DNA of 42,130 nucleotides from a virus, in the UHGV virus genome UHGV-0207969. One strand, 5' to 3'. The notes below the pieces were generated by a model. That model was given only the letters and a program-made list of their open reading frames with translations, did not search any database and was not told where the DNA came from. Within the stretch, counting starts at the first letter, position 1. Each line of letters starts with the position of its first letter. This document shows, one piece after another, positions 1 to 42,130 of the stretch. The position numbers and the translations under genes were made by a program.

Positions 1-188
1 CTGACGATTACGGAATTATTTAAGCTTCCTCCGTGCCTTCTGATTTTATTTTTTTGCTTTCTAAAAACACTTTGTGTATCAATACACTCCGTTAGAGTTG
101 CGTTTTTTAAGGCTAGTACAATTGGCATTCTCATGGCATCAAGCTCAACCATCGTTTTGCATGCTTTTATTTTTTCTTGGAGTTTCAT
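1..188 (-). CDS. hypothetical protein, truncated at window start; if the genome is circular it closes with a stop at 42121-42123 (65 aa)
   Basis: ATG at 186-188 overlaps the stop of the DUF3850 gene. Open minus-strand frame runs to position 1 (MKLQEKIKACKTMVELD...). Reading across the window joint gives ...VIVSDS then a stop. Confidence 0.3.
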   Translation of the reverse strand, partial: MKLQEKIKACKTMVELDAMRMPIVLALKNATLTECIDTQSVFRKQKNKIRRHGGSLNNSVIV

Positions 189-451
189 CACTCTTCCTCC
201 TTCGTTCCGTGCCATAACAATTCGTGAGCAAACACAACGAACCCTATCTGCTGCCCATAGTCAGTAACATATGTGATCTTTACCAGTGCTCTCGCGCCTG
301 TATATCCCTCAGAAGGTATCCACTCTTCCAGTAGAGCTTCCTCCCCAACTTTAAAATCACGGTCATTCATCCTGATTTCAAAAGTCTTTTTTCCTGAAAC
401 AACTGCTTCAAAATACTCGGGTAATATTTTCAATTTATGACGTCTAGCCAT
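188..451 (-). CDS. DUF3850 / ASCH-like domain protein
   Basis: MARRHKLKILPEYFEAVVSGKKTFEIRMNDRDFKVGE is the classic DUF3850 signature (KTFEIR..DR.F.VGD). RBS GGAGGAAGAGTG precedes the ATG at 451. The track ORF 188-478 carries an upstream extension with no RBS. Confidence 0.65.
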   Translation of the reverse strand: MARRHKLKILPEYFEAVVSGKKTFEIRMNDRDFKVGEEALLEEWIPSEGYTGARALVKITYVTDYGQQIGFVVFAHELLWHGTKEEE

Positions 452-873
452 CACTCTTCCTCCTGTTCCTGCGCCCAACTTGCAAAGACTTGCAGGGCTT
501 GGGCTTCTTCTTCAATATTTAGTTTCTGTAACGCTTCAATATGTTCTGGGATTTCGTCACTGTATTCTTGCCAGTTATCGTTAATGTTATCGTCAACAAG
601 ACAATATACAGTCACCATCGCCGATACACCTAATTTTGGTGGGCACATTCCCTTTAAATAATCCAACACAATCTGCTGATTCTCGTTGAGTTGCGGTTGA
701 TGATACTCGTATACCTCAATATCATATTCACCCCAGTTTCGAGACTCGAAGAAGTCTTCTGTTGGTTCTTGGTCGGTATCAATCAAATAATTAACCATTG
801 ATGCTTTGATCTCGTCTTCGTTATTTGAAATACATAATACTTTTCCTTCATTTGTCCCGATTACAATTTTCAA
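451..873 (-). CDS. hypothetical phage protein; C-terminal region paralogous to 2704-3057
   Basis: 140-aa ORF with tight packing. Shares HQPQLNENQQ.VLDYLK and the terminal WAQEQEEE with ORF 2704-3057. Confidence 0.55.
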   Translation of the reverse strand: MKIVIGTNEGKVLCISNNEDEIKASMVNYLIDTDQEPTEDFFESRNWGEYDIEVYEYHQPQLNENQQIVLDYLKGMCPPKLGVSAMVTVYCLVDDNINDNWQEYSDEIPEHIEALQKLNIEEEAQALQVFASWAQEQEEE

Positions 874-894
874 AATATTATTCCTCGCTTTCTG

Positions 895-1086
895 CTATTT
901 CGTCGGATTACCAACTGATTCACCATCTACTTTATAGCCTGTATCTTGCTCTGCTTGCTTTGTCCATTCCCAAACTTTGTCAGTGGAAACCCAATTTTGA
1001 TTCCATAGGATGAAGTAGAAAGCCAGTAGAAACTCATGTTGATTTAACCATTCTTGTGTAACTTCATGTGTGTCATTACCAGACAT
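895..1086 (-). CDS. hypothetical protein
   Basis: 63-aa ORF in the co-directional early gene array. RBS-like GGAGACGATATT lies upstream. Confidence 0.45.
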   Translation of the reverse strand: MSGNDTHEVTQEWLNQHEFLLAFYFILWNQNWVSTDKVWEWTKQAEQDTGYKVDGESVGNPTK

Positions 1087-1127
1087 AATATCGTCTCCTT
1101 TAGTTGGTTATTTTGGTGGATAGTGGA

Positions 1128-1352
1128 TTATCCAGTAATTTCAATTAATACATCTGACCACGCATCTACAACACGTTCAAATAGTTCATCCGTAAAGTTC
1201 ATATCACCATTTTCAAACACTAACTTATACCCTCCATCAATAGGGTGTGCTGTATAAGTTTCATCTTTTAAACAATGTCTTCCTTCAGATGAAAAAGATT
1301 CTAAACACAAAAATTTTCTCGTTGCATAGCTAATATGAATTGATTGATTCAT
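1128..1352 (-). CDS. hypothetical protein, paralog of 40724-41020
   Basis: Shares SFSSEGRHCL...IDGGYKLVFENGDMNFTDELFER with ORF 40724-41020 (FESEGRYCL...IDGGYKLVFENGEMNFTDNLFER). RBS AGGAGGAAAACAAA precedes the start. Confidence 0.55.
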   Translation of the reverse strand: MNQSIHISYATRKFLCLESFSSEGRHCLKDETYTAHPIDGGYKLVFENGDMNFTDELFERVVDAWSDVLIEITG

Positions 1353-1385
1353 TTTGTTTTCCTCCTAGTTGTGTATTTCTTCCGA

Positions 1386-1700
1386 TTACTGACTCAATAT
1401 CTCGACCGTTGCACCTGCAAAATTGCCTTTCTTCAAAGGTATCTGCAATCTGCATGCTCGATCCAAAGTCCATTTGTTCAGCCCTGACATCTCTGCGGCT
1501 TCACGCTGTGTGCTGAATTCTTTGACTTCACCGTCTGGAAAAGTAAATCTGACTGGCGTTGAGTTGTATCTATTCTGCTTTGGTCGATCGTAACTCTTTC
1601 CCCACAAAGCCTTTCTCAAAACTCTGATTTCGTCTTCATCAGCACCTGGCGTATTAACTAACTTTTCCAACCGATACAAATCTTCTTTATTAGCCATCAT
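1386..1700 (-). CDS. hypothetical protein, possible small DNA-binding protein
   Basis: 104-aa ORF. The C-terminal TQREAAEMSGLNKWTLDRACR looks HTH-like. Start is MMANKED or MANKED. Confidence 0.45.
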   Translation of the reverse strand: MMANKEDLYRLEKLVNTPGADEDEIRVLRKALWGKSYDRPKQNRYNSTPVRFTFPDGEVKEFSTQREAAEMSGLNKWTLDRACRLQIPLKKGNFAGATVEILSQ

Positions 1701-1805
1701 TCCACCCTCTTCATATTTCGCAATCTAACAACTGTCCGATCGCTGCCAAACGTCACAATAGCTGAGTTCTCAAGCACTTTGACACACACTGCTTTGAAAG
1801 GTGTT

Positions 1806-1931
1806 TTAAAACGTTCGGTCACGCACCAATACTCGATGCCTGCTTTTTACTCTACGTTGCTTTCTGACTACACGTGGCGGCGGGCTATACTTACCGTCTT
1901 GAACGCCTGTTACTGTGTCTGCTAGTTTCAT
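1806..1931 (-). CDS. small basic hypothetical protein (41 aa)
   Basis: Strong RBS AAGGAGAAATAAAGC before the ATG. Its start shares an ATGA overlap with the stop of the upstream small ORF. Below the 60-aa track cut-off. Confidence 0.3.
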   Translation of the reverse strand: MKLADTVTGVQDGKYSPPPRVVRKQRRVKSRHRVLVRDRTF

Positions 1932-2071
1932 GCTTTATTTCTCCTTTTGATTTCCGCAGCAATCCATTTCTCTCGCAGCTGCACTCGTCTACGCAAACTC
2001 TGAACGATTTTCTGTTGCACATCTAGCTCTTTATCTGATAGTTTGCGTATGCTTTCTTGTGTTGGTGTCAT
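1928..2071 (-). CDS. small hypothetical protein (47 aa)
   Basis: RBS AAGAGGTGAGCAG before the ATG. Translationally coupled (ATGA) to the next small ORF. Confidence 0.3.
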   Translation of the reverse strand: MTPTQESIRKLSDKELDVQQKIVQSLRRRVQLREKWIAAEIKRRNKA

Positions 2072-2082
2072 CTGCTCACCTC

Positions 2083-2232
2083 TTAATATTGATAGTGATT
2101 TTCCCAATAGAATACGGTGTAAAGCTCGCCACTACGTACGATCGCTTGTATATCACTTTGTTTTATTTTTTTGCTATTGATGAATTTAGTTAACGAGCTC
2201 GCCTTTGAAAATTTCGCCTGTTTCAATTCCAT
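2083..2232 (-). CDS. small hypothetical protein (49 aa)
   Basis: RBS GAGAGGTGAGCAGAT before the ATG at 2232. Sits 13 nt after the SSB stop. Confidence 0.3.
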   Translation of the reverse strand: MELKQAKFSKASSLTKFINSKKIKQSDIQAIVRSGELYTVFYWENHYQY

Positions 2233-2245
2233 ATCTGCTCACCTC

Positions 2246-2707
2246 TCAAAACGGAAGGCTATCATCGCTGATATCAATCGACGAGTTCCTAAATGGGTCT
2301 GATTGAACGTTGTTGCGGTTTTGTTGAGCGTTGGCATTATTAGTCGTTTGACTATTTAAAACGCCGCCATCTCGCGTATTTTGGCTCTTGCGACCAGTTG
2401 TGAAGCTAAACTTATCCGCCACAACTTCTGTAACATATTTTCTACCGCCTGAGTTATCTTCGTAGCTGCGTGTTTGGATTCTTCCGACAACTAGAATTTC
2501 GTCACCTTTTCTGAAGTAGTTCGCAACTGTTTCAGCAGTTTTCCCCCAGAACACAATGTTCACCCAATCTGTTTCTTTTTCGCCATTGGCGTTCTTATAA
2601 TCACGTTCCACAGCAATACTTGTTGTGCCCACTGCTTTACCACTTTGCGTATATTTAAGGTCAATGTCCTTGCCTAGTTTTCCTTGTAAAGTTACGTTGT
2701 TTATCAT
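2246..2707 (-). CDS. ssb: single-stranded DNA-binding protein
   Basis: N-terminal OB-fold pattern (MINNVTLQGKLGKD...WVNIVFWGK.AE). Gln/Asn-rich tail ends in the acidic DISDDSLPF, typical of SSB C-termini. Confidence 0.85.
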   Translation of the reverse strand: MINNVTLQGKLGKDIDLKYTQSGKAVGTTSIAVERDYKNANGEKETDWVNIVFWGKTAETVANYFRKGDEILVVGRIQTRSYEDNSGGRKYVTEVVADKFSFTTGRKSQNTRDGGVLNSQTTNNANAQQNRNNVQSDPFRNSSIDISDDSLPF

Positions 2708-3057
2708 TTTTCTTCCTCCTGTTCATGCGCCCATTGGCTGAATTCCTGAAAAATTTGCTCTAGCTCATCTTGTGTCAATTCTTTGTATGCTTTAGCAAGT
2801 AAGGTGTCTGGATATTGTATGATAGTGGTCAATAGCCAGAAAACCGATTGAAATTTATTGAATTTCTGATAGTCAGTGTTTATTTTGAGTTCATCCAATA
2901 TCGTCTGCTGATTCTCGTTAAGTTGCGGTTGATCGTGATCTTCAACGATGTCAACAATATCGTCCCAATTTACCCAGTAATCAAAGTTCGAGTAATTGAG
3001 TACAGCGCTACTTCCTTGAATTCGTTCTTCTTTCAAACGTTTTAATAATCTGTTCAC
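2704..3057 (-). CDS. hypothetical phage protein, paralog of 451-873
   Basis: HDQPQLNENQQTILDELK and C-terminal FSQWAHEQEEEK mirror ORF 451-873. Confidence 0.5.
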   Translation of the reverse strand: MNRLLKRLKEERIQGSSAVLNYSNFDYWVNWDDIVDIVEDHDQPQLNENQQTILDELKINTDYQKFNKFQSVFWLLTTIIQYPDTLLAKAYKELTQDELEQIFQEFSQWAHEQEEEK

Positions 3058-3440
3058 ATTGCTTCCTCCAATTCAATTTCAATCCTCGGACAATTCTTAT
3101 CCACTTCAAACCGATGTTCAAAGTTGGCAATCTCGCCCCATCCATCATTTGCGATCACTCTTGCCTCAATCATTCCGTCCAAGATAAACTTGATCCCGAA
3201 TGCCACGTTGTCTTTATCCTTGCGCTTATTTTTGCAGTACCAAGTGATTTTCAAGTTGATCGGCGTTGTCACTCTTAACCCTGCCGCTTTCGCCATTAAG
3301 AATGCATAGCAACATTTTTCCGTGTTCTCCTTTTTCAACTTGGCTCCTGCATATCGGTTTGTCCGTTGGCTATTGATGAATTTGTTTAAGTCTGTTAGTT
3401 CTCCTGGTATCGTAATCAACATTTTTTTGTTAAATTGCAT
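3054..3440 (-). CDS. RusA-like Holliday junction resolvase
   Basis: KNKRKDKDNVAFGIKFILDGMIEARVIANDGWGEI matches the RusA core R.RD.DN...K...DAL...G...DD by recall. Size and position in the recombination module fit. Confidence 0.5.
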   Translation of the reverse strand: MQFNKKMLITIPGELTDLNKFINSQRTNRYAGAKLKKENTEKCCYAFLMAKAAGLRVTTPINLKITWYCKNKRKDKDNVAFGIKFILDGMIEARVIANDGWGEIANFEHRFEVDKNCPRIEIELEEAM

Positions 3441-3612
3441 CTCGTTTATCCAACAGGTCTAACGTTATGACCGCTATATCCCTCTCTGTTAGCTTTAGCT
3501 CATGCGCAACCTCTGTCGGCTTCATTCCTGAATCTAATAAAGCCGCTGCCTTTGCTAACGTTCTTTTTGGAAAATCAAAGCGCCAGCCATCTAAGCAAAT
3601 AACTTTTTCCAT
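3430..3612 (-). CDS. small hypothetical protein, possible HTH
   Basis: 60-aa ORF. PTEVAHELKLTERDIAVI looks like a helix-turn-helix. Confidence 0.4.
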   Translation of the reverse strand: MEKVICLDGWRFDFPKRTLAKAAALLDSGMKPTEVAHELKLTERDIAVITLDLLDKRDAI

Positions 3613-3613
3613 A

Positions 3614-3925
3614 TTACTTTCCTCCGTTTTTCAAGCTAACGTACAGTTGTTGGGCTTCCGTCCAAAGTTCATCGGTCGTGACCTGAGTAAAACTGTTGCC
3701 ATAATAATTAGCATTCACCTTTTTTTCTGAAATCTGCCAATGTCGATACAGAATCATAAACGTACGAAATTTCGCTTCTGCGCCTTTTCCGCTTGTATCT
3801 CCTGTTTCCTTTACGTAGCCTGTCATTGAATCTAAAGGAAACTGCATGAGTTCTTGTTGTTCTGGTGGCAACATTCCGAATATCAGCTTGACCGGTTTAC
3901 TAAAATCCCTCTTCGTCTCCGACAT
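3614..3925 (-). CDS. hypothetical protein
   Basis: 103-aa ORF in the replication module with an RBS. No recognisable motif. Confidence 0.45.
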   Translation of the reverse strand: MSETKRDFSKPVKLIFGMLPPEQQELMQFPLDSMTGYVKETGDTSGKGAEAKFRTFMILYRHWQISEKKVNANYYGNSFTQVTTDELWTEAQQLYVSLKNGGK

Positions 3926-4757
3926 CCTCCAAAAACCTCCTTCGATCTTCTTCGGTTACTTTTGGTTTATTCCTTGAATAATCTACTGGTTCTTTCGCCC
4001 AATCTGGCAACTGTTCTTGCCTTGTGTAGTTTTGCTTGGCTTGGAAATTGCGTTTAGGTTGCTGTTTATCTTTCTTCGCCCAAGCTCTAATTGTTGCTAG
4101 GTAGTTTTTATACGTCTTCCCAGATAACTCACAATATTCTGAAACTCTGTCAATTCGTTGTTCCCAGTCGCTCGGAAATTCATATTTCAGCTTATCTAGT
4201 TGTTCGTCACTTAGAAGAACATTTTGATATTCACCATATTTGTGGCGGACAGGTCTTTTTTTCTCTTTATCTATCTCTTTATCTATTTCTATATCTTTCT
4301 CTAACTCTATCTCTATCTCTGGTGGATTTTTGTCCGGACATTTGTCCGACATTTGTCCTTTAGGCAACAGATTCTGCTTTTCTTGTTCAATTCTTTGTCT
4401 GTAAATACGTTTCCTGTCAGCTTCCGTAGTTGACTCACCTATAAAGTTTTGGATATCTGCTAAGTAAATTGCTCCATTGTCCAAAACTTCAATCAATCCT
4501 AAGTCAGTGAATACTTGTATCGATTTCTCGACATTTCCTACAGCGTGACGAGTAACTTGTGCCAGCATAGTGGAATTGAAAGGTATTTTATCGTTAAACA
4601 TCAATCTACCTTGGTACTTTAGACTTCTTAAATAAAGCTTCAACAAGATGTTCGAATAAATATATCCATCTGGCATACTTTCGAGTATTATCATTTCATC
4701 ACTATCAAAAAAGTTATCCTTGAGCTTGAGATAGTAATATTTTTTATTGTCTGCCAC
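3900..4757 (-). CDS. phage replisome organizer (N-terminal phage_rep_org_N type with DnaD-like C-terminal region)
   Basis: N-terminus MADNKKYYYLKLKDNFFDSDEMIIL...YIYSNILLKLYLRSLKYQG is the characteristic replisome-organiser start. An acidic repeat linker (EIEIELEKDIEIDKEIDKEKK) and a C-terminal DnaD-like region follow. Confidence 0.75.
   Translation of the reverse strand: MADNKKYYYLKLKDNFFDSDEMIILESMPDGYIYSNILLKLYLRSLKYQGRLMFNDKIPFNSTMLAQVTRHAVGNVEKSIQVFTDLGLIEVLDNGAIYLADIQNFIGESTTEADRKRIYRQRIEQEKQNLLPKGQMSDKCPDKNPPEIEIELEKDIEIDKEIDKEKKRPVRHKYGEYQNVLLSDEQLDKLKYEFPSDWEQRIDRVSEYCELSGKTYKNYLATIRAWAKKDKQQPKRNFQAKQNYTRQEQLPDWAKEPVDYSRNKPKVTEEDRRRFLEDVGDEEGF
4255..4365. repeat. tandem direct repeats (TCTMT units) followed by TTTGTCCGGACA x3 with the perfect palindrome TGTCCGGACA; candidate ori iterons inside the replisome organizer gene
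   Basis: Read directly: tctctttatctatctctttatctatttctatatctttctctaactctatctctatctct, then tttgtccggacatttgtccgacatttgtcc. Confidence 0.5.
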
Positions 4758-4758
4758 G

Positions 4759-4986
4759 CTATCCCTCCTCTAGAGCAACTTTCACAATGTACTGGACTTG
4801 TTTCACTGGTTTCTGATCAACTAGCTTTGTCGTGCTGATTTTTTCAATATTTGCAGCTGTTCCCTTGCCGTTAGTAGCTAGAAAGGCATATGTCATAACT
4901 TCAAGAAATAGCTTGTTGTTTGGTGACATTTTTCGGTGTAGCGCACTATATTTTCTGGCTATTTCTAGTGATTTATCGCTTACCAC
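4759..4986 (-). CDS. hypothetical protein
   Basis: 75-aa ORF abutting the replisome organizer start. Confidence 0.4.
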   Translation of the reverse strand: MVSDKSLEIARKYSALHRKMSPNNKLFLEVMTYAFLATNGKGTAANIEKISTTKLVDQKPVKQVQYIVKVALEEG

Positions 4987-4987
4987 G

Positions 4988-5482
4988 CTATCCCTCCTTT
5001 GAATCGGACAACAAATGCGTCAAGTAGGATAATATTGCTAAGGTATCTTGAGTTGTAAGTTCATAACCATCCTCGTACATTTCATCAGCGAATCTAATTT
5101 GTGCACGCTCGTGTGCGTGATCTTCTCCCATGTATCTGCCAATTACTCTAGAATGTCCTGATTGGAACCCCCTGTTGTACCAATATCCAAAAACTTCTCT
5201 ATTTGAAAGCAGCTCTGGAAGATATCCGCTTTTAATCTTGCTGATAGCAAAATTCAACAAATACTTAAACTCTTTTCCCCAATCTTCGTACTTTCTGCAA
5301 ATCACCAGTTGCATTCCAACAGCTGTTTTTTCATCATGCTTGCTAAATTCCTCGATATATTTTTCTTGTAATTCAATTTCTTGCAACAGCTTTTTCTCTT
5401 GCCTGATAAACGTCTCTCTAAGGGCTTTTAATTCGCTTGTTGATTCTTTTAAACGTTTGTAATTGTCATTAATCGTTCTCAC
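4988..5482 (-). CDS. hypothetical protein
   Basis: 164-aa ORF with a coiled-coil-like N-terminal region. No motif recognised. Confidence 0.45.
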   Translation of the reverse strand: MRTINDNYKRLKESTSELKALRETFIRQEKKLLQEIELQEKYIEEFSKHDEKTAVGMQLVICRKYEDWGKEFKYLLNFAISKIKSGYLPELLSNREVFGYWYNRGFQSGHSRVIGRYMGEDHAHERAQIRFADEMYEDGYELTTQDTLAILSYLTHLLSDSKEG

Positions 5483-5484
5483 GG

Positions 5485-6162
5485 TTATCCCCCAATCTTT
5501 AACTTCTTTATCTCGTCTTGATTCAATTTGATCCCGATAACGTGATACTTGTTCTTAAACTCTGTAATTCCTATTTGGTGCTTCTCGGTATGATGGGTTC
5601 TGCAAAGTGCTGCAAAAGTAAATTCTGTGTGATCTACTTCTTTCCGCTTTCGTCTTCCCAAGGCTTTGTCAAAGTGATCGATGTCACTGTTCTTTTTACC
5701 GCAAATGCAGCAGGTTCGATTCATCACACATTTATAGAAAAAGTACTGTTCATTTTGTGGCGGTATCTCATACCCTTCACGAAACGGAATGTCATTTGCG
5801 AAGATAAAATCTAGTATCAATTCATCTAATGTCGAAACTTCATCGACTGTGTTCTCCGATTGATTCGACAAGCTAATGTTCTTCCCTGTGAAGTATCTGA
5901 ATTGCCAATAGAACACGTCTTTAAGGCTCTCTAATGGTTCGCCAGTGTAAATGTATATGTCTTGCATTAAAGCGAATGTGAAGCGTCTCTGTTCGACTGT
6001 GAACCCGCGTGGGTCTTTGATGAATAATTCTGCTTGTCGCTCGCCGTCATATCCATCAAAGATTGTTTTGAGACGCGCGATATTTAGTTCATCTTTGAGT
6101 TCTAGCGTCAGGCGATTACCTTCAACTTTTATTATTTTTGCTAGATACGAAAGGTTGTTCAT
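5485..6162 (-). CDS. HNH-type nuclease domain protein
   Basis: C-terminal CCICGKKNSDIDHFDKALGRRKRKEVDHTEFTFAALCRTHHTEKH has the Cys/His spacing of an HNH or zinc-finger nuclease. Confidence 0.5.
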   Translation of the reverse strand: MNNLSYLAKIIKVEGNRLTLELKDELNIARLKTIFDGYDGERQAELFIKDPRGFTVEQRRFTFALMQDIYIYTGEPLESLKDVFYWQFRYFTGKNISLSNQSENTVDEVSTLDELILDFIFANDIPFREGYEIPPQNEQYFFYKCVMNRTCCICGKKNSDIDHFDKALGRRKRKEVDHTEFTFAALCRTHHTEKHQIGITEFKNKYHVIGIKLNQDEIKKLKIGG

Positions 6163-7098
6163 TTACAGCACTTCCACTTTTATTCCTTCACCAGTGATAA
6201 ACTTGTTTAATGCAGTTAGTTGTTCATGCGTTCCTGTTAGTCGCAATTCAACTGTTTTAAACTCTTCAATTTCTTGACGTTGCAAGTTTGGTGATTCCTC
6301 TAAAATTTCACCAGTTTCTTGATCGATTACATTATTCTCAACTTGTCGCTCTTTGAGTTCTTTCATAGCTTGCTCATATTCAGCTTGGGCTTGCTGATCT
6401 TTGAGTTCACGCTCTTCTCGTTCTCGTTTAGCAGCCACAGTTGCATCAATTTGCTTCATCAAGTCGGATGAGAATAATCCGTTTTCGATTTGCGCTACCC
6501 AAGATTCAGGTTCTAAACCTACCGCTTTTGCATAGTTGCCAATGATAGCTTTCTCGCTCTCAATACGTTTGTTAGCATCAGCAATTTGTTTCATTTGGAA
6601 AGTAACTTCTTCTAACGTTTTTTTGTTCAACTCGCCCTTAGTAGTGAAGTTACCCTTATTTAGCCATGATGGATTAATAGTTAATTCCGATGAATCGATT
6701 CCGTAGTTAGGAGAAATTTCTTCAATAGTTGAAACCAACTTATCCAGCCGTTTAGCTTTTTCCGACTCTTCAAAAGTAGAAATGCTCTCATTGATTCCCT
6801 CGCTGACTAACTTAATCTGATTCGTGTAACCATTGATTTTCGTTTCAAACTCTTTCAATGGTTTGCTGTATTCTTTCTTAACCGCTTTGCGTTGGTCGTC
6901 AAGCAACTTAGCAATTTTATTTAAATCCGCTTTAGCTTGCTTCGCTTCTGGAATATTGTCGTCAGTGAAAACCAATGTTCCATAACGAGCGATAGTCGCA
7001 TCCACCAACTCTTTCAGCTTGGTTTCGTTGTTGATCGTTATTTGGCTTGGCGTGAAATCTACGTTAAATTCAAGTTGAGTAGTTAAATCGTTTGTCAC
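6163..7098 (-). CDS. DUF1351-like protein (partner of phage single-strand annealing proteins)
   Basis: 311 aa, coiled-coil rich, directly downstream of the annealing protein as DUF1351 usually is. Assigned by size, context and composition, not a strict motif. Confidence 0.5.
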   Translation of the reverse strand: MTNDLTTQLEFNVDFTPSQITINNETKLKELVDATIARYGTLVFTDDNIPEAKQAKADLNKIAKLLDDQRKAVKKEYSKPLKEFETKINGYTNQIKLVSEGINESISTFEESEKAKRLDKLVSTIEEISPNYGIDSSELTINPSWLNKGNFTTKGELNKKTLEEVTFQMKQIADANKRIESEKAIIGNYAKAVGLEPESWVAQIENGLFSSDLMKQIDATVAAKREREERELKDQQAQAEYEQAMKELKERQVENNVIDQETGEILEESPNLQRQEIEEFKTVELRLTGTHEQLTALNKFITGEGIKVEVL

Positions 7099-7823
7099 TG
7101 TGCATTCCCCCAGTTGATATCATTTTGTTTTTGTTCCGCAGCCTTGCTTTCTTGTGCGTTCTTCTCGTAACCTTGTTTCCATTTGATTAATTTGGCCATC
7201 GCACTGCTGTAAAGGTTAGCTGGCAATTGGTCCAATGCAGGAATATTAGCCGTTTCTGCTAACTTGTTTTGGATTATTGATAGTTCAGCACCTGCTAGTT
7301 TAGCTACTCTTCTAGCTTCGTCATTCAGTTTAGCAAGCTGTTTACCATCAATTAATTTAGGTGGTTGTTTAGACTCCTGTTTCTTTTGGAACGAATCCGG
7401 ATCGTCTTTGTCAGTGGCAATATTGAAAAATTTCAGCAAGAAATATTTCTCGCCATAGGTTAAGGCTTTACCTACTCCTTTTTCCCCCGCGATATCAACA
7501 CCTTGTGCGTACCAAGCACTATCGACAAAATCTTCTTTATCATCGATGTTCTGCCAACGCATATTCATTTCTAATTCAGTGAGGTAAGTAACCCTTTCTT
7601 TTTGTCCGCCCTTAGCCTCAACGATTTCAACTCTTTCGTTTAGTTTATGATTCGTAATTGAAGGAATTAAGATGAGCCCTGCATCGTTTATTGCGTTGTG
7701 TAAAGCTCCTAACACATCACTTGAGCCAACATACTGAAACTGACTACCCGACTTCTCTTTCTTCAAATAGGAGATAGTCTTTCTGACTTCTGACAGGCGC
7801 TGAAATACATTTTTGCCGCTCAT
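7095..7823 (-). CDS. ERF-family single-strand annealing protein
   Basis: SQFQYVGSSDVLGALHNAINDAGL and GKALTYGEKYFLLKFFNIATDKDDPD parallel P22 Erf FGKYKYRSCEDILEGVKPLL and SYARKYCLNGLFGIDDAKDAD (compared from memory). Confidence 0.6.
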   Translation of the reverse strand: MSGKNVFQRLSEVRKTISYLKKEKSGSQFQYVGSSDVLGALHNAINDAGLILIPSITNHKLNERVEIVEAKGGQKERVTYLTELEMNMRWQNIDDKEDFVDSAWYAQGVDIAGEKGVGKALTYGEKYFLLKFFNIATDKDDPDSFQKKQESKQPPKLIDGKQLAKLNDEARRVAKLAGAELSIIQNKLAETANIPALDQLPANLYSSAMAKLIKWKQGYEKNAQESKAAEQKQNDINWGNAQ

Positions 7824-8060
7824 TTATAAAACCTCCTTCAATTTCTCGATTACTTGCTCTAACCCATGAATAAGTTCTTCTCGATCAAACTCCGCTGATT
7901 CTTCAATAGTTTCAAATTGTTTACGGACAACCTCGTTGTCGCTGTCCTGATAAACACCTACTCGATCGTTCTTCTTATCAACATCGAAAACGATTGATCC
8001 ATAAGGTTTGTATCCGTCAATTAGATGAATACGCCCAATTGTGTCAATAGCTATTCTCAT
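7824..8060 (-). CDS. hypothetical protein
   Basis: 78-aa ORF. RBS AAGGAGATTATACC precedes the ATG. Confidence 0.5.
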   Translation of the reverse strand: MRIAIDTIGRIHLIDGYKPYGSIVFDVDKKNDRVGVYQDSDNEVVRKQFETIEESAEFDREELIHGLEQVIEKLKEVL

Positions 8061-8095
8061 GGTATAATCTCCTTAGATGAATTTTTGTTAAGACT

Positions 8096-8209
8096 CTATG
8101 CTTGCAGGCCGGAGTCTTTTTTTGTGTCCATTTTCGCTTGCGCTTCGTAGTAGATTTCTTTCCAATCAAGCGTGCGATAGTATAGGTCAAGTACTTCCGC
8201 TCTTGTCAT
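8096..8209 (-). CDS. small hypothetical protein (37 aa)
   Basis: Start overlaps the stop of the upstream gene (ATGA coupling). Below the track cut-off. Confidence 0.3.
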   Translation of the reverse strand: MTRAEVLDLYYRTLDWKEIYYEAQAKMDTKKDSGLQA

Positions 8210-8388
8210 TTCTTCACCGTCCTTGATCGTAATTCAAATACTGCATCGTCATAGATCATTAGCAGTAACATTGCGACACAAGGGAATCCGATGACTAGCC
8301 ACGTTGGTGGCTCTGATGAAAGCAAAGCTCCTAATGCAAAGATGACAAGAATGAATGTTGTGCGTCTGATCCAGTAGATTTTCTTCAT
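8206..8388 (-). CDS. small membrane protein
   Basis: 60 aa with two hydrophobic segments (FILVIFALGALL; LVIGFPCVAMLLLMI). Confidence 0.45.
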   Translation of the reverse strand: MKKIYWIRRTTFILVIFALGALLSSEPPTWLVIGFPCVAMLLLMIYDDAVFELRSRTVKK

Positions 8389-8507
8389 ACTGACTCCTCC
8401 TTGAAGTATCGATCGATCAAAGCGAGTGCTTCTTCTCTTGTGGAGACGGTATGCTGCATTGTCGATCCACTATCTTCCTCAACTGATATAGTGATTGATT
8501 TAATCAT
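8385..8507 (-). CDS. small hypothetical protein (40 aa)
   Basis: RBS AAGGGTGAATAAAA before the ATG. The 3' end AAGGAGGAGTCAGTATGA couples it to the next gene. Confidence 0.3.
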   Translation of the reverse strand: MIKSITISVEEDSGSTMQHTVSTREEALALIDRYFKEESV

Positions 8508-8514
8508 TTTTTAT

Positions 8515-8736
8515 TCACCCTTTCTCAATATTCGCTTTAGATGCTCGAATCATTTTTAAATCAAAAGGTGCTCCATCGCACACCGATTCATAAACTGAAT
8601 AGAACCTTATGTGACGCAAGATAGATTTTGCAATATCTAGATCACTAGCTGTATCTGTGTACTCTTTCAAAAGAGAAAGCTCTACCTTTAAACCACCAAC
8701 GGTTAATCGATATCTGTTCTTAGGTTTTCTTGCCAT
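8515..8736 (-). CDS. hypothetical protein
   Basis: 73-aa ORF in the early operon. Confidence 0.45.
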   Translation of the reverse strand: MARKPKNRYRLTVGGLKVELSLLKEYTDTASDLDIAKSILRHIRFYSVYESVCDGAPFDLKMIRASKANIEKG

Positions 8737-9230
8737 TACTTACCCAGCTCCCCTACTTTTTGATCCGTATACTGCCGTAACTCGCTCACACGCTGTTCTA
8801 GCTGTTCCTTGTCGTTTTGCACCGTGTTCAACTGTTGACGCAAGCTATCGGCTTCCTGTTGCTTTGTGTTGATTTCTTGCTGCTTAACTTCAATCTCACG
8901 TTGTTTAGCTTCGATTTCTTTTTGCTTGTCCGATTTGATTTGCTCGATTTCGGCTTTCAGCTGTTCCTGTGTGCGAGTGTTGTTGGATAGCTGTGATTCG
9001 AGTTCTGACACACGCTGTGATTTGGTTTGTCCGTATTGTAGGACTGTGTTGAAATTTGCTTTGATCGTGTCCAAGTCCTGAAATGCGTTGCTTGCTGCGT
9101 AGCCGATAACGCCGCTACCTAGTGCTAGTCCGATGATTGCTGTTGTTTTTGCTAGTTTGTTTTTCAATGTGATTTCTCCTTCTCTATCGTTTGTATTTGT
9201 TCGATGTTCTCCAGACCAAGAATTCATCAA
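8736..9230 (-). CDS. membrane-anchored coiled-coil protein; true start probably the TTG at 9167
   Basis: AAGGAGAAATCACA precedes the TTG at 9167. One N-terminal TM (TTAIIGLALGSGVIGYAA) is followed by a long Q/E-rich coiled coil. Confidence 0.45.
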   Translation of the reverse strand: MMNSWSGEHRTNTNDREGEITLKNKLAKTTAIIGLALGSGVIGYAASNAFQDLDTIKANFNTVLQYGQTKSQRVSELESQLSNNTRTQEQLKAEIEQIKSDKQKEIEAKQREIEVKQQEINTKQQEADSLRQQLNTVQNDKEQLEQRVSELRQYTDQKVGELGK

Positions 9231-9426
9231 ATAATTTAATATTGATAATTGGCAGATTAGAAGTGACTAATCTATATCCATCTTTAAAGTCTTTGTGTTC
9301 TTTAAATTCCCTGAGTAACTTTTGAAATAACGATTTATGGTTTTGATAACCAAAGTAGATAACCGCTTCGTCCTTAGCCATCCACGCTTGTTTTACTTCA
9401 ATTGTTCTCGCCAATGTGACTTGCAT
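9184..9426 (-). CDS. hypothetical early protein
   Basis: 80-aa ORF, the first gene after cro. Confidence 0.45.
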   Translation of the reverse strand: MQVTLARTIEVKQAWMAKDEAVIYFGYQNHKSLFQKLLREFKEHKDFKDGYRLVTSNLPIINIKLFDEFLVWRTSNKYKR

Positions 9427-9439
9427 ATTCTCACCTCTT

Positions 9440-9459
9440 CCGTACTTAAAGTGCGGTAT
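9440..9459. promoter_or_regulatory. operator-like site downstream of cro; inverted copy of the site at 9701-9720
   Basis: ccgtacttaaagtgcggtat is the reverse complement of ataccgcactaaaagtacgg (9701-9720) with 2 mismatches. Confidence 0.4.
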
Positions 9460-9471
9460 GCTGCAAAAAAA

Positions 9472-9669
9472 TTAAATGCGGATTAGATCTGCATCAATCT
9501 TGAACACATACGCTAAAGCAAAAACAGTAAGTGGTTTGATTGGAACTTTATTATTTTCCCAATCAGAAATAGTCTTTGATGTCACCCCTAATTTTTGCGC
9601 CAACGCTTCCTGAGTGTAACCAGCATCAATTCTGAATGATCTCACAGACATTTGTTTATCCCCCATCAT
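9472..9669 (-). CDS. Cro-like XRE-family HTH repressor
   Basis: GYTQEALAQKLGVTSKTISDWENNK is a canonical XRE HTH. Divergent from cI. RBS GGAGGTGATTT precedes it. Confidence 0.8.
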   Translation of the reverse strand: MMGDKQMSVRSFRIDAGYTQEALAQKLGVTSKTISDWENNKVPIKPLTVFALAYVFKIDADLIRI

Positions 9670-9816
9670 AAATCACCTCCAACTTCTCTGTGAGTTAAAT
9701 ATACCGCACTAAAAGTACGGTGTCAACACTTAAAGTAAATTATTTTTAATAAAAGTTATTTACAATACATCACTTTAAGTGTAAAATGAATACATAAATC
9801 GAAGGAGTTATATAGA
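9670..9816. promoter_or_regulatory. genetic-switch region: divergent promoters with operators in the spacers
   Basis: cro promoter on the minus strand: TTGACA (9721-9726), 17-nt spacer, TATATT (9698-9703), operator 9701-9720 in the spacer. cI promoter on the plus strand: TTTACA (9759-9764), 17 nt, TAAAAT (9782-9787), operator cactttaagtg in the spacer. A further acacttaaagt site lies at 9727-9737. Confidence 0.55.
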
Positions 9817-10455
9817 ATGAAAAAATTACAAACGGCAAAAGAACAAAGAGAAATATTAGCAAATAATCTCAATTCTCTATTGCGTAGTAAAGGGAAAACT
9901 CAGGCTGATGTAATTCGTGAGTTGGGCGTAGCTGAGGCAACAGTGCGTAGTTGGTTTAATGGAGAGAAGTATCCTAGAATTGATAAATTGCAAATGTTGG
10001 CAGATTATTTTAACGTTCCACGATCTAGAATAACCGAAGAGCAAACTGGTGCTTTACAAAGAGTATCAAGTATAGTGAAAATCCCAATACTAGGAACGAT
10101 CACTTGTGGCGAACCAATTCTAGCCGAAGAAAACTTTGACGGTTATAGAGAAGAAATCGGTGATTTTCTCCCTACTGGAGAATTATTCTTCTTAAAAACA
10201 AAAGGCGATAGTATGGTTCCAACAGTGCCTATTGGTAGCTACGTATTGATCAGAAAACAAGAGAGCGTGGAAGATGGTGAAATTGCCGCTGTTAGAGTAA
10301 ACGGTGACGAAGAAGCTACTTTGAAACGAATCAAACGTCAAGGAAACATCGTTATGTTAGTCGCAGACAATAAGGAATATGATCCATATATAATTACAGA
10401 GGATAATCCTGCAACAATCATTGGGAAAGCTGTCAAGATAAGTATTGACTTATAA
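9817..10455 (+). CDS. CI-like repressor, LexA/S24 peptidase family
   Basis: N-terminal XRE HTH (GKTQADVIRELGVAEATVRSWFNGE). C-terminal S24 domain with KTKGDSMVP (Ser) and a downstream Lys. RBS GAAGGAG. Confidence 0.9.
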   Translation: MKKLQTAKEQREILANNLNSLLRSKGKTQADVIRELGVAEATVRSWFNGEKYPRIDKLQMLADYFNVPRSRITEEQTGALQRVSSIVKIPILGTITCGEPILAEENFDGYREEIGDFLPTGELFFLKTKGDSMVPTVPIGSYVLIRKQESVEDGEIAAVRVNGDEEATLKRIKRQGNIVMLVADNKEYDPYIITEDNPATIIGKAVKISIDL

Positions 10456-10457
10456 AA

Positions 10458-10496
10458 AACACGCCCTTTTATCTTGACGGAAGAGGGCGTGTAATG
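10458..10496 (+). terminator. stem-loop after cI
   Basis: acacgccct...agggcgtgt inverted repeat. No clear T-tract, so it may act in both directions. Confidence 0.35.
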
Positions 10497-10555
10497 CAAT
10501 AAACTAATAGGCTTATTTGCTATGCCTATTTTATCATGAAATAGGAGTGAATGTC

Positions 10556-11683
10556 ATGTGGATAGAGAAATTACCTAATGGTAAGTATAAATATTTCGAG
10601 AGATACCAAGACCCGTACACAGAGAAATTGAAGAGAGTATCAATAACATTAAATTCCAAGTCTAACCAAGCAAAAAAACAAGCGATTTTAGAATTGCAAG
10701 AAAAGATTGAAAAGGCTACTAACCAATCAACGCAGAAATCTTTACGTTTCGGAGAGGCTGTTGATATTTTCCTGATTGTTTATAAAAGAAAAGTAAAGTC
10801 ATCCTCTTTTGTTTCTTTCAAATCTACTGAAAAAAAAATTAGGTCAGTAATAGGTGAAGAAACTATTATCAAAAATATCGACACAAAATTTCTCAGAATG
10901 AAACTTGAGCATATGTTTTATGTTGAAAAATATTCTTTTAATTATGTGAAGAGGGTCAAAGCACTGATAATAGCAATATTAGAAAATGCAAAAGAAGAAG
11001 GATATAGTATAGATATACCTAAATTTAGGTTGAATTTAAAAAAAGAGCAGGCGGAAACTGCGGAAAAGTACCTCGAACACCATGAAGTTAGGAAGATAAT
11101 CAACGAACTGTCTTCTTACGCTAAAAATATAAGAAAAGCCTACATGGTCGAATTTATGGTGTTAACAGGTTTACGATATGGAGAACTGATCGCTCTAAGG
11201 GAAGAGGACTTGTTCGAAGGATACATTAAAGTAACAGGAACAATCGATTTTAGAAGCGGTCATTATTCTGAAGTAATTAGAACCTCTCCAAAAACGAGCG
11301 CAGCATACCGAAATGTATCATTACCAAATAGAGCGATTGATATAATAATTACTATTCTCCAAGAAAATGAGATTTTAAGAACTACTCCTGAATACAATGA
11401 TCAAGGATATATTTTCACTAATAAAAAAGGCAACCCTATAGATTATCGCACATTCGCCCCAACTCTTAAAAGAGCTGCAAGAGTTTGTATAGACAAACCT
11501 GTGACTAGCCATTGGTTAAGACATACTCATATTTCAATTCTTGCTGAAATGAATGTCCCGATAAAAACAGTAATGGAACGTGTTGGGCATACAGACGAAT
11601 CAACAACCATACGAATCTATACGCATGTAACTAACAAAATGCAAACAAACTTAATTGACCAACTCAATACGGTGTATATATGA
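10556..11683 (+). CDS. int: tyrosine recombinase (phage integrase)
   Basis: C-terminal catalytic region HWLRHTHISILAEMNVPIKTVMERVGHTDESTTIRIYTHV (R..H..R..Y). RBS AGGAGTG lies 5 nt before the ATG at 10556. The track start at 10517 has no RBS. Confidence 0.9.
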   Translation: MWIEKLPNGKYKYFERYQDPYTEKLKRVSITLNSKSNQAKKQAILELQEKIEKATNQSTQKSLRFGEAVDIFLIVYKRKVKSSSFVSFKSTEKKIRSVIGEETIIKNIDTKFLRMKLEHMFYVEKYSFNYVKRVKALIIAILENAKEEGYSIDIPKFRLNLKKEQAETAEKYLEHHEVRKIINELSSYAKNIRKAYMVEFMVLTGLRYGELIALREEDLFEGYIKVTGTIDFRSGHYSEVIRTSPKTSAAYRNVSLPNRAIDIIITILQENEILRTTPEYNDQGYIFTNKKGNPIDYRTFAPTLKRAARVCIDKPVTSHWLRHTHISILAEMNVPIKTVMERVGHTDESTTIRIYTHVTNKMQTNLIDQLNTVYI

Positions 11684-11920
11684 AAATGCCCCTTTTATGC
11701 CCCTTGAAGAAATAAATTGCAATAAAAAAGCCGCTAGATTGTTTATCTCTAGCGGTTTTCTTGCATTTTTAGTACAACTCCAAGTATTGTTTAAATCATC
11801 TTGGAGACATTGTATAGTGTTCTATAAACTCTAATATATAAGCTTTTTACTCTTTATTCGAATAATATGTTTATATAACATTTTACAATCCTTGCCCCTT
11901 TTCTGCCCCTCGAAAATATT
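11684..11920. other. candidate attP region
   Basis: Non-coding stretch next to int. Two tandem TGCCCCT(T) pairs (11686-11708, 11893-11917) are candidate arm-type integrase binding sites. The core was not identified. Confidence 0.35.
11730..11762 (+). terminator. rho-independent terminator of int
   Basis: ccgctagattgtttatctctagcgg followed by tttt. Confidence 0.6.
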
Positions 11921-12048
11921 TTCTTTTGACTCTTATAATTTTAAAAAAAGATTCCTAAAGTGATTGTAAATAGCTATCGATATTTATATGCTATGTAGTT
12001 GATTTCTGATACAATGAAGCTATAAAATTAATGAAAAGAGGAACGTGT

Positions 12049-12684
12049 ATGGGTTTGTTTAGCAGCAAAGCGGATAAAGAAAAGGCCAAGATTGAAAAAG
12101 CGAATCGTAAAGCTGAAAACGAAAAAATACTAGAATACTTTAAGAATCATAGTGACTACAAAGTTGGCGATATGTATTTTGATGATAAACATGGAAAATT
12201 ATTTATAAAGAAATCTTTTACCATGAACAGATCGCAAGCTGTATACAATTACGATGAGTTAATTAGCTACACGCCTATTTTTGAAGGTGGTAAAATCAAA
12301 AAACATCACGGCATTACACGCGCAATTGTTGGCGGCGTTTTAGTCGGTCCTGTTGGTGCTGTTGTAGGAGCTGGAACTGGTGGAAAAGAATTTGATACTA
12401 TTAAGCGATTAGGCTTCATCCTTCACCTTACTGACAATCGCTCTCAAAACTATATGCTTATGATTTCAGAATCAAAATCAGATAGTTTCCTTACGAAGTC
12501 GGCGATGGAAGATTACAACAACATAGCTGCTAAACTGGATCAAATAATTTCTTCAAATACTCAAGAACCTACATCTAATGGCAGCAACGCCGATGAGTTG
12601 AGAAAATTCAAAGCCCTCCTTGATGATGGAATTATTTCTCAAGCAGAATTTGATGAAAAGAAAAAAGAATTGTTGGGATTGTAA
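12049..12684 (+). CDS. SHOCT-domain membrane-associated protein with a glycine-zipper segment
   Basis: RBS AAAAGAGGA before the ATG at 12049. GGVLVGPVGAVVGAGTGG glycine zipper. C-terminal ELRKFKALLDDGIISQAEFDEKKKELLGL matches SHOCT. Confidence 0.6.
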   Translation: MGLFSSKADKEKAKIEKANRKAENEKILEYFKNHSDYKVGDMYFDDKHGKLFIKKSFTMNRSQAVYNYDELISYTPIFEGGKIKKHHGITRAIVGGVLVGPVGAVVGAGTGGKEFDTIKRLGFILHLTDNRSQNYMLMISESKSDSFLTKSAMEDYNNIAAKLDQIISSNTQEPTSNGSNADELRKFKALLDDGIISQAEFDEKKKELLGL

Positions 12685-12696
12685 AAGGAGAACATT

Positions 12697-13182
12697 ATGA
12701 AAAAAATCAGTTGGTTACTTTGTGTCGGTATGTTCCTATTGGTTGGTTGTTCTAATGAAAAAAATGTTACGAATAGCTCCTCATCTAGTTCTAGTACTGT
12801 TGAATCATCTTCTACCGTTGAATCAACGACGCAGACAACTACAGAGGAAACTTCGCAAGAAGAATCTAGCACTGTCGAATCAGTTTCATCTACTCAAGCT
12901 AGTTCATCAGAAATTGTTTATGAAAAATCAAGCGCTCCTCAGCAAAATGCTGCCCCTGCTTACAGTGAACCAAGCTCAGAAGCTGAAGAACAACCGCAGA
13001 ATAGCGTTGCCGTAGTTGATCCTCAAGCAGGTATTGCCGAGTATACAATCGTTCAAAAAGGCGAAACGCCAGAAATGATTGCTCAAAGAAGTGGTATTTC
13101 AGTAGATCAATTCTTTGAGTTAAATGGATTCACGCCTGATTATTATATGCTTTATCCTGGCGATCAAGTCAGGGTTAAATAA
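12697..13182 (+). CDS. LysM-domain lipoprotein
   Basis: Signal peptide and lipobox MKKISWLLCVGMFLLVGC. S/T-rich linker. C-terminal LysM (YTIVQKGETPEMIAQRSGISVDQFFELNG...YPGDQVRV). RBS AAGGAGAACATT. Confidence 0.75.
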   Translation: MKKISWLLCVGMFLLVGCSNEKNVTNSSSSSSSTVESSSTVESTTQTTTEETSQEESSTVESVSSTQASSSEIVYEKSSAPQQNAAPAYSEPSSEAEEQPQNSVAVVDPQAGIAEYTIVQKGETPEMIAQRSGISVDQFFELNGFTPDYYMLYPGDQVRVK

Positions 13183-13185
13183 ACT

Positions 13186-13212
13186 AAGTCTGCATAGCAG
13201 GCTTTTTTCTTT
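13186..13212 (+). terminator. weak terminator after the LysM gene
   Basis: tctgcatagcagg hairpin followed by cttttttc. Confidence 0.35.
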
Positions 13213-13274
13213 ACCTTTTGTTCGCTTTACAACAAGAACAAACGTTCGTATAATTCTTGCAAGGAGTGATTGAT

Positions 13275-13565
13275 ATGCAAATACCACTTGCGCACCAACG
13301 GACATATGCTTTTGAACGCTACTATTATGAATTCATCGAACGAATGGGCCCAGCGCACTTACTTTACGATCAGTTTGTTCGGACGATGGAGAACTTTGGA
13401 AAACCCTATTTTACCGTGCCATCAAGCTATAGTGGTTACCCAGAAGAATTGGCTTATGTATTTAAGAAAGACGGAGAAAATTATCTATTCGATCACGTTA
13501 GGACACAAGATAAGATTCTTCGAAAATACGATCCGAATATAAAATATAAGCCCGGCGGTAACTGA
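13275..13565 (+). CDS. hypothetical protein, first gene of a coupled pair
   Basis: RBS AGGAGTGATTGAT before the ATG at 13275. Its stop is 1 nt from the next start. Confidence 0.5.
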   Translation: MQIPLAHQRTYAFERYYYEFIERMGPAHLLYDQFVRTMENFGKPYFTVPSSYSGYPEELAYVFKKDGENYLFDHVRTQDKILRKYDPNIKYKPGGN

Positions 13566-13566
13566 T

Positions 13567-13782
13567 ATGAACATAATCAGTCAATATGAGCAGGGCTACC
13601 TATCTCTTTCCGAGTTTATAAATGAATTCCCGGACAGTATTTCTGAATCTCAGGAAGCTTTGTACGGCGCAAAATGTGTCGAGTTCTATGTTGCTGTCAC
13701 TTTAGATAAAACGGATTGTAGCTATTATGTACAAGCTTATGGAGGAGATAATCAAATAATAGGTGAAGACAGTTTTACTTAA
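13567..13782 (+). CDS. small acidic hypothetical protein, second gene of the coupled pair
   Basis: 71 aa, D/E-rich. TGATATG junction with the upstream gene. Confidence 0.5.
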   Translation: MNIISQYEQGYLSLSEFINEFPDSISESQEALYGAKCVEFYVAVTLDKTDCSYYVQAYGGDNQIIGEDSFT

Positions 13783-13934
13783 TTTCAAACTAAAATTTTT
13801 TTAGTGTATTTTGGATTATAAGAGTCCATAAGTTTTCTTACTAAATTTCTAATGTTCTTATTTTGTTCTCTATCATTATATTGAATTTAATAATAAAATC
13901 ATCATATAAAAATATTATAATAATGAGGTGCAAG

Positions 13935-14660
13935 ATGGATTCAGTAACTTCAAAGCTTTCTAATACCTGGATAATTAATACGCACAGTGAAAATCATACG
14001 CCTGAAAACTCTTCATATATATTAGATGACGTTCTAACAGTATTTACTCTGTATGTTCCAATTGATAAGAACCGAGTAATGAATATTTTAGAAGATCCAT
14101 CTGGTCCTATGTACCTTAATGATAGAATAACAATTCTTTTGAAAACCGCTGGAAGCACTTATTATGCACAAAATGCTTATCAAATGGCACATGAGCTTTG
14201 TCATTTTGCTGCCTTTTATGGAATTAAAAACGAGTCTTTTAAATGGTTTGAGGAAAGCATTTGTGACTTATCATCTCATTTTTTTCTGCACGAACTCGCA
14301 GATTTTTGGAAAAATTCTTCCGACGAACTAAAGAAATCATATAGTTCTAATTTTATTAGCTACGATAACTTAGCTCGAAAAAATACTAAAAAGTTTGATT
14401 TAAAAGACTTGTCAAATCTTAATTCTGAAACTTATACTTACTTGTGCGAGCATAAAATTGATCGTGAGATGAACACTTATGTCGCCAATAAATTGTTTCC
14501 AATATTTAGAAAAACTCCTGATTTATGGAAAGCTATACCTCATTTACAGTTTGCTGATGCCGACCATGATTTCATGCGGTTCTTAAGATCCTGGAGAGAC
14601 TGTAGTCCAGCTGAAACACAACAAGGTATAACCAAAATAATTCATCATTTTGCAAATTAG
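13935..14660 (+). CDS. HEXXH zinc-metallopeptidase-like protein (ImmA/IrrE-like motif)
   Basis: YAQNAYQMAHELCHFAAF carries HEXXH in ImmA/M78-like context. RBS ATGAGGTG precedes the ATG at 13935. Gene and upstream spacer are markedly AT-rich. Confidence 0.5.
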   Translation: MDSVTSKLSNTWIINTHSENHTPENSSYILDDVLTVFTLYVPIDKNRVMNILEDPSGPMYLNDRITILLKTAGSTYYAQNAYQMAHELCHFAAFYGIKNESFKWFEESICDLSSHFFLHELADFWKNSSDELKKSYSSNFISYDNLARKNTKKFDLKDLSNLNSETYTYLCEHKIDREMNTYVANKLFPIFRKTPDLWKAIPHLQFADADHDFMRFLRSWRDCSPAETQQGITKIIHHFAN

Positions 14661-14740
14661 TATATTTACTCTAGATATTAATTTTTAAAATAAGCCCCCT
14701 TTCTGTAGTGACCCCAAAAAGTTAGACTTTTATGGAGTGG

Positions 14741-14767
14741 AGAAATCCACTCCTTTTTTGTACGATA
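14741..14767 (+). terminator. rho-independent terminator inside the IS end
   Basis: ggagtggagaaatccactcc followed by tttttt. Confidence 0.55.
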
Positions 14768-14777
14768 AGATTAACTG

Positions 14778-15605
14778 TTAGACAGCTGTTTTTACAGCTT
14801 CTCGAAACTGAACCGGACTTCGCCAATTTAATTTCTTTTTGATGCGTTTATGGTTGTAATAATAGATATATTGGTCAATTTTTGTTTTCAATTCATCTAA
14901 ACTCCGATAGACTTCTCCATGAAAAATCTCTTGCTTTAATAAACCAAAGAAGTTTTCCATAGGTGAGTTATCTAAACAATTCCCTTTACGAGACATACTC
15001 TGGAAGATTTTATGCTGCTTCAATTTATTCTTATAAGCATTCATTTGATAGGCCCATCCTTGATCTGAATGGAAGGTTCTACGAAATGGACAATCATTTG
15101 TCATCTGGATTGCTTCTTCTAATCCTTCCATTATGGCTAGTGCGTTTGGTTTTTCAGAAATCCGATAAGATAGAATTTCACTATTGTAGAAATCCATGAA
15201 AGGATCTAAATACAGCTTTTTCTGACGAACGACACCTGTGGTGTCTACTTCATAATACTTAAACTCTGTGGTATCAGTTGTAATTTTTTGGTGACAGATA
15301 TTTGTATAAAACCGACGATGAATACGATTTTTGGCGACAGTGCCAACCTTCCCACGATAAGAATTGTACCGTCGAGATTTTCGAGTGTAAGACTTTACTT
15401 CGATACCTAGTTTTTTTATCAGACGTTGAATCTTCTTTTTATTGACATGAATCCCTTGATTCTCTAATTCTTTTTTTAGTCGCAGACAGCCATAGTCTTT
15501 ATGCTCTTTGCGAATTTCAAGCATTTTTTCTTCAATTTCTTGGTCTGGGTTTGGTCTGTCAAACCGTTTCTGCCAATACATATAGGTTGCTTTAGGAAAT
15601 TTCAA
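14778..15605 (-). CDS. IS3-family transposase OrfB (DDE integrase core)
   Basis: HSDQGWAYQMNAYKNKLKQHKIFQSMSRKGNCLDNSPMENFFGLLKQE rve motif. The frame stays open upstream past the orfA stop, so it is probably made as an OrfAB fusion by a -1 frameshift. Confidence 0.8.
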   Translation of the reverse strand: MKFPKATYMYWQKRFDRPNPDQEIEEKMLEIRKEHKDYGCLRLKKELENQGIHVNKKKIQRLIKKLGIEVKSYTRKSRRYNSYRGKVGTVAKNRIHRRFYTNICHQKITTDTTEFKYYEVDTTGVVRQKKLYLDPFMDFYNSEILSYRISEKPNALAIMEGLEEAIQMTNDCPFRRTFHSDQGWAYQMNAYKNKLKQHKIFQSMSRKGNCLDNSPMENFFGLLKQEIFHGEVYRSLDELKTKIDQYIYYYNHKRIKKKLNWRSPVQFREAVKTAV

Positions 15606-15622
15606 TGTTTCAAGAAGCTCAA

Positions 15623-16189
15623 CTAGTTTGAATGATCCTCGGAGGCTGTCGATGATTCGTGCGATTGATTCTTGCGTCTTTGCTGGGCTTCCTGTTTTCG
15701 CAGCTTCCTCAACTCTTTTAAAAAGGCATTCTCAATTTGAAGGGATCGGACTTGCTTTTCTAATGCCTTGATACGATCGCGTTCTTCAGTTGTTGTATTT
15801 TCTTTTTTGTTTTCTTTTTTTCTAGTCAAAGTAAGTGGTCGCCCTTTCTCTTTTGAGAGCCCCTCAATACCTGCTTCTCTGAAATTACGCATCCAATTGG
15901 CAATAAGCGCAGGGTTGTTCATTTCTAAAGTGCTAGCAACTTCTCGATAGGACATCTCACTTGTTTGATATAACTCTAGCGCATTTAACTTAAATTGAAC
16001 AGAATATTTCTGATTTTGATGCTTTCTCAATAGACCTTCCTCTCCGTATTCACGATAGGCATTCACCCAATTACTTACTTGAGACTTGCTTGAAATACCG
16101 TATTTGTTGGCAAGATACCGATATCCGCCCACGCCACTAAGATATTCTTTAACGATTTTTAGTTTTAATTCAAAAGGATATTTTGCCAT
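15623..16189 (-). CDS. IS3-family transposase OrfA (HTH, leucine zipper)
   Basis: MAKYPFELKLKIVKEYLSG...YRYLANKYGIS HTH. Coiled-coil tail with a TTTTAAAAG stretch near the 3' end. Confidence 0.8.
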   Translation of the reverse strand: MAKYPFELKLKIVKEYLSGVGGYRYLANKYGISSKSQVSNWVNAYREYGEEGLLRKHQNQKYSVQFKLNALELYQTSEMSYREVASTLEMNNPALIANWMRNFREAGIEGLSKEKGRPLTLTRKKENKKENTTTEERDRIKALEKQVRSLQIENAFLKELRKLRKQEAQQRRKNQSHESSTASEDHSN

Positions 16190-16274
16190 ACAAATAACGA
16201 CCCCCAAAAGTTAGATTTTTTTGGTCTAACTTTTGGGGGTCGCTTCATTCCGAAAATCGGTTAGAGGGCTTATT

Positions 16275-17219
16275 TTATAGCAAGTTATTGTTTAGTCTTC
16301 TTTGTAATGCAGATACAACGTTGGAAACGGGGCTGATAATACCGTCTGGCGTAGTACCGAACCTTTTCTGAAGCGCTTTGATTGTGGCTTGTCCCATCAA
16401 TCCATCTTGAGAAACTCCTAACATTTTCTGTAATGCACGAATTACATTAGATCCTCTCAATGTTTGATCGAATTGCGCAGCATAGATATTTTGATTAAAT
16501 TTCTGCTTATACTGATGACTGACGACACCGTCTTGCGTTGTCCCGAAATATTGCTGCAACCGTCTTGCAGTTGCTGGACCAAACTTACCATCTACTGTTA
16601 ACTGACTATAGCTAGGCTTAGCAGTGCTGGATGCAGATCCGCTGTTAGATGTGCTAGGTTTAGTGGTTGTTGTGTTGTTGCTAGTAGCCTTACCAAACAC
16701 TGCTTCTTTAAACCGCTCCAACTCGCTAGGTTTTGCGACCCATGGAGCTGGGCAGTTCTTGCCAGTAACATCATAATGTCGCCAAATCTTATTTCGAGTG
16801 ATATTTGGATATTTTGCGATCAGTTCTTTGACAGCTTTAACAGTATTCTGGAATGTTTTTTCAGTGATATTTCCATTTCTATCCAAGCACATCTCCACGC
16901 CAATAGCGCCATAATTAGCATTACCGATTTGTGAATACAAAGGCTTGTAGATAGATCCATCAGAATTGTATTTAACCGTATCGTTTGCGTGGTAAGCGAC
17001 CTCATCTAATGGAATGATACAAATAGCTTCATTGTCATCTACAAACAACTGAGCGGAAGCATAAACGCCATTCAGATTGTTGAAGTAGTCTTTGTGATTT
17101 CGGGCAGTACCGCCATTGTTAGCCGTGTAATGCATGATAATTCCTTTGATACCATAGTTCTTGATTCCTGGACGAGAAAACTTGTTGATTCTGATATATT
17201 CGTATTTGATGAAACTCAT
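16275..17219 (-). CDS. endolysin: N-acetylmuramoyl-L-alanine amidase (Amidase_2/PGRP) with C-terminal cell-wall-binding repeats
   Basis: IMHYTANNGGTARNHKDYF...AYHAN...VTGKNCP amidase_2 motifs. Three C-terminal repeats (GTTQDGVVS, GVSQDGLMG, GTTPDGIIS). Confidence 0.85.
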   Translation of the reverse strand: MSFIKYEYIRINKFSRPGIKNYGIKGIIMHYTANNGGTARNHKDYFNNLNGVYASAQLFVDDNEAICIIPLDEVAYHANDTVKYNSDGSIYKPLYSQIGNANYGAIGVEMCLDRNGNITEKTFQNTVKAVKELIAKYPNITRNKIWRHYDVTGKNCPAPWVAKPSELERFKEAVFGKATSNNTTTTKPSTSNSGSASSTAKPSYSQLTVDGKFGPATARRLQQYFGTTQDGVVSHQYKQKFNQNIYAAQFDQTLRGSNVIRALQKMLGVSQDGLMGQATIKALQKRFGTTPDGIISPVSNVVSALQRRLNNNLL

Positions 17220-17252
17220 TTATATCATCCTTTCTAAATTAAAAAGAGCGGC

Positions 17253-17588
17253 TTATTCAGCCACTCCTTGGTCAACGCCATCTTTCATCCCTTTTACAGC
17301 GGATTCGATTAACAGATTCAGCTCTTCTTCAGTGAACTTGATGCCATTTTTGTTAAATAGTTCTACTAACTGAGCTTTTGCTTCTTGCAACTTAGCATCT
17401 CCGTTTGCTTCTGTGTAAACTTGCTGAACTGCCGATACAACGATCGCCACATAGTTTTTCTTACTTTCCAACTGAGCTAAGACACCTTTCTTCTTCAAGT
17501 ACTCTGAACCCTTTTGGCCAATAAAGGCAGCAACCAAACCAACCACAACAATCAATAAATTTAACAATGCGTCTTGTAATGCTTCCAT
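17253..17588 (-). CDS. holin (putative)
   Basis: 111 aa with one N-terminal TM (LLNLLIVVVGLVAAFIG) and a charged C-terminal region. Sits immediately upstream of the endolysin. Confidence 0.55.
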   Translation of the reverse strand: MEALQDALLNLLIVVVGLVAAFIGQKGSEYLKKKGVLAQLESKKNYVAIVVSAVQQVYTEANGDAKLQEAKAQLVELFNKNGIKFTEEELNLLIESAVKGMKDGVDQGVAE

Positions 17589-18005
17589 CTAAATTCCACC
17601 TTTCAAAATAGTGTTCTCGTTTTTCAATGTTTCGTTTTCTCCTTCGAGTTCTTGAATGCGTTCATCACGCTCTTCAACTTGCAACTCAAGAAACCCAATT
17701 TGTTCCTTGTACGCCGTCACTTGCTTTTCATGCTCTTTCTTAAACTCTCGGAATTCTGATCTAACCGCTGCTAGTTCGTCCTTAAACTCCTTCACTTGCA
17801 ATCGATAGCCTTCAATAATGTTCCCCATATTTTGGATATACAAAGCTTCTGCGTTGTTATCCCCTTCGGTTTTCACTTCTTCAACTTTGTTCTTCCCCTG
17901 CATTTTTGTTAATGCTTTTGGGCCAAAATATCCCGACACGAACACACCAACCAATGTTAATAATTGAGGCAGTCCGCTATCCCAAAATTTATCCATCGAA
18001 TCCAT
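17589..18005 (-). CDS. membrane-anchored coiled-coil protein (possible lysis accessory or XhlA-like)
   Basis: N-terminal TM (LLTLVGVFVSGYFG) followed by a coiled coil. Adjacent to the holin. Confidence 0.4.
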   Translation of the reverse strand: MDSMDKFWDSGLPQLLTLVGVFVSGYFGPKALTKMQGKNKVEEVKTEGDNNAEALYIQNMGNIIEGYRLQVKEFKDELAAVRSEFREFKKEHEKQVTAYKEQIGFLELQVEERDERIQELEGENETLKNENTILKGGI

Positions 18006-18477
18006 CCTTTATGACGATTTCTTGCTGGTGTGACTTAATTATGTTAGTACTCTCAGCAGCAATAATGAAACAGTAAATAAAAGAGGGGTTTGTGCTACCT
18101 TCGAGAAATGTAATTAAGAAACACAATCCAAGTAAGATCCATAGGAATAACAGAACAAAGTATAAAGGGAGCTTGAGATAAACATTATCAATTACCAATC
18201 CAATAAGTTTCAAACCACCGATGATGATAAACATCAAGCCAAAATAACGACCACCAATAAATCCGAAGATATTATTGATAGCCGTATATGCGTTTGAATA
18301 TGAAAGGATATTTGAGTTAAAAAAGTGATAGAGCCCGTAACTGATTGATCCTAGAGAGAAAGCGAAAGAGGTACTTCGTTTATTAATATAACTGAGTATA
18401 TACCTAATTAATTCCCACATATGCCACCTACTTCCTAAAATATAATCCACAACACTACTAGCCAAAAAAGCAGACAA
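17989..18477 (-). CDS. polytopic membrane protein, hypothetical
   Basis: Several hydrophobic helices. Probable start is the internal ATG (MWELIRY) after AGGTGG. Confidence 0.4.
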   Translation of the reverse strand: MSAFLASSVVDYILGSRWHMWELIRYILSYINKRSTSFAFSLGSISYGLYHFFNSNILSYSNAYTAINNIFGFIGGRYFGLMFIIIGGLKLIGLVIDNVYLKLPLYFVLLFLWILLGLCFLITFLEGSTNPSFIYCFIIAAESTNIIKSHQQEIVIKDGFDG

Positions 18478-18653
18478 CCAATTAAGATTATCCGCCGGAC
18501 ATTATGCCGTTTCATTATTCTCCTTTCCGCAAATTAAAAGAGACCAACCGAAGTTAGTCTCTAGCTTTCATTGATACTTTCATTTACCGCGCCTTATGGT
18601 TCTGCTCCCACTTCGGTTATGTCGTAGTTTTCTCCTACTACGTTAATTTATAT

Positions 18654-20768
18654 TTATAAAACTCCTGGGTATAGACTTGTTTCACTAAAGTAACGAATGT
18701 TGAATGTGAGGTAGTTCGCATTTGCGCTTTGATGCCAACCCGAACTCGGCGCAGGAATGATTATGTGGTTTCCTCCATATGCATTTGCCTCTGCCTCTGT
18801 CGCAAATCGAGCTTTAAAATTATACATATCGGGACTCCCCGCGCCAACCGAAACAGGGAATGAAAATGTGAAATCTCCGGTTGTAGGTCTAGTATAAAAA
18901 TCATTTAGAGAATTGAAACTGTCTAGCGGCAACTTTATCTTTATTGGCTCATTTTGGATGTTAACTGTGAACCTAATTTTCACATGCCACTCGCTGACCA
19001 TCCCTAATCTGTAAAAGATAGACCTTGAAGCGCTTGTTTGCTCCGTTATTTGATCTGACAAACTAACGATATTAACATCTTGTGGATGATACCCCAAATC
19101 AAACACTCTTCTTGTGTAAGCTGTTCCACCTGGGCCGTCAAATATAATCCCCGCGTCTGGCTGATACCTCTCGCCATGCAATATTCTGGAGTTAGCGCTG
19201 TATTCCAGCGGTTGTCTGTTCGCTCTCGGAAACGTTACTTTAAGCGTGGCAGATGTGTCGTCTTTTATCATTCCGCTAGTAAATCTGAATCTGAAACCCG
19301 TCGAATAAATGTCCCAATCAACCGCTTCGTGGGCAAACTCGGTAAAGTTGTTATATTGCCCGCCCAACGCTACAATGGCACACGCTTTTCCGTTGAGTTC
19401 TGTTGGTAGTTGTGCAGGGGCATCCCCTATTGCTTGTGCAGGGGTAATACCTTCCGCAAAAACTCTATTGAACATATTACCGTCTCCATCTTCGATTAAA
19501 TAGCCAATCCACGAACGATTCACCCTAACAGAATCGAAAGTATTACGGTTATTATAAAAACTGCTTGTAAATAATCCTGGCATTAAATGGATTCCGATTT
19601 GTGATTGAGATATGTGAACATCTCTCGTTTTGTTATATGCATTTCCTCCACCATGCTGATATAAGACGGCCGTTCCATTATCATATAGCCATAACTTTTC
19701 CATTATATTCATGCTCACATGACTACCTACTGTTGTTCTTGGGTCTTGCCCTAAATATAGACCGACATCCCCACCTTGAATTGAAAGGTTTGAAAGCGTA
19801 TTGTTTGAACCATGCAAAGCAAGAACCGCTTGATCCGACATATTTCCACCTGTATAATTAGCAGGCCTTTTTAGATTTTTACCTAACAAAATAGTATCTT
19901 TACCTGCACCGTATATCGTTATTCCCGGTCTGAAATTGTACGATACTTGATGCCTTGTTCGTAAAGTTTGCGAAACATAGTAAACGCCCTCTGGGATATA
20001 AAGCGGTCTATTTAATGTTTCGGAAAGTACGATTGCATCCTGTAACGCTGCCCAATCATCGGTTACACCGTCACCTTTTGCACCTTGACTTTTTGCATTA
20101 ACAACCTTCGCCGTTTGTGCCAACTGCGCGTTAAATTCCTGTTCTTTATTATCTAATCTTGCTTTTAAATTAGGATGAGTGACCCCATCGGCGGAATCTC
20201 GTGCATCAATTAATTCTGTCAAAATTACACCGCCGGGGTCAACACTTTCCAATATTTCGCGGTTTTGTTCCACGAACTCTTCCCAAGAAATTTTTCCCGA
20301 ATCTTGGTAATCCAAAAACTTACGATACAATTCTTTAAACGTCCACCAATAGTTTGAATCTTTAAATGGCTGTGTATAAATAGATTTCTCAACTGTATAG
20401 AAAAATGATCTAGTACTAAATTGTTCGATCCATTCGCCGTTAGAAAGTTCTTTCCTGAAACTGAAGTAAGCTTCATTTCGCCCTACCATTTGCATCGCAT
20501 TAGCAGAAACAGTATATTTCAAAGTTCCTTTTGAAGCATTGTATTCTGTAACAGGCTCTTCAGATACACCTTGCCCTGTAACTTCTCTTGCCAAAAGACA
20601 AAAAAATGGTTTTAAACCTTCAAAATTTTTAATCATACCATGCTCTAATATCACGGCATCAAAGACTTGTGTCTCATCATCCGCCTGACGTACCTTAATA
20701 TCTCCAACTAAATTGAAGTCGGTCATCGATAGAGTTATTTTATGTGTTATCGTTGCCAAATCCATCAC
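18654..20768 (-). CDS. tail spike / receptor-binding protein with pectate-lyase-like beta-helix (putative depolymerase)
   Basis: AKSQGAKGDGVTDDWAALQDAI signature of pectate_lyase_3-type beta-helix proteins. 704 aa, downstream of Tal. Confidence 0.65.
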   Translation of the reverse strand: MMDLATITHKITLSMTDFNLVGDIKVRQADDETQVFDAVILEHGMIKNFEGLKPFFCLLAREVTGQGVSEEPVTEYNASKGTLKYTVSANAMQMVGRNEAYFSFRKELSNGEWIEQFSTRSFFYTVEKSIYTQPFKDSNYWWTFKELYRKFLDYQDSGKISWEEFVEQNREILESVDPGGVILTELIDARDSADGVTHPNLKARLDNKEQEFNAQLAQTAKVVNAKSQGAKGDGVTDDWAALQDAIVLSETLNRPLYIPEGVYYVSQTLRTRHQVSYNFRPGITIYGAGKDTILLGKNLKRPANYTGGNMSDQAVLALHGSNNTLSNLSIQGGDVGLYLGQDPRTTVGSHVSMNIMEKLWLYDNGTAVLYQHGGGNAYNKTRDVHISQSQIGIHLMPGLFTSSFYNNRNTFDSVRVNRSWIGYLIEDGDGNMFNRVFAEGITPAQAIGDAPAQLPTELNGKACAIVALGGQYNNFTEFAHEAVDWDIYSTGFRFRFTSGMIKDDTSATLKVTFPRANRQPLEYSANSRILHGERYQPDAGIIFDGPGGTAYTRRVFDLGYHPQDVNIVSLSDQITEQTSASRSIFYRLGMVSEWHVKIRFTVNIQNEPIKIKLPLDSFNSLNDFYTRPTTGDFTFSFPVSVGAGSPDMYNFKARFATEAEANAYGGNHIIIPAPSSGWHQSANANYLTFNIRYFSETSLYPGVL

Positions 20769-20770
20769 TC

Positions 20771-23629
20771 CTAAAAATTAATATATTCCCGAGGATTAAT
20801 AAAATCACTGTTTGAAGGCCAAGGGCCATTTCTAAAGAATTGAAAATGCAGATGAGGACCTGTGCTAGGACCTGTAGTCCCCATGTTACCGATTTGCTGC
20901 CCCTGGTTGACTGTATCGCCGACAGAAACTTTAAGTTGGCTTTGATGTGCATACCCTGTGTAAAGTCCATCAGAGTGCTTGATGACAACATAATTACCAT
21001 ACCAATCAGGGTAGCTTCCAGCTATAACCACTTCACCAGCAGCGGATGCATAAATCGGCGTAGTAGCATTTCCATTTACAAGGTCAATTCCGTTATGCAG
21101 CTCGTATAATCCGCTAATCGGATGATATCTATAACCGAACTCACTAGTCACTGTTACTGGTTTACTAATCGGAATTACATATCCTGAGCTTTCATTCACT
21201 TTCACATATTGACGTATCATCGCTGCATAATGAAAGTTACCACCATTTACATACAGATACGTTCTGCCATCTGCTTGAGATACAGCATTCACATATGGAT
21301 AAGTTGCACCAGTTGTATTCCCTAGTGAAGGAGCAACAACTGTTCTTGAATAAACCTCAGCCAAATCAGTGGTATTTACTCCACCTCTATTTGAGAGCCA
21401 AGGGATATATGCGCTACCGAAGTTGTATCCTTGCATTACTCCCCAAATGTCTACGTTTTGATCCTGACCGTTTTTAATTTGTTGGGCTAGATGTTTACAC
21501 CCTTGTTTTACCGACGCTTCACCTGTAAGATAACCGGGACCAGGATAGCCTGCTGATTCAGAAGACTGCATGATATCATCTGTGCCGTCAGTGCCAGGGT
21601 TTTCTACCATAATTAGCGCATATGCTAGTCCGATGTAATCCGAAATACCGTAAAGTTTCGTATACTTTTCAAGCCAAGCAACGATATTCGCATTGCCGGT
21701 TATATTGCTGCCTATATTAATTGGATCATATGTTGCACCACCGGGACCAACCCCACCGCCAGAACCGCCGGGGTAAACTTGTTGACCTTGGATTCTAATT
21801 TGACCCTGCACATCTAAGTCGCCCGTTATACGGACATTTCCTTGGTGTGTAACATCTCCACGATAAATCCCCGATCCATCTCCAAGAAATACCCATCCAT
21901 ATCCTTCTTTTGTCGAGATAAGAATGTACTTTCCATCGCCTTCTGTTTTAATTACAAGAGAGTTATCTTCAAGTGGTGTGGGAGTTGAAGCTTCTGGAAA
22001 AGGATTGCCAGCTGAGTCGGTCGTCCCGATAGTTCCAATTTGTCGGTTGGCTCCCCAGAACTCCATCCCTTTGCTGGTTAACTCCATAATCTTTTTGCCG
22101 TTTTTCATTGCTTGCAACGATCCTGCTGACAATTTCAAAATCTCACCTAGCTTGTTAAACGATGTTTCGAAAATATCAGCAATAATTGATCCGGTTTGGA
22201 TAAAGTCAGCATTGAATTTCCCGTCAATTGTCCAAGCTGTTTTAAATGGGCTAGTGTAGAAATCGCCGTCTATAAATCCAATCCCATCCGAATTAGCAAC
22301 TAAGAAATGGCTTGAAGTTAGAATAGAATCGCCGTCCATCCATACCATCTGAAATGGCTGCCGACTTTCTCCTCGCTGAGGATGATTGGCAGGATAATCA
22401 GATGGCGACATCAAAATAACCGCACCGCCATGAGCGCCACGGATGATATCTGATTGCCATTTGCTGATTTCAGTTGAATCATAGAACGTCATTTTGGTTT
22501 CAGCTAAATTGGTTACACTATTTTGAACACTTGCTGCTTGCCTAGTGCTTGACGTGTTCAAGTTATCGCCTAATCCACATTCTACCTTGTTCCTGATACG
22601 ATCGATTTTGACACTGAAAACACGAGTTTTGTAGTGATAGTTCTTGTCTGATCGGTGGATGGTTACTGTGTTACCGATTGAATCCCCACCCAGTACAGAG
22701 GTTTTGAATTGAATGAGCGGCCGAGAATATTCTACGAGATTCTCATAGGTCGCTTGCAGCAACTCTTTAGGGTCCTCAATATCCTCCAAAATCAGAACAG
22801 TTTCACGTTTACGCTTACTTCCGTTCTTCATCGGTATGCCGTAAAGTGCTGTCATTTCAGGGTATTCAATCCAATTTTGCCCTTTGGGTTTATCTAACGG
22901 ATTGCCGTTGGACTTTTTCCATTCGATGTCAGTGAATTCAATTCTCCGTCCATAGCCGTCCCCGACCTCTTCGCCTTTACCCCGTCCGATAATCGAGGTA
23001 TATAGTTGCGATCGATCTCTTTGACGTACGACTTCAAGTGCATTTGATCCATATACGAATCGTTTATTACTGAATATCCCAATCTGCTTATAAATTTCAA
23101 TCCATTTATCTGTGATTTTGTTGCCATCGATTTTACATTTAAAGACTATCTCACAGCCAAACGTCTGCAATTGTTTTAATGCATCTTTAACGCTTAAGTA
23201 ATAAAATGTTCCTGAAATTGCTGGAAGCGTAGGATCGACATAACCCACACGCCACTCAGAATTTGTATAACCAAGAATCTGTTCTGCTACTTGTTTGATA
23301 CTTCGATTGCTAGGGCGCATATCAAGCACGATAAACGAATGCAATTCATCTACTGCAAAGTTAACCCCTGTAAAGCTTAAACGTCCTCTAGGGTCGCTAT
23401 CAGCGGTTATTTTGTACATCGAGAACGAATCATCATTTTCTCGAACAGCCATAAAAGCAGCATCTCGAATTTTCTTATCATCCAATACACTAACGCTCAA
23501 AGTATCGTTCATCAGCTCGCTTTTATCTGCTGTGATTTCTTTCGACTGGACGGATTCAATAATTTTGCTTTCTCCGCACACTTTTAGCAGTTCTTGTTCA
23601 TCATTAAGAAAGTAAATGCTTTCGCTCAT
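20771..23629 (-). CDS. tail-associated lysin (Tal): tail endopeptidase with lysozyme-like and C-terminal M23 peptidase domains
   Basis: 952 aa. C-terminal M23 motif GNYVVIKHSDGLYTGYAHQS...GPHLHFQF. Internal lysozyme-like region. Position after Dit. Confidence 0.8.
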   Translation of the reverse strand: MSESIYFLNDEQELLKVCGESKIIESVQSKEITADKSELMNDTLSVSVLDDKKIRDAAFMAVRENDDSFSMYKITADSDPRGRLSFTGVNFAVDELHSFIVLDMRPSNRSIKQVAEQILGYTNSEWRVGYVDPTLPAISGTFYYLSVKDALKQLQTFGCEIVFKCKIDGNKITDKWIEIYKQIGIFSNKRFVYGSNALEVVRQRDRSQLYTSIIGRGKGEEVGDGYGRRIEFTDIEWKKSNGNPLDKPKGQNWIEYPEMTALYGIPMKNGSKRKRETVLILEDIEDPKELLQATYENLVEYSRPLIQFKTSVLGGDSIGNTVTIHRSDKNYHYKTRVFSVKIDRIRNKVECGLGDNLNTSSTRQAASVQNSVTNLAETKMTFYDSTEISKWQSDIIRGAHGGAVILMSPSDYPANHPQRGESRQPFQMVWMDGDSILTSSHFLVANSDGIGFIDGDFYTSPFKTAWTIDGKFNADFIQTGSIIADIFETSFNKLGEILKLSAGSLQAMKNGKKIMELTSKGMEFWGANRQIGTIGTTDSAGNPFPEASTPTPLEDNSLVIKTEGDGKYILISTKEGYGWVFLGDGSGIYRGDVTHQGNVRITGDLDVQGQIRIQGQQVYPGGSGGGVGPGGATYDPINIGSNITGNANIVAWLEKYTKLYGISDYIGLAYALIMVENPGTDGTDDIMQSSESAGYPGPGYLTGEASVKQGCKHLAQQIKNGQDQNVDIWGVMQGYNFGSAYIPWLSNRGGVNTTDLAEVYSRTVVAPSLGNTTGATYPYVNAVSQADGRTYLYVNGGNFHYAAMIRQYVKVNESSGYVIPISKPVTVTSEFGYRYHPISGLYELHNGIDLVNGNATTPIYASAAGEVVIAGSYPDWYGNYVVIKHSDGLYTGYAHQSQLKVSVGDTVNQGQQIGNMGTTGPSTGPHLHFQFFRNGPWPSNSDFINPREYINF

Positions 23630-24408
23630 AGCGCCACCACCCGATAGAATACTTCAAGAGATCCATTGTTTGTCTTAACAACATCCCCTTTTTTGATATA
23701 GAAATCTTCAAGTTGTCCGCCTGCCCAATCTAAGATATTGGTTTTATCTACACCGTTCACATACACACTACCTTCTTTGTTTCGAAACTCAACGACATCT
23801 CCCGCAACGATACTTGCGCCTGTGATCGACATCGAGAGTGAGCCATTCGTTACTTTAACGCTTGTTGGTGCACTCAATTTAACTCTTACGACATCAGGGA
23901 CGATCGTGTATGGAATATACGTGGCAATTTCGCCATTTGATTTATATTGCTTTGAATACTTTCTAGGATCAGCGCAATAGATATCAAAACTTGAAACGAT
24001 TCTGTTTGTGTCGCCTGCAACGGTATTAGCAGATGAAAACCGACCGTGATAGGTGTAGTCTAATTCATCGTTGAATTGAATCGGAACATCTTTTGTTTTG
24101 TAGAGATACCACATCAATAGATCAAACTTTTTTTGTAGTTTTTCTGGATCGTTATCTTCGAGTTTGTATTTCACTGTCAGCGTCCTTGAAGGCAAGGTCT
24201 GGTTCGTGATAATGCTTCCGACTTGGGTTGATTCTGATTCAATACCCACAGAAATCAGTTCTCTCCCTTCGACTGACAATGTTTGATATCCTTCGATTAC
24301 CTTCTCAAATAGAACGCCATCATAATACATAGCGGAAGTAGGAATGTACTCCGGTATGTATCGTTCATTTTTCTGTGTGTCCATAAACGGATACATTCTG
24401 TTTTCCAT
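23626..24408 (-). CDS. distal tail protein (Dit)
   Basis: 260 aa between the tape measure gene and Tal. Start overlaps the stop of the upstream gene. Confidence 0.6.
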   Translation of the reverse strand: MENRMYPFMDTQKNERYIPEYIPTSAMYYDGVLFEKVIEGYQTLSVEGRELISVGIESESTQVGSIITNQTLPSRTLTVKYKLEDNDPEKLQKKFDLLMWYLYKTKDVPIQFNDELDYTYHGRFSSANTVAGDTNRIVSSFDIYCADPRKYSKQYKSNGEIATYIPYTIVPDVVRVKLSAPTSVKVTNGSLSMSITGASIVAGDVVEFRNKEGSVYVNGVDKTNILDWAGGQLEDFYIKKGDVVKTNNGSLEVFYRVVAL

Positions 24409-24418
24409 TTCCTACCTC

Positions 24419-27133
24419 CTAAAATTGCATATTTACATTAATTCCGTTACCTTGCGCTTCATTGATATCCTCAACAAAGGCTTGAAACACTTGATTGCCT
24501 AACTGAATGTTAAACAATGCTGGTTTGCTATTCGTTCCATAGCTGACTTCATGTTGGACTTGCGTTTGAATCTGGCTATTGACTGCCGATATACGATTGC
24601 CAATATCCATATTCGATGCACGGTCTGCAATTTGCGAAGATGCGCGATCAACATAGCGAGCGCCGTCTAACATACCTTCTGCTAAACCTTGCGAAGTGAA
24701 CATACCTAATTCAGCCATCACACGTGAAGGAGAGTGGATATTCAGCACATCTTTGATCTTTCCAGTAATAGAACCAGCAACATCTTTGACTGCATTCACT
24801 ACATCATCAATCTTGCTTCTGATTCCATTTACTAATCCATCGATGATATCTTTCCCAATTTGCAACAGGTCAATTTGTCTGATTGTATCAAAGGTTTCTT
24901 TTACTCTGTCTACGGCATTTGAAACGCCGGTTTTCATGTCTTCCCAAGCTTGTGCTGCACCGTCTACAATGCTCTTCGCTGTATTAATGACAGCGTTCTT
25001 GGTATTTTCCCAAGCAGTCGTGACACCGTCTTTGATCGCATTCCACATATTGATTGTGTTTGTCTTAATAGACTCCCACAGATCAACAAAGAACTGTTTC
25101 ACGCTATTCCAAGTGTCAACCGCACCTTGTTTCATGCTTTCCCATGTTTCAGATAACCATGTTTTTAAGGCGTTCCAAGCGTCAATTGTGCCTTGTTTGA
25201 TATTGTTCCATGTCTCAACAAAGAAAGCTACAATACTGTTAAATGTATCAATCGCAATCGTTTGAATTGTTGTCCATATATAGGCTAGTGCGGCTTTAAT
25301 ACCATTCCAGATATTCAAGAATGCCATCTGCGTGTTAGTTAAGAAACTATCAAATATTGCTTTGATAGACGTCCATATGTTTATAGCTGCGGTTTGGATG
25401 TTGTTCCATACACCTATCATGTTATTTTTAGCTTCTTCCCAACCACCCGATATTAGAGAAGTCACGAATAGCACTGGAGCTAGAATAACGTTTTTCATAA
25501 TTTCAAATATCTGGCCAGCAATCTTCACTAAATTTGTCCAAAGTGTTTTCAGGAAAAAGCTCATATGGATAAACGCATTTCGAACACCGTACACAAGAGT
25601 TCCGAAACGGCTCATGATTCCATCTGCAATTCCTTTAACGATAGAAGTGACTGTTGATTTGATACCGTTCCACAAATCAGCAAACCAATCTGTAACGCTA
25701 TTCCATGCAGACACAACACTGTCTACCGCATCATTAAATACTTGCTTTGTACCTTCCCACATTGCAGCAGCTGAATCTTCGATACCTTGCCATAAATCAG
25801 CAAACCATTGCTTCGTATCAGCCCACGCTTGTTTAACTCTCTCTACGGCGTTTTTAGCGCCTTCTGATAACGCATTCCAACCATCAGCAAAGAATTGCTT
25901 TGTGCCTTCCCATGCTGATACAATCCAGTCAATTGCAGCCCCTACAGCACTTTTGATTGTTTCCCATAGACCAATCCAGAAATTCCTAAAATCTTCGCTA
26001 GTATTCCATAGGTAAATAAAACCAGCTACTAAGGCAATAACTGCTGCAATTACTAATCCAATTGGATTCAAGTTCATCAAAACATTCATCATCTTCTGTG
26101 CGCCGTTATATAATTCAACAGCTTTTCTTGCTGTACCCATTACGCCTTGATAAATGGCTATGTAACTTACTATGGCCATGATAAAAGGCAAGAACGGCTT
26201 TATAGTTGACCATAAATTAGTCAAAAAGCTTATTGCTGGCGGAATGCTGTCGGTGATCGCTTTGAAAGCTACGTTTACTGCCCCTTTGATCTTGTCGAAG
26301 TTTTCAGCAATCGATCCAAGCCCAGCGTCTTGCATTCCTTCATCAATCGCTGTGATCACATTCGCCAAACCTTTTACAACTGCTGTTTTGATGTTCGCAA
26401 AGGAAGTCCTTATACCAGCTGAGTTCTTTTGGGCTAATTCAGCAAATCCACCGACACCTTCGTTTAGGTCGATTAAACGACTGTTAAAATCATCAAAAGT
26501 AATATCACCTTTCTTCAGGGCAGCATATAAGTCATTTGCTGAGTTAACGCCTTGATCACTAAAGGATTTCGATACTTTATCCATAGCGATTGGCATAGTC
26601 TCAAGCAAAGATCGCCAAGACTGAAGGTCGACTTCTCCTTTTGAGAGCATTTGTTGGTATTGCTGTGCCCCACGACTTGCATCAGCTGCAGAAGCACCGC
26701 TGGCCAAGAATGCATTGTTCAACGCGATCGCTGTGTCTGTACCTGTTTGCAAATCACCCGTTGAAATAGCTAGCTGTTGAGCTCTAGATACAATTTCATC
26801 TAAACTTGTTGGCAATCCGTCTATTCCGTCTGTCAGTTTGTTCATGGATTTGTCTATTTCTTCGGTGGAATAACCTAATGCTTGCATTACGACCGGGTAT
26901 TTGTTCAATGTGTCGAAACGATCAATCGCACCACCTAATGAACTAGTAACTAATCCAATAGCATTGTCAATCAATTTAAAAACCCCGATACCTTTAGCGA
27001 TATCGAGGATAGAAGTATTCGTTTTTTGAGTGCTGCTATCTAAGTTGTTCATCGAACTATCAGCATTCTTCATGGTAGAAGAAAAATTCTTGTCGACAGC
27101 CGAAAGGATCGCTTCAACGCTATATGATTCCAT
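24419..27133 (-). CDS. tail tape measure protein
   Basis: 904 aa. Central hydrophobic segments and many periodic W-containing repeats (AWADTKQWFADLW, AWNSVTDWFADLWNGIK, and others). Follows the chaperone genes. Confidence 0.85.
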   Translation of the reverse strand: MESYSVEAILSAVDKNFSSTMKNADSSMNNLDSSTQKTNTSILDIAKGIGVFKLIDNAIGLVTSSLGGAIDRFDTLNKYPVVMQALGYSTEEIDKSMNKLTDGIDGLPTSLDEIVSRAQQLAISTGDLQTGTDTAIALNNAFLASGASAADASRGAQQYQQMLSKGEVDLQSWRSLLETMPIAMDKVSKSFSDQGVNSANDLYAALKKGDITFDDFNSRLIDLNEGVGGFAELAQKNSAGIRTSFANIKTAVVKGLANVITAIDEGMQDAGLGSIAENFDKIKGAVNVAFKAITDSIPPAISFLTNLWSTIKPFLPFIMAIVSYIAIYQGVMGTARKAVELYNGAQKMMNVLMNLNPIGLVIAAVIALVAGFIYLWNTSEDFRNFWIGLWETIKSAVGAAIDWIVSAWEGTKQFFADGWNALSEGAKNAVERVKQAWADTKQWFADLWQGIEDSAAAMWEGTKQVFNDAVDSVVSAWNSVTDWFADLWNGIKSTVTSIVKGIADGIMSRFGTLVYGVRNAFIHMSFFLKTLWTNLVKIAGQIFEIMKNVILAPVLFVTSLISGGWEEAKNNMIGVWNNIQTAAINIWTSIKAIFDSFLTNTQMAFLNIWNGIKAALAYIWTTIQTIAIDTFNSIVAFFVETWNNIKQGTIDAWNALKTWLSETWESMKQGAVDTWNSVKQFFVDLWESIKTNTINMWNAIKDGVTTAWENTKNAVINTAKSIVDGAAQAWEDMKTGVSNAVDRVKETFDTIRQIDLLQIGKDIIDGLVNGIRSKIDDVVNAVKDVAGSITGKIKDVLNIHSPSRVMAELGMFTSQGLAEGMLDGARYVDRASSQIADRASNMDIGNRISAVNSQIQTQVQHEVSYGTNSKPALFNIQLGNQVFQAFVEDINEAQGNGINVNMQF

Positions 27134-27149
27134 AGTTTTCCTCCTTTCC

Positions 27150-27545
27150 TCAGGAGTTTACAAATCTCGGTACTTTTTCATCCTTGCCCAAGATTTTGTT
27201 TTCAAGTTTTTCCTTGTTAAAGAATTTTTCGAAGGTGTCAAATAAAGGAACCTCGTATTTACCACGTTTTTTAGTAGCTTTAACTTGATTATTCGCCCAA
27301 GCTTGATAATGAATAAGCTCTTGTTCGTCTAATCTTTTGAGACGATAAGCAATAAGCCTTGTTTCGTATTCCGTCATTGTCATTCGATCAATGTCTAAAA
27401 AGTCAGTAATCCCGAGATAACGCAGACAGTTTATCTGGACAGTGGCATAAAAATCTTCTTCTACTTGCTTTCCTTGATTCTGTTTTCGACTGTTAGTGTT
27501 TTTTTCTTTGTAAATTCCGACTTTTTTAATTCTTCTAGTACCAAA
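27150..27545 (-). CDS. tail assembly chaperone, -1 frame (T-like) part of a G/GT pair
   Basis: This frame is open from 27545 with no start codon and overlaps the end of gene 27461-27808. A run of seven A (forward T7 at 27499-27505) lies in the overlap. Confidence 0.55.
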   Translation of the reverse strand, partial: FGTRRIKKVGIYKEKNTNSRKQNQGKQVEEDFYATVQINCLRYLGITDFLDIDRMTMTEYETRLIAYRLKRLDEQELIHYQAWANNQVKATKKRGKYEVPLFDTFEKFFNKEKLENKILGKDEKVPRFVNS

Positions 27546-27808
27546 TCAAAGAGTTTGTCCGAGCCGATTTCACCAACTAGGGCAATCAAATCTTTTTCAG
27601 CTACTCGTGGTGACTCTGTTGCATTTGCTACTTTTAACATTTCAATCAAAGTCTCGATATCTTCGTTAAAGAAATTCACTAGCGTTGAATCTAAGCCAAG
27701 TTTCATTGTCATCCCTTGCTCTACAACGGAATATCTGCGGTTCATTTCACGGATAAACCCAAATCCAAAAATAAAGCTATACTCTTTGTCGTTAATCGTT
27801 AGTTCCAT
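27461..27808 (-). CDS. tail assembly chaperone (gpG-like)
   Basis: 115-aa acidic protein directly upstream of the tape measure gene. RBS AGGAGGATGAATAA. Confidence 0.6.
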   Translation of the reverse strand: MELTINDKEYSFIFGFGFIREMNRRYSVVEQGMTMKLGLDSTLVNFFNEDIETLIEMLKVANATESPRVAEKDLIALVGEIGSDKLFDLVLEELKKSEFTKKKTLTVENRIKESK

Positions 27809-27850
27809 TTATTCATCCTCCTAAAAATAAAAGCACTCAATTAAGAGTGC

Positions 27851-28357
27851 TTATCCTTCTGGTGTTTGTTTTGTTGTGTCTACAAATGCATACTGAACTT
27901 CATTTTGTTGTTCGGCCGTTAAGGTTGCATAACCATCTTGATGAATCATTTGTACGGCGTATTCCAATGAAACTTCAACATTATCTTCGGCAGAAGCCGT
28001 TTCTTCATAGCTTGAGATATACACTTGCATATATTTAGCTGCAAATTTCCCTGTATCGCCTTCTTGTGGTTCGAGTTTGTCAATGATCCACGCTTCTACT
28101 AACTTGTTATTCATAAATGCATCGTAAAGCATTTTGAGTGTTTTGCTGCCGCGTTCATATAAAGCAGTAGAGCTGAAATCATACTCAATTGGCCCTACAC
28201 TTTGTGCAGTGCCATCTTTAGTTTCAGTTGCATCTGTGCTGCGCGACATACCGAATGTATGCTCAGTTTGATAAGTCACTGTTTTGGCATCTTCTTCAGC
28301 TTGTTTTTCCAAGTCCCGATAGACCAAAATGACGTCAATACCTTTTTTTAGTGCCAT
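27851..28357 (-). CDS. major tail protein
   Basis: 168 aa in the position conserved after the tail completion gene. RBS AGGAGGAATTTAA. Confidence 0.65.
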   Translation of the reverse strand: MALKKGIDVILVYRDLEKQAEEDAKTVTYQTEHTFGMSRSTDATETKDGTAQSVGPIEYDFSSTALYERGSKTLKMLYDAFMNNKLVEAWIIDKLEPQEGDTGKFAAKYMQVYISSYEETASAEDNVEVSLEYAVQMIHQDGYATLTAEQQNEVQYAFVDTTKQTPEG

Positions 28358-28753
28358 TTAAATTCCTCCTATTAATCTAAAATTCAATTCAATAATCGCT
28401 CGTTTAAGCGGTGTGTTTGTGCTTGTGTCTGTTACCGTCTGTATGTCGCTTGCATTGGTGTCTAGCGTCCATGAATATCCGTCAGATGTATTTACTTGCA
28501 TCGCTTGCTCAAACAAAGCAGACGCCATTTCAGACACCTGTTTTCGCTTTTTATGCAATCCCCATACAGAAATCACGATCACGACATTTCCCAAGACATG
28601 AGACTTGTTGATAGAGTGAAGTGTTTGAGTGTCTTCAAATTCAACAAAAGGATAGTTAGTAGTACTTGCTGGTTTGTAGTCGTATGTTTGATACCCCAAT
28701 GCAGTCGATCGTTTAAACATTTCATCAAAGATTGATTGTTCTCTAGTCTTCAT
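28358..28753 (-). CDS. tail terminator / tail completion protein
   Basis: 131 aa by gene order (SPP1 gp17-like position). Confidence 0.45.
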   Translation of the reverse strand: MKTREQSIFDEMFKRSTALGYQTYDYKPASTTNYPFVEFEDTQTLHSINKSHVLGNVVIVISVWGLHKKRKQVSEMASALFEQAMQVNTSDGYSWTLDTNASDIQTVTDTSTNTPLKRAIIELNFRLIGGI

Positions 28754-29095
28754 CTATTCCACCAACTTATCCATATCAGATTTAAACTGCGCCTTCTGCT
28801 TATTGAAAGCTGGTCGCATAAATGGTTGAGCTGATCGGAACCTTGTTCCGTACTCCAAATAAGGAGCGTAATCGGCGGTAGGTTTCACCTTTCCTGTTAA
28901 ACCGCCATCGCTCAAATCCATAGTTATTGATCGTCTCAAGTTACCAGTATCGACTGGCGCTTTACGTTGTGCGCCTTGTGTCAATTCAGCTGTATTTTGT
29001 TTGACGATCTGCTTCACATCTTTCATATTTGCATTAGACTTGAGTTTCATCGTCAATTCGCTAACACCTTTGAGAGAAACGTTCCTTCTAGCCAC
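28754..29095 (-). CDS. head-tail joining protein (HK97 gp10-like)
   Basis: 113 aa, by position and size. Confidence 0.45.
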   Translation of the reverse strand: MARRNVSLKGVSELTMKLKSNANMKDVKQIVKQNTAELTQGAQRKAPVDTGNLRRSITMDLSDGGLTGKVKPTADYAPYLEYGTRFRSAQPFMRPAFNKQKAQFKSDMDKLVE

Positions 29096-29405
29096 CAGAA
29101 GCCACCTCCTGGACGATAATGCTATTTCTTAATGCCGGAGTTCTCGTGGTGACATCTTTATACGTTTTTCCTTCGTACAAAATGCGATCATACTCTGGAA
29201 CAACAAAAAGAGGCATGGTTCTGATAACCTTTGCCCCTTGTCGTATATCTCCAAAAATAGCCATACTCCTATCTGTTCCAACATCCGTCACGTTAACGTT
29301 TGCTGTCGTCCGAATAGGTGCCGAATCTACCCACTCGCCCAAGTCTGGATCGTAATGGCTACCTAATCCATCTTTCTCGAAAGTAACTTCATCTAAAAAT
29401 CTCAT
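29088..29405 (-). CDS. head closure / stopper protein
   Basis: 105 aa, by position (SPP1 gp16-like). Confidence 0.45.
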   Translation of the reverse strand: MRFLDEVTFEKDGLGSHYDPDLGEWVDSAPIRTTANVNVTDVGTDRSMAIFGDIRQGAKVIRTMPLFVVPEYDRILYEGKTYKDVTTRTPALRNSIIVQEVASGG

Positions 29406-29731
29406 ATGAAGTAAATCCCCCCTCGCTTGGGCTTGTATAAGTCTTCATCGTCTTTTCTTTTAAAGGAATCAATCTCCGATCCATATTCGGAAAAATCCGA
29501 ATCAGGAAATGCCATAGATAGTCCTTCTTGAGAGTATGAGGACATCCCTTCCTGTCCAACTCGGTTAAAACGTTTGTTGGTTACATCGAAAACAATGTAC
29601 TCTAATGAATCTGGAATAACAGAGACGCCTAGCAATGACGCTAAGCGCTCTCTAGTTCGTTTCTCGATAACTTCTAGCTTATCATCTGTAGAACCGCTTA
29701 GAAGCTTCTTAACGTCATCTTTAATTGCCAT
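29402..29731 (-). CDS. head-tail connector (gp15/gp6-like)
   Basis: 109 aa, the first gene after the capsid gene. Confidence 0.45.
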   Translation of the reverse strand: MAIKDDVKKLLSGSTDDKLEVIEKRTRERLASLLGVSVIPDSLEYIVFDVTNKRFNRVGQEGMSSYSQEGLSMAFPDSDFSEYGSEIDSFKRKDDEDLYKPKRGGIYFI

Positions 29732-29746
29732 TCGTATCTATCCTTC

Positions 29747-30057
29747 CTACGGTTCAGTCAGAGTCAAAACGTGAGTATCCGTATGTGATCCATCTTCCGT
29801 TTTGATTGTTGTCGTGTACTCGCCAGCAGGTACAGTTTCATTCCAAGTAATATTACCGCTAGAAGAAACCGCCAAACCAGTTGTTGCTGGTGCAATTGAA
29901 TATGTCACTGTTTTATTTGTTGCGTTTTGTGGCGCAACAGTGGCTGTTAATTGTCTATTACCGGCAGTCCCCGCAACTGCACTTGAAGTTTTAGGCGATA
30001 CTGTAACGCCTGTAACGGGGACTGTTACTCCCCCGCCGGTTGAATTTTCCCGAATGC
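29747..30057 (-). CDS. Big_2 (bacterial Ig-like) domain ORF with no start codon in the -1 frame of the capsid gene 3' end: putative frameshift extension of the major capsid protein
   Basis: Minus-strand translation gives VPVTGVTVSPKTSSAVAGTAGNRQLTATVAPQNATNKTVTYSIAPATTGLAVSSSGNITW...TEP then a stop. The frame opens about 10 codons before the capsid TAA. No ATG/GTG/TTG gives an ORF of 60 aa or more. Confidence 0.5.
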
Positions 30058-30951
30058 TTCATCTTTAACGATCATGAAACCAACATCCATTGTCGCACGC
30101 AAAGCAACTAATTCTTGCTCAAACAAGTTAACTGGCGTACCGTCTTCGTTTGTAAGAGTCGAAAGTTGAGCGTCTTCAGAAATTTTGAACGAGATATTGT
30201 ATGGGATTCCGTAGAACATATAGTTAAAGTCGCCTGCATACAACTCACCTTTTGCCAAAGCTTTCAAATCGACTACTGGCAACCCATCAATAGTGTTAGC
30301 CGCACGATCGTAAATGAATTCAACATTCGTGCCAACTGTTTGAGCTGCAGAGCGAAGTTCTGTACGGTTTTTGCGGTTCGAAATGAATGCATTTGGTTCA
30401 AATTCATTTTCACCCAAAGCATCTTCTAATGCCAAAATGTTGTCATAAGTCAAAGGGCCGTTGATAACATTAGCCGCTGCAACAACAGATTCTTCTAAAG
30501 ATTGTGGAAACGGATTGTCTGTATTCAACAAAGCAGCAGCATCAAATTTTTTGTAGAAAGCTTCCGCAATTTTTGGCTGCATCTTCTCAAAGAAATCTGA
30601 TAATTTATAATTTAAATATTCACGAGAAACCGGAAGAATGACACCGAGTTTTTTTGCAGTCATCGTAGCTTGCATCCATTTAGGTTTAGACGTTTTAATT
30701 TTTTCACCTTCACCAACCCAGTATGCGCCTGGACCTTCAGCAAAGTATTCGAATTTCTTTTCTTTGTCCGTCATTTCTTCATACTTGGCCAGCTGCATGA
30801 TCTTAGAGTTTTCCATGACTTCATTAACAATAAGCGTATTGTACTTGTCGGGGATCTTGCCTTCTTTTGTTTCGTAAACTGTCACATTATCTGGATTCCA
30901 AGTCTGAGCAAAGTATTGCAAATTCATATTCATTAATCGTTTGTTTTTCAT
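30025..30951 (-). CDS. major capsid protein
   Basis: 308 aa immediately after the scaffold gene. N-terminal MKNKRLMNMNLQYFAQ propeptide-like motif. RBS AGGAGGAAATACTAA. Confidence 0.8.
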   Translation of the reverse strand: MKNKRLMNMNLQYFAQTWNPDNVTVYETKEGKIPDKYNTLIVNEVMENSKIMQLAKYEEMTDKEKKFEYFAEGPGAYWVGEGEKIKTSKPKWMQATMTAKKLGVILPVSREYLNYKLSDFFEKMQPKIAEAFYKKFDAAALLNTDNPFPQSLEESVVAAANVINGPLTYDNILALEDALGENEFEPNAFISNRKNRTELRSAAQTVGTNVEFIYDRAANTIDGLPVVDLKALAKGELYAGDFNYMFYGIPYNISFKISEDAQLSTLTNEDGTPVNLFEQELVALRATMDVGFMIVKDEAFGKIQPAGE

Positions 30952-30964
30952 TTAGTATTTCCTC

Positions 30965-31552
30965 CTATTTAATGATTCTGTTTTTAGCAGCCAATTCAGC
31001 CACAGTTTGTTTAGTGTTCTTATCAGCAGAAAACTGTCCGCCTTCACCCGGCGTAGATTGACGAGCATTTTCTTTTTTGATCCGAGATGCAAAGTTAGTA
31101 ATAACTGCAACAGCCTTTTTAGTAGCTTCTGCATCTTCTGAGACAATCAATCCGAGTATTTCATCATCTTGTGGCAATCCTGCTCCTGAGAGCATTTTAG
31201 AAGCTTCTGACTTCATTTCGTTAATAGTCTGTCCACGTTTCAGTTCAGCGATTTCGGCTTCTTTTTGCTCCAATTCGTGTTGCAGTTTTTCTTCCGCATT
31301 CATTTTTGCGAGCTTCTTAGCTTCTTCTTTTTTCGCTTCTGCTTCTTGTTCCCAACTTGCACGAGCCTTTTTAGTTTCAGCAGCAACAATTTTTGCTAAT
31401 TCGTCACGAGAAAATGTTTTGCCAGTTTCTTCCTTCTTTGTTTCATCTGTGGTGGTTTCAGTTGTTTCAGTCGACGTCGTTTCTTGAGAACCGCCATCTT
31501 GTTCAGCAAAAAATTGAAGTTTCATAGGCATTAATAAACGTTTTTTCTTCAT
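30965..31552 (-). CDS. scaffolding protein
   Basis: 195 aa, highly charged coiled coil (AEAKKEEAKKLAKMNAEEKLQHELEQKEAEIAELK). N-terminal MKKKRLLMPMKLQFFAE. RBS GGAGGAATAATC. Confidence 0.75.
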   Translation of the reverse strand: MKKKRLLMPMKLQFFAEQDGGSQETTSTETTETTTDETKKEETGKTFSRDELAKIVAAETKKARASWEQEAEAKKEEAKKLAKMNAEEKLQHELEQKEAEIAELKRGQTINEMKSEASKMLSGAGLPQDDEILGLIVSEDAEATKKAVAVITNFASRIKKENARQSTPGEGGQFSADKNTKQTVAELAAKNRIIK

Positions 31553-31650
31553 GATTATTCCTCCGCGGTTACGCCGTTACCCGATAATTTAACTAGTTAC
31601 GCCAGTCAGTCGGAACAGCTTTCTCTTTAGTGCCTGTAAGCAGTAAGAAG

Positions 31651-31679
31651 GCATAATAAAAAGCCTAGCGATTGCTAGA
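31651..31679 (-). terminator. terminator hairpin; copy 1 of a ~30-bp repeat flanking gene 31689-31895
   Basis: Minus strand reads tctagcaatcgctaggctttttattatgc. The motif is repeated at 31918-31952. Confidence 0.5.
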
Positions 31680-31688
31680 TCTTGATTT

Positions 31689-31895
31689 TTATAGTTTGAA
31701 ACAAGAAATATGGTCGATACTTCTGTAACCTATTCCGTCACCTACGCCTGTTCCTTTTAATGCTATCGCCATGGCAACATCAATTGCTTTAAATTTAGTT
31801 TTAGCTATAACATCAATATATTTTGTTAGGTATTCTCTTTTCGACCAGTCGTTTCTATACGTTATAATCACAACGTATTTTTTGTTTTTAAACAT
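31689..31895 (-). CDS. hypothetical protein (moron-like)
   Basis: 68 aa. RBS AAGGAGTGATTGC. Flanked by the repeated terminator-like element. Confidence 0.45.
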   Translation of the reverse strand: MFKNKKYVVIITYRNDWSKREYLTKYIDVIAKTKFKAIDVAMAIALKGTGVGDGIGYRSIDHISCFKL

Positions 31896-31917
31896 GCAAT
31901 CACTCCTTGCTGTTTAT

Positions 31918-31952
31918 CGCATAATAAAAAGCCGTTAGCGAATGGGCTAGCG
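31918..31952 (-). repeat. copy 2 of the gcataataaaaagcc...gctag repeat
   Basis: cgcataataaaaagccgttagcgaatgggctagcg against gcataataaaaagcctagcgattgctag at 31651-31679. Confidence 0.45.
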
Positions 31953-32123
31953 ACTTTGATTAACTTTGATATATTTGTTTTGATTTTCTTCAAAATCACT
32001 CATGAACCATTCGAATGTGTCTTCGGCTAGTTCTGTATTATATAAACTTTGAAACTTGACTTTAAATAAATACCAATAGAACGGGAATTTCATTTTTATT
32101 TTTAGAGTGATTGTTTTCTCCAT
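31947..32123 (-). CDS. small hypothetical protein (58 aa)
   Basis: RBS AGAGGGTTATAACC before the ATG at 32123. Ends inside repeat copy 2. Confidence 0.3.
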   Translation of the reverse strand: MEKTITLKIKMKFPFYWYLFKVKFQSLYNTELAEDTFEWFMSDFEENQNKYIKVNQSR

Positions 32124-32125
32124 GG

Positions 32126-33082
32126 TTATAACCCTCTTTCTTTAAGCGACTTCTCAAAAGCATCACGATCCACATAAGGTGCGGTTGAACAGCGGCAAAA
32201 AGGATGTAGACCAGGTGCGTTAACGCCTGGCTGCATATCATCAACATTGAATATCTTTCCGCTTAGCGGATCGCACAGATTCTTGCACGCTGTTGGTTCG
32301 GCTATATAAACATATTGATCTATTTCGGCATCACGATAGCTTTGTTTCTGAATCCCCGTCTGCACTCTAGTGGTCTCTGTTACCATCAACCGTTGTGCAT
32401 TGAACTTAGCGTTCTCCTTACCTTCTTGAGTGAGGTATTTAGCCAGTTCTGGCGCTAGTTGCTTAGGATTACGCCCCATAGTCACACTTCGAACAAGCAA
32501 CTTATCCAAATCCGCTTTCAATTCTGCTTGATACATCCACAAATTATCGCTGAATGTAGCAAACCCCTCTGCTTTAAACGAACTGTTCAATACTTGCTCA
32601 ACACGCTTGCCGTAATCACTCTTAGATATAGTCATATCCAAAATGCCGGCTTGCCGTTGTAATTCTTTTAATCCAGCTTTAGTTAGTTCGCTTGAAAAGT
32701 ATTTGTCCAAATCATCGAACGTAGCGATTAATTCTAAACCGACATTAGCTTTCAGCAATTCCAATCGATTGACACGCATCGTAAGGTTGTATAGCTTCAA
32801 TTCCTTGTTTGCTGTAGGCGAGAAGTCTTTTTCTTTAACGTACTTCTTAGCCTTACGAGCAAATGCTTTTACATCCATCTCACTAGCACGCTTCATTGCT
32901 TCACTGCGAGTGATTTTCTGCCCGTTTGAAAAACTATCCCACTGTGCGTCTATCTCTTTCTGTATCGCATCCTGTGCGTATTGCATGCGCTTCTTGATTT
33001 CAGCCATGCGAGTTTTATCATCTTTAATCTGCTGTTCTTGCCAAGCTTTCTCACGTTTGATGAAGTAATCTTGTGACTTCAC
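32126..33082 (-). CDS. minor head protein (SPP1 gp7 / Mu F-like head morphogenesis protein)
   Basis: C-terminal GVNAPGLHPFCRCSTAPYVD is the conserved Mu F-family motif. Sits downstream of the portal gene. Confidence 0.75.
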   Translation of the reverse strand: MKSQDYFIKREKAWQEQQIKDDKTRMAEIKKRMQYAQDAIQKEIDAQWDSFSNGQKITRSEAMKRASEMDVKAFARKAKKYVKEKDFSPTANKELKLYNLTMRVNRLELLKANVGLELIATFDDLDKYFSSELTKAGLKELQRQAGILDMTISKSDYGKRVEQVLNSSFKAEGFATFSDNLWMYQAELKADLDKLLVRSVTMGRNPKQLAPELAKYLTQEGKENAKFNAQRLMVTETTRVQTGIQKQSYRDAEIDQYVYIAEPTACKNLCDPLSGKIFNVDDMQPGVNAPGLHPFCRCSTAPYVDRDAFEKSLKERGL

Positions 33083-33110
33083 TTAATCACTCCTTTTAAT
33101 TCCAGAATGG

Positions 33111-33326
33111 TTAAAATTCCGTTGGACTATTGACCCCGCAATCTAAATATCCAAGGTTCGATAAAATTTGCTCAAGAACTTCTGCTTTGCCTTTTGCCGC
33201 TAACAAGTCTTTATACTCATTTTTGCTGATGGTGATTTTTTCTTCTTCGGCAAAAGTCATGCAACTTGCGTTTTTCAACGCATTAATCACCTCTTCAGTT
33301 ACTGGTTCTTTTTGATTAAACTCCAT
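33111..33326 (-). CDS. hypothetical protein
   Basis: 71-aa acidic ORF between the portal and MuF genes. RBS AAGGAGGAAGT. Confidence 0.45.
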   Translation of the reverse strand: MEFNQKEPVTEEVINALKNASCMTFAEEEKITISKNEYKDLLAAKGKAEVLEQILSNLGYLDCGVNSPTEF

Positions 33327-33339
33327 GATACTTCCTCCT

Positions 33340-33570
33340 TTACCAACTAAACCTAACTAACTGCAACCCGTCAGCATCAGAATGCTTATCCTCATAATCC
33401 TCAACAGTAAAGCCGCCATCTTGAAACTCTTTGCGAATATCATCCGTGATGACATCTTTGCCATAAAAAACTTCATTGCGTCCTTTTTGCATAGCTTCAG
33501 CAATGGCTTCCTTGATATTCTCACTATCTTTCTTCTGATACTCGTTCATCATTTGTTCTTTGAGATTCAT
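33340..33570 (-). CDS. hypothetical protein
   Basis: Start placed at MNLKEQMMNEY because AAGGAGGTTGAAG precedes it. The longer track ORF overlaps the portal gene by 100 nt. Confidence 0.45.
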   Translation of the reverse strand: MNLKEQMMNEYQKKDSENIKEAIAEAMQKGRNEVFYGKDVITDDIRKEFQDGGFTVEDYEDKHSDADGLQLVRFSW

Positions 33571-35038
33571 CTTCAACCTCCTTGTCGCTATCAAACATGC
33601 CTCTGTCCGCTGGCGCTTCAGCATTCACACGTTTCAATTCTGCTTTTACGTCAGGTACAAAGGATGCCAATCCCAATATAGTTTCTTGACTGATTTCTGC
33701 TCCTGCATCAACTAATGCCTTCAACTCTTCTAAAATTGCTTTAGGCAAGTTAGGCGTGAAAATTACTCGCAATCCTTTTAAGTCTGAGTTTTCAATCTCG
33801 GCTACATTTGATTTGAGATTAAACAAAAGACGGTAGCGCCGCATAAGACCTTTTTTAAATAGCCTTTGCTTCACTGCCGTCATCTGTTCGAACCCGAATA
33901 GTTTATATTTCATTGCTTCCCCAGATTGCACACCTGAGAAGTTATCATCTGTTAGATCAGGAACCATCGAAATCTCGTGGATATCTTTCCTCACACGATC
34001 TTTATAAGCTTCTACGCCATTTACATCATATTGCTTATAAATATAGCCAGCTGTCACAGACGTTTTATTGCCGTTGATATCTGTACCAGATTCAAGGAGC
34101 AACATGTTTGCATCCTTTTGCTTGGCTGCATCGTCAGCAGTTAAACCAGACGCTTGAATGTCACCGCTAATCACTAGAAGTGCATCGTTTAAGTCCGTCA
34201 TGTAGTTTGCTGTATCGGACTGACCTGCATCATACAAATCCATTAGAGAAAGAGTATCTTCGTATAAACCCATTCTGAAACGATTTGGCGAGTACTCAGT
34301 AATAGGAACTTCTTTCAATTCGTGAGGTTCCTCTTCTGGGTTTTCAAGTGAGATAGAGTGCAGAGACGTTTCTTTGTAATAAATAGTTTTATCCGATGTG
34401 TAAATAATCGGCTGAATGAATTGCTTGTCAGCGTTTTTTGAAAATCTTGTTTTAGGATATCTCACTGCCAGTATAGGCTCACGTTTAACAGTTGTGTCAT
34501 AGACAACAAATGTCTCAAACACATTTGCTAAATCTACATAGTCGATGTCGTCTTTGTCTCGGTAACTGATTTCATAAGCTCTGCCATATTTATCCATGTC
34601 TAACCAAAGCTCGCCATTCAAACCATCAATATCATTATTCGCGTTGAATTCGTCAATTTGCTTTTGCTGATCGCCATTATCGATTTGAACCTTAATCGGA
34701 TTGCCTGTGTTGTAACCTACATCAAACGTACATAAAACCTTGCCGAAGTTGTGGGCAGAGCGATGATCCGCTTTTTCCTTTTCCTTACGTCTTCGGTTTT
34801 TCCTGATGTTGGTGTTTCTTGCTTTGTAATAATCGTCTAATACTTCAAGTCTTGGGACTTGGTATTGATGGTGATGTTGGATCATTCCTGCTAAGGTGTC
34901 CAAATCAGCAAGCAAGTCTTCTGCAGAACTAAACCGATAATGGATATTCGATTCTACTTCAAAGCTGACATAGTTAACATTCACATCAGCAGACGCTCTG
35001 CTATCAACGTCATATTCAAATTCATTTACTTTATCCAT
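33524..35038 (-). CDS. portal protein (SPP1 gp6-like)
   Basis: 504 aa immediately after terL. Acidic C-terminal tail. The size and position are standard. Confidence 0.8.
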   Translation of the reverse strand: MDKVNEFEYDVDSRASADVNVNYVSFEVESNIHYRFSSAEDLLADLDTLAGMIQHHHQYQVPRLEVLDDYYKARNTNIRKNRRRKEKEKADHRSAHNFGKVLCTFDVGYNTGNPIKVQIDNGDQQKQIDEFNANNDIDGLNGELWLDMDKYGRAYEISYRDKDDIDYVDLANVFETFVVYDTTVKREPILAVRYPKTRFSKNADKQFIQPIIYTSDKTIYYKETSLHSISLENPEEEPHELKEVPITEYSPNRFRMGLYEDTLSLMDLYDAGQSDTANYMTDLNDALLVISGDIQASGLTADDAAKQKDANMLLLESGTDINGNKTSVTAGYIYKQYDVNGVEAYKDRVRKDIHEISMVPDLTDDNFSGVQSGEAMKYKLFGFEQMTAVKQRLFKKGLMRRYRLLFNLKSNVAEIENSDLKGLRVIFTPNLPKAILEELKALVDAGAEISQETILGLASFVPDVKAELKRVNAEAPADRGMFDSDKEVEDESQRTNDERVSEER

Positions 35039-35050
35039 TCCTCACACTCC

Positions 35051-36349
35051 TTAAAACATTCTCTTGATTTTGTTCCGCTTCTCTTTGGTAATGGTTGATT
35101 TCTTTTTAGCCCACATGTCTTCGTTAAATGCATACCTTGTCGCATCGATCGTATGGTTGTCTTTATCCTCTAACCTTGGTTTTGGATTTCCATCACGATC
35201 AGTTTGATAATCTATATTTTCAAATTCTTTAGCGATGTTCGGTGTTCGCAAGGGATCAATGCATATGAAGTCCAAATCATCTAACCATTGCTCGCCATAT
35301 TCGACGGAATCAGGTCCTTTTTTGACACCTTTAATATTTCTGATGCCGTGTTCGTTCACTAACTCAGCGTTACTTTTTGGTTCAGCAGAATCAGAGAATA
35401 TCTCATCATTTTGGTAACCTTTTTCGTGGAGTTTTTTCGCTAGCTCTCTATTACTAATCTTCACTCCGTAAATTTCATCTATTGCATAGATACCATTTTT
35501 CTTTTTGTCGTAATGCCATCTTACAAACGCTAGGGGATCAGTCGCATAACCGAAGTCATTCCCGTTTCGAATGTTATCGAAGTTAGCTACCATCTCATCA
35601 GTGATACTCCCTGGCACTACTTTCAAATTGTCGAAAGGTACAACGCCAGAACCGATTGCTTTACCATCATATTCCCACTCAGCTCGTCTAGGGTTCCTTG
35701 CTCTGGCTGCTTCGACTTCGCTCAGAAACTCCTTAGAGATAAAGGGGTTATCTTTATATGTTGAGTGATGAATGAATGTGTTTTTAGGCTGAAAGGATGT
35801 TTCATATTTTTTGTTTACCCATGATTGCTTCCGTTTTGGCGGATTATAACTGTAAAAGAATTTATAAAAAAGACCATCATCCAATTCTCCACGCAATAGG
35901 GAGTTGGTGATAGTCGTTACTTCATCTTCATTCTTAAATTCTGCTAGCTCCTCAATCCAACCAATCGCAAAAGGAAATTTGCTGTCCTTCAACGATTTAA
36001 TCCGTTCTGGATTTTGCGCACCACGAAATATCATGTAGTTACCACGAGGTTTATAAGTGATCCTCAATGGAGATTTATTAAACTTGAATAGGTGGGAAAC
36101 ACCTTGCTGTTCAATCGCCCATTTCATCTGTTCATACAAAGATTGCTCAAGCGTATTGTCAACATACCGAATCCCAACTGCATTTACAGCGTATCGCATT
36201 AGTAATTGAGTGATTATATGTGCAATATCCGATGATTTACCAGATCCACGTCCACCCTTACATACGATATTCAATATGTCAGAGTTAAGTGTAGCCCTCC
36301 ATACGCTATGAAACTTCTCAGGCAGTAATTCAGAAAGCTTTTTAGCCAT
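35051..36349 (-). CDS. terL: terminase large subunit
   Basis: Walker A CKGGRGSGKS near the N-terminus and a C-terminal nuclease region. ATGGCTAA overlap with the terS stop sets the start at MAKKLSELL. Confidence 0.9.
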   Translation of the reverse strand: MAKKLSELLPEKFHSVWRATLNSDILNIVCKGGRGSGKSSDIAHIITQLLMRYAVNAVGIRYVDNTLEQSLYEQMKWAIEQQGVSHLFKFNKSPLRITYKPRGNYMIFRGAQNPERIKSLKDSKFPFAIGWIEELAEFKNEDEVTTITNSLLRGELDDGLFYKFFYSYNPPKRKQSWVNKKYETSFQPKNTFIHHSTYKDNPFISKEFLSEVEAARARNPRRAEWEYDGKAIGSGVVPFDNLKVVPGSITDEMVANFDNIRNGNDFGYATDPLAFVRWHYDKKKNGIYAIDEIYGVKISNRELAKKLHEKGYQNDEIFSDSAEPKSNAELVNEHGIRNIKGVKKGPDSVEYGEQWLDDLDFICIDPLRTPNIAKEFENIDYQTDRDGNPKPRLEDKDNHTIDATRYAFNEDMWAKKKSTITKEKRNKIKRMF

Positions 36350-36692
36350 CGTCTTCACTACCGATATCATCGATAAATGTAGGAACTTCTGTGACCGACA
36401 TTTCAGATACTTCAACAGGTTTATGCCCCGTTCTGTCCAAAATATCTTTTGCTGCGTTAAATCTAACTAGCTCGCTTTTAGCTGTCAGCAGTTCTTCCAT
36501 CGTTCGAATAGATTTGCTAGATAAGTCTTTGAGAAATTTCTTTTCTTCGGCTGTCTTCAAATCTTCAAAATCTTTTCTTTTTTTCCATCTTGAAATAGTT
36601 TCTTCTGTAACATCAAGTTCTTTGGCGATTTCTCGTTGAGTCAATGACGTTCTAACCATTAAGACTATTGCTTTTTCATAATTATTAGCCAT
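36342..36692 (-). CDS. terS: terminase small subunit
   Basis: 116 aa with an N-terminal HTH (TQREIAKELDVTEETISRWKK). Immediately upstream of and overlapping terL. Confidence 0.7.
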   Translation of the reverse strand: MANNYEKAIVLMVRTSLTQREIAKELDVTEETISRWKKRKDFEDLKTAEEKKFLKDLSSKSIRTMEELLTAKSELVRFNAAKDILDRTGHKPVEVSEMSVTEVPTFIDDIGSEDDG

Positions 36693-36695
36693 TGT

Positions 36696-37334
36696 CTAAA
36701 ACACCTCCGAACTTGACTTTTTTTGAGCGTATCTGAATACTTCTTCCATATCTAAAATGCTAGTCCGCTTAATTGCCTCTATATAATTATTTTTCAGTTT
36801 GGTTATCGTTTTAGCTACTACTCTAGCTTCTGTTTCATATTCACACTCTAAATACAAAAGGATGGTATTCAGCAAAGCAAAATTTATCATCTCTTTAGAA
36901 TTTTCAATATTAGGTTTGAATTTTTTGTTATACTCATGAACCTTTTTGATAAACCTAATTTGCTTGTCAGATAACTGACGATTTACCTTAACTCTTCTGT
37001 CCGCTCCGTCGCCACCGTGAGTTAAATTGTACCCTTCTCCAAACGATTTAAAATAATCGATATAATCTATTTCTTTTTCGAATAATTCTAGCTCATTTTC
37101 CGCAACATCGATTCTTTGTATGCAAAAGTTTTCCACACCATGTTTTCTTATAGCTCTACCTATAAGACTATTAGCTTTGCAATGCTCGGAGAATCTTTCT
37201 TCTAAGCTTCTTCTGGTGATTCCTACATACTTTTTATTATTAGTTTTGTTCGTAATAAGATAAACGATGCCATATACTTCCTTAGTGATGATGTACTCAT
37301 CAGCAAAAGCTAGTTGTCTTGGATTTAAACTCAT
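36696..37334 (-). CDS. GIY-YIG homing endonuclease (free-standing)
   Basis: N-terminal YGIVYLITNKTNNKKYVGITRRSLEERFSEH is the GIY-YIG motif with the downstream R and E. C-terminal DNA-binding region. Confidence 0.8.
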   Translation of the reverse strand: MSLNPRQLAFADEYIITKEVYGIVYLITNKTNNKKYVGITRRSLEERFSEHCKANSLIGRAIRKHGVENFCIQRIDVAENELELFEKEIDYIDYFKSFGEGYNLTHGGDGADRRVKVNRQLSDKQIRFIKKVHEYNKKFKPNIENSKEMINFALLNTILLYLECEYETEARVVAKTITKLKNNYIEAIKRTSILDMEEVFRYAQKKSSSEVF

Positions 37335-37360
37335 TTTCCATCACCACTTCCATTTAAAAA

Positions 37361-37717
37361 TTATTCAGCGCTATTTTTGTATACGACATTCCCGTAGTTT
37401 TTCATAATCAACATTGCGCCTTCACGCTCATACTGCTTAATGAATTCTTCAACGTTTGTTTTCGTGCGGGATACTACTGTGATTTCTATATACAATAACT
37501 GTTTCCAAGTGTCTTTCGTATCTCCGCGTACGATTTCCACATTCACATAGTTCCCACTCCATACTGGTTTAATGTCATTGCTAATCAGCTTACCCTCTTT
37601 ATCCAGGATAGGATTCTCGGTGAAGTATCTTTCGTTCTCGCCTTCAATCGCCTTTTTATATGCTTCAGCGAATTTAGATTCCACACTTACTCTTAATAAC
37701 GCTTCATAGAATTTCAT
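37361..37717 (-). CDS. hypothetical protein
   Basis: 118 aa. RBS AAGGAGGTAGGCGC. Confidence 0.5.
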   Translation of the reverse strand: MKFYEALLRVSVESKFAEAYKKAIEGENERYFTENPILDKEGKLISNDIKPVWSGNYVNVEIVRGDTKDTWKQLLYIEITVVSRTKTNVEEFIKQYEREGAMLIMKNYGNVVYKNSAE

Positions 37718-37738
37718 GCGCCTACCTCCTTAAATCAA

Positions 37739-37909
37739 TCACCAAAAAAAGCTACATATCGGTATCATTACTATCATAAATGTGAGATACCATCTTCCTA
37801 ATCTCAGGAACGAATCTCCACCCACACTCTTTTCTATTTGCTTCATCTGCCAAGGAATAGCGAGATATAATGCAATTGCTATCAAAACGTAAACAATAAA
37901 TTTAAGCAT
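37739..37909 (-). CDS. small membrane protein (56 aa)
   Basis: RBS AGGAGGTATCAAA before the ATG at 37909. Two hydrophobic stretches. Below the track cut-off. Confidence 0.3.
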   Translation of the reverse strand: MLKFIVYVLIAIALYLAIPWQMKQIEKSVGGDSFLRLGRWYLTFMIVMIPICSFFW

Positions 37910-38126
37910 TTTGATACCTCCTTAATCTCTCCACAATATGCGGATCACTCTTCCAGCCATGCCCGATGTATATAAGCCTATGCCGATCGATATACTCATC
38001 GTCAAACTCTGCATAGCATTCCAACAGAGTGTGCTTGGGTTTGAGTTGCGCTTGTCTGATGTTAGCGTGTGATAGTATGCCTATGGATAGTTGTAAGTAA
38101 TAGTAGAATCTTAGGTCATATGTCAT
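37902..38126 (-). CDS. hypothetical protein
   Basis: 74-aa ORF. Its start overlaps the stop of the phosphoesterase gene. Confidence 0.4.
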   Translation of the reverse strand: MTYDLRFYYYLQLSIGILSHANIRQAQLKPKHTLLECYAEFDDEYIDRHRLIYIGHGWKSDPHIVERLRRYQNA

Positions 38127-39381
38127 ACGTCACCCTCAACCTTTCGCTATCATACTCAAACAACTGCAATACTTTCTTGCCCATCGTCCAACCATTCTCA
38201 ATCTCATAGCTGTCATTAGGCTTGATTGTGCCTAGCTGCCGATGAATCACGCCTTGGTAGTCGTTCGTCTGTTGCGTGTGGAAATGACCAGTGATTATCT
38301 CTCGTGTAGTTGCATTGCTCCACATACTTGGGAATTCGGTAGCAAACAACATAGGCAAATCCTTCCGCTTGCCATACTGCCCATGCGTAATCATGATCGC
38401 TACGTTGTCCAACATGAACGCTTGACGGTACTTGTTGTGATAATTTACTTTGATATCTGGATACTTGGCTTCTAGGAATAACAGAAACATGTACTCCAAA
38501 TTTTCCGAATGGTTTCCGCCCGCATGCTCGACAGTCACTTTGAGAGAGTGTCTTGCACATTCGGTAATCAGCACATCAAAAAAGGAGCGAGCGTCCTTGA
38601 TAGCTGTCTCCATATTTACATCGTCTAGTACTGTGCCAGCCATCGTGACTGACTTCTTAAGCTGGCTGCTATGAAATAAATCTCCAAGCTGACCAATAAC
38701 AATCTGCTTATAGCCTTTTGAGATAACTTCAATCATTCTCGCTAGCTTATCTTGTAAATCTTCTAGCTTAGTGATGCCAAAATGCCAATCAGCCAAACCG
38801 ATGAATAAGTTTCTGTCACCCGTCTTGATTGCGGTTAGTTTTACTGGCTCAATCGATTCGGTGAAGGCAGATGCATTAAACGCCTTGTGCTTTGGCTTCA
38901 CCACAAACTTCAACTGCTGATTCCATTTCTGGATATCCGCTGTTGTGGTCGTCCACTCATTGGTGGTCACTTGAGATATCTCCCACTCTTGCGGATCATA
39001 GCCCTTGTACTTGAGAATGTCTTCTGGCGTTTTGCTGTCCTTCTGGTAGAAAGCCATCTTCACATCGAATTCAGCTTGGGAGATAGTGCCATCAATGTTA
39101 TATCGTTTGTTTTCGTTGATTGATTGACCATCTATGTTGCGAGGTGGCGTTACTTTATTCAATCGTTGACGTTTGCTTTTTACACTAGTCTTGGTAAATT
39201 CTCTACCATACTCGTTTGATAATATGATTGCTATTTCTTTGTTGGTATAACCTTCATTGATTAAATCTTTGAGCCTATCAATTTCTTGTTCCGTCCAGTT
39301 TATGTCTGCCACCTCGCTTTTCTGCAAAATAAAAAGCCACTCGCAAGGAGTGACTAATAAACGACTGAAACGTATTAGCAT
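38116..39381 (-). CDS. HTH-domain protein fused to a calcineurin-like metallophosphoesterase
   Basis: Phosphoesterase motifs in order: GLADWHFG, QLGDLFH, GGNHSE, ITHGQ, ITGHFH. N-terminal INWTEQEIDRLKDLINEGYTNKEIAIIL looks HTH-like. The start is uncertain because there is no strong RBS. Confidence 0.65.
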   Translation of the reverse strand: MLIRFSRLLVTPCEWLFILQKSEVADINWTEQEIDRLKDLINEGYTNKEIAIILSNEYGREFTKTSVKSKRQRLNKVTPPRNIDGQSINENKRYNIDGTISQAEFDVKMAFYQKDSKTPEDILKYKGYDPQEWEISQVTTNEWTTTTADIQKWNQQLKFVVKPKHKAFNASAFTESIEPVKLTAIKTGDRNLFIGLADWHFGITKLEDLQDKLARMIEVISKGYKQIVIGQLGDLFHSSQLKKSVTMAGTVLDDVNMETAIKDARSFFDVLITECARHSLKVTVEHAGGNHSENLEYMFLLFLEAKYPDIKVNYHNKYRQAFMLDNVAIMITHGQYGKRKDLPMLFATEFPSMWSNATTREIITGHFHTQQTNDYQGVIHRQLGTIKPNDSYEIENGWTMGKKVLQLFEYDSERLRVTYDI

Positions 39382-39532
39382 TATTAAGAGGCTCTTTCAG
39401 TTTTGTTCAATTAAAGCAACCTACACGAGCCCGACGTCCGCTCCTCCGCCCTTCCACAGCCTCAGTTGCTTTCATAGTTAGTTCGCCTTCGGTAGCGAAA
39501 CACCAAGTTTTAATGGGATAACTATAAACCCT

Positions 39533-39636
39533 ACGTAAGCGACAGGATTCGAACCTGCAAACGACTGCATCTGGCGCGCATCCTTTATAAGCAGTCACGG
39601 TCGGCACCGCGCGTTTTTCCATTTTCGCCACACTTA
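39533..39636 (-). ncRNA. tRNA-like element (104 nt), non-canonical length
   Basis: 7-bp acceptor pairing GTAAGTG/CGCTTAC. U8, D-arm GCG-AAAATGGAAAAA-CGC and T-arm GCAGG-TTCGAAT-CCTGT. A central region of about 50 nt does not fold as a normal anticodon/variable arm by eye. Confidence 0.35.
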
Positions 39637-39638
39637 CT

Positions 39639-39776
39639 ATGTCACTGGCAAGGATTTGCACCTTGCATGTCGCATAACCTTCGGCAAAATAAAGCCTTAC
39701 GTTTCGTCTTGTGATTAACGCTCTTTACCTATGAAGGACTTACCGTATTAAGCGTCTACCTATTCCGCCACAGTGA
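39639..39776 (-). ncRNA. second tRNA-like element (138 nt) in tandem
   Basis: Acceptor pairing GTCACTG/CAGTGAC. D-arm GCGG-AATAGGTAGA-CGC and T-arm-like GCAAGG-TGCAAAT-CCTTGC. Far too long for a standard tRNA. Confidence 0.3.
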
Positions 39777-39895
39777 CTATCACCCACAGAATAATTTTTA
39801 CGTATCAAAAGGAGGTTGAATGCCGTTGTGCTTGTGGGCGATATCTGATAATACTAATTTACCACGTTTTTAGACCTCGAAAGTTTGAAAATCGT

Positions 39896-40309
39896 TTAAA
39901 TATCAAGGCTTCTATCCAATTCCTCGAAGAATTTGTCTCTTAAAGTGAATGCTTTATTCCTACCGCACTTGATAACTAGATTATCAACCAACCCTTGCAT
40001 AGTGTATTGCGGAAATCGTTTGATATACAACTCTCGAATGATCGTCTCAGTGTCACTGCCGCACTCATCGAGAAGTTCTTGTACAATCTCCTTATTGCGT
40101 TTCAACCGCCGAATCTGCTTATCCGTCTCGATGGTCCACAATGTGCCAAACATTGTATCACTGTCGCTTCTTGTTCCCTTGATATCCCCATTAACATCCT
40201 CTTCTCGATACGGAACTCGAATCTCTTCTTCAAGCTTTCTGACGTACTTATCCGTATCTCGGTAATCTTTCAACACTGCCTTGACTCGTTCAACACGCCA
40301 TTTCTCCAA
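39896..40309 (-). CDS. ArpU-family late transcription regulator
   Basis: 137 aa in the typical position upstream of the packaging genes. Layout MEKWRVERVKAVLKDYRD...IKRFPQYTMQGLVDNL matches ArpU (assigned from recall). Confidence 0.6.
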   Translation of the reverse strand: MEKWRVERVKAVLKDYRDTDKYVRKLEEEIRVPYREEDVNGDIKGTRSDSDTMFGTLWTIETDKQIRRLKRNKEIVQELLDECGSDTETIIRELYIKRFPQYTMQGLVDNLVIKCGRNKAFTLRDKFFEELDRSLDI

Positions 40310-40347
40310 TCACTTGCCCTCCCTGTTTGTCTACATATTTTTTACTT

Positions 40348-40668
40348 TTAAATAAACATCATCACAATCCAACCGATGAGCATAAACATTAAATTGATTA
40401 ATAAGACTCTTATAAAGCTGCTCAAAATCGTTTCATTGTCATTGTTGGGTTGTTTCTGCATAACGATAAAGCTCACTACCACGTCTAATCCTGTTGCTTG
40501 TCCCCAAGTTAAAAGAGGCAGCCCGAACGTTTGAGGGATAACCCCATTCCAAAGGAACATAACCACATATCCCCCAAATGCGATTGAGAACCCTAAAACC
40601 GCAAACGCTCCAATCATTTTCAAAAATCCCACAGCAGCTTCGCCTAATAATTCTTTTTCTTCATTCAT
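40348..40668 (-). CDS. membrane protein, hypothetical
   Basis: 106 aa with three hydrophobic helices. Confidence 0.45.
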   Translation of the reverse strand: MNEEKELLGEAAVGFLKMIGAFAVLGFSIAFGGYVVMFLWNGVIPQTFGLPLLTWGQATGLDVVVSFIVMQKQPNNDNETILSSFIRVLLINLMFMLIGWIVMMFI

Positions 40669-40723
40669 TAAATTTTCTCCTTTTCATTGTTTTTTTGACT
40701 GGCCTTATACTTTTCTTCGGCAA

Positions 40724-41020
40724 TCACTTGTCCTCCTCGACCAGAACGCCTTCCCAAGCTTTCAGGGTTCGTTCAAATAAGTTATCCGTAAAATTCATTT
40801 CTCCATTCTCAAACACCAATTTATAACCGCCATCGATCTTATATGCGGTGTATACTTCGCCAACCAAGCAATAGCGCCCTTCGCTTTCAAAACTATCGAT
40901 ACAAATAAAATGTCTGTCTTTCATTTCATTGCCCTCCTCATTATCTTCCTTACCAAAAATCACACTTGCAACCACTGTCGCTGCGACTGCGAGAAAAATC
41001 GCTACTGCAAAGTCCATCAT
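40724..41020 (-). CDS. hypothetical protein, paralog of 1128-1352
   Basis: Shares the IDGGYKLVFENGEMNFTDNLFER block with ORF 1128-1352. N-terminal hydrophobic segment. Confidence 0.5.
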   Translation of the reverse strand: MMDFAVAIFLAVAATVVASVIFGKEDNEEGNEMKDRHFICIDSFESEGRYCLVGEVYTAYKIDGGYKLVFENGEMNFTDNLFERTLKAWEGVLVEEDK

Positions 41021-41031
41021 TTATCCTCCAT

Positions 41032-41280
41032 TTACAAGATAGCTTTGATTTTCTTCAGCTGCTTTTTCTTGATTCTAGATTTCTTTGTCCTTCGATAGAT
41101 TTGATGATATTTCTTGACCCTTGGATCTCTTGATTGTTTGATTTCGATATTTAGAACAGCTTCATCCATTGATGCGCCGAATAGCCTAAAAGCGTTTGAT
41201 ATGCCATTAGCTATTTCCTCTATTGATTCGCAGACACTTGTAAGCAATCTTTGACTCGTTTCATCTGATGCCATTTTCAC
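41032..41280 (-). CDS. hypothetical protein with a basic C-terminal tail
   Basis: 82-aa ORF. C-terminus KKYHQIYRRTKKSRIKKKQLKKIKAIL. Confidence 0.4.
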   Translation of the reverse strand: MKMASDETSQRLLTSVCESIEEIANGISNAFRLFGASMDEAVLNIEIKQSRDPRVKKYHQIYRRTKKSRIKKKQLKKIKAIL

Positions 41281-41477
41281 CCTCCACTTTCCATCGCATC
41301 TCGCACTAGCGGATCGTTGATAATAATCTTGTACTTCATTTGTTCATGCTGCAGCTGTTCTTGTAACTGCTCAATTTGTTTCTGCTGGTCCACAATTGTA
41401 TAGGATAGCCAACTTAACCCTGCGATCGTCAGCAGTATTGATATCATAGCTAGTACTGTATAATGATTAAATTTCAT
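41277..41477 (-). CDS. small membrane protein
   Basis: Start chosen at MKFNHYTVLAM (ATG at 41477) to avoid a long overlap with YopX. One TM followed by a coiled coil. Confidence 0.35.
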   Translation of the reverse strand: MKFNHYTVLAMISILLTIAGLSWLSYTIVDQQKQIEQLQEQLQHEQMKYKIIINDPLVRDAMESGG

Positions 41478-41841
41478 TGGCTGGCTCCAATAGTTCTGGG
41501 TTCTCGTAGATATTGCCACATACAACGCAATAATCTTTGATGTTATATAGCCAATCCTCATCCCCTGCTGTGAAAGTTCCATTCTCGAAAACTATTTTTT
41601 CATAGTAGTGATATCCATGTTCAGAATACTTAATTACTACTATATCCCCCTCGAAAATCTCCACGCCGTTCTTGTCTTTCAAGCCAGTGAATTGTATGAG
41701 TTCGATTTCCCTGAACCAAAACCACTCACCGATGGTAGCTTTCCCAATCTGTAAACAATACATATTCCTGCTAAAATCTATTGCTAAAACATTGTGCATC
41801 GTTTTAGCCTCAACTAAAAATGCTCTAAATTTTGGTACCAT
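41467..41841 (-). CDS. YopX-family protein
   Basis: FRAFLVEAKTM...KDKNGVEIFEGDIVV...CGNIYENPELL resembles the YopX pattern (FRAWDK, KDKNGKEIYEGDIV, IGNIYENPELL) by recall. Confidence 0.6.
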   Translation of the reverse strand: MVPKFRAFLVEAKTMHNVLAIDFSRNMYCLQIGKATIGEWFWFREIELIQFTGLKDKNGVEIFEGDIVVIKYSEHGYHYYEKIVFENGTFTAGDEDWLYNIKDYCVVCGNIYENPELLEPANEI

Positions 41842-41842
41842 C

Positions 41843-42109
41843 TTATCCCTCCTCTATTCGCAAGTTCGGAAAATGATCCGCGTATAATTCTGTTACTCCG
41901 AATACATTTTGTTTGTCAACAGTCCTTATTGCACTTGTGTAGTAAGCGCCTGTTCCCGATGTTAAGTAAATCCACTTTGCAAAATCAGCTGATACCTTTA
42001 GGACGATAATTCTGTTCTTATGCTTCACACCACAATTCAGTAGGATCGGCACGTTCCCATTCTTATCCTTATGAGAATCTATATAGTCATTAGCTAAGAT
42101 TTTTATCAC
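41843..42109 (-). CDS. hypothetical protein
   Basis: 88-aa ORF. The track start is a GTG with a weak RBS, so the true start is uncertain. Confidence 0.4.
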   Translation of the reverse strand: MIKILANDYIDSHKDKNGNVPILLNCGVKHKNRIIVLKVSADFAKWIYLTSGTGAYYTSAIRTVDKQNVFGVTELYADHFPNLRIEEG

Positions 42110-42130
42110 CTCTCTGACAATCAGCTATCG

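Follow-up and report, generated by a model that had tools for sequence, protein, structure and literature searches.

A start-less Ig-like reading frame behind a phage major capsid gene, probably expressed by a programmed -1 ribosomal frameshift

Several phages produce a minor, C-terminally extended version of a major virion protein through a recoding event where its gene ends (3'). Examples are 10A/10B of T3, the capsid frameshifts of the Listeria phages A118 and A500 (-1) and PSA (+1), gp17.1* of SPP1 and the tail-tube proteins of lactococcal phages (PMC5009743). Ig-like extensions are frequent among these frameshifted structural proteins, and in Lactobacillus phage A2 the -1 frameshifting has been established experimentally (PMC5009743), which agrees with the statement of an earlier note on the DNA studied here, that Ig-like domains added in this way to capsid or tail proteins are known in other siphoviruses. 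Such domains have been proposed to move by non-homologous recombination, sometimes being rescued by frameshifting (Fraser et al. 2006/2007, as far as their proposal is outlined in PMC5009743).

Phage A2 is the closest described system. Its major head protein (gp5A/gp5B) and its major tail protein (gp10A/gp10B) both have a longer form with an Ig-like domain at the C-terminus, made when ribosomes shift to the -1 frame shortly before the gene ends. In the A2 genome record, we have read the heptamer C_CCA_AAA at the ends of the capsid and tail genes; we take it to be the shift site of Garcia et al. 2004. The locus described here is found in a virus genome (UHGV-0207969), and by the window we mean the whole stretch of 42,130 nucleotides that was analysed. 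Its arrangement is the same as in A2: a shift site (in the window a candidate one), one more sense codon, a stop and a start-less Ig-like domain in the -1 frame. A single cassette is moreover shared by capsid and tail genes, in A2 as in the phages studied here. On the other hand, the window has G_GGG_GAG UAA, which is non-canonical and precedes a different Ig-like domain, where A2 has C_CCA_AAA; A2 has been proved at the protein level, whereas the frameshift of the window is predicted from sequence. The A2 capsid is absent among the listed homologues of the window capsid. The A2 junction, C_CCA_AAA GCG TAA CGCCTG, is found verbatim at about 40 capsid gene ends in the capsid family of the window.

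Other systems are more distant. The shift sites and directions of the T3, Listeria, SPP1 and lactococcal systems are unlike those of the window; the A118 and A500 records have a short HeH/LEM ORF after cps and an Ig-like ORF after the tail gene. Protein gp8 of phi29, with an HK97 fold and a BIG2 domain, carries this domain in the same C-terminal position, but there it is in frame and present on every subunit, while in the window only shifted products would have it. We have rejected the phiEf11 structural-protein paper as a precedent: it only proposes that a different gene is extended by 21 aa at an A7 run, which is unconfirmed. Adding a domain by frameshift is a known phage trick; the G-rich slip site is unusual.

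All the features given below are on the minus strand. The zero-frame gene (30025-30951, stop TAA at 30025-30027) codes for 308 amino acids and matches PF05065 with 123 bits, above the Pfam threshold. The capsid of phage 80alpha, whose structure has been solved (6B0X/6B23), is 55% identical to it (E=4e-101), and an identical capsid protein is annotated in Enterococcus casseliflavus. Directly upstream is the scaffolding protein gene (30965-31552, PF14265 DUF4355). Judging by Pfam, the homology with 80alpha and the position after the scaffold gene, this is an HK97-fold major capsid protein; it belongs to a widespread group of Enterococcus prophages (E. casseliflavus, E. faecium, E. gallinarum and E. 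avium). The protein ends in ...FGKIQPAGE*, coded by gca ttc ggg aaa att caa ccg gcg ggg gag TAA. The next gene, for a gp6-like head-tail connector (29402-29731, PF05135), has a proper Shine-Dalgarno (SD) sequence and its ATG at 29731. In fact, all genuine genes of the operon have GGAGG and an ATG or GTG.

At the end of the capsid gene, the -1 frame is open from 30058, just past a TGA at 30059-30061, until a TAG at 29747-29749. The description in the earlier note is accurate in this respect: the frame opens some ten codons before the capsid stop, the TGA setting its start, it has about 95 residues (94 codons past the G-run, 29750-30031), and it ends 15 nt before the connector ATG. This trans-frame extension would consist of a GVTVPVTG linker followed by a Big_2-type Ig-like domain, roughly at 29756-30010. 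We have also found, as the note maintained, that there is no start for a stand-alone protein of at least 60 aa, since no ATG, GTG or TTG comes before the GTG at 29908, and from there only 53 aa remain. None of these three codons is found ahead of the domain midpoint, either in the window or in about 58 relatives. A start at SD spacing (ATG, GTG, TTG or a known weak codon, at 4-13 nt) is also absent from the window, which has GTC, CCC and GTT there instead. Two candidate starts have been discarded. The GTG at 29908, which begins the ORF of 53 aa listed by ORF finders (29747-29908), lies in the middle of the Ig domain, which it would split, and has no SD upstream. The ATT at 30053-30055, the NCBI choice for P0121 and P0230, has no SD either and is inside the capsid gene; it is missing from two relatives with other upstream genes (EG-TP1 and L175), and in the L030 group its equivalent is separated from the domain by a TGA.

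The earlier note considered the translated frame a textbook Big_2 domain and called for an HMM search. In Pfam, He_PIG scores 23.3 bits (cut-off 24) and Big_2 (PF02368) 20.5 bits (cut-off 22.8): the E-values are significant, though both scores are just below the curated cut-offs. Several close homologues have precomputed PF02368 or PF05345 matches. The textbook character is thus not found in the sequence score, which is under the gathering threshold, but it does appear in the fold. The AF2 model of the domain has nine strands and a pLDDT of 96; Foldseek matches it to a solved Big_2 domain (7quz, TM 0.81, 40% identity, E=4e-7), and also to the BIG2 domain of phi29 gp8 (TM about 0.75), T5 pb6 and the C-terminal domain of lambda gpV. 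By this model and its matches, the extension does have a Big_2-type Ig-like fold. Searching with the domain by tblastn, we have matched 455 phage records. By analogy with what has been proposed for phage Ig-like domains, its function is probably a weak binding of cell-surface or mucosal carbohydrates.

The -1 ORF is intact, with no internal stops, in about 60 independent loci, and its relation to the upstream gene is always -1, with overlaps of 4-12 codons. Compared with EG-TP1, its dN/dS is 0.18 (dS 0.77), and 0.13 compared with the L041 group; the other two frames of the same region give 0.83 and 3.4. As far as substitution patterns can tell, purifying selection acts on this ORF, which evolves like a protein-coding sequence. 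With these values (0.13-0.18) and intact frames in all these loci, the comparison indicates that it is translated, and conservation of the start-less frame goes far beyond chance.

The junction is also shared by unrelated genes. We have found GCG GGG GAG followed by the domain behind three of them: the HK97-type capsid, an XkdG-like capsid (EG-TP1) and a tail tube (L175), and the homology among the three contexts starts exactly at GCG. In the capsid family of the window, about 40 loci end with C_CCA_AAA GCG TAA and continue with a different Ig-like -1 ORF; this heptamer is retained while the preceding codon varies (tcC, agC or cgC). Other relatives need no recoding. In those at 65% identity, the capsid reads on in frame, from the same point, into a C-terminal beta-sandwich domain; the in-frame fusions P0021-P0118 have about 398 aa, with PF05065 and PF18316 SbsC_C. 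Another capsid (L185, PF25209) carries a homologous Big_2 domain in frame. In L198 (also P0236; reads SRR27110464), a run of six G, as the sequence stands, encodes exactly ...PAG-GVT..., a protein of 401 aa which is the predicted fusion. In all these in-frame proteins (the PF18316 fusions, L185 and L198/P0236) the domain is joined at the same residue as in the window, after ...MIVKDxAFxK(I/L)(Q/E)P; they differ from it in doing so without recoding, and PF18316 is another beta-sandwich family. A single capsid family presents four solutions, no domain, an in-frame domain, an A2-type heptamer and a G-run site, which makes it convenient for asking why partial decoration is selected.

A shift would have to lie within 12 nt, CCG GCG GGG GAG (30028-30039, G5 run at 30030-30034, GGG codon at 30031-30033), because in L030, L041-45 and other loci the -1 frame opens only four codons ahead of the capsid stop. 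We propose G_GGG_(G/A)AG as the candidate -1 slip site. Over about 60 loci the junction is invariant or varies conservatively: in five of them it is GTG GGG AAG, with four G, and both G_GGG and the arrangement are retained. The earlier note had suggested that G-runs in the capsid tail could support the slip. This applies to CCG GCG GGG GAG and not to the upstream ggg aaa, which we have rejected: G_GGA_AAA is out of the zero frame, and judging by the L030 group only the last four codons are left for the shift. An RF2-like +1 shift was discarded as well, as the +1 frame closes after 11 codons. No canonical X_XXY_YYZ heptamer is present in the overlap, which only has the tetramer G_GGG or the near-cognate G_GGG_GAG/G_GGG_AAG. 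The tetramer G_GG.G is not shift-prone in E. coli, where the signal has been ascribed to SD-like initiation (PMC4066793). Nevertheless, GGG may act as a slipping A-site codon, because A_AA.G_GG.G/A heptamers promote high-level shifting in E. coli. A pattern scan of contigs only gave two chance matches (L009, L010).

A stem-loop is predicted in the mRNA (29965-30024). It follows the UAA directly, so that 6 nt separate it from the GGG codon; structures that stimulate -1 frameshifting are expected about 5-9 nt 3' of the shift site. The outer stem has 10 bp, CAGUCCCCGU (30015-30024) with GCGGGGACUG (29965-29974), and the inner hairpin is AGGCG/CGCCU (30007-30011 with 29993-29997). The structure has an MFE of -25.6 kcal/mol (z=-2.8), and it is obtained again as the centroid of a 156-nt context. 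Its core is present in all variants, as well as in the EG-TP1 and L175 contexts. Pairing is kept in 92.5% of cells, versus 34-56% when the stem is slid, with one compensatory pair only, and 60 of 500 shuffles match the observed stem score. Covariation support was not obtained for this stem, as the sequences are too similar and the stem nearly invariant. Synonymous sites are less variable within the stem-loop region; conservation of the stem could come from coding constraints or from a recent spread of the cassette. No known frameshift element was found in Rfam, the sole match being a chance one (HOTAIR_2), far below threshold.

We consider it likely, on these comparisons, that a programmed -1 ribosomal frameshift adds the Ig-like domain to some of the capsid subunits. 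Most ribosomes would stop at the UAA and give the 308-aa capsid protein (predicted mass 34.9 kDa), while a fraction would slip back one nucleotide inside CCG GCG GGG GAG, aided by the G/C-rich 10-bp stem-loop right after the UAA. The likeliest event would be that tRNA-Gly on GGG re-pairs with the overlapping GGG (G_GGG); possibly in tandem, tRNA-Glu (tRNA-Lys in the AAG variant) would re-pair near-cognately on GGA or GAA. The predicted junction peptide is IQPAGGVTVPVTGVTVSPK if the slip takes place with GGG before GAG is decoded, and IQPAGEVTVPVTGVTVSPK if it is a tandem slip or a P-site slip after GAG. Shifted ribosomes would read 94 further codons, producing a capsid protein of 401 aa (44.2 kDa) in which a short linker leads to a Big_2-type domain at the C-terminus. 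Only some of the capsid subunits would carry the domain, on their outer side, as with gp5A/gp5B in A2. The earlier note's proposal of a frameshifted, decorated capsid is in this way supported by selection, by the shared junction, by the A2-type sister cassette and by the in-frame fusions, and the checks it asked for that can be made by computation have turned out in its favour. Programmed frameshifting is well supported here, but the ribosomal slip is an inferred route of expression; the codon at which it would take place, what the stem would contribute, how often a slip would occur and what the domain would do are inferred as well.

The domain might instead be a separate small protein, with GGGGGAG acting as SD and ribosomes initiating, or re-initiating once they have stopped at the UAA, at a near-cognate codon of the -1 frame nearby downstream. 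GGGGGAG is able to pair with the anti-SD, and in E. coli the signal of G_GG.G constructs was ascribed to initiation at an AUA 7 nt downstream (PMC4066793). A weak ATC codon is found at spacing 5 in 40 related loci, and a GTG at spacing 11 in EG-TP1; in NCBI records, Ig domain-containing proteins have been annotated as stand-alone genes that start at such codons, and there are genuine stand-alone proteins with a homologous domain, which have about 155 aa and an extra N-terminal domain. However, the window reads ACA GTC CCC GTT/GCT ACA GGC GTT in the -1 frame after the G-run, as do 18 other loci, and neither a start nor a known near-cognate start is found in these 20 nt. The annotated ATT, ATC and GTG starts are at different positions and are not conserved, the ATT of the L030 group being upstream of an in-frame TGA. 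It is not evident how a bare Ig domain of 94 aa would attach to the virion. The cassette of the sister phages is the frameshift site of A2, and the lineage with six G fuses both frames. We therefore find a separate protein unlikely.

We give still less credit to transcriptional slippage, in which RNA polymerase would insert an extra G at the G5 run in a minority of mRNAs. The product would be identical (…PAG-GVT…), the homopolymer is exactly at the junction, and the genome with six G (L198) indicates that the state with one more G is viable. Nevertheless, known cases of such slippage in bacteria and phages involve longer runs, mostly of A or T (PMC5009743), and the five loci with only G4 (GTG GGG AAG) keep the arrangement; the C_CCA_AAA sister cassette and a 3' stem-loop are typical of ribosomal, not polymerase, slippage. 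Least credible of all is an unexpressed remnant, a former in-frame fusion with six G which has lost one and is decaying, or an assembly or sequencing error. In-frame versions are known (L198, P0212) and homopolymers are prone to error, but about 60 independent contigs have G5 or G4; they come from different samples and lineages, and three gene contexts are represented. A sequencing error, a possibility which the earlier note had raised for the frame break, is excluded by these runs, as G5 is invariant in independent contigs with synonymous differences in their flanks. The absence of internal stops anywhere, with dN/dS of 0.13-0.18 up to a dS of 0.77, effectively refutes a remnant as far as such comparisons go.

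The domain family of the window appears in frame, out of frame and stand-alone, and on both capsid and tail proteins, which fits the proposal of mobile Ig-like domains. There is a difference with the mobile domains of Fraser et al.: here the recoding signal, GCG GGG GAG plus the stem, appears to travel with the domain, which suggests the transfer of a ready-made cassette rather than a de novo rescue at each insertion. More tentatively, at somewhat less than even chances, GCG GGG GAG, a space of about 6 nt and a UCCCCG/CGGGGA stem-loop would form a portable recoding cassette that Enterococcus phages exchange, with the Big_2 domain attached, between their capsid genes and their tail-tube genes. 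[quoted passage not shown] If so, this would be a second counterpart of the C_CCA_AAA cassette of A2, mechanistically distinct, and a Firmicute-specific -1 motif; the present rules for slippery sites of -1 shifts in bacteria, mostly based on E. coli, would be widened if G_GGG_RAG does shift in Enterococcus.

The domain is easily missed. Ig-like domains are candidate carbohydrate or mucus adhesins, relevant to gut phages, phage display and engineering. Gene callers leave the stretch of about 290 nt empty, or else they place a "putative Ig domain-containing protein" there with an invented ATT, ATC or GTG start, so that the Enterococcus prophage capsid is mis-annotated and a domain predicted to be exposed on the surface is overlooked. 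The earlier note was right that ORF finders would not see it: the two public contigs with the exact capsid have a gap of 293 nt there, empty of called genes. Some databases list the 53-aa ORF that starts at the internal GTG as a "hypothetical protein" (P0207, P0224).

On the minus strand of the window, a DUF4355 scaffold gene (30965..31552) is followed by the gene for an HK97-type major capsid protein of 308 amino acids (30025..30951; PF05065, 123 bits) and by a gp6-like head-tail connector gene (29402..29731). Between the capsid and connector genes there is a stretch of 293 nt without a conventional gene. The capsid gene ends in ...gca ttc ggg aaa att caa CCG GCG GGG GAG TAA. The -1 frame opens past a TGA, 10 codons 5' of this stop, and stays open until a TAG at 29747-29749, 15 nt from the connector ATG. 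Its earliest ATG, GTG or TTG is a GTG at 29908, which leaves only 53 amino acids. An earlier note had proposed that a -1 frameshift adds an Ig-like domain to the capsid; these limits bear out everything it stated about the frame opening, the 15 nt gap and the lack of a usable start. Each genuine gene of the operon starts at an ATG or GTG preceded by a GGAGG-like site.

The locus belongs to an unpublished prophage of the Enterococcus casseliflavus type. The exact capsid protein is WP_416230313.1, and the window covers almost all of Logan contig SRR8652849_71. The closest deposited phage is vB_ElaS_B1578 (PQ283533.1), with 80% nucleotide identity across the scaffold and capsid genes. Acinetobacter phage D2SVT (PQ554527.1) matches this region and the capsid protein with the same scores, identities and coverage as B1578. 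A phage recorded with Acinetobacter baumannii as its host thus has a structural module of the Enterococcus type, and the host given in one of the two records looks doubtful.

In IMG/VR, searches by pattern and by protein found an identical frame break in about 60 independent loci of this capsid family. At the 3' end, their capsid genes have synonymous differences from the window and a constant G-run. Among them, no canonical start is found 5' of the domain midpoint, except for a TTG deep within one capsid gene (L025). The dN/dS of the -1 ORF is 0.18 against Enterococcus phage EG-TP1 (dS 0.77) and about 0.13 against the group of locus L041 (dS 0.35); the other two frames of the same DNA give 0.83 and 3.4, and contain stops. 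Judged from these comparisons, the -1 ORF evolves as a protein. A decaying remnant or a sequencing error, the latter raised in the earlier note, is excluded: the break is common to about 60 independent loci, with a constant G-run amid synonymous differences, and the dN/dS is protein-like. In one locus (L077, IMGVR_UViG_2558860768_000002) CAA stands in place of the capsid TAA, which lengthens the zero frame by six codons (…GEQQSPL*); neither the G-run nor the -1 ORF differs.

Initiation of a separate Ig protein, with the G-run as its Shine-Dalgarno (SD) sequence, could contribute in the 40 loci which have an ATC at spacing 5. As a mechanism shared by all loci it is ruled out: past GGGGGAG, the window and 18 further loci read ACA GTC CCC GTT/GCT ACA GGC GTT in the -1 frame, and the publicly annotated ATT, ATC and GTG starts are at differing, non-conserved positions. 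Transcriptional slippage at the G-run is unlikely with only five G, and less likely still with the four G of the AAG variant described below. We consider -1 ribosomal frameshifting the probable route by which the Ig domain is expressed, as far as the sequences can tell. The ribosome would slip on G_GGG, where tRNA-Gly would re-pair perfectly, possibly in tandem with near-cognate re-pairing of tRNA-Glu from GAG to GGA, or of tRNA-Lys from AAG to GAA; a 3' stem-loop would stimulate the slip. The predicted products are a 44.2-kDa capsid-Ig fusion alongside the 34.9-kDa capsid protein. The weak point of this mechanism is the site itself, G_GGG_RAG, which is not a canonical heptamer. By analogy with Bacillus, Enterococcus may read GGG with a different tRNA-Gly set. 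In a systematic study in E. coli, G_GG.G is outside the shift-prone tetramers, and its above-background signal was ascribed to the G-run acting as Shine-Dalgarno for a nearby AUA (PMC4066793). The same study found high-level shifting at A_AA.G_GG.G/A, so GGG is capable of slipping as an A-site codon.

In public Enterococcus annotations, the -1 ORF is given an ATT start (proteins P0121, P0230, P0231 and P0233), an ATC (P0123) or a GTG (P0128), or appears as a 53 amino acid GTG fragment (P0207/P0224). These inconsistent, partly non-canonical starts are a systematic annotation artefact of the cassette.

The position of the proposed shift can be narrowed down. In L030, L041-45 and other loci, the -1 frame opens just four codons 5' of the capsid stop (TGA ACC GGC GGG GGA GTA), therefore any frame change must fall within CCG GCG GGG GAG. 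Five loci have a variant junction, CCA GTG GGG AAG TAA, thus the constant element is G_GGG followed by RAG. The upstream ggg aaa, suggested earlier as a slip site, was rejected: it is in the wrong register and lies beyond these 12 nt.

Directly 3' of the UAA, CAGUCCCCGU is predicted to pair with GCGGGGACUG, about 40 nt downstream, with a small AGGCG/CGCCU hairpin inside. The stem starts 6 nt past the GGG codon. The 80-nt segment folds with -25.6 kcal/mol (z = -2.8), and the stem is also the centroid within a 156-nt context. Its UCCCCG/CGGGGA core is present in all variants, and also in the contexts of EG-TP1 and of L175, a tail tube locus, where the stem is lengthened inward to 12 bp (z = -4.3). 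Cells of the stem are paired in 92.5%, against 34–56% in slid controls. Six of the ten outer pairs are invariant and there is one compensatory change, so covariation is no proof of the stem. Third codon positions are variable in 11 of the first 28 codons of the extension against 44 of the other 66 (p ~0.02, for sequences that are not independent), which fits an overlapping constraint. A search of this region in Rfam found no matching family.

The domain was claimed to be a textbook Big_2. Pfam scores for the translated -1 frame are significant, slightly under the curated thresholds: 23.3 bits for He_PIG (cut-off 24) and 20.5 bits for Big_2 (cut-off 22.8). An AlphaFold2 model based on 36 homologues is very confident, with nine strands and a pLDDT of 96. 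Its best Foldseek superposition is a solved Big_2 domain (7quz, TM 0.81, 40% identity); further matches are the BIG2 domain at the C-terminus of the phi29 capsid protein and Ig-like domains in T5 pb6 and lambda gpV. On this modelling the assignment as an Ig-like fold is sound, and Pfam membership by score is narrowly missed. A tblastn search with the domain matched 455 phage records, mostly C-terminal ends of major tail proteins or entries named 'structural protein with Ig domain'.

Matching junctions with a homologous domain are found behind three unrelated genes: the HK97-type capsid of the window (ccg GCG GGG GAG TAA CAGTCCCCG), the XkdG-like capsid of EG-TP1 (phrog_1623; aca GCG GGG GAG TAA CTGTCCCCG) and the tail tube protein of L175 (PF04630, phrog_88; acg GCG GGG GAG GCA TAA TCCCCG). 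Similarity starts precisely at GCG, and the sequences 5' of it are unrelated. In L175 (IMGVR_UViG_2558860915_000002, ~1217..2110) the Ig domain is also in the -1 frame without a start, and the stop comes one codon later, so a stop straight after GAG is not needed. This is an indication that shift site, stem and domain move together as a single cassette. The chances that it is a portable, non-canonical shift cassette active in Firmicutes are roughly even.

The domain also has in-frame equivalents, joined at the same point. Hundreds of homologues of about 398 amino acids (65% identity) have a PF18316 beta-sandwich domain directly past ...MIVKDxAFxKLE, and a PF25209 capsid (L185) has a homologous Big_2 domain in frame. 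In L198 (Logan SRR27110464_49, 1501..2706), whose capsid is 14% diverged (86% nucleotide identity), the run has six G instead of five. Its single ORF of 401 amino acids (P0236), ...KIQPAG-GVTIPATG..., is exactly what such a slip at GGG is predicted to produce. L198 may be a constitutive fusion that occurs naturally or, as it is a single assembly, the result of a homopolymer error. A third deployment is found in genuine stand-alone proteins of about 155 amino acids (P0124-P0206; gp14 of Enterococcus phage IME197, L115 3279..3737), where the domain is C-terminal to an FN3-like one. Phages of Enterococcus and of Bacillaceae encode them directly downstream of the tail tube gene.

Well-documented cases of -1 or +1 frameshifting that adds an Ig-like C-terminal extension to a capsid or tail protein include T3, A2, A118/A500, PSA and SPP1 (PMC5009743). 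Fraser and colleagues (cited in PMC5009743) proposed that these domains move from protein to protein and between frames. The window locus is probably another case of this class. It goes beyond the known cases in its non-canonical G-rich site and in the apparent joint travel of site, stem and domain. We found no literature report of capsid frameshifting in a phage of Enterococcus; the paper on phiEf11 has just a proposed, unconfirmed extension of 21 amino acids in a different gene.

The window's capsid family has a second type of junction: about 40 loci end in [tc/ag/cg]C CCA AAA GCG TA(A/G) CGCCTGCTACC, and the Ig-like -1 ORF behind it is a different one. They retain the heptamer although the codon giving its first C switches between Ser and Arg codons, and the GTG used as a start by annotators is absent from a subset. 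Lactobacillus phage A2 has the same sequence (acC CCA AAA GCG TAA CGCCTG) at the end of its major head gene, and gcC CCA AAA GCG TAG at the end of its major tail gene; according to the genome record, both genes precede Ig-like -1 ORFs. Frameshifting to -1 has been demonstrated in both genes (Garcia et al. 2004, Rodriguez et al. 2005, as cited in PMC5009743). The C_CCA_AAA cassette of B1578 has a strong stem-loop at the equivalent position (-26.4 kcal/mol, z = -4.4). Its 'hypothetical protein' gp7, with a GTG start (L001 4560..4869, record 6160..6469), is the -1 frame Ig-like extension after tcC CCA AAA GCG TAA, and its annotation as a gene of its own is probably wrong. In L147 (IMGVR_UViG_3300045988_033532, ~1080..1640) a tail tube gene (phrog_820) ends in agC CCA AAA GCG TAG, with the A2-type heptamer. 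Its -1 frame adds only 25 amino acids, which may be a remnant or may be functional in spite of their small number. Next comes a separate FN3+Ig gene, for about 155 amino acids.

The window also contains a tail assembly chaperone pair (27150..27808, minus strand) with the usual G/GT arrangement. An ORF of 115 amino acids (27461..27808), with an A7 run at 27499..27505, is overlapped by a -1 frame reaching 27150 beyond ACA AAG AAA AAA ACA. The 77 amino acid 'ORF' at 27150..27383 lacks an SD and is therefore probably a frameshift extension, not a separate gene.

Follow-up and report, generated by a model that had tools for sequence, protein, structure and literature searches.

We analysed a 42,130-nt stretch of the virus genome UHGV-0207969 (hereafter, the window), in which a non-coding unit of 583 nt on the minus strand (39313-39895) lies in an Enterococcus temperate phage, in the slot that follows a late-activator gene and precedes the packaging genes. 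From 5' to 3', this self-contained RNA unit is made up of a conserved upstream block, a leader hairpin, two tRNA-shaped cassettes (elements 1 and 2), three further hairpins and an intrinsic terminator (Table 1). A preliminary description had reported a 0.5-kb non-coding spacer at 39382-39895, which is right as to its non-coding character but falls short of the true extent. For the downstream gene, GTG 39312 is a more likely start than ATG 39381 and agrees with the annotation of the homologue in phiEG37K (ORF3); the terminator falls within the mechanically called downstream ORF. This gene, encoding a metallophosphoesterase-type exonuclease, is a neighbour of the RNA unit and not a part of it. 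The upstream gene had been labelled ArpU. Its PHROG 36 match supports a regulator of this type, while the ArpU name is only indirectly supported, and a Pfam search with the 137-aa protein gave zero matches at E<=0.01. Neither an 84-aa ORF (39407-39661) nor a 22-codon frame across the GC-rich hairpin is conserved among related arrays.

Table 1. Features of the non-coding unit and its flanking genes (window coordinates)
Feature	Position	Strand	Basis
Upstream gene, late-activator-type transcriptional regulator, 137 aa	39896-40309	-	PHROG 36 'transcriptional regulator', E=9e-16
Conserved block GGTAAATTAGTATTAT, directly upstream of leader hairpin	39848-39863	-	Kept in L001, L010, L014, L032, L037, L285, L294
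Leader hairpin, 11-bp stem UAUCGCCCACA / UGUGGGUGAUA, loop contains AACCUCCUUUU	39778-39843	-	Fold and conservation
Element 1, 138 nt, '7/6' tRNA-Leu-like core with cargo	39640-39777	-	Sequence, family covariation
Element 1 acceptor, 5' strand	39777-39771	-	Sequence
Element 1 U8 G9	39770-39769	-	Sequence
Element 1 D arm, GCG-GAATAGGTAGA-CGC	39768-39752	-	Sequence
Element 1 cargo, 85 nt	39751-39667	-	Sequence
Element 1 T arm, 6-bp stem and UGCAAAU loop (GCAAGG-TGCAAAT-CCTTGC)	39666-39648	-	Sequence
Element 1 acceptor, 3' strand	39647-39641	-	Sequence
Element 1 discriminator A	39640	-	Sequence
Spacer 'UA' between elements 1 and 2, 2 nt	39638-39639	-	Sequence
Element 2, 104 nt, tRNA-derived, 7/5 geometry	39534-39637	-	Rfam tRNA and minimum-energy fold
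Element 2 acceptor, 5' strand (GTAAGTG, pairs with CGCTTAC)	39637-39631	-	Sequence
Element 2 D arm, GCG-AAAATGGAAAAA-CGC	39628-39611	-	Sequence
Element 2 extra hairpin CGGU-GCCG-ACCG	39609-39598	-	Fold
Element 2 arm ACUGC-(22-nt loop)-GCAGU	39595-39564	-	Fold
Element 2 canonical T arm GCAGG-TTCGAAT-CCTGT	39558-39542	-	Sequence
Element 2 acceptor, 3' strand	39541-39535	-	Sequence
Element 2 discriminator G	39534	-	Sequence
Hairpin UAGGGUUUAUAGUUAUCCC after the last tRNA-like unit	39515-39533	-	Comparison of related arrays
Small hairpin UUCGC-UACCGAAG-GCGAA	39477-39509	-	Stem kept, loop altered in L288 and L289
GC-rich hairpin module GCAACUGAGGC...CGUGUAGGUUGC	39416-39469	-	Base conserved, apical part variable
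Intrinsic terminator, 8-bp stem and UUUUUAUUUU	39326-39355	-	Closes the non-coding unit
Downstream gene, metallophosphoesterase-type exonuclease, 398 aa from GTG 39312	38116-39312	-	phrog_704 'DNA repair exonuclease', E=3e-82

Sequences upstream of the conserved block diverge between the seven loci that keep it, and the block is a possible candidate for a promoter -10 region; a consensus promoter scan called no promoter at this position. The leader hairpin (-16.2 kcal/mol, z = -2.4) is kept in at least 12 related arrays, and its 3' end directly adjoins nucleotide 1 of element 1. The hairpin that follows the final cassette is retained at this place in L010, L014, L032, L285, L286, L288 and L294, and also in phiEG37K, which has no cassettes. 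The next hairpin scored 19.1 bits against Rfam ToxI (RF02519; threshold 50, E=0.83 in a 651-nt search), which is not significant, and a ToxI antitoxin RNA was rejected on this sub-threshold score and on the single copy, as compared with tandem 36-nt repeats. The GC-rich block that had stood out earlier is real (67% GC at 39416-39469 versus 39% in the window) and forms the apical part of a conserved hairpin module, whose base recurs with different apical parts of 30-50 nt in nine IMG/VR contigs and in L014. The terminator is kept at the 3' end of all related arrays, ahead of differing genes.

We then investigated the two back-to-back cassettes. As the preliminary description had recognised, they are minus-strand elements of exactly 138 and 104 nt with D-arm-like segments, and they are not standard tRNAs: both are tRNA-derived and insert-carrying, with no 7-nt anticodon loop in either. 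Perfect 7-bp acceptors had been claimed for both; that of element 1 (GTCACTG/CAGTGAC) is all Watson-Crick, but that of element 2 includes one U.G wobble. T arms are likewise present in both, but only element 2 has the canonical T loop. Spacers of 1-2 nt, comparable to the one between the elements, lead to adjacent tRNAs or tRNA-like units in L003, L138, L285 and L294.

Default ARAGORN found zero tRNAs in the window. An Infernal search against Rfam had been suggested as a check, and its outcome differed between the elements. Element 1 gave zero matches at the gathering thresholds and none meaningful at E<=10, the tRNA model included, while element 2 matched the Rfam tRNA model (RF00005) with 34.1 bits (gathering threshold 29; E=0.0015 over the whole window), even though default ARAGORN left it uncalled. 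The sub-threshold Rfam matches (JA04, abiF, MicA, YrlA, VqmR and ToxI) were dismissed as noise. Element 2 has a 7-bp acceptor, a 5-bp T stem and a UUCGAAU T loop, with a 22-nt loop and an extra hairpin where a 7-nt anticodon loop is needed. Its minimum-energy fold consists of exactly its five assigned helices, although the fold is not better than those of shuffled sequences (z=-0.4). The homologues of element 2 (L285 and L294/L299) differ from it by a compensatory change of one D-stem pair, by two G.U pairs turned Watson-Crick and by a single loop substitution; none is disruptive and all preserve the structure. A T-arm/acceptor pattern search found no relatives of element 2, and other sequence patterns found three variants; the remaining metagenome matches to these patterns were attributed to chance in GC-rich genomes. 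With only 8 bits against the model of the family described below, element 2 is a non-member and is a second, separately derived tRNA relative.

Element 1 shows every defining feature of what we call the '7/6' tRNA-Leu-like family: a 7-bp covarying acceptor, U8 G9, GCGGAAUAGGUAGACGC as the D arm, YAU directly ahead of the 6-bp T stem, a UGCAAAU loop and no encoded CCA. It has A73, U8, A14, G18, G19 and C56, and G55 in place of U55. The covariance model of the family core (R1) matches both halves of element 1 with about 30 bits each; being core-only, R1 splits long-cargo members into two half-matches and is unfit for whole-element scoring. The single-sequence fold of element 1 (z=-1.4, in a frame offset by 7 nt and without the 5' acceptor strand) is not better than those of shuffles; given such modest folding scores, our conclusions are based on sequence comparison. 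Scans of IMG/VR and GTDB yielded at least 178 unique members at 204 or more loci, with at least 112 different acceptor stems, in phages and prophages mostly of Bacillota; many genera and both lytic and temperate phages are represented. The exact Enterococcus core is common to 39 IMG/VR contigs with inserts of 0-108 nt. Members occur in cultured phages of Enterococcus, Listeria, Lactobacillus, Leuconostoc, Bacillus and Paenibacillus, including strictly lytic 150-kb Enterococcus myophages, and are annotated in none of these. The family is absent from Rfam 15, and we found no description of it in open-access full text, though a phage RNA catalogue of 10,006 motifs may hold it unnamed (PMC10690425). 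Element 1 is a member of a very widespread and apparently undescribed phage RNA family.

The 6-bp T stem of the family gives a 13-bp acceptor/T stack, and the T loop UGCAAAU is invariant, position 55 always being G. The core keeps the L-shape contacts of tRNA (U8-A14, A15-U48, G18, G19-C56 and U54-A58), and the D-arm half on its own aligns to annotated tRNA-Leu genes. When D arm and T loop were sought together with no pairing filter, all seven acceptor pairs formed in 95 of 126 co-occurrences, as compared with 3% with shuffled partners. The covariation analysis that had been recommended across related phages bears this out, with full covariation of the recurring element 1 core: 98.5% of cells are paired and 13 of 16 pairs show double changes, a result matched by 0 of 500 shuffles, and the sixth T-stem pair covaries from G-C to A-U. 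Judged by these patterns, the core is under RNA-level selection. In Enterococcus phages, identity begins at G1 and ends at N73 while the flanks differ, and the unit of conservation appears to be the mature tRNA-like ends. CCA is encoded in 0 of 112 representatives, 38 of 71 trailers begin with U, and A73 is found in 100 of 178 members (56%). Only 32 of 123 members have G-C at 1-72, and in 15 this position is unpaired, which is unusual among RNase P substrates; some members may lengthen the acceptor helix by a further pair.

The anticodon and variable arms are replaced throughout the family by a hypervariable and often pseudoknotted cargo, about 7-250 nt long, and almost every phage has its own structured insert (120 of 172 cargo sequences are singletons). 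One cargo sub-family (four loci, three named genera) has three helices, one of which is a pseudoknot, with compensatory changes in all three. About one-fifth of the cargos start with a segment like tRNA-Leu(UAA) positions 26-37 ('UUA N5 UAAG'), which is three times the expected frequency. In natural members as short as 52-61 nt, the anticodon arm is missing altogether. The cargo cannot be essential, because in E. faecalis phages the most frequent type is a 52-nt form that has none. The element 1 cargo had no relatives in the phage database, among the 172 cargos or in the metagenome scan, and its structure is therefore unsupported; its fold is not better than those of shuffles (z=-0.8). An antisense role within the window was rejected, since neither this cargo nor the central part of element 2 complements other window sequences beyond chance.

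Members of the family usually lie between an upstream late activator and downstream terminase genes, or within phage tRNA arrays. ORF clustering at 106 loci (the first 78 unique members) revealed no conserved protein partner; the recurrent neighbours were late-region genes of a generic kind, encoding terminase, portal and HNH proteins and an ArpU-like regulator. ArpU-like ORFs are at a median of -0.4 kb from members (22 loci). A functional link to the adjacent phosphoesterase, as once envisaged, is not borne out: related arrays end ahead of different genes, and the exonuclease is not conserved with the family. In phiEG37K, the exonuclease gene, leader and terminator are present and the tRNA-like cassettes are absent. 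The number of cassettes per array ranges from 0 to at least 2 by script, and a third tRNA-like unit was seen by eye in L285. In related arrays, the second slot holds tRNA-Lys(UUU), tRNA-Glu(UUC) or tRNA-Arg(ACG/UCG), and structured spacer RNAs separate the cassettes. Some members adjoin ROOL and tmRNA or sit in lytic-phage tRNA arrays. In the homologous slot of Listeria, the Rfam match of the sRNA rliG ends 8 nt before a family member; lysogens express rliG, and virions are produced without it (PMC7397523). In a Paenibacillus prophage, an epsC/EAR antitermination RNA lies directly upstream of a member. Upstream of the element in Enterococcus myophages, we also observed an acceptor-plus-T-arm minihelix and a mispaired tRNA-Asp-like sequence. 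The occurrence in both late-operon leaders and tRNA arrays, the varying number of cassettes and the rliG slot are suggestive of a trans-acting, accessory family.

By sequence, both elements are without a usable anticodon; the 85-nt cargo of element 1 contains no arm with a 5-bp stem and a 7-nt loop (U33, purine 37). The earlier proposal of intron-containing, decodable tRNAs, in which element 2 for example would be a tRNA-Gly(GCC) with a 22-nt intron at 37/38, is very improbable. ARAGORN in intron mode does build this model, with a 5-bp G-C anticodon stem, the loop GUGCCGG (U33, R37) and 22 nt removed at the canonical 37/38, and the tRNA-Leu(UAA)-like cargo starts can be counted in its favour. 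However, the model consumes the 3' strand of the D stem, which is then lost, and two changes in L294 (C11 to U and G26 to A) compensate the D stem while breaking the proposed anticodon stem. Moreover, Rfam gave no group I intron match, 22 nt cannot self-splice and bacteria are not known to have a tRNA splicing endonuclease. ARAGORN in standard and intron modes called 0 of the first 78 members, and default, intron or relaxed runs gave no consistent calls across the family. Neither ARAGORN nor Rfam produced a tmRNA match in the window, and G3.U70 is found in neither element, the 3-70 pair being C-G in the first and A-U in the second; a tmRNA was rejected. It is extremely improbable that the elements are functionless, either as decaying tRNA pseudogenes or as leftovers of a tRNA attachment site, such as the attachment-core remnant considered before. 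Truncated tRNA remnants do occur in phage tRNA regions, as the minihelix and tRNA-Asp-like sequence of the Enterococcus myophages illustrate, but the acceptor and T-stem covariation over at least 112 acceptor types already largely refutes this reading, and the near-invariant core and the spread over many genera of lytic and temperate phages also speak against it. An attachment-site remnant was rejected in turn: the elements are full-length with both tRNA halves present and pairing, they covary as RNA, they lie far from any integrase in a slot of activator and packaging genes, and they occur in strictly lytic myophages too.

The best explanation for the whole, which we hold tentatively, is that the elements are processed, trans-acting, non-decoding tRNA mimics. 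The preliminary description had listed tRNA-derived regulatory RNAs or decoys among its candidates; tRNA derivation is supported by Rfam and covariation, and a regulatory or decoy role is the class of explanation that we infer as the best. The entire unit would be transcribed as one precursor. Host RNase P would cut the tRNA-like units at their 5' ends and RNase Z, which suits CCA-less substrates with U/A-rich trailers, at their 3' ends, and CCA would be added. The products would be stable tRNA mimics unable to read a codon, probably kept off EF-Tu and the ribosome by the 13-bp stack, and would act in trans as accessory RNAs. Their most plausible role may be to titrate host proteins that detect the shape of a tRNA, or to act as decoys for them; anti-phage nucleases directed at tRNAs are an example. 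There is a precedent in Septu and retron-Eco7, by which class II tRNA-Tyr is cut in its variable loop and against which phage tRNAs serve as a supplement or decoy (PMC13096335). Speaking against such a role, the near-invariance of the core across phyla suggests one universal partner and not many diverse defence nucleases; the cargo would be the fast-evolving part of the mimic. More speculatively, and rather unlikely in our estimation, the family might be a natural 'tRNA chassis', in which a conserved, translation-inert 7/6 body, processed and stabilised by host tRNA enzymes, displays rapidly exchanged aptamer-like or pseudoknotted cargo, each neutralising a different tRNA-directed immune effector. 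That such a chassis extends over phages of Gram-positive bacteria and some other lineages is similarly unlikely.

Three other functional readings start from the same tRNA-like core. The tRNA shapes might serve only as processing punctuation, as in mitochondrial transcripts or MALAT1-mascRNA, with RNase P/Z signals freeing and stabilising flanking RNAs and the excised pieces as by-products. We regard this as a minor possibility, and assign no better chance to the corollary that the flanking RNAs in question are the leader hairpin, spacer RNAs and 3' hairpins and that late-transcript ends are also set in this way. Gaps of only 0-2 nt separate the tRNA-like units from one another and from the leader hairpin, structured spacer RNAs lie between cassettes of related arrays, and the rliG match ends just before a family member, all of which would fit. 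However, any tRNA shape would do as a processing signal, which leaves the invariant G55, the 6-bp T stem and the tRNA-Leu D loop unexplained, together with the compensatory cargo folds conserved across genera; in plain lytic-phage tRNA arrays, moreover, there is nothing to release. It is improbable that the elements are chargeable tRNA-Leu mimics that, leucylated or bound to LeuRS, manipulate LeuRS, amino-acid signalling or a non-ribosomal user of aminoacyl-tRNA. The core (acceptor, D arm, T arm and A73) could be leucylated because LeuRS does not read the anticodon, and a minimal E. coli LeuRS substrate without anticodon and variable arms was reportedly obtained by Larkin et al. in 2002. The core contacts listed above and A73 of element 1 agree with this. 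Bacterial LeuRS loses no more than 2.5-fold in affinity when the anticodon stem-loop is removed completely, whereas it depends critically on A73 and on the tertiary pairs between the D and T loops (PMC2377443). The G18-U55 contact is among the critical ones, yet position 55 of the family is invariably G; A73 substitutions cost 45-143-fold (PMC2377443), yet A73 is far from universal among the members; and the 13-bp stack moves the 3' end by one pair. A cis-acting regulator of late transcription is distinctly improbable. As an antitermination or attenuation leader, the unit would act on RNA polymerase by modifying it, or would determine how often transcription passes the terminator (39355-39326) into the downstream genes, consistent with its same-strand position between the late activator and packaging genes, with the strong terminator that closes it and with the epsC/EAR RNA next to the Paenibacillus member. 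Against this, some members belong to tRNA arrays distant from any late operon, leader and terminator persist in the cassette-free phiEG37K, conservation boundaries match the tRNA ends and not the transcript, and deletion of rliG in the Listeria slot leaves virion production unimpaired (PMC7397523).

We then compared the family with known RNAs. Like bacterial class II tRNA-Leu, it has a 7-bp acceptor, U8, a D stem of 3 bp closing the loop GAAUAGGUAGA (A14, A15, G18G19, A21), U48, C56, U54-A58 and often A73. Unlike tRNA-Leu, it has no anticodon arm, cargo at the position of the variable arm, a T stem of 6 and not 5 bp, G55 in place of U55 and no encoded CCA, and it is missed by ARAGORN and the Rfam tRNA model. 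The T4 stable RNAs species 1 and 2 (rnaC and rnaD) are also about 120-140 nt long and in tandem with phage tRNA genes, and rnaC has a T arm and tRNA-like termini. However, these RNAs have no sequence relationship to the family, the rnaC T arm is the canonical GGUUCGAAUCC and the rnaC acceptor pairing is imperfect by our reading; the T4 host is proteobacterial, and no family-wide 7/6 geometry is known for these RNAs. The tRNA-like domain of tmRNA shares the acceptor, the T arm and a large pseudoknot-rich insert between the D region and T arm, and tmRNA genes occur in phage tRNA regions that carry family members, whereas our elements have no G3.U70 alanine identity, no D-loop-only architecture and no tag reading frame. 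Selenocysteine tRNA likewise has a coaxial acceptor/T helix of 13 rather than 12 bp, which helps to exclude EF-Tu; the family differs in its 7/6 split (not 8/5 or 9/4), the missing anticodon arm and a Leu-type D arm in place of the 6-bp Sec type. In the 'tRNA scaffold' of Ponchon and Dardel, the anticodon arm is reportedly swapped for an arbitrary structured RNA, the tRNA body giving processing and nuclease resistance; that scaffold is man-made, whereas the arrangement here is natural and has its own conserved core variant. YrlA, a bacterial Y-RNA-like molecule, is permuted, with both its ends in the Ro-binding stem and its acceptor-like stem closed. It is a non-coding mimic of the tRNA D/T-loop elbow found in some phages (PMC4201824); the YrlA model of Rfam gave 15 bits here, far below its threshold of 69 and dismissed as noise, and no rsr gene is nearby. 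The tRNA-Tyr species of T5/T6 that face retron-Eco7 and Septu are phage class II tRNA relatives as well, accessory and with altered variable regions, for which a supplement or decoy role has been proposed (PMC13096335), but they are decoding-competent, whereas the elements here cannot decode.

In practical terms, these RNAs offer a natural, evolution-tested tRNA scaffold for structured-RNA expression in Gram-positive bacteria and a simple signature with which to annotate such elements in the genomes of therapy phages. They also make it possible to test how much change to the tRNA body (the 7/6 stack, G55 and no anticodon arm) is tolerated by RNase P, RNase Z and the CCA-adding enzyme, and to examine phage RNA decoys against tRNA-targeting immunity. 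If the chassis reading were true, the effectors might include nucleases that cut class II variable arms and enzymes that modify the acceptor end, and the slot would be the site of an arms race fought with RNA, much as anti-CRISPR gene islands are for proteins. The purpose of non-decoding tRNA mimics in phage tRNA regions, a question since T4 species 1 and 2, becomes directly testable. If the family is as it appears, it would be among the most widespread phage non-coding RNAs missing from Rfam 15.

We found two tRNA-like elements lying back to back on the minus strand with the dinucleotide UA between them, and their lengths and order agree with the preliminary description of this region (table below). 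Element 1 opens with GUCACUG, which pairs perfectly with CAGUGAC at its 3' end. This strand is followed by UG, a D arm (GCG-GAAUAGGUAGA-CGC), an 85-nt insert, the T arm GCAAGG-UGCAAAU-CCUUGC, CAGUGAC and A. We named such inserts, which replace the anticodon and variable arms, cargo. In element 2, the acceptor strands GUAAGUG and CGCUUAC include one U.G wobble, so that the perfect 7-bp pairing earlier ascribed to both elements applies to element 1. UG and a D arm (GCG-AAAAUGGAAAAA-CGC) are here followed by a small hairpin (CGGU-GCCG-ACCG), an arm (ACUGC/GCAGU) enclosing a 22-nt loop, the canonical T arm already recognized (GCAGG-UUCGAAU-CCUGU) and a discriminator G. Element 2 exceeds the curated threshold of the Rfam tRNA model (34.1 bits against 29; E=0.0015 for the whole window), the match absorbing two 19-nt insertions, whereas element 1 had no match in Rfam even with the cutoff relaxed to E<=10, and default ARAGORN called no tRNA in the window.

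In a phage-database BLAST search, the sole match of element 1 was a perfect 32-nt stretch comprising the T arm and the acceptor 3' strand. It occurs in Enterococcus phages, namely temperate phiFL2A/B and 150-kb lytic myophages (EfV12-phi1, EFP01 and others), and is unannotated in every one of them. An exact core scan found 39 IMG/VR contigs, in which 26 nt at the start and 27 nt at the end are practically the same throughout, around a middle of 0, 40, 63, 78, 86 or 108 nt of unrelated sequence. Conservation runs precisely from G1 to N73, and the flanks vary by phage group. Less stringent scans, covering IMG/VR and a single genome for each GTDB species, yielded together at least 178 unique members at no fewer than 204 loci, with at least 112 different acceptor stems. 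Among the matches listed, members are 52-301 nt long (median about 123), and their hosts are mostly Bacillota (Bacillus, Paenibacillus, Enterococcus, Weissella, Leuconostoc, Pediococcus, Lachnospiraceae, Oscillospiraceae and others), with some Saccharibacteria, Gracilibacteria, Fusobacterium, Tenericutes and Bacteroidales. Cultured carriers include Listeria, Lactobacillus, Leuconostoc, Bacillus phi3T, Paenibacillus and Brochothrix phages, in whose records the element is never annotated or is overlapped by 'hypothetical protein' calls. Rfam 15 has no family covering element 1, the phage records inspected carry no submitter annotation of the family, and a search of open-access full text, which included the core sequence itself, returned no description. 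The family might be an unnamed entry of a large phage RNA motif catalogue (PMC10690425).

The family signature is N7-UG-GCGGAAUAGGUAGACGC-[cargo]-YAU-G(Y/R)(R)AGG-UGCAAAU-CCU(Y)(Y/R)C-N7'-N, with U8, G9, A14, A15, G18, G19 and the entire T loop, including G at position 55, invariant. The D-arm half by itself aligns with annotated tRNA-Leu genes. None of 112 representatives encodes CCA, and their trailers are U/A-rich. When all 126 co-occurrences of the D-arm and T-loop motifs were collected without a pairing filter, the acceptor paired 7/7 in 95 and 6/7 in 25; shuffled partners paired 7/7 in 3%. The covariation check across related phages bore out the pairing of the element 1 family: with the cargo removed, 98.5% of cells in an alignment of 123 core sequences are paired and both partners have changed in 13 of the 16 pairs, a level approached by none of 500 shuffles and by no slid register. 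An extra sixth T-stem pair also covaries (G-C to A-U), which gives an acceptor/T stack of 13 bp with a 7/6 split. Thus, the tRNA-derived core is under strong RNA-level selection. Some members (L052, L057, L065, L129, L132, L141 and L159) carry, besides the cargo, a second big insertion of 40-100 nt in the D loop (GGAAUAG[...]AGUAGACGC).

The family has no decoding arm, and its cargo is variable and structured. YAU ends 124 of 133 cargos, and 56% (24% in controls) are closed by a helix of 6 or more pairs whose 3' strand abuts YAU. About one-fifth, including the window cargo, start with 'UUA N5 UAAG', a three-fold enrichment; this start looks like positions 26-37 of tRNA-Leu(UAA). Sequence singletons make up 120 of 172 cargos. 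One 70-nt cargo is common to four loci, three of them in Lentibacillus, Paenibacillus and Siminovitchia, and its three helices, one a pseudoknot, are all 100% paired with one, two and five compensatory pairs; a cargo can thus be a conserved fold. The window cargo is a singleton without relatives among the 172, and its predicted irregular hairpin is therefore unsupported (z=-0.8); its complementarity to the phage genome is not above chance. The cargo of L099 is identical to that of L124/L162 apart from an inverted hairpin loop (ACATACGTTT versus AAACGTATGT between GCTAAG and CTTAGC), which suggests DNA-level flipping at the palindromic stem.

These elements are not decoding tRNAs. ARAGORN, with or without introns, called none of the first 78 members, relaxed settings gave scattered calls inconsistent across the family, and in natural 52-61-nt members the D arm runs directly into the T arm. 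In line with the earlier suggestion of an intron-containing tRNA, the intron mode of ARAGORN models element 2 as a tRNA-Gly(GCC) that is interrupted at 37/38 by a 22-nt intron and has a regular GCGCG/CGCGC stem. However, this model uses up the 3' half of the D stem. Element 2 is known in three sequence variants (the window, L285 and L294/L299), and in L294 a C11-to-U change with G26 to A compensates the D stem but destroys the proposed anticodon stem. The remaining differences are an acceptor U.G to U-A, a T-stem G.U to G-C and one hairpin-loop base. Since these changes are compensatory or structure-keeping, the five-helix fold is supported over the intron model.

We then investigated the surrounding unit. 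The downstream gene encodes a phrog_704 exonuclease (E=3e-82). Mechanical ORF calling starts it at ATG 39381, reading through an intrinsic terminator; judging from the annotated homologue in phage phiEG37K, GTG 39312 is most likely its start, giving a protein of 398 aa. The non-coding spacer, previously placed at 39382-39895, would accordingly span 39313-39895 (583 nt). The upstream gene is a transcriptional regulator (PHROG-36), but its name 'ArpU' is a label from context, since Pfam gave no match. The GC-rich block noted near 39418-39460 was borne out by measurement. The window belongs to an Enterococcus siphophage or prophage whose phage-database relatives are all distant.

Features of the non-coding unit 39313-39895
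Feature	Position	Strand	Remarks
Conserved block GGTAAATTAGTATTAT		minus	part of the unit
Leader hairpin	39778-39843		11-bp stem, z=-2.4; directly adjoins element 1, its 3' end meeting nucleotide 1
Element 1	39777-39640	minus	138 nt; sequence reading
Element 2	39637-39534	minus	104 nt; sequence reading
UAGGG hairpin			part of the unit, listed after the two cassettes
Small ToxI-like hairpin	39477-39509		Rfam ToxI 19 bits (threshold 50), E=0.83, insignificant
GC-rich hairpin	39416-39469		67% GC versus 39% overall
Intrinsic terminator	39355-39326	minus	upstream of GTG 39312

The leader loop includes AACCUCCUUUU, a sequence identical to the anti-Shine-Dalgarno end of 16S rRNA, and Shine-Dalgarno mimicry or sequestration is possible; phiFL-type leaders have GAGG...CCUC hairpins in its place. 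The ToxI-like hairpin keeps its stem in L288 and L289 with an altered loop; pseudo-ToxI RNAs of phages are known anti-defence tools. The GC-rich hairpin is a second module of conserved base and variable top (GCAACYGAGGC...CGUGUAGGUUGC, with 30-50 nt of differing apical sequence), seen also in L014 and L286-L294; it is present in 9 IMG/VR contigs, two of these in other genomic contexts, and is without a match in Rfam. A GIY-YIG homing-endonuclease gene (36696-37334; Pfam PF01541, weak SegE-like match) between the array and the small terminase gene recalls segB within the T4/T6 tRNA cluster.

The family is arranged like tRNA genes, and its distribution is accessory and modular. At the family loci listed, the recurrent neighbours are all on the same strand: upstream an ArpU-like regulator (median -0.4 kb), and downstream a terminase (median +1.4 kb; at least 33 loci and at least 12 acceptor types), HNH endonuclease and portal genes. 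In EfV12-phi1 (MH880817), a member lies inside a tRNA array beside tRNA-Ser and a tmRNA gene. This tmRNA gene (L003 246-596; Rfam 122 bits, ARAGORN tag AKNEELLAVA) is unannotated, and an acceptor-plus-T-arm 'minihelix' remnant, and in relatives a mispaired tRNA-Asp-like sequence, lies immediately 5' of the member. In a Clostridiaceae genome (L227 3160-7758), another member shares an array with ROOL RNA, tmRNA and some 20 tRNAs, and one in a Paenibacillus profundus prophage directly follows an epsC/EAR antitermination RNA (L214 6306-6424). Listeria phage B025 (L284 652-1225) has the order DUF722 regulator, rliG/rli62 (sRNAs already known from Listeria; 652-889, Rfam scores slightly under threshold), family member (897-1086), mcrA RNA and HNH; the annotated gp64 ORF overlaps the mcrA RNA and the 3' end of the member. 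In phi10403S, the corresponding slot contains rliG, which is strongly expressed during lysogeny and is not required for virion production (PMC7397523).

Enterococcus arrays measure 160-653 nt from leader hairpin to terminator and hold from 0 (phiEG37K) to at least 2 cassettes by script; a third tRNA-like unit was read by eye in L285. The first slot is always filled by a 7/6 element whose acceptor is GUCACUG throughout and which comes in one of three T-loop/D-loop versions (UGCAAAU, GGCAGUG(A) or UUCGAUU). In the second slot ARAGORN called tRNA-Arg(UCG/ACG), Glu(UUC) or Lys(UUU), or else the slot is taken by unusual tRNA-like units, element 2 among them. In phiFL-type arrays (L002-L042), the second-slot tRNAs, ~120-250 nt 3' of the element, carry alternative anticodons on one body (UUU/UUC on one, ACG/UCG on another), some with an abnormal loop (G33, or a length of 6 or 8 nt). 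Lys UUU, Glu UUC and Arg ACG/UCG isoacceptors are typical anticodon nuclease targets. The same array precedes different genes, and the exonuclease gene exists without cassettes; a specific link to the adjacent phosphoesterase, as proposed, is therefore not supported.

The whole unit would be transcribed as a single RNA. RNase P and RNase Z, which in Bacillota handles precursors lacking CCA, would cleave it at the tRNA-like ends, and CCA addition would then yield stable tRNA mimics. The 13-bp stack, which is likened to that of tRNA-Sec, a tRNA excluded from EF-Tu, should together with the altered T loop and absent anticodon arm bar the mimics from translation. As to function, our best guess is that they act in trans, as decoys or sponges of host factors recognizing tRNA shape. 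Anti-phage tRNA nucleases would be the most topical targets: Septu and retron-Eco7 cleave class II tRNA-Tyr in its variable loop and are countered by phage tRNAs whose variable regions differ (PMC13096335). On the other hand, the invariance of the core across phyla suggests a single universal partner and not a large number of them, forms lacking cargo are common, and many members of the 123-sequence alignment lack a G1-C72 terminal pair. In a variant of this reading that involves LeuRS, the core resembles the part of tRNA-Leu that LeuRS requires; however, the family has G55 where tRNA-Leu has U55, which is critical for LeuRS (PMC2377443), and A73 is absent from 44% of members among the matches listed. 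The nearest classical analogues are species 1 and 2, two stable RNAs of T4 that have no sequence relationship to the family. We class the family with the phage tRNA mimics; its signature is clearly defined and can be put to the test.
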